Below, one piece after another: positions 1 through 20,000 of a stretch of DNA of 20,000 nt. This DNA is from Candidatus Tectimicrobiota bacterium. GTDB lineage: Bacteria > JACPUC01. The notes under the pieces were generated by a model, which had not been told where the DNA came from, searched no databases, and saw nothing but the letters and a program-made list of their open reading frames with translations. The stretch is from contig JACPUC010000019.1 of NCBI GenBank assembly GCA_016192455.1, forward strand, positions 297,285 to 317,284, in the 5' to 3' direction. Positions within the stretch are counted from its first letter, which is position 1. Every line of letters begins with the position of its first letter. Both the position numbers and the translations under genes were made by a program.

Positions 1-450
1 ATCTTCGCCTCGCTGTCCGTGCAGGAAAACCTGCGCATGGGCGCCTTCAGCCGCGCCGACCGAAAGCAGGCGTGGATGAGGCAGCTCGACGGGATGTTCG
101 AGCTCTTTCCCCACCTCGCGCAGCGCCGGCATCAGCTCGGCGGCACCTTGAGCGGCGGCGAGCAACAGATGCTGGCCATCGCCCGCGCCCTCATGTCGAA
201 CCCCAGGCTCCTCCTCCTCGACGAGCCTTCCATGGGACTGGCCCCCCTCCTCGTAGAGCAGATATTCGCCATCATCAGGGACCTGAATCGCCGCGGCGCC
301 ACCGTGCTCCTGGTGGAGCAGAACGCCCGCATGGCCCTGTCCGTTGCAAGTGTTGGCTACGTCATGGAGATCGGCTCCATCGTCCTGCACGACACCGCCC
401 GGCGCCTCCTTGATAACCCCCAAGTGCAAGCGGCCTACCTTGGCATCTGA
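1..450 (+). CDS. livF: Branched-chain amino acid ABC transporter ATP-binding protein (5'-truncated by window edge)
   Basis: Frame is open from base 1 (IFASLSVQENLRMGA). Contains signature LSGGEQQMLAIARALM, Walker B LLLLDEPSMGLAP, LLVEQNA and the typical LivF C-terminus VQAAYLG. Confidence 0.93.
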   Translation: MFASLSVQENLRMGAFSRADRKQAWMRQLDGMFELFPHLAQRRHQLGGTLSGGEQQMLAIARALMSNPRLLLLDEPSMGLAPLLVEQIFAIIRDLNRRGATVLLVEQNARMALSVASVGYVMEIGSIVLHDTARRLLDNPQVQAAYLGI

Positions 451-521
451 GCCGGTTCACCCGGGCGCCTGGCGGGCCGACCGGCTGCGCCATCTTCCCC
501 TCCCTTGCTTCCCGGCGCCTT

Positions 522-2213
522 TCAGAGGTAGGCCTTCAGGACGTACTGCTGGATCATGCGGTGCGTGTTGAAGAACGACCCGTTGAGCGCGATGGCGTGC
601 CGCATGATGTCGAGGTAGCGCGGCAGGTTCTGGTAGAACATCGGCATCACCACGTACTGGAGCTTATCGTAGAGCGCCGAAGCGTCCCGCTTCCTGCCGG
701 CCTCGCTGCCATCCGATTGCTCGCTCTCCCCGAACGACCAGCCCGTCAGCCCTTCGATGCACCCCTCGATCCACCAGCCGTCCAGCGTGCTGAGGGAGGG
801 CACGCCGTTGAGGGCTGCCTTCATGCCGCTGGTGCCGGAAGCCTCCAACGGCGGTTGCGGATTGTTCAGCCAGACATCGGAGCCCGCCGTGATGAGCTTG
901 CCGAACTCAATGTCGTAGTTCGGCACGAAGACCACGCGGATAACATCCTTCAGCGCCTCCTTGGCCCAGTAAATGTGCTGAATCAACTCCTTGCCGGAGG
1001 TGTCGTGGGGATGCGCCTTGCCGGCAAAGATGATCTGGAACGGACCGGCGTTGCTGGCGATGAGGCGCAAACGGTCGAGGTCGGAGAAGAAGAGGTCCGG
1101 ACGCTTGTAGGCTGTCATGCGTCGCGCGAAGCCGATGGTGAAGACGTCTGTCTCCATGCCGGCATTGGTCAGCCGGTTGACGAACTGGAGAAGGTCGCGC
1201 TTAGCGGCTTGGTGTGCTTGCCACACCTCTTCGGCCGGAATGCTCAGGGCGTAGCGGAGGCTGTAGTTCTCCTCGCGCCAGGTCGGCAGATGCTGGTCGA
1301 AGAGGCGGGCCATGGCCGGGGAAACCCAGGTGCCGGCGTGCACGCCGTTCGTGATCGAATCGATCGTGTACTTCGCAAAGAGGTACTTCGCCACCTCCGC
1401 GTGGCGTTTGGCTACCCCGTTAATGTAGTGGCTAAGGTTCAGCGCCAGGTAGGTCATGTTGAAGTTGTCATCGAAACAACAGAGTTCAAGGGTGTCAGCC
1501 ACGGCGTGGCGTCCGAGCACCCGGTTCACGAGTTCGATCGGAAACCGGTCGTGTCCTGACGTCACGGGAGTGTGCGTCGTAAATACACACTGGTGCCGAA
1601 CGGCATCGAGATCCTTCGGCAGAACCGTCTGCCGCTCCTCCTTTCGCAGTTCCTCGTTGAGCAGCGCCAGCGTCAGGAAGCTGGCGTGTCCCTCGTTCAT
1701 ATGAAAGCGTTCGATGCCTTGGTAGCCCAGCGCCCGCAGCATGCGCACGCCGCCGTACCCCAGGATAATCTCCTGGGCCAGGCGGTAACGCTGATCGCCG
1801 CCATAGAGGGTGTCGGTGAAGTTCCGATCTTCCGGCGAGTTTTCGCTCAGGTTGGTATCGAGGAAGTAGACCGGCACGACGAAGTTCTTGATGCCGCGCA
1901 CGTCAAAACGCCAAGCCGCAACGTTCACCTGGCGGCCTTCGATCGTCACCGTCACGTGATTGTCCATCTTCACCAACTGGTCCTCGACCACCCATTCCGC
2001 CGCTGACTCGTTTTGCCAGCCTCTGCCGTCGAGCGCTTGGTAGAAGTAGCCCTTGCGATGCAGCAGGGTGACCCCCACCATCGGGATCGACAGGTCCGCC
2101 GCGGCCCGGATCGTATCCCCCGCCAGGATGCCGAGACCGCCGCTGTACGTCGGAATATCCGCAAGAAGCCCAACTTCCATCGAGAAATAGGCAATACCTC
2201 TGTCGCTGTTCAT
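522..2213 (-). CDS. glgP: Alpha-glucan (glycogen/starch) phosphorylase, compact 563-aa form
   Basis: Motifs [55 protein letters not shown] and the PLP-lysine motif EASGTSGMK. Confidence 0.93.
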
Positions 2214-2854
2214 AACTCGGTCCTGCTCTCTCGTCGCTTCAGTTAGTTCACCCGAAACACCGCGCGCCTCATGGCGCCCACGTCTCGTTCCGGCCGCGGG
2301 TTCTCAAGGTCATTACAAGGACGCACCAGCACTTCGTTGCAAACGAGCGGTTCGCGCCTCGATCGTGGGGCTGCCGCGGAGGAATCCTCTCCCTTGCCGC
2401 ACCCCATCCGCCTCGACGCGGCCCCTGCCGCCCGGCGCTGACGGAATGCAGTCTATCACAAACAGGAAGGTTGCGAGACGGCAAGGCAGCCGCAGGCACC
2501 ACGGAGGGGCATGGGAACATCGCGCCGCCGGCGCCTTCGGTCGCCTCCCGCGCCCCGTACCACGTGCACCGGGGCGCATTCTCCCTTGTCCTCAGGGTTG
2601 AACATGGGAGAGAATGGGGCCGTCCCAGGGCGCGTCCCGCTCGGCTCAGCGGTGCAGGAGGCCGCGGCGCCGCGCGCGGCAGCGCTCCTGCCGCTGCGGC
2701 GCGGGCGCGGGGTTTGCCGATCGTTACAGCCAGGAGCCTGCAGGCGGACGCACTCTCTCAAGCAGGGCCGTCATCTTCCCCCGTCATGCTCCCCGGCCCA
2801 GACGCCTGGACGAGCATGGCGAAGAGCGATAGACCGAGCGTGAGGAGAAGAGCA

Positions 2855-3676
2855 ATGATCATCCACGACTGGAACGGCGACCTCATGGTCATCTACCAGA
2901 TGGATCACGGTGATCTGGCCGCCCAGTTCGAGCGGTCCTGGGGGAACACCACCTTCGCCCCAGCCGAGCCCAGCCAGGCGATGGCCCATGCCACCTCCTG
3001 GCACGACAACGGCTGGATCGAGTACGACGCGAAGCCCCGCGTCAATCCACAGACGCGCCGCCCTTACCGGCTGCATGAGGTGCCGGCCACCGAGCACTTG
3101 GAGTTCTACAAGGCGGGCATCGGCAAGGTGATCCGTGAGGATGCGTACGCGGGCCTCCTGGTGAGCATGCACCTGACGGGCCTCTACCAGCAGCGCTACG
3201 GGCTCGACGGCGGCATGCCGAGCTTCATCGAGCGCGCCGCCCCGGAGGCGCGGGAAAACGTGCGCGCCTTCATCGCCCAGCTCGAGCGCGAGCAGGCCGA
3301 GCTGCGCGCCCGCCTGCAGCACAACCCTGCGTATGCCGCCGCCGTGGAGGACCGCTGGCTGTGGACGAACTACCGCCTCCTGCAGGTGTTCGACCAGATC
3401 TCGCTCTTCTTCTGCTTCTTTCGTCCCGGCGCGACACGCACGATCAAGGCCGCGCCCCGCACCTACGACGGCGCGGAGGTGACCCTTCGGGTCACGGCCC
3501 TGGATGCCTCGCGCGTCGTCGTCGTCCCGTTCCCGTTCGCCCATGCCGAAACCGAGGTGACGCTGCGCGTCAAACGGCTCCCCAATCGCACCTATGCCGA
3601 TGACGACGACGTGCGAGCCACGCTAAACGCGGCTCCATTCCAGGCGCTCCGATATATCCTCGCGGCCGTGGCGTGA
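2855..3676 (+). CDS. DUF3891-like protein (putative HD-type metal-binding)
   Basis: The ORF track starts at 2471, but the protein-like part begins at ATG 2855 after GAGGAG (2842-2847). Motifs IYQMDHGDLAAQF..WG, HDNGW, YAGLLVSMH and LLQVFDQISLFFC match my recollection of DUF3891. Confidence 0.7.
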   Translation: MIIHDWNGDLMVIYQMDHGDLAAQFERSWGNTTFAPAEPSQAMAHATSWHDNGWIEYDAKPRVNPQTRRPYRLHEVPATEHLEFYKAGIGKVIREDAYAGLLVSMHLTGLYQQRYGLDGGMPSFIERAAPEARENVRAFIAQLEREQAELRARLQHNPAYAAAVEDRWLWTNYRLLQVFDQISLFFCFFRPGATRTIKAAPRTYDGAEVTLRVTALDASRVVVVPFPFAHAETEVTLRVKRLPNRTYADDDDVRATLNAAPFQALRYILAAVA

Positions 3677-3861
3677 GCGCCTCCCCGGGCGTTCGAACGA
3701 CAAGGGAAAGCAGGCAAGGAGCATCCCGTTCCTCGGCAGGAGACGAGGAGCAGGCGCCGGCGGCTCAGGCACAGGTTGCCCGTGCGTCTCGCACTCTCAC
3801 CGCGGCCGGCGACAATGATACCTCGAGATCTCCAACCACTCGCTGAGAGGAGCGTTCCACT

Positions 3862-4794
3862 ATGACTGTACTCGTGGTCGGCTGCGGCTCCCTGGGGGGG
3901 CTCTACGCGGCCGCGCTCACCCGCGTCGGCGAGGTGTGGGCGTTGGATGCCTCCCAGGAACACGTTGCCGCCATCAACGCCGGGGGTCTGCGCCTCCGCG
4001 GCCTCGAGGAGATGACGGCGCCGGTGCGCGCCACGGCGGACCCCGCCTCCCTCGCCGGAGAGCGCTTCGAGCTCGTCATCGTGGCGGTGAAGTCGACCGC
4101 CACGCGCGCCGCCGTGCGGGCGGTCGCCTCCTACCTCAAGGGCGCGCCGGTTCTCTCCATCCAGAACGGTCTCGGCAATGAAGAGATCATCCGCGAGGAG
4201 GTTGAGGGACCGGTCCTGCAGGGTGTGTCGTTGCTGGCCGCGCTGCTGACCGGGCCGGGGGAGGTGAAGAAGAACCTCGATGGCCTCACCTACATCGGAC
4301 CGTTCATGAGCGACAGCGGCCTTCAGGCGACGCGCGCCCAGGCGGACGAAGCCGGCGCCTTGCTGCGCGCCGCCGGCATGGAGGTGGAGGTCCGCGACGA
4401 TATCCGCGACGTGGTGTGGACGAAGTTGATCATGAACTCGACGATCATGCCGATGCGCATGCTCACCCGGCTCGACAGCGTGGGCCTCGTCAGCGTCGCC
4501 CCGGTGCGCGCCCTCATCGAGGAGATGGCGACGGAGGGCACGGCCGTGATGGCGAAGATGGGGTTGCGCCCCGTCTTCGATCCGCTCTACGTCCTGCAGC
4601 GGGCGGCCAAGGAGCGCACCTCGCCCCATGCCGGCTCGATGAGCCGCGATGTGGCCGCCGGCGTGCAGACGGAGATTGACTTCCTGACCGGCGCCATGGT
4701 CGCCGCGGGCGAGCGGCTGGGGGTGCCGATGCCGAAGTCGAAAGCGTTCTACCAAATCTTCAAGGGCTTTGAGGCTTCGTTCCTGAAAGGTTGA
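3862..4794 (+). CDS. panE: 2-dehydropantoate 2-reductase (ketopantoate reductase family)
   Basis: Rossmann VVGCGSLGG, VAVKS, SIQNGLGNEE, WTKLIMN, SMSRDV...TEIDFLTGA. RBS GAGGAG upstream. Confidence 0.9.
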   Translation: MTVLVVGCGSLGGLYAAALTRVGEVWALDASQEHVAAINAGGLRLRGLEEMTAPVRATADPASLAGERFELVIVAVKSTATRAAVRAVASYLKGAPVLSIQNGLGNEEIIREEVEGPVLQGVSLLAALLTGPGEVKKNLDGLTYIGPFMSDSGLQATRAQADEAGALLRAAGMEVEVRDDIRDVVWTKLIMNSTIMPMRMLTRLDSVGLVSVAPVRALIEEMATEGTAVMAKMGLRPVFDPLYVLQRAAKERTSPHAGSMSRDVAAGVQTEIDFLTGAMVAAGERLGVPMPKSKAFYQIFKGFEASFLKG

Positions 4795-7505
4795 GGGCCC
4801 TGCCGCGCCGCGGGCGCCAGCGTTCGCCCCAGGGAGCTGCCCGGCTCTCCTGCCACGACCAGGGGCTCCCGTGTCTGCGGCCTGCGTTCCAGAACCTCCA
4901 CCTGCGGCGCGGCGCGGGGAACGGTGGGGAGCAGTCGCAGGGTGCGTCCATCCGTCTCCACGACAATGGCGCCTTGCGCCGCCGTCGTGTAGAGCGGGAT
5001 GCCATGCTCCGCGTAGCGGCGCACCACGCTCGGCGCTGGATGGCCATAGCGGTTGTAGAGGCCCGCCGAGACGACCGCCGCCCGCGGACGCACGACGTCG
5101 AGAAACGCCGCCGTGCTGGAGGTGCGGCTGCCATGGTGCGGCACCTTCAGGATCGTGCTGGCAAGGTCGGCGGAGGAGGCCAGCAGCCACCTCTCGGTCT
5201 CCGCTCCGATATCGCTCGTGAAGAGCACGCTCGCCCCCCCGAAGACGAGACGCAACACCAGGGAACGATGGTTCTCGTCGGAGAGGCGTCGCCTGTCATG
5301 GGGGGGCGGAGTCTCGCCGGCGCTGAGGACCGCAACATACGTCGCCTCACCGAGGGGGATGCGCATCCCCGCCCGCAGCGCCCCAAGCCGCGCGCCCGCC
5401 TGTCGGGCGGCCACTTCCAGCTCGGAGGTGTCGAAGCTGCGCGGCGCCGCCGTGTTGGTCCACACCTCCCGCACCCCATAGCGCTCGATGAGGAAGGGCA
5501 GCCCGCCGGTATGGTCGCCATCGCGGTGCGTGGCCACCGCCACGTCGAGGCGTCGAATGCCGCGCGCCCGCAGGTACGGGGCGACGATGGCGGCGCCGGC
5601 ATCGTCGCCGCCCTTCCAGCGACTGCCGGCGTCGACGAGGAGGACGCGTCCATCCGGCAGCTCCGCCACGGCGGCATCCCCCTGCCCCACGTTGAGGAAG
5701 GCCACCCTGAGGAGCCCCGTCGCCCGACGCGGCAGGTAGGGCGGCAGCGCCAGCAGCAGCATGGCGGCGAGGGCTGCAACCCCGCCGCAGCGCAGCATGC
5801 GCGCCGCTCTCCCCGCGGCAACCCAAGCCGCGCTCAGCAACCCCAGGCCCAGGTACGCCAGCGCCAGAACCGCCAGCGAGGGCGTGACGACGTGGAGCAC
5901 CGCCCCAGGCAGCGCTGGCGCCAGCTCGCTCACCTTCAGGAGCAGCGTGGTGCACAAGGCGCTGGCCTGCAACGGCAGCCACGCGGCGCTTGGCGAGAGG
6001 AGCCCCACCATAGCGCCCAGGAGACCGCTCGGAACGGCAAGCGAGGCCAGGGGAACCGCCAGGAGGTTGGCAGGCAAGCTCCAAGGATAGACGACGCCGA
6101 AGTGGTAGGCGAGGATCGGCAGGGTGGCGAGCCAGGCCGCCAGCGAGACGAGGAAGGAGAGCATCAGCTTCCGGCTCCACCACCGGGGTTGCTCCAGCCC
6201 GGCCTGCCGAAACGGGTTCCGCGCCTCTCGCAGGCGCAGCAACCGCAGCGCCACGGCAATCCCCGCCACGGCCCCAAAGGAGAGCTGGAATCCCGCCTCA
6301 TAAACGGAGCCTGGCATCCACAGCAGCACCACCAGCCCGGCAAGCGCCAGGCTATGGAAGACGTAGCGCTGTCGATCCACCACATGCGCCCCGTAGAAGG
6401 CGGCTCCCATGAGGAGCGCGCGCGTGGTGGAAACTTGAAACCCGACCAGCGCGGCGTAGAAGAGCATCGGCCAGAGCGCCGCGAATGCCGCCACCCGCCG
6501 GGAGCTGACGCACCAGGCCCAGCGCCGCACCAGGCAGCCGTTCAGCAGCGCCAGGAACAGACGTACCACGCCGTAGCTGGCCACGCCGACGAAGCCGACG
6601 TGCAAGCCGGAAACGGCCAGGAGATGGGCGAGGCCGCTCTTCGTCAGGTTCTCCTCGTGGGTGCGGGTGAGCTGCCCGCGATCACTGAAAAGGATCGCCC
6701 GCATCACCCCCGCCGTCGGCCGCGCCACCTGCCAACTGAGGAGCTGCTCAATGCGTCGCCTCGCGGCTGCCAGGAACAGGCCGAGCTGCGTCCCCTGGCC
6801 GCGCTCGAGGAGGTCCACCCGCAGCCACGAGGTGGCCCCACCCCGCACGAAGATGCCGCGTGTTCCCAGGTAGCGCTGATAGTTGAACTCGCCCGGGTTA
6901 TGAGAGCGGTACGTCTTGCGCAGCATGACGCCGCGCACCACGATGCGATCGCCGTAGTGAACATACGCCCAGGTCTCGTAGACCTTGAGGAGGACGCGGC
7001 CGCTCACCGGCAGGTCGACGCTGGGGAGGTACGACTTTCCCTCGTAGACCAGGCGCTCGGCCTCGAGTGTCACCAGGACCGCCTCGCGGCGTTGCGTCGG
7101 CGGCGCGACGACGCGGCCATAGAGATCAGCGCGGGCGTCGCGGAGATGGTGCAGGAGATGCTGCCGTGAACGGGGAGCGGCGGTCCACCAGCTTCGGCTG
7201 CCGCCCAGCAGAGCCGCGCCGCTGGCGAGGAGGATGAGGAGGGCCAGCGGGCGCCGCCACGGCGGCGTGGCGCGGCGCCCCCCCAGCAGAGCCGGCAGCA
7301 GGGCGAGAGCGGGAATGGCCAGCCACCACAGCGCCACGCCGGCCAAGAGGATTCCCGCAACCACTCCGCCCAGCACGGCCAGCATCCGCGCCAGGGGCCC
7401 TTGCAGCGCGCGTGCCATGACCTCCCCTGGCGGCGTCGCGTTCACAGCTACCACGGCCTGCTCGGAGTCCAGCCTCACCATGGATGTCCTCGGCCAGCAC
7501 ACCAA
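4749..7505 (-). CDS. comEC: DNA internalization competence protein ComEC/Rec2 (start uncertain; alternatives near 7482 or 7418)
   Basis: NPGEFNY, competence-domain GLAHLLAVSGLHVG and GFQLSF, hydrophobic TM segments, and a C-terminal metallo-beta-lactamase domain (NVGQGDA, THRDGDHTGG, LKVPHHGS, NRYGHP). Confidence 0.92.
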   Translation of the reverse strand: MVCWPRTSMVRLDSEQAVVAVNATPPGEVMARALQGPLARMLAVLGGVVAGILLAGVALWWLAIPALALLPALLGGRRATPPWRRPLALLILLASGAALLGGSRSWWTAAPRSRQHLLHHLRDARADLYGRVVAPPTQRREAVLVTLEAERLVYEGKSYLPSVDLPVSGRVLLKVYETWAYVHYGDRIVVRGVMLRKTYRSHNPGEFNYQRYLGTRGIFVRGGATSWLRVDLLERGQGTQLGLFLAAARRRIEQLLSWQVARPTAGVMRAILFSDRGQLTRTHEENLTKSGLAHLLAVSGLHVGFVGVASYGVVRLFLALLNGCLVRRWAWCVSSRRVAAFAALWPMLFYAALVGFQVSTTRALLMGAAFYGAHVVDRQRYVFHSLALAGLVVLLWMPGSVYEAGFQLSFGAVAGIAVALRLLRLREARNPFRQAGLEQPRWWSRKLMLSFLVSLAAWLATLPILAYHFGVVYPWSLPANLLAVPLASLAVPSGLLGAMVGLLSPSAAWLPLQASALCTTLLLKVSELAPALPGAVLHVVTPSLAVLALAYLGLGLLSAAWVAAGRAARMLRCGGVAALAAMLLLALPPYLPRRATGLLRVAFLNVGQGDAAVAELPDGRVLLVDAGSRWKGGDDAGAAIVAPYLRARGIRRLDVAVATHRDGDHTGGLPFLIERYGVREVWTNTAAPRSFDTSELEVAARQAGARLGALRAGMRIPLGEATYVAVLSAGETPPPHDRRRLSDENHRSLVLRLVFGGASVLFTSDIGAETERWLLASSADLASTILKVPHHGSRTSSTAAFLDVVRPRAAVVSAGLYNRYGHPAPSVVRRYAEHGIPLYTTAAQGAIVVETDGRTLRLLPTVPRAAPQVEVLERRPQTREPLVVAGEPGSSLGRTLAPAARQGPQPFRNEASKPLKIW

Positions 7506-7580
7506 GAACTGGAGGGAATGCTTGACATGGTACGCAAAATGTTAAAAGCAGCAAGCGAAAAATGTTCGCTTGTCCTTTTC

Positions 7581-7610
7581 TTGACCAGCCGCCGCGCGGG
7601 GTGCTATAGT
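7581..7610 (+). promoter_or_regulatory. Putative sigma70 promoter for mtnP-hemL-ftsB
   Basis: TTGACC (7581-7586), 18 nt, then TATAGT (7605-7610) with a TGn extended -10, in an AT-richer divergent intergenic region. Confidence 0.5.
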
Positions 7611-7778
7611 TAAGACCGTGATGGACGCAGCCGCGCGCCGCGAGGCTCGTGCCGCCGCCGCATGGGAGAAGGATGGAACCGCTGGCGTGCCTCCGTGCGG
7701 CACGCTGACGGTGGGAGCGAGGCGGCGGGCGCCGCGGCGATCGGCCACAGAAACAGCCACCCAGGCCAGGGCAAGGAG

Positions 7779-8660
7779 ATGCGAGGCGTGCGGGTGGGCG
7801 TACTGGGAGGGAGTGGACTCTACGACCTGCCTGGCTTGTCGGAGACCGAGCAGGTGCCGGTGACGACGCCGTTCGGCGATCCCTCGGATGTCTACGTAAG
7901 AGGGAACCTGGGCGGGGTGGAGGTCTTCTTCCTGGCGCGTCATGGCCGCGGCCACCGCCTCATGCCGACCGAGCTGAACTACCGCGCCAACATCTACGGC
8001 TTCAAGCAGCTCGGCGTGGAGTGGGTCATCGCGGTGAGCGCCGTCGGCAGCCTGCGCGAGGACCTGGCGCCGGGACACCTCTGCATCCCCGACCAGTTTT
8101 ACGATAATACCCGACACCGCCCCCTCACCTTTTACGGCGAAGGCGTGGTGGTGCATGTCGCCATGGCTGACCCCGTCTGCCCGCACCTCTGCGACCTCCT
8201 CGCCAGCAGCGCCGAGCGGCTTGGCGCAACGGTCCGCAAGGGGGGCACCTACCTGTGCATCGAGGGGCCGCAGTTCTCCACGCGGAGCGAATCGCTCATT
8301 TACCGCCAGTGGGGCGTTGATGTCATCGGCATGACGAACATGCCCGAGGCCAAGCTGGCGCGCGAGGCCGAGATTTGCTACGCGACGCTGGCCATGGTCA
8401 CGGACTACGACTGCTGGCACGAGTCGGAAGCGAGCGTGGACGTCGATCAGATCCTGCGGGTCCTGCAGCAGAACGCCATGACAGCCCAGGCGATCATCGC
8501 CGAGATGCTGCCCCGCATCAAACCGTTGCGCACCTGCCCCTGCGCCCGCGCCTTGGAGAATGCCATCCTCACCAATCCGGCGAGCATCCCGTTCGTGCGG
8601 CGACAGCAACTCGACCTGCTGCTCGGCCCCTACCTGCGTACGCGCGAGGGAGACCGCTAG
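7779..8660 (+). CDS. mtnP: S-methyl-5'-thioadenosine phosphorylase
   Basis: [71 protein letters not shown] 7779 follows AAGGAG. Confidence 0.93.
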
Positions 8661-8661
8661 C

Positions 8662-9942
8662 GTGCCTTCATCTCACGAGCTCTTCGCTGAAGCCCAACGC
8701 TGCCTCGTCGGCGGCGTCAACAGTCCGGTGCGGGCCTACCGCGCCGTGGGTGGCCAGCCGCCGTTCATCGCCCGGGCCGCCGGCGCGCGCATCGAGGACG
8801 TGGAGGGGAAGAGCTACATCGACTACGTGGGAACGTGGGGCCCGGCGATCCTCGGCCACGCCCACCCCGAGGTGGTGACGGCCATCCAGAAGGCGGCGGA
8901 GCAGGGCACGAGCTTCGGCGCCCCAACCGCTCTCGAAGTGGAGATGGCCTCCCTGCTCATCGAGGCGGTGCCCTCCATCGAGCGCGTGCGCATGGTGAAC
9001 TCCGGCACCGAAGCCACCATGGCCGCCGTACGCCTGGCCCGCGGGTTTACCGGGCGGGACAAGATCATCAAGCTTGCAGGCTGCTACCACGGGCATGCCG
9101 ACAGCCTCCTCGTCAAGGCGGGTTCGGGGGTGCTTACCTTCGGCACCCCTGACAGCGCCGGCGTGCCGGCCGACGTCGCCCGCTCCACCATCATCCTGCC
9201 CTTCAACGATGCCGCCGCCGCGCGCCGCGTCTTCGAAGCCGAGGGGAGCAGCATCGCCGGCCTCATCATCGAGCCTGTCGCGGGCAACATGGGCGTGATT
9301 CCCCCCCGCGACGGCTACCTGGCGGAGCTGCGCGAGATCACCCGCCGGCACGACGCCCTGCTCATCTTCGATGAGGTGATGACCGGGTTCCGCGTCGCCT
9401 ACGGCGGGGCGCAGGAGCTTTACGGGGTGCGGCCCGACCTCACCTGCCTCGGCAAAATCATCGGCGGGGGATTGCCGGTCGGCGCCTTCGGCGGGCGGCG
9501 TGACATCATGGAGAAGCTGGCCCCGCTCGGTCCGGTGTATCAAGCGGGAACCCTGTCGGGCAACCCGCTCGCTATGACGGCGGGGATCACGACCTTGCGC
9601 CTGTTGCGCCGCGGTGGGGTCTACACGCAGCTCGAAGCCACCTCCGCGGCCCTCGCCGAGGGCTTGGCCGCGGCCGCGAAGGACGCCGGCATCCCCTGCC
9701 AGCTCACCCGGGTCGGCTCGATGCTCTGCTGCTTCTTCACGGCCGCCCCAGTGCGCAATTACGACGAGGCGCGGCAGAGCGACACAAAGAGGTTCGAGCG
9801 CTTCTTCCGCAGCATGCTCGGGTCGGGAGTCTACCTAGCACCCTCACAGTTCGAGGCCTGGTTCGTCTCCCTCGCCCACAGCATGGACGACATCGCGGCC
9901 ACGGCTGCGGCGGCCCGCAAAGCGCTCAAGGGCCTGCGCTAG
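8662..9942 (+). CDS. hemL: Glutamate-1-semialdehyde 2,1-aminomutase
   Basis: [69 protein letters not shown] start at 8662 lies just after the mtnP stop. Confidence 0.95.
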
Positions 9943-9961
9943 GTGGGAGTGCCAGATCGCC

Positions 9962-10318
9962 ATGAGAGAACGTTGGCAAGACCAAGAGAGCACGTATGGC
10001 AACGGGTCGCGGCGGCGCTGGGCCTCGCTCCTCCTCTGGATCAGCGCCGCCTTCTTCGTCGGCATGGCGGTGCTCGCCACGGTCAGCGACAACGGCTTCC
10101 TGGAGTGGCTCCATCTGCGGGCACGGTACGCCCAGCTTGAACAACTCATTCAACGCACCGAAGAGCAGAACGCCAGGCTCGCCGAAGAGATCCATGCCCT
10201 GAAGACCAACTACGCCAGCATTGAACGGTACGCGCGCGAAGAGTTGGGGTGGGTCAAGGACGGCGAGACCGTCTACCTCCTTCCGCATGGAGAACGGAAT
10301 GACAGCGCTGTCCGGTAA
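9962..10318 (+). CDS. Septum formation initiator (FtsB/DivIC family)
   Basis: Single TM helix, DNGFL, a coiled coil, then IERYAREELGWVKDGETVY, characteristic of FtsB/DivIC. Confidence 0.85.
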   Translation: MRERWQDQESTYGNGSRRRWASLLLWISAAFFVGMAVLATVSDNGFLEWLHLRARYAQLEQLIQRTEEQNARLAEEIHALKTNYASIERYAREELGWVKDGETVYLLPHGERNDSAVR

Positions 10319-10566
10319 GCTCGCGAGCTTTCTTCTGCAAGAGGATGCCGTCGTGAGATCGCGGGCGTGATGCTGCGTTGAACGCCGGAGCTCCGCTAAC
10401 CGGGGCTGGGCTGTCGGAGGTCTCGGAACAGTCCCTCCACGTGCCGCTGTGGCGGCTCACACTTCTTTGCCAGGAGTCGAAGCCGCGGCGGCGGACGGCG
10501 GCTGGCCAGCGCGGGCATGCTGCCATAAAAAAACGCCGCGCAAGCACGCTGCGAGGCGCTTCCACC

Positions 10567-10595
10567 TTGACGCGCGAGATAGATTGCTCTAAGAT
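10567..10595 (+). promoter_or_regulatory. sigma70 promoter of the tRNA
   Basis: TTGACG (10567-10572), 17 nt, then TAAGAT (10590-10595), about 24 nt upstream of the tRNA. Confidence 0.6.
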
Positions 10596-10618
10596 AATCT
10601 TGCAACAGAGAGGCATGG

Positions 10619-10695
<77 letters not shown>

Positions 10696-10701
10696 ATACA
10701 A

Positions 10702-11817
10702 TCAATGGGTTGCGGCCTCGCCGTGACCCATTTTTTCATGGATTGTCCGAAAATTGTCCGAATTCTGTCCGCGCAGGTAGTTCTGCATGCGCCTCATTGC
10801 GTCGCGGAGATCACGCTCGTTGGTGATGTCGTAGCGGTCGAAAACGCTCCGCGTGCGGTGGCCGCTTACCGCCATCGCCACCGTTTCCGGCACCCCTGCC
10901 CGCACCATGTTGCGTACCGCCGTACGGCGCAGGTCATGGAAGAGCTTTCCCGGCACCCCAGCCTCCCGGCAGGCGTTCCGCCAGGATTTGCGAAACTCGC
11001 GGATCATGCGACCGTCGCAATGAAAGACGTATTCTGCTAGGAACGTGGTCTTCCCCGCCTTCACTCGTCGCGCTGCCCAACACCGCTCAATCAACTCCCA
11101 GAGGTCCCCCTCAAGGCTGAGGGTGCGTCCCCGCTCATTCTTGGACGCCTCAGGCTTCAGGTGCGCCACACGACCCCCACGGTCAATATCAGACCATGTA
11201 AGCGAGGCGATCTCCCCTTTCCGCCAGCCAGTCAGGTAGGCGAAACGGGTGAAATCCCGCAGGTAGGCAGGGAGTTCTCTCACCACTGGCTCTAATTCGG
11301 CATGCTCAAAATACCCTTGCCTCGCATTCCTTTCGGGAAGCCTTCGTATCCGCGGGCAAGAAGAGACGCGGCCCCGCTCCATCGCAAGCTTGAACGCCTG
11401 CCCCAGAAGCTGCGTCTCCCGGTTGATGGTAGCAGGCTTTCGCCCAGCCTCTAACCGCTGAAGGATATAGCGGTCAACGTCCTCCGCCGTCACATCTACG
11501 ACCCGTCGTTGCCCGAAGCTGTCTTCAATAGCGCGGAGATGTGACCGAAACTGTGCTGCACCCTTCCCACCTTGCAGCTCGTAATGCTGCCGAAGAGCTT
11601 GAAACAACTCACTCACCAGAATGCGCTCTTGCTCAGGGCCTATGAACTGTCGAGCACCAAGCTGATCTGCTGCCACCTCGCGGAGCCTCTTGCGCAGGAA
11701 GCGCTCCGCCTCCCTACGATCCTCCGAGCCGCTGCTCTCGCGGTATTCCTGGCCACGGAGGCAGTAGGAAATCCACCACCTCCGGCCTCGTCGGAATACC
11801 CGGCCTTGACCATGCAT
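10702..11817 (-). CDS. Tyrosine recombinase / phage integrase
   Basis: N-terminal arm-binding-like RWWISY..G..YRESSG, KPATINRE, catalytic R (TGWRKGEI), K (SKN), HDLRR, SGHRT..VFDRY. Confidence 0.95.
   Translation of the reverse strand: MHGQGRVFRRGRRWWISYCLRGQEYRESSGSEDRREAERFLRKRLREVAADQLGARQFIGPEQERILVSELFQALRQHYELQGGKGAAQFRSHLRAIEDSFGQRRVVDVTAEDVDRYILQRLEAGRKPATINRETQLLGQAFKLAMERGRVSSCPRIRRLPERNARQGYFEHAELEPVVRELPAYLRDFTRFAYLTGWRKGEIASLTWSDIDRGGRVAHLKPEASKNERGRTLSLEGDLWELIERCWAARRVKAGKTTFLAEYVFHCDGRMIREFRKSWRNACREAGVPGKLFHDLRRTAVRNMVRAGVPETVAMAVSGHRTRSVFDRYDITNERDLRDAMRRMQNYLRGQNSDNFRTIHEKMGHGEAATH
10704..10736 (+). terminator. Intrinsic terminator downstream of tRNA-fMet, encoded within the integrase 3' end
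   Basis: 13-bp stem AATGGGTTGCGGC/GCCGTGACCCATT (two G-U pairs), CTC loop, followed by a T-run. Confidence 0.7.
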
Positions 11818-11820
11818 ATG

Positions 11821-12171
11821 TCACGCCCTCCTCTGCTGCTGGCGAATGAAGCGTTCGATCCCCAGGGTCGAGAACCGAACGAACTTCCCCTGCCGCACCA
11901 CGAACGGCAGGCTACGGGTACGACGGTAGAGCCAGTCCACCGTCACACACAATTTCGCCGCAGCGTCTTCCACAGTCAAGAGGCGGTCCTCGGCAGGGCC
12001 TCCCACGGCATGCCTGCCATCGGCCTGGAGCGCCAGCAGCCGGCCCATGAGCGCGCCCTGGGCGACGGTGAGCTTCGCCAGCAGCGCTGTTGCCGCTTCC
12101 GGCGACAAGGCAGTGACCTGTGCTGGGTCGCCTGCGATGTCATCGAGAGATGGAACCGGTACAAGACCCAT
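11821..12171 (-). CDS. Excisionase-like helix-turn-helix protein
   Basis: RLLTVEDAAAKLCVTVDWLYRR...LPFVVRQGKFVRF..IERFI is an HTH_17/Xis-type motif; lies immediately upstream of the integrase. Confidence 0.8.
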   Translation of the reverse strand: MGLVPVPSLDDIAGDPAQVTALSPEAATALLAKLTVAQGALMGRLLALQADGRHAVGGPAEDRLLTVEDAAAKLCVTVDWLYRRTRSLPFVVRQGKFVRFSTLGIERFIRQQQRRA

Positions 12172-12338
12172 CTGTTACCGCTCAGGCCCTCTGGACAAAG
12201 GAGGGCCATGATTTCACCCTACGCGATCTACATGAACAACCTGCAAGCTCTCATCGAAACGTCCATGTACAGAACCTACTCTTGGGATGAGCGTTTACCA
12301 GGAGGCTTACCCCCGATCTACGTGAGCCGTGCAGCTTG

Positions 12339-12758
12339 TTACTCACTGCCTTCGGGTTCAATCTCCTCGATAGTGCCATCGACGTGCTTTTTTGCAGAGT
12401 GAACGATCCTCAGAGCCTCTGCCCCAAGGTTGGCGGCGCCAAGCCTGCATACCTCGTTGGCGGTGTAAGTCACCAAGCCCTCAGGCACCAACCGCTTCGC
12501 CTCCTCCTTAGCCACCAGCGCCACCTTCTCGTTGAGCACCCCGGACCAGATGATGACGACGCTCTTCCCGGCGCGAAAGCGCTCCTCCGCCTCCTCTACC
12601 TGGAGTCGTCGCACGATCTCCTGCTTGTGCTCGCGCAGGGTGGCGCGCAGCTCTTCAGAGACGGCGCCGGGCGGCGCATTGAGGCGGAGTTTCTCCCCAC
12701 ACACCTCATACTCCACGCCCAGGTCGCGCAGTCTTGCCAACAGTTCGGTCGCCATCAT
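12339..12758 (-). CDS. Small protein with TubC-N-like N-terminal domain, coupled to the primase
   Basis: ELLARLRDLGVEYEVCGEKLRLNAPPGAVSEELRATLREHKQEI resembles the TubC N-terminal docking fold. Its start overlaps the primase stop (12755-12758). Confidence 0.65.
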   Translation of the reverse strand: MMATELLARLRDLGVEYEVCGEKLRLNAPPGAVSEELRATLREHKQEIVRRLQVEEAEERFRAGKSVVIIWSGVLNEKVALVAKEEAKRLVPEGLVTYTANEVCRLGAANLGAEALRIVHSAKKHVDGTIEEIEPEGSE

Positions 12759-15199
12759 ATCTCGATGATCTCCCGATCCTCTTCATCGTTCTCTGCGTCC
12801 TCCCCGTCTCCGCCGTGAGTCCTCAAGGTTAAGTCCCGCAAATCGCCGTCACCTCTGTCACCGCCGTCATCGTCTTGTGAATTCAATGAGTTACAGGTGA
12901 CACCCTGGAGTGCCGGTGACTGGGCGCAGGCCGTCTCTACCGCCTCGTCGTCACCTTCGCCGTCACCGCTAAGTTGTTGATGTTTTTGGCGCTTTGTTGA
13001 GTCGTGCTGCCGGGTGACGCGGGTGACGGCGTTTCGCGCCTCTTTGCGAATAATGATGCTACGGCGCTTCTTCGAGCGATCCCACTCAACGCTGATCCCC
13101 ACTTGGCGCAAGCCAGGGGCGAGACGCCGCAGGCGCTGCGCAAGGGTGCTGGCATTTCTTGGCCAGCCGCGCCGCTTGGTAAGCGATTCTTTCCCCTGAT
13201 CCCCCAGCATCCCTTCGAGGGCGCCCAGAAGCTCGGTCGCCATCCCGAGCCATTCGGAATCCCGTTTTTCCATAAACTCCTCAAGCACCAGAGCGACCTC
13301 ATCGACCTGCAGCAGCTCCTCCACGGCACCTCTCCGGTTGCCCTCGTATGCTTGGAGGAATTCGCCGCTCTTCCAGGGCAGGGCTTCCTCGGCTGCGGCG
13401 ACCCACCGGGCCACGTCTGCCATGCGCGGTAACCGTGTCAGGTGGGTGCTTCGCAGATTCCGCAACGCGGCGCACACTGCATCGAGGAGCGCGCCCAGTA
13501 TTCTGGGCTGTGCCTGTTCGAACCCAAGCCACAGCTCGTCTTCCGTGGTCCGGGCCGTATCGCTCAGATGCGGGAGTTCGACGAAGATCGATCGGTCGGC
13601 AAGGTCCTGACGCTGGGCCGGGTTGTTGATGGCATTGAGCAGCACCGGCCGAGTCGCCTCGAAGATGATCTCGTCGGCATCGGTGTAAAGCTTGCGCGTC
13701 CCCAACCCGCCGCCTGTCGCCATGCGGCAGAGCGCGTCCGAGAGCCACGGGGCGATGGTTCCCAGGTTGTCGAACCCTAGAATCCATGCCTGGGATGCCG
13801 ACACCACCAGATCTCGCTCTTCGCGGGGTGCGGAGCGAGCTGGCGCGGCGTTTGGGTCCACGAGCGCACGCAGCAACCTGGCGGTGGTCGATTTGGCGCT
13901 TCCCTGCTCACCCGTGAGGACGAGCACTGGATATGGTCCCATGCCCCTCAACACCGCCAGGAGCCAGCCGACCACTAGCCTGAAGTCATCCTCGCCTGAG
14001 AGGTTCAAGAATCCCCGCAGCTCCATGATGGAGCCGCCACGAAGCGGGGCTAGAAGAGGACGCATCCCGCCACCGCGGGTGAACTTCACCGGAGGACTCG
14101 TGACCAGCCGCCACCCCTCCGCGGTGAGTTCGACGGCCCGCCATTCTGCATCGCAGAGGTCCAAGTAGATGACGCCCTCTTTCCGCGCAACGCGCAGGAA
14201 GACGGACTCCTCGCGCCCCTCGAACTGGGCCTGCGCCTCCAGCGTGGCCAACGCCTCCTGAAGCGCGGCGGCATTCGCCGACCTTCGCCCTTGGCTGTAA
14301 AACCGGTACCGCAACCACCGCTCAAAACCGTTACTTCGGATCAGCCACGTTTCTCGGTGCTCGCCGCTCGATAGGCTGGCGTAGGCCCTGCCATCCTTGT
14401 CGTGGAAGAGGTTTGCCTCGCGCGCCAGCTCGACGAGCATCTGAGCCTGGGATGGGTTGCCGCCCTGGTCCTTCGTCTCTTCTTCAGACGCCTCATCCTG
14501 AGCATCAGTGATCCTCGCACCGTGTGCAGCTTGCGGCATCTTTGGATCGAAGGGGGCCGTTGCCTCAATGAGCTGGAGCAGGTCATCCACAGTTGCCCCC
14601 TGGTTGAGGAAGTCGCTGACATCTCCCCCGGTTGCTTCCAGCGGCAGCAAGACGTTCTTCACTTCCGCGGCAACACGTCTCAGCGCCTTGCAGACCTTGA
14701 CCGCCCCAACTTGGCCCTTGTCATCTGGGTCATTCACGTCGTAGATCACCACCACCCTCTTACCAACAAATTGCGGCGTCCACCCCTTCTTCCACGTGCC
14801 GGCTCCACCTGTGCTCGTCACGGCAGGTAGCCCGACATCCAGGAGCTTCATCCAATCCCATTCCCCCTCACATAGAATTAGGCGATCATGCGAAGTATCA
14901 CCCAAAAGGAACGCCTTCGAGCCCCGGCTGAAGCTCCAGCGTCTGGCCTTGTCCTTCTCCCTGAACCGGTAGCAGTGCTGGCTCTTGCCGTCGGAAGAGG
15001 TGAAAGCGATGCATGGTTCGCCCCCGATGGTGCCACTGCGCGCGCCCGCTTGCTTCAACGTCTCCAGTTGGTAGCTCTTGCCGTTTCGGTGCAACCACTC
15101 AAGCGCTTCCCCGTCGAGCTGACGCAGACGCTCCACCTGCCAGCCTGAAGTGGTCCGCTGGCTGTAATAGCTGCGGGATTCTTTAGCCGTGAGACTCAT
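12755..15199 (-). CDS. TOPRIM primase fused to P-loop ATPase/helicase (element replication protein)
   Basis: TOPRIM LILCEGEWD...VVVIYDVND..G...GGDVSDF, Walker A GEQGSAKST, Walker B-like ILGFDN, RKLYTD. RBS AGGTAGG upstream. Confidence 0.85.
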   Translation of the reverse strand: MSLTAKESRSYYSQRTTSGWQVERLRQLDGEALEWLHRNGKSYQLETLKQAGARSGTIGGEPCIAFTSSDGKSQHCYRFREKDKARRWSFSRGSKAFLLGDTSHDRLILCEGEWDWMKLLDVGLPAVTSTGGAGTWKKGWTPQFVGKRVVVIYDVNDPDDKGQVGAVKVCKALRRVAAEVKNVLLPLEATGGDVSDFLNQGATVDDLLQLIEATAPFDPKMPQAAHGARITDAQDEASEEETKDQGGNPSQAQMLVELAREANLFHDKDGRAYASLSSGEHRETWLIRSNGFERWLRYRFYSQGRRSANAAALQEALATLEAQAQFEGREESVFLRVARKEGVIYLDLCDAEWRAVELTAEGWRLVTSPPVKFTRGGGMRPLLAPLRGGSIMELRGFLNLSGEDDFRLVVGWLLAVLRGMGPYPVLVLTGEQGSAKSTTARLLRALVDPNAAPARSAPREERDLVVSASQAWILGFDNLGTIAPWLSDALCRMATGGGLGTRKLYTDADEIIFEATRPVLLNAINNPAQRQDLADRSIFVELPHLSDTARTTEDELWLGFEQAQPRILGALLDAVCAALRNLRSTHLTRLPRMADVARWVAAAEEALPWKSGEFLQAYEGNRRGAVEELLQVDEVALVLEEFMEKRDSEWLGMATELLGALEGMLGDQGKESLTKRRGWPRNASTLAQRLRRLAPGLRQVGISVEWDRSKKRRSIIIRKEARNAVTRVTRQHDSTKRQKHQQLSGDGEGDDEAVETACAQSPALQGVTCNSLNSQDDDGGDRGDGDLRDLTLRTHGGDGEDAENDEEDREIIEI
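12848..13027. repeat. GTCACC/GGTGAC iteron-like array within the primase 3' end (candidate origin)
   Basis: GTCAYC at 12848, 12857, 12866, 12950 and 12962; inverted GGTGAC at 12896, 12915, 13013 and 13022; the groups flank two AT-rich segments. Confidence 0.6.
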
Positions 15200-15216
15200 C
15201 GCGCCTACCTACTTCA

Positions 15217-15345
15217 AAACAAAAAACCCCAATGCAGTGGCCCGGCAGGAACGGGACCGCATTGGGGCTTAACACTCGCGAGTGTCGTCCTTGGTGCCCT
15301 TACTGGCCACCCGTTCCTGCGCCGCCCCAGGCGGCACGGGCATAA
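15217..15345 (-). ncRNA. Structured leader of the primase operon: terminator plus C4/CI-like antisense element
   Basis: Stem CCCCAATGC(15227-35)/GCATTGGGG(15259-67) with a U-tail on the minus strand; its loop region 15245-15255 is perfectly complementary to 15310-15320; further hairpins at 15271-15286 and 15319-15337. Confidence 0.55.
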
Positions 15346-15418
15346 CACCCTTTCATCTATGGAGTTTCAAAAATAGGAGGGCACTCTTATTTTTGAAAAG
15401 GCGGGCAGGAACGCTAAG

Positions 15419-16456
15419 TTATTGATTTCCATGGCCTAGCGTGTCAAGTTTCTGGGGGTCAAATAATTGTTCACGTTGCGGTCCTTCCAATTGTTCTAGA
15501 TGTGCAATTAACTCTGGGCATGGCTCCTGGCAATCGCCACCGTGGTCCGGATGCTTTGGGCACGAAGGGCAAAGCTCTTGTTGATCACGGAGCTTCGGCT
15601 GGACTTCACGGGGGTCACGCCGCTGGTATGGTTTTCCGTGAATGAGCTCATAGGCCTTTGCAAAATTAGCATGAACCCATTGAAGAGACTCTCCCGGGAA
15701 TTCTCGATCAACTATTTGCTGATAGGTCAGACGCTCCTCCCTACGCAAATCCCAAATCTTAAAAGCTTTCTGAGCTTCTTCAAAGCGCGTCCTAATATCC
15801 TGTATCTTTATATCGTAAGACTTCATGATCGTTTGCATCTTCTCAATTATCGTTCCAATACGATCTAATAAAACCTTTACAGGAACACGTAGATTAACTT
15901 TAAGAGTTATTTTTGTATGAGGGTAGATATTACGTTTGATCAACTTATTATAACGTCCCTCGCGCATAAGGTTCACTGCTTTTTGCTTTTCTTCTAATGT
16001 TTTGTACTCAAAAAATGCATTCGATATTTCGCTATTCATTGCATCATATTCTTCACAAGTGATGGCTCCATCTAACCAATATTCATTCACATCAAGATGC
16101 AACAATACACCCGGAATTCGTTCCTCAATATTCCAGTCAAGAGATGGAAACACTGGACAGAAAAGACCCCACTTCGACTTAAAGGATTCCATCATACAGG
16201 CCGTAGGTGTCATTTCCGGATAGAATTCATATTCACTCCAATATGGGATATATTCATGATTCTCATCAACATACGGTGAAGGCGGCTGTGGTTTTCCGTT
16301 CATCTGCAGAACCCAACGATAGTGGTATTCATCATTTTCCTTTAGCCATTCCAAGGATTGCTCAAATTCCCAAATATATCTTGGGTTTCTCCTTATCGCT
16401 TGCCAACGAATCCATGCCCTTTTAGCGTACCTATCAGCTTGCTCAGGTATCTCCAT
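15419..16456 (-). CDS. AT-rich hypothetical protein, putative transcriptional regulator (DUF6499/DUF2285-like motifs, Cys-rich tail)
   Basis: 345-aa ORF in an AT-rich tract (15901-15960 has 18/60 G+C). Motifs WQAIRRNPRY, KWGL, and an HTH-like IWDLRREERLTYQQIVDREFP; C-terminal CPSC..H...C..PC. Confidence 0.6.
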   Translation of the reverse strand: MEIPEQADRYAKRAWIRWQAIRRNPRYIWEFEQSLEWLKENDEYHYRWVLQMNGKPQPPSPYVDENHEYIPYWSEYEFYPEMTPTACMMESFKSKWGLFCPVFPSLDWNIEERIPGVLLHLDVNEYWLDGAITCEEYDAMNSEISNAFFEYKTLEEKQKAVNLMREGRYNKLIKRNIYPHTKITLKVNLRVPVKVLLDRIGTIIEKMQTIMKSYDIKIQDIRTRFEEAQKAFKIWDLRREERLTYQQIVDREFPGESLQWVHANFAKAYELIHGKPYQRRDPREVQPKLRDQQELCPSCPKHPDHGGDCQEPCPELIAHLEQLEGPQREQLFDPQKLDTLGHGNQ

Positions 16457-16866
16457 CGGCTCACCCTCTCAGCAACGCCCAATATCACGGAAATGTTACT
16501 GAAAATCAAAAAATCCGCCCGCCAACCAATTTAATCCCTTCGCCACCCCGCGGGGGAGGACCTCCCCCTACCCCCCCTGGGGTGCCTGCTCCAAGCCTGC
16601 CGTTTCTCGCCCCACCTTCCCGCGCACGCACCACCTCATCACATCACTCTGATAGCAACACCCCACCATCGCCGGAGCATTCTCCCACCTCAGCACACGC
16701 GCCGTCCATCGCCCCCTCGCTATCAGAATGATAGCAGCATCACCTTGCTTGCGCTGCACCTCCGCCACCTCATCCTACCACGCTCCCACGACTCCGCAGC
16801 ATCATTTTGATCGCAGCGCTCCCGCCCCCTGCTTCTCTTCCGCACCCTCTTTCTTCCACTTCGATA

Positions 16867-16895
16867 TTGACAGCTAGTCCATGCGCTACTATATT
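16867..16895 (+). promoter_or_regulatory. sigma70 promoter of ardC
   Basis: TTGACA (16867-16872), 17 nt, then TATATT (16890-16895). Confidence 0.7.
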
Positions 16896-17012
16896 ACCAT
16901 CATCAAGGGCAGGAGAGAAGGAAGCAGCATACACCGCGCTCCTTCTACTCCGCGCAGGCATTTCTTTGCCTGCTCACATGACAACTAGTGCAACTCAGGA
17001 AGGGAGCACGAC

Positions 17013-17828
17013 ATGAGCAGGAGTCAGGAGCACGTCAGGCAAACCTTGCAGACCGTCTTGCAGAAGTTCGAGTCAGGCGACATCGCCCCCGCCGTCGCCG
17101 CCGCCGTCTTCCCGCCGCCTGATCTCCCGATGAATCGCTGGTCTCTCATGAATCGCACCCTCTGCTTCATCGCCGGCACCTCTGACGCCCGCGGCTTCCG
17201 CCAATGGAAGCAGGCAGGCCGCCACGTCAAGAAAGGCGCGCGCGCAATCCACATCCTCGCACCGCGCACCATCAAGGTCGAGAACGACGAGACGGGCGAA
17301 GAAGAGCACCGTCTCATCGGTTTCAACGCTGTTCCGGTCTTCCGCGTCGAGGATACCGACGGCTCACCCCTCACCTATCAAGAGCCGGAGGTGCCGGCAC
17401 ACCCCTTGCTCGACGTGGCGCACGCCTGGGGAGTCAGCATCAGCGCTGAGTTCTGCCAGGGGAAGTACCTGGGATACTTCCGCCCCGCCACGCGGCACAT
17501 CGTCCTTGCCTCGCCCCAAGCCACCGTCTTCTTCCACGAGCTCGCCCACGCCGCCCACGAGCGCGTCCTGCGGGAGCGCGGCGACACCCTCAAGGGTGGC
17601 CAGGACTGGAAGCAGGAGATCGTGGCGGAGCTTTCCGCCACCGTCCTGGGCTTGCTCTACGGCGTCGCCTGGGAGCGCAGCAGCGGCGCCGCCTATCGCT
17701 ACATCGACTCCTACGCGCGCAAAGCGAAGAAAGACGTGCTGAGAGGCTGCGCCGCAGTGCTCGCCGACGTGGAAAAGGTGCTCACCCTCATCGTGCAGAC
17801 AAGCACCGTGAGCAGCATCGTCGCCTGA
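17013..17828 (+). CDS. ardC: ArdC-like antirestriction protein (ssDNA-binding N-domain plus zincin-like metallopeptidase)
   Basis: RGFRQWKQAGRHVKKGARAIHILAP, VFRVEDTDG, HELAH (HExxH), QEIVAEL, YIDSY. RBS GGGAG upstream. Confidence 0.82.
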   Translation: MSRSQEHVRQTLQTVLQKFESGDIAPAVAAAVFPPPDLPMNRWSLMNRTLCFIAGTSDARGFRQWKQAGRHVKKGARAIHILAPRTIKVENDETGEEEHRLIGFNAVPVFRVEDTDGSPLTYQEPEVPAHPLLDVAHAWGVSISAEFCQGKYLGYFRPATRHIVLASPQATVFFHELAHAAHERVLRERGDTLKGGQDWKQEIVAELSATVLGLLYGVAWERSSGAAYRYIDSYARKAKKDVLRGCAAVLADVEKVLTLIVQTSTVSSIVA

Positions 17829-17833
17829 CGCGG

Positions 17834-17856
17834 AGGGGCATTCATTTGCCCCTTTA
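17834..17856 (+). terminator. Hairpin/terminator after ardC
   Basis: AGGGGCA-ttcatt-TGCCCCT followed by a short T-rich tail. Confidence 0.5.
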
Positions 17857-17857
17857 C

Positions 17858-17885
17858 TTGACATCTAGCACATGCAGCTTATAAT
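17858..17885 (+). promoter_or_regulatory. Consensus sigma70 promoter
   Basis: TTGACA (17858-17863), 16 nt, then TATAAT (17880-17885). Confidence 0.75.
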
Positions 17886-17898
17886 GAAGGAGAGCAGC

Positions 17899-18321
17899 GT
17901 GTTGAACCTCTACCAAGCCATCCTCGCCGAAGGGGGAATCAGGAGCTATCGCAACGGCCACCTCAAAGAAGAGTTGCAAGTTATCCCGCTCTGTCTGCGC
18001 CGGCGCCGCGGCTTGCCCCTCGATGAGATGATCGACACCCTGCGCGCCTACGGCTTCTGGTTCGAGTCGGAATCTGATCTGCTCGACGCCATTGCCAGGT
18101 ACAGGAAGACCGCCGAAGACCTGCCCCCCAAGCCGGAGCGCGAGTTCCCGACGCTGCGTGAGGTGCAGCGCCACCACTTGCAGACGGCGCTCGACAAGAC
18201 CGGCGGCAATATCAGGCAGGCCGCCCAGCTCCTCGACGTGCCTTACGTCTCGATGCAGCGGCATGTGAAGCGGTATCGGCTGCGCACGGCAAGCAACAGC
18301 CACGTCGAGGCGCCGTTCTAA
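17899..18321 (+). CDS. Protein with uncharacterised N-domain and C-terminal Fis-type HTH
   Basis: TLREVQRHHLQTALDKTGGNIRQAAQLLDV is an HTH_8/Fis motif. GTG 17899 after AAGGAG is preferred over 17872, which lies inside the promoter. Confidence 0.72.
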   Translation: MLNLYQAILAEGGIRSYRNGHLKEELQVIPLCLRRRRGLPLDEMIDTLRAYGFWFESESDLLDAIARYRKTAEDLPPKPEREFPTLREVQRHHLQTALDKTGGNIRQAAQLLDVPYVSMQRHVKRYRLRTASNSHVEAPF

Positions 18322-18332
18322 GGGGGGAAGCC

Positions 18333-18560
18333 ATGAGGAAGCAGCACACCATGCCTACCGCCAGGCAGGTCGTCCACCAGCTCCGCCTGGACGGCGAAGG
18401 CGAAGACCTCTACGTCGTGGACCGGAAGGGGCTCATTCATGAGCCTCGCCCACGTGATCTGCAACTCACCCTCTTCGAGGAAGGCCATGCGACGAACACG
18501 CCCGCGCTGGGAGAACCGCATCCGCGAAATCCGCCAAAGCAAGCAGATGACCCAACGTGA
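18333..18560 (+). CDS. Small hypothetical protein (75 aa)
   Basis: ATG 12 nt after the previous stop, preceded by GGGGGAAG; GC3-rich codons; overlaps the XRE gene. Confidence 0.45.
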   Translation: MRKQHTMPTARQVVHQLRLDGEGEDLYVVDRKGLIHEPRPRDLQLTLFEEGHATNTPALGEPHPRNPPKQADDPT

Positions 18561-18714
18561 CCTCGCCCGCATCCTGGGCTTCACGGAGTCCTACGTCTCG
18601 CACCTTGAGTCCGGCAGGGCCGCGCCGACCGCGCCAACGCTCCAGAAGCTCGCCGCCGCCCTCGGCGTCAAGGTCGATGACCTCTTCGTGAAGAGCAAGG
18701 GCGCCAAGTCCTGA
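18487..18714 (+). CDS. XRE-family HTH transcriptional regulator
   Basis: NRIREIRQSKQMTQRDLARILGFTESYVSHLESGRAAPTAPTLQKLAAALGVKVDDLF. ATG 18487 follows GAGGAAGG. Confidence 0.9.
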   Translation: MRRTRPRWENRIREIRQSKQMTQRDLARILGFTESYVSHLESGRAAPTAPTLQKLAAALGVKVDDLFVKSKGAKS

Positions 18715-19103
18715 GCCGAAGCCGCCAAGCTACCGTTCCCTCTCGCTGCATGGTGGTGGCAAGAGGAAAGCCGTTCCAGCAGCCGGTCTGTTTCCTGTCA
18801 TCTTTAGAAGACAGGTAACTCCGACAGCGCGTTGTGCGAGGTTGAATTCCCTGCCCTTCCGGCGTCGAACCCTGGCAATACTGACAGGTAACACTTCGCC
18901 GCCGCCCGGCATTCATGAGGGTTTACATTCCAAAGCAGGGCGGGCGAGTAATTCGCTGCTCCACGCGACGCAAGGAACCAATGCGCTCCCCTCCCCGCGA
19001 GCTGCGCAGCAGTTCGCGTAAACGGGGTGCGCGAGGGGACACGGTTCCCTCGCAGAATTACGTAATGGAATTCAAGGAGACACGACACTCGGAGGAGCAG
19101 AAC

Positions 19104-19733
19104 ATGCCACAAGGGGAGAAACACGCGGCAATCTACCTGCGCGTCTCCAGCGCGGGCCAAAAGCACGCCAGCCAGGAGCCGGAGCTGAAGCGCTGGGTGG
19201 AGAAGGCGGACGAGCCGGTGACCTGGTTCCGCGACACCTTCACCGGGCGCACCATGGACCGCCCCGGCTTCGAGAAGCTCATGGAAGCCGTCCGTTCCGG
19301 CGGCGTCTCGAAGGTCGTCATCTGGCGGCTTGACCGCCTGGGCCGCACCGCCAAGGGCCTCACCCAGCTCTTCGCCGAGCTGCGCCAGCGCAAGATCGAC
19401 CTCGTCAGCCTGCGCGACGGCTTCACCCTCTCCACCGCCGCCGGACGCCTCACCGCCAACATCCTCGCCTCCATGGCCGAGTTCGAGACCGAGGTGCGCG
19501 CCGAGCGCGTGCGCGCCGGCCAAGCCGCCGCCAAGGCCAAGGGCAAGACCTGGGGCGGCAGCCGCACCGGCTGGCACTACCGAAGAACCCAGGCGAAGAT
19601 ACCCGTTATCCTCGACCTCCTCGCCAAAGGCGCCCCCAAGGCCCACATCGCCCGCGCCGTCGGCATCTCCCGCAAGACGGTGTACAGCATCCTGGCGCAG
19701 AACGGCGTCAATGGGAATGGGCAGGGCGCGTGA
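19104..19733 (+). CDS. Small serine recombinase (resolvase/invertase) with C-terminal HTH
   Basis: YLRVSS (catalytic Ser), DRPGF, RLDRLGR, AEFE...ERVRAG, IARAVGISRKTVYSIL. ATG 19104 follows GGAGGAG. Confidence 0.93.
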   Translation: MPQGEKHAAIYLRVSSAGQKHASQEPELKRWVEKADEPVTWFRDTFTGRTMDRPGFEKLMEAVRSGGVSKVVIWRLDRLGRTAKGLTQLFAELRQRKIDLVSLRDGFTLSTAAGRLTANILASMAEFETEVRAERVRAGQAAAKAKGKTWGGSRTGWHYRRTQAKIPVILDLLAKGAPKAHIARAVGISRKTVYSILAQNGVNGNGQGA

Positions 19734-19781
19734 AGGTGAACGTTCGCAGTCCGATCCCCGCCCGAACCTGCACCCACCGTC

Positions 19782-20000
19782 GCTTCAATGAGGCCGAGGC
19801 ACTGAGGCCTCGGAAATCTTTCCCCCAGGTGTGGGAGGGGGGGGGTTGCCGCTTCAATGAGGCCGAGGCACTGAGGCCTCGGAAATTTTCTCGGCCTGAT
19901 GATGACGGTAGAGCGGCCGGCAAGGCTTCAATGAGGCCGAGGCACTGAGGCCTCGGAAATTACGTGGGGGTGTCGGCTGTCCCCCCGCGCATGGTGACGC
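19782..20000 (-). CRISPR. CRISPR array with type I-G-like repeat, continuing beyond window
   Basis: Three identical 36-bp repeats GCTTCAATGAGGCCGAGGCACTGAGGCCTCGGAAAT at 19782-19817, 19851-19886 and 19925-19960. Unique spacers of 33 and 38 nt, and probably 38 nt (final GC at 19999-20000 fits a fourth repeat). Internal 7-bp palindrome CCGAGGC/GCCTCGG; the minus strand ends in ATTGAAGC. Confidence 0.95.

Follow-up and report, generated by a model that had tools for sequence, protein, structure and literature searches.

The 20,000-nt stretch of DNA analysed here (the window) is probably best explained by an integrative, plasmid-like element that lies at tRNA-fMet and abuts the trailer of a type I-G CRISPR locus, the cas genes of which would be located past the end of the contig. 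The genome assembly is a metagenome-assembled genome (MAG) of 31 contigs with 88% completeness and 2.3% contamination, and its contig C20 stops at window base 20000, within the CRISPR array. According to the proposed explanation, positions 10696-19742 would constitute an integrative, self-replicating, plasmid-like element with a tyrosine integrase, an AlpA-like HTH protein, a Toprim-primase/helicase replicase, an ArdC-like protein, two regulators, an ORFan and a serine recombinase, and 47 nt past the recombinase stop codon the oldest end of a minus-strand type I-G array would follow. The array repeats would have the substrate form that is cleaved by Csb2 in the characterised type I-G system, and the array would not depend on a host Cascade encoded elsewhere.

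On its left side, the element sits at the 3' end of a tRNA-Met(CAT) gene at 10619-10695 on the plus strand (ARAGORN; Rfam tRNA 66.9 bits), the single initiator tRNA gene of the genome, which would represent the attL side. In this tRNA, the anticodon stem is GGG/CCC and positions 1:72 are mismatched, features that are missing in the genome's other two CAT tRNAs and that we take to be initiator hallmarks. The integrase stop codon is only 7 nt away from the tRNA end, and the GC content of the element (0.60-0.64) differs from that of the left flank (0.67-0.72; island test 0.60 versus 0.68), which is the combination of a tyrosine integrase beside a tRNA and a deviating composition that is expected for a tRNA-integrated island. 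A direct repeat at the far boundary, i.e. an attR that repeats the 3' end of tRNA-fMet, is absent from the window (no match of at least 14 nt) and from all 31 contigs of the genome, and the short matches to the tRNA-fMet 3' end elsewhere in the genome are other tRNA genes, namely tRNA-Gly and tRNA-Val; attR may lie past the contig end. The first-pass annotation of this DNA had suggested to search for this direct repeat, for the same CRISPR repeat elsewhere in the genome, and for excision. Besides the missing attR, the CRISPR repeat of the window was found nowhere else in the 31 contigs, and no joint indicating excision of the element was seen in the run contigs, which come from one study. Kin of this genome were not present among the genomes compared. 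The phylum is represented by a single genome in that collection.

The integrase-proximal half of the element is encoded on the minus strand. It begins with the tyrosine integrase (10702-11817; Pfam Phage_integrase 7e-19, phrog_1 integrase 9.6e-55) and an HTH_17 (AlpA/excisionase-like) protein at 11821-12171, for which the assignment is weak (Pfam HTH_17 4.2e-5 at 24.1 bits, below the Pfam cut-off of 27; phrog_66 excisionase/regulator 6.6e-4). These are followed by a 139-aa protein with a TubC_N-like N-terminus (12339-12758; Pfam TubC_N 2.6e-12), which has no match in PHROGs, NCBIfam or PADLOC, and by an 814-aa primase/helicase replication protein (12755-15199) that matches phrog_6088, phrog_239 and phrog_849 (DNA primase(/helicase)), with PHROGs DNA primase matches of 9.4e-11 and 2.1e-9 and a tblastn match to a phage 'DNA helicase/primase' of 3e-32. 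In this protein, a Toprim-type primase domain (~aa 44-240) precedes a P-loop helicase domain (~aa 250-740), and the translation contains the motifs CEGE and DVNDPDD and a GEQGSAKST loop, which we read as Toprim primase and P-loop helicase signatures. The helicase part shares 32-44% identity with small-plasmid and phage proteins. The minus-strand series ends with a 345-aa ORFan (15419-16456), regarded as a cargo gene by its composition (GC ~0.40), which has no family match in Pfam, PHROGs, NCBIfam or PADLOC, was found only as itself among 5.8 bn proteins, and has Atlas scores <0.9.

A stretch at 16501-16832 with small minus-strand ORFs (16568-16768, 16770-16961) recurs upstream of a second resolvase copy on contig C8 of the same assembly (blastn 73-80% to C8:13073-13317). 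Thereafter, all genes are on the plus strand: an ArdC-like anti-restriction protein (17013-17828; Pfam ArdcN 26.4 bits, above the cut-off; phrog_7245 anti-restriction 1.7e-18), a Fis-type HTH protein (17872-18321; Pfam HTH_8 5.6e-9), an XRE/Cro-type regulator (18439-18714; Pfam HTH_3 7.5e-18), and a small serine recombinase (resolvase/invertase) with a C-terminal HTH (ORF 18915-19733; Pfam Resolvase 5.4e-38, phrog_125 DNA invertase 2.6e-51). The ArdC-like protein has a predicted ssDNA-binding N domain and a HExxH zincin domain with a HELAH motif, and its MPTase-PolyVal match is weak. ArdC-like genes are more typical of plasmids. A REP/MITE-like dispersed repeat at 18992-19088 forms a double hairpin (fold -40.8 kcal/mol) and gave 94 blastn hits on 22 contigs; the true start of the recombinase is probably near 19080. 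The recombinase has a host-like GC content of 0.66-0.69, and its copy on C8 is 94% identical at the nucleotide level, with the homology comprising C8:12310-12955 and window 19097-19742 only and thus ending 9 nt past the stop codon. The C8 copy adjoins a low-GC defence cluster with HEPN/MNT, methylase, Res-like nuclease, GmrSD_N, DUF4391 and SNF2 helicase genes. Integrase, xis-like gene, primase-helicase, ArdC, XRE and resolvase, which had been described as running up to the array, are all present, the xis-like match being weak, and there is neither a housekeeping gene between the tRNA-fMet and the array nor an attR; an element at tRNA-fMet with integrase, AlpA-like and primase-helicase genes and free of virion genes is supported. 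The TubC_N-like 139-aa ORF, the 345-aa ORFan, the Fis-type HTH protein and the REP-like dispersed repeat were not in that earlier description.

The array begins 47 nt after the recombinase stop codon and shows three repeats of the type I-G family at 19782-19818, 19851-19887 and 19925-19963, which score 42.1, 36.7 and 38.6 bits with Rfam CRISPR-DR16 on the minus strand and thus all exceed the gathering score of 35. By direct-repeat search, the repeats are 36-37 nt long and are separated by spacers at 19819-19850 (32 nt) and 19888-19924 (37 nt), and a third spacer (19964-20000) is cut by the contig end, so that at least three direct repeats of about 36 nt alternate with unique spacers of similar length, as is required for an array. 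The spacers have no match to phage, plasmid or own-genome sequences. On the minus strand, the repeat folds into a 7-bp stem (CCGAGGC/GCCUCGG), followed by CCUC and the 8-nt handle AUUGAAGC, and the DR16 stem covaries from A-U to G-C in other arrays. This architecture is like that of type I-G (formerly I-U) loci such as that of Thioalkalivibrio sulfidiphilus, for which the account of Csb2 cleavage describes repeats of 36-37 nt with a 7-bp hairpin, 4 nt and an 8-nt 5' handle (PMC9638904). The earlier assignment of the repeat to type I-G is supported by Rfam CRISPR-DR16 and by cas-linked loci elsewhere. To judge from the strand of the repeats and the side of the cas genes in other genomes, the window holds the trailer, i.e. 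the leader-distal and oldest end, of a type I-G array that is predicted to be transcribed from the minus strand.

Where would the cas genes be expected? The NCBIfam type I-G models are based on the GSU0051-0054 family, and all six annotated DR16 loci (6/6) carry Cas3g, Cas8g1, Csb1, Csb2 and Cas4g/Cas1g. A scan of contigs with a conserved 20-mer of the repeat gave 125 stretches. For comparison of the flanks, contigs from other genomes were considered if they had three or more repeats and if the side that corresponds to window positions >20000 extended for at least 1.9 kb, which gave 37 rows and, after merging 6 duplicate stretches, 31 distinct contigs. In 29 of these 31, cas4/cas1 lie on that side, and in none of the 31 on the other; only two (L044, L076) have arrays without adjacent cas genes. 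The orientation of the array, together with this sidedness, therefore places the trailer end next to the element. Most probably, a leader and a cas2 / cas4-cas1 / csb / cas3g operon lie just beyond the contig end and were left unassembled or unbinned, as extrapolated from these loci. The array abutting the element is thus most likely the trailer end of a full-size locus and not a self-contained mini-array. In the 88%-complete assembly itself, type I-G cas genes were not detected with NCBIfam models (the Csb2 model was checked with a positive control) or by tblastn searches for which five Cas proteins of three loci served as queries, and RAMP and Cas10 genes were likewise not detected. While DR16 arrays of type I-G loci adjoin Cas3g, Cas8g, Csb1, Csb2 and Cas4/Cas1, no cas gene is thus visible here. 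The other side also differs, as type I-G loci are usually flanked by ordinary genes, whereas here the trailer end meets a mobile element.

How do array and element belong together? The right boundary of the element may lie past the CRISPR(-Cas) locus, which would then be cargo of a composite island, or the locus may be a mere neighbour and attR may have been lost, and we consider both possibilities about equally probable. In its full form, the former reading, which is plausible but can only be held tentatively, has the array and the cas operon inside the island and attR past the contig end, and the element would mobilise a full immune system together with ArdC. This agrees with the absence of attR from all 31 contigs although integrase, replicase and other ORFs are intact, with the lack of any host gene from the tRNA to the array and the merely 47 nt between recombinase and first repeat, and with the low-GC defence cluster that likewise adjoins the 94%-identical recombinase copy on C8. 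Moreover, the layout recurs in a Reyranella MAG (L081), where a replicase of this family (43% identity over aa 251-706) comes after the trailer of a DR16 array and has the same direction. Of 200 other genomes sampled, only 1 had a match to the helicase part of the replicase. Both bins lack type I-G cas genes, that of the window and that of Reyranella, as is common for mobile DNA. However, the trailer-side flanks of 33 other DR16 loci (4.2 kb, 142 ORFs) contain mostly ordinary genes, with transposases at 4 and type III cas genes at 2 of them, but no Phage_integrase and no Resolvase domain. The recombinase is host-like in GC content, a host REP element sits between XRE and recombinase, and the 42 metagenome loci that encode a replicase of this family, on contigs that are short, all lack CRISPR repeats. 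A chromosomal type I-G locus beside the tRNA-fMet, with the element inserted in between and attR decayed or deleted, e.g. on arrival of the recombinase module, is almost as plausible and likewise tentative. It would accord with the ordinary chromosomal context of most DR16 arrays, with the change in GC content and the REP element (18992-19088), both of which point to older or host-like DNA at the recombinase end, and with the recombinase being a separately duplicated unit whose homology to C8 stops right after the stop codon. Yet no trace of a tRNA fragment is detectable in 19690-19800 (best local score 16, compared to a background of 20-21 elsewhere), the element genes appear intact, and a bin of 88% completeness should contain a contig with chromosomal cas genes, but none was found.

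An orphan array, i.e. a satellite-like element without cas genes in cis that uses a Cascade from the host or from another element, is quite unlikely. Plasmids are described that carry isolated arrays compatible with chromosomal cas genes (PMC7145637), the assembly lacks type I-G cas genes, and the Reyranella DR16 array, which adjoins a replicase of this family, appears to be an orphan, as cas1, cas3g and csb2 are all missing from the 8.2 Mb of that genome. But there is nothing to borrow in the assembly, which has no type I-G effector, RAMP or Cas10, and the suggestion that a host type I-G Cascade is borrowed in trans is therefore without support. In addition, comparable arrays nearly always have their cas genes on the side that is unseen here, the full size of the array is not visible because it is cut by the contig end after only three visible repeats, and hallmark genes of satellites are absent. 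Our best explanation is weakened by the fact that the predicted cas operon is unseen and that the array could be an orphan, and also by the two of 31 comparable arrays without adjacent cas genes, the Reyranella array, the small number of visible repeats, and the lack of spacer matches and of an excision joint. A misjoining of the array to the contig during assembly or binning would be conceivable for a metagenome bin with some contamination and a contig that ends in a repeat, but it is very improbable: contigs assembled from four runs of one study match 19155-19817, 19537-19764 and 19537-19774 with 0-2 differences, and these independent contigs link the recombinase to the first repeat. In another run's contig assembly, a 2651-nt record matches 19155-19817 with 2 differences and then continues with ~1990 nt that are unlike the window, and the DNA therefore extends past the array.

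As to the nature of the element, the comparison with PICI and P4-like satellites as covered by SatelliteFinder (PMC10085698) reveals a tRNA-side integrase, a primase/replicase, the lack of virion genes and, if the weak match below the Pfam cut-off is correct, an AlpA-type HTH protein as common features, and the accessory region of the element is integrase-distal, where according to that account satellites carry their defence genes. In contrast to satellites, the element has no capsid-morphogenesis, small-terminase (PICI) or psu-delta-sid (P4) genes among its 12 ORFs by Pfam, PHROGs and NCBIfam, with the proviso that ORFs without a match could hide one, and its replicase belongs to a small-plasmid family. 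The integrase and primase-replicase of satellites are thus present, but only 3 of 5 PICI core functions. As capsid or terminase genes were not found, the satellite identity that had been proposed for the element is not supported. Relaxase, oriT and type IV secretion genes, which would indicate a conjugative or mobilisable element, are not found among the window ORFs, where the ArdC-like gene stands alone. The element may be mobile.

Isolated CRISPR arrays and entire CRISPR-Cas systems are already known from plasmids and other mobile elements. If array and cas genes are inside the element, a compact replicon that integrates at a tRNA gene would be transferring complete type I-G immunity together with an anti-restriction gene. 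Cases of CRISPR-Cas on integrative elements are still sparse, and this one would add to them and support the view that satellite-like islands are vehicles for defence systems. A locus that is only adjacent would be the ordinary case, in which a mobile element and a CRISPR locus of the chromosome lie side by side in a fragmented MAG. In both cases, array type, strand and polarity are fixed. Plasmids with CRISPR arrays (PMC7145637) are likewise mobile replicons that adjoin or carry an array, but here the replicon is tRNA-integrated and no compatible chromosomal cas cluster was seen. Plasmids of Methylocalor, Methylomagnum, Cereibacter and Azospirillum also bear DR16-like arrays. A replicase of the element's family is encoded by the small plasmids Methylobacterium bullatum plasmid 3, a 20-kb plasmid of Methylobacterium sp. 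4-46 and Methanothrix harundinacea pH6Ac (36-44% identity in the helicase part). The annotation of these plasmids includes neither integrase nor array, and they share no other gene with the element at E<=1e-3 except for a weak recombinase match; the M. bullatum plasmid also encodes a Hin-type invertase. It is rather unlikely that integrative plasmid-like replicons defined by this replicase repeatedly carry type I-G arrays at the integrase-distal end, in hosts without type I-G cas genes. Such a replicon family would rest on the window and the Reyranella MAG, and would comprise either orphan arrays or complete type I-G systems, mobile in both cases, with the array as a weapon of one mobile element against others that is paired with an ArdC-like anti-restriction gene.

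The array at the right end of the window comprises three repeats of 36-37 nt on the minus strand (19782-19818, 19851-19887 and 19925-19963). The spacers between them measure 32 and 37 nt, and a third one is truncated, as the last base of the window (C20:297285-317284) is also the last base of its contig, C20. On the minus strand, all three repeats score above the gathering score of the Rfam family CRISPR-DR16, and in this orientation its 5' end is short and variable and precedes a 7-bp stem (CCGAGGC/GCCUCGG), with CCUC and then AUUGAAGC downstream. PMC9638904 describes a type I-G repeat of 36 nt with a 7-bp stem, which Csb2 cuts 4 nt below the stem to leave an 8-nt handle, and the layout of the window repeat is identical to the one described there. 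The repeat is of type I-G, as every testable feature agrees with this identity.

A scan for the conserved 20-mer of the repeat in one genome per species gave at least 125 stretches, and flanks were taken for 80 of them. Among the matches listed (loci L023-L147), the stem co-varies across phyla (CCGAGGC/GCCTCGG versus CCGGGGC/GCCCCGG), and type I-G genes are present in all six listed DR16 loci that are annotated with NCBIfam. In the same listed loci (L023-L147), the loop varies freely while the 3' tail CCTCATTGAAGC stays fixed. For the position of the cas genes, the loci were turned to the orientation that the repeat has on the plus strand of the window, and tblastn was carried out with type I-G proteins from four annotated loci, counting contigs with at least three repeats and at least 1.9 kb to the right (37 rows, reduced to 31 contigs by merging six duplicate stretches of four contigs). 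Among the matches listed, cas4/cas1 lies on the right in 29 of the 31 distinct contigs and on the left in none, with L044 and L076 as the exceptions, and therefore the window holds the trailer end of the array, i.e. its leader-distal, oldest end. It is thus firm that this is a type I-G array on the minus strand whose trailer end faces the element, and by analogy to the other loci a leader and a cas operon would be expected directly past base 20000. A degenerate terminal repeat left of 19782 was considered and rejected, as the best candidate reached 16/36, which is below the background maximum of 22 in the window; since such a repeat is present in 24 of 43 other DR16 arrays among the matches listed, its absence here is non-discriminating. 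The spacers matched phages only at chance level (E 3-9), gave repeat-only matches with plasmids, and had no match in the source genome itself or in all fetched loci, and the exact 33-nt repeat was found in no stretch of the metagenome contigs.

The source genome, a bin of 31 contigs with a completeness of 88% and a contamination of 2.3%, is the sole member of its phylum among about 200,000 species genomes in a phylum-level search, and the only rank that it shares with its 40 “relatives” is the domain. It originates from groundwater metagenomes of one study. Left of 10600, the window encodes ordinary genes (glycogen phosphorylase-like, DUF3891, ComEC, PNP/UDP phosphorylase, class-III aminotransferase, FtsB/DivIC) at a GC content of 0.67-0.72, versus 0.60-0.64 in the element. 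The element adjoins a tRNA-Met(CAT) at 10619-10695. A 1:72 mismatch and a GGG/CCC anticodon stem, both hallmarks of initiators, set it apart from the two other CAT tRNAs of the genome.

Next to the tRNA, and all on the minus strand, are a tyrosine integrase (10702-11817), an HTH_17 protein that scores under the Pfam cut-off (11821-12171), a 139-aa protein with a TubC_N-like N-terminus (12339-12758), an 814-aa protein with a Toprim-like primase region and a P-loop helicase part (12755-15199), and a 345-aa ORF (15419-16456). Two small ORFs separate the latter from an ArdC-like protein with a HELAH motif (17013-17828), which is followed, likewise on the plus strand, by a Fis-type HTH protein (17872-18321), an XRE regulator (18439-18714) and a small serine recombinase that ends at 19733. 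Residues 1-50 of the 139-aa protein match the N-terminal docking domain of TubC (2.6e-12), whose other known occurrences are in NRPS/PKS assembly lines. For the 345-aa ORF, neither a family match nor a usable match by fold or feature was obtained, and 5.8 billion proteins include no relative; with a GC content of about 40% in a genome of 60-70% GC, it resembles foreign cargo that was acquired very recently.

The 814-aa protein matches the phrog families DNA primase and primase/helicase (9.4e-11 and 2.1e-9), and its translation shows CEGE and DxD-type motifs. To its helicase part, proteins encoded by a Microbacterium phage and by small plasmids from Methylobacterium, Methanothrix, Stanieria and Streptomyces show an identity of 32-44%. 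A primase region together with such a phage- and small plasmid-like helicase part points to a self-replicating, plasmid-like integrative element, as predicted from these similarities. The first-pass annotation had regarded the element as satellite-like, but capsid and terminase genes are a criterion for phage satellites and none was found in the element, so this designation is not supported. None of the literature titles listed concerns a type I-G array on a satellite or tRNA island, which at the level of titles is no proof of absence. Virus-borne mini-arrays exist, and CRISPR-Cas occurs on ICEs and Vibrio islands.

Could the array be an orphan that is served by a host Cascade in trans, as had also been suggested? 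According to PMC7145637, 12% of arrays are orphans, as against 65% that belong to CRISPR-Cas loci, and CRISPR-Cas is almost missing from prophages. Systems or isolated arrays are present on 3% of plasmids and are often compatible with chromosomal cas genes, which would agree with such an arrangement. However, the bin contains no type I-G effector. Models for Cas3g, Csb2 and Cas8g1 gave nothing above the cut-off, the Csb2 model recovering its target in a control genome, and tblastn with twelve type I-G queries from four loci (Cas3g, Cas8g1/Csx17, Csb1, Csb2, Cas4/Cas1 and a Cas3-extension protein) matched solely a generic cas1 on contig C9. RAMP and Cas10 genes were not found in the assembly either, and thus the assembled 88% offers nothing to be borrowed, which makes service in trans improbable. 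With up to 5 mismatches allowed, a search of the 31 contigs gave no further occurrence of the DR16 repeat, and none of the contig ends holds a piece of it. The only cas genes are the cas1-cas2 pair beside a 7-repeat array at C9:121058-123350, which has a different repeat of 37 nt, ending ATTGAAAC, with the roughly 18 kb to its left and right free of effector genes. This constellation is a stand-alone adaptation module.

Whether the element carries the array is about an even question, and the first-pass interpretation as a whole is supported in part. Its observation that the tRNA-adjacent genes lead into the array is confirmed. In favour of an array inside the element, the recombinase stop codon and the first repeat are just 47 nt apart, with no host gene between, and the genes of the element look intact. 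Also in favour, no second att copy precedes the array: blastn-short with 10561-10760 against all contigs, local alignment of the 3' half of the tRNA to both strands of 10761-20000, and a repeat finder gave background only, so that neither the window nor the bin has a copy of the tRNA 3' end. On C15 and C23, short matches fall in tRNA-Gly and tRNA-Val genes. The stretch 19734-19780 resembles the T-arm by eye but was dropped (score 16 versus 20-21 elsewhere), and two loose-end motifs adjoining the tRNA, taken from other organisms, are absent from the genome. Against a location inside the element stands the recombinase region, which is host-like in GC (back at 0.66-0.69) and is directly preceded, at 18992-19088, by a REP/MITE-like double-hairpin repeat that occurs host-wide (94 blastn matches across 22 of the 31 contigs).

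Comparison with other loci points in both directions. In a Reyranella MAG (L081:1-4014), a relative of the helicase part (43% identical) lies co-directionally about 1.4 kb past the trailer end of a DR16 array of at least 10 repeats that begins 160 nt into the contig. As, in a sample of 200 other genomes, the helicase part matched only one at E<=1e-10 (two more by the primase part only), this co-occurrence is unlikely under a naive null, albeit as a single case and with mobile DNA being prone to cluster. This relative has 592 aa, the first 160 nt are AT-rich and leader-like, and cas1, cas3g and csb2 were not found in the 8.2-Mb assembly. Against inclusion, the trailer-side 4.2 kb of 33 other DR16 loci among the matches listed contain neither Phage_integrase nor Resolvase (142 ORFs, Pfam E<=1e-6), most of these flanks having ordinary or family-less genes, besides transposases in four loci and type III cas genes in two, and in L068 two integrases and a TrwC fragment are 5-8.5 kb from the array. 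Moreover, the replicase family occurs in 42 metagenome loci and one viral contig, all on short contigs, and none bears a CRISPR repeat; two of the 42 have a tRNA-Met 5.4 kb downstream, with far ends off-contig. L068:1-8522 is itself another array trailer bordering mobile DNA, as next to the DR16 array at its contig start come IS transposases, a tandem pair of P4-type integrases and the TrwC relaxase fragment.

The stretch is present in four sequencing runs of one groundwater study, available as assembled contigs, which tie the recombinase to the first repeat (19155-19817, 19537-19764 and 19537-19774; 0-2 differences). No excision joint or empty-site form was found in them, which says little because contigs drop rare forms; the only joints are one with the C8 paralogue and three with sides of 21-22 nt. 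One record of 2651 nt follows the window through the first repeat and then diverges, extending about 1990 nt further. The 94% identical recombinase copy on C8, with homology that spans 19097-19742 and stops 9 nt past the stop codon, likewise borders a low-GC defence cluster at the contig start (C8:1-15400; SNF2 helicase, DUF4391, GmrSD_N, N6/N4 methylase, Res-like nuclease and a HEPN/MNT pair), which speaks for an array within the element. Beyond this copy follow glutamate dehydrogenase and then tRNA-SeC. A third, partial copy is located near the end of C6 (C6:220114-220314; 69% aa identity over 67 residues, 77% nt).
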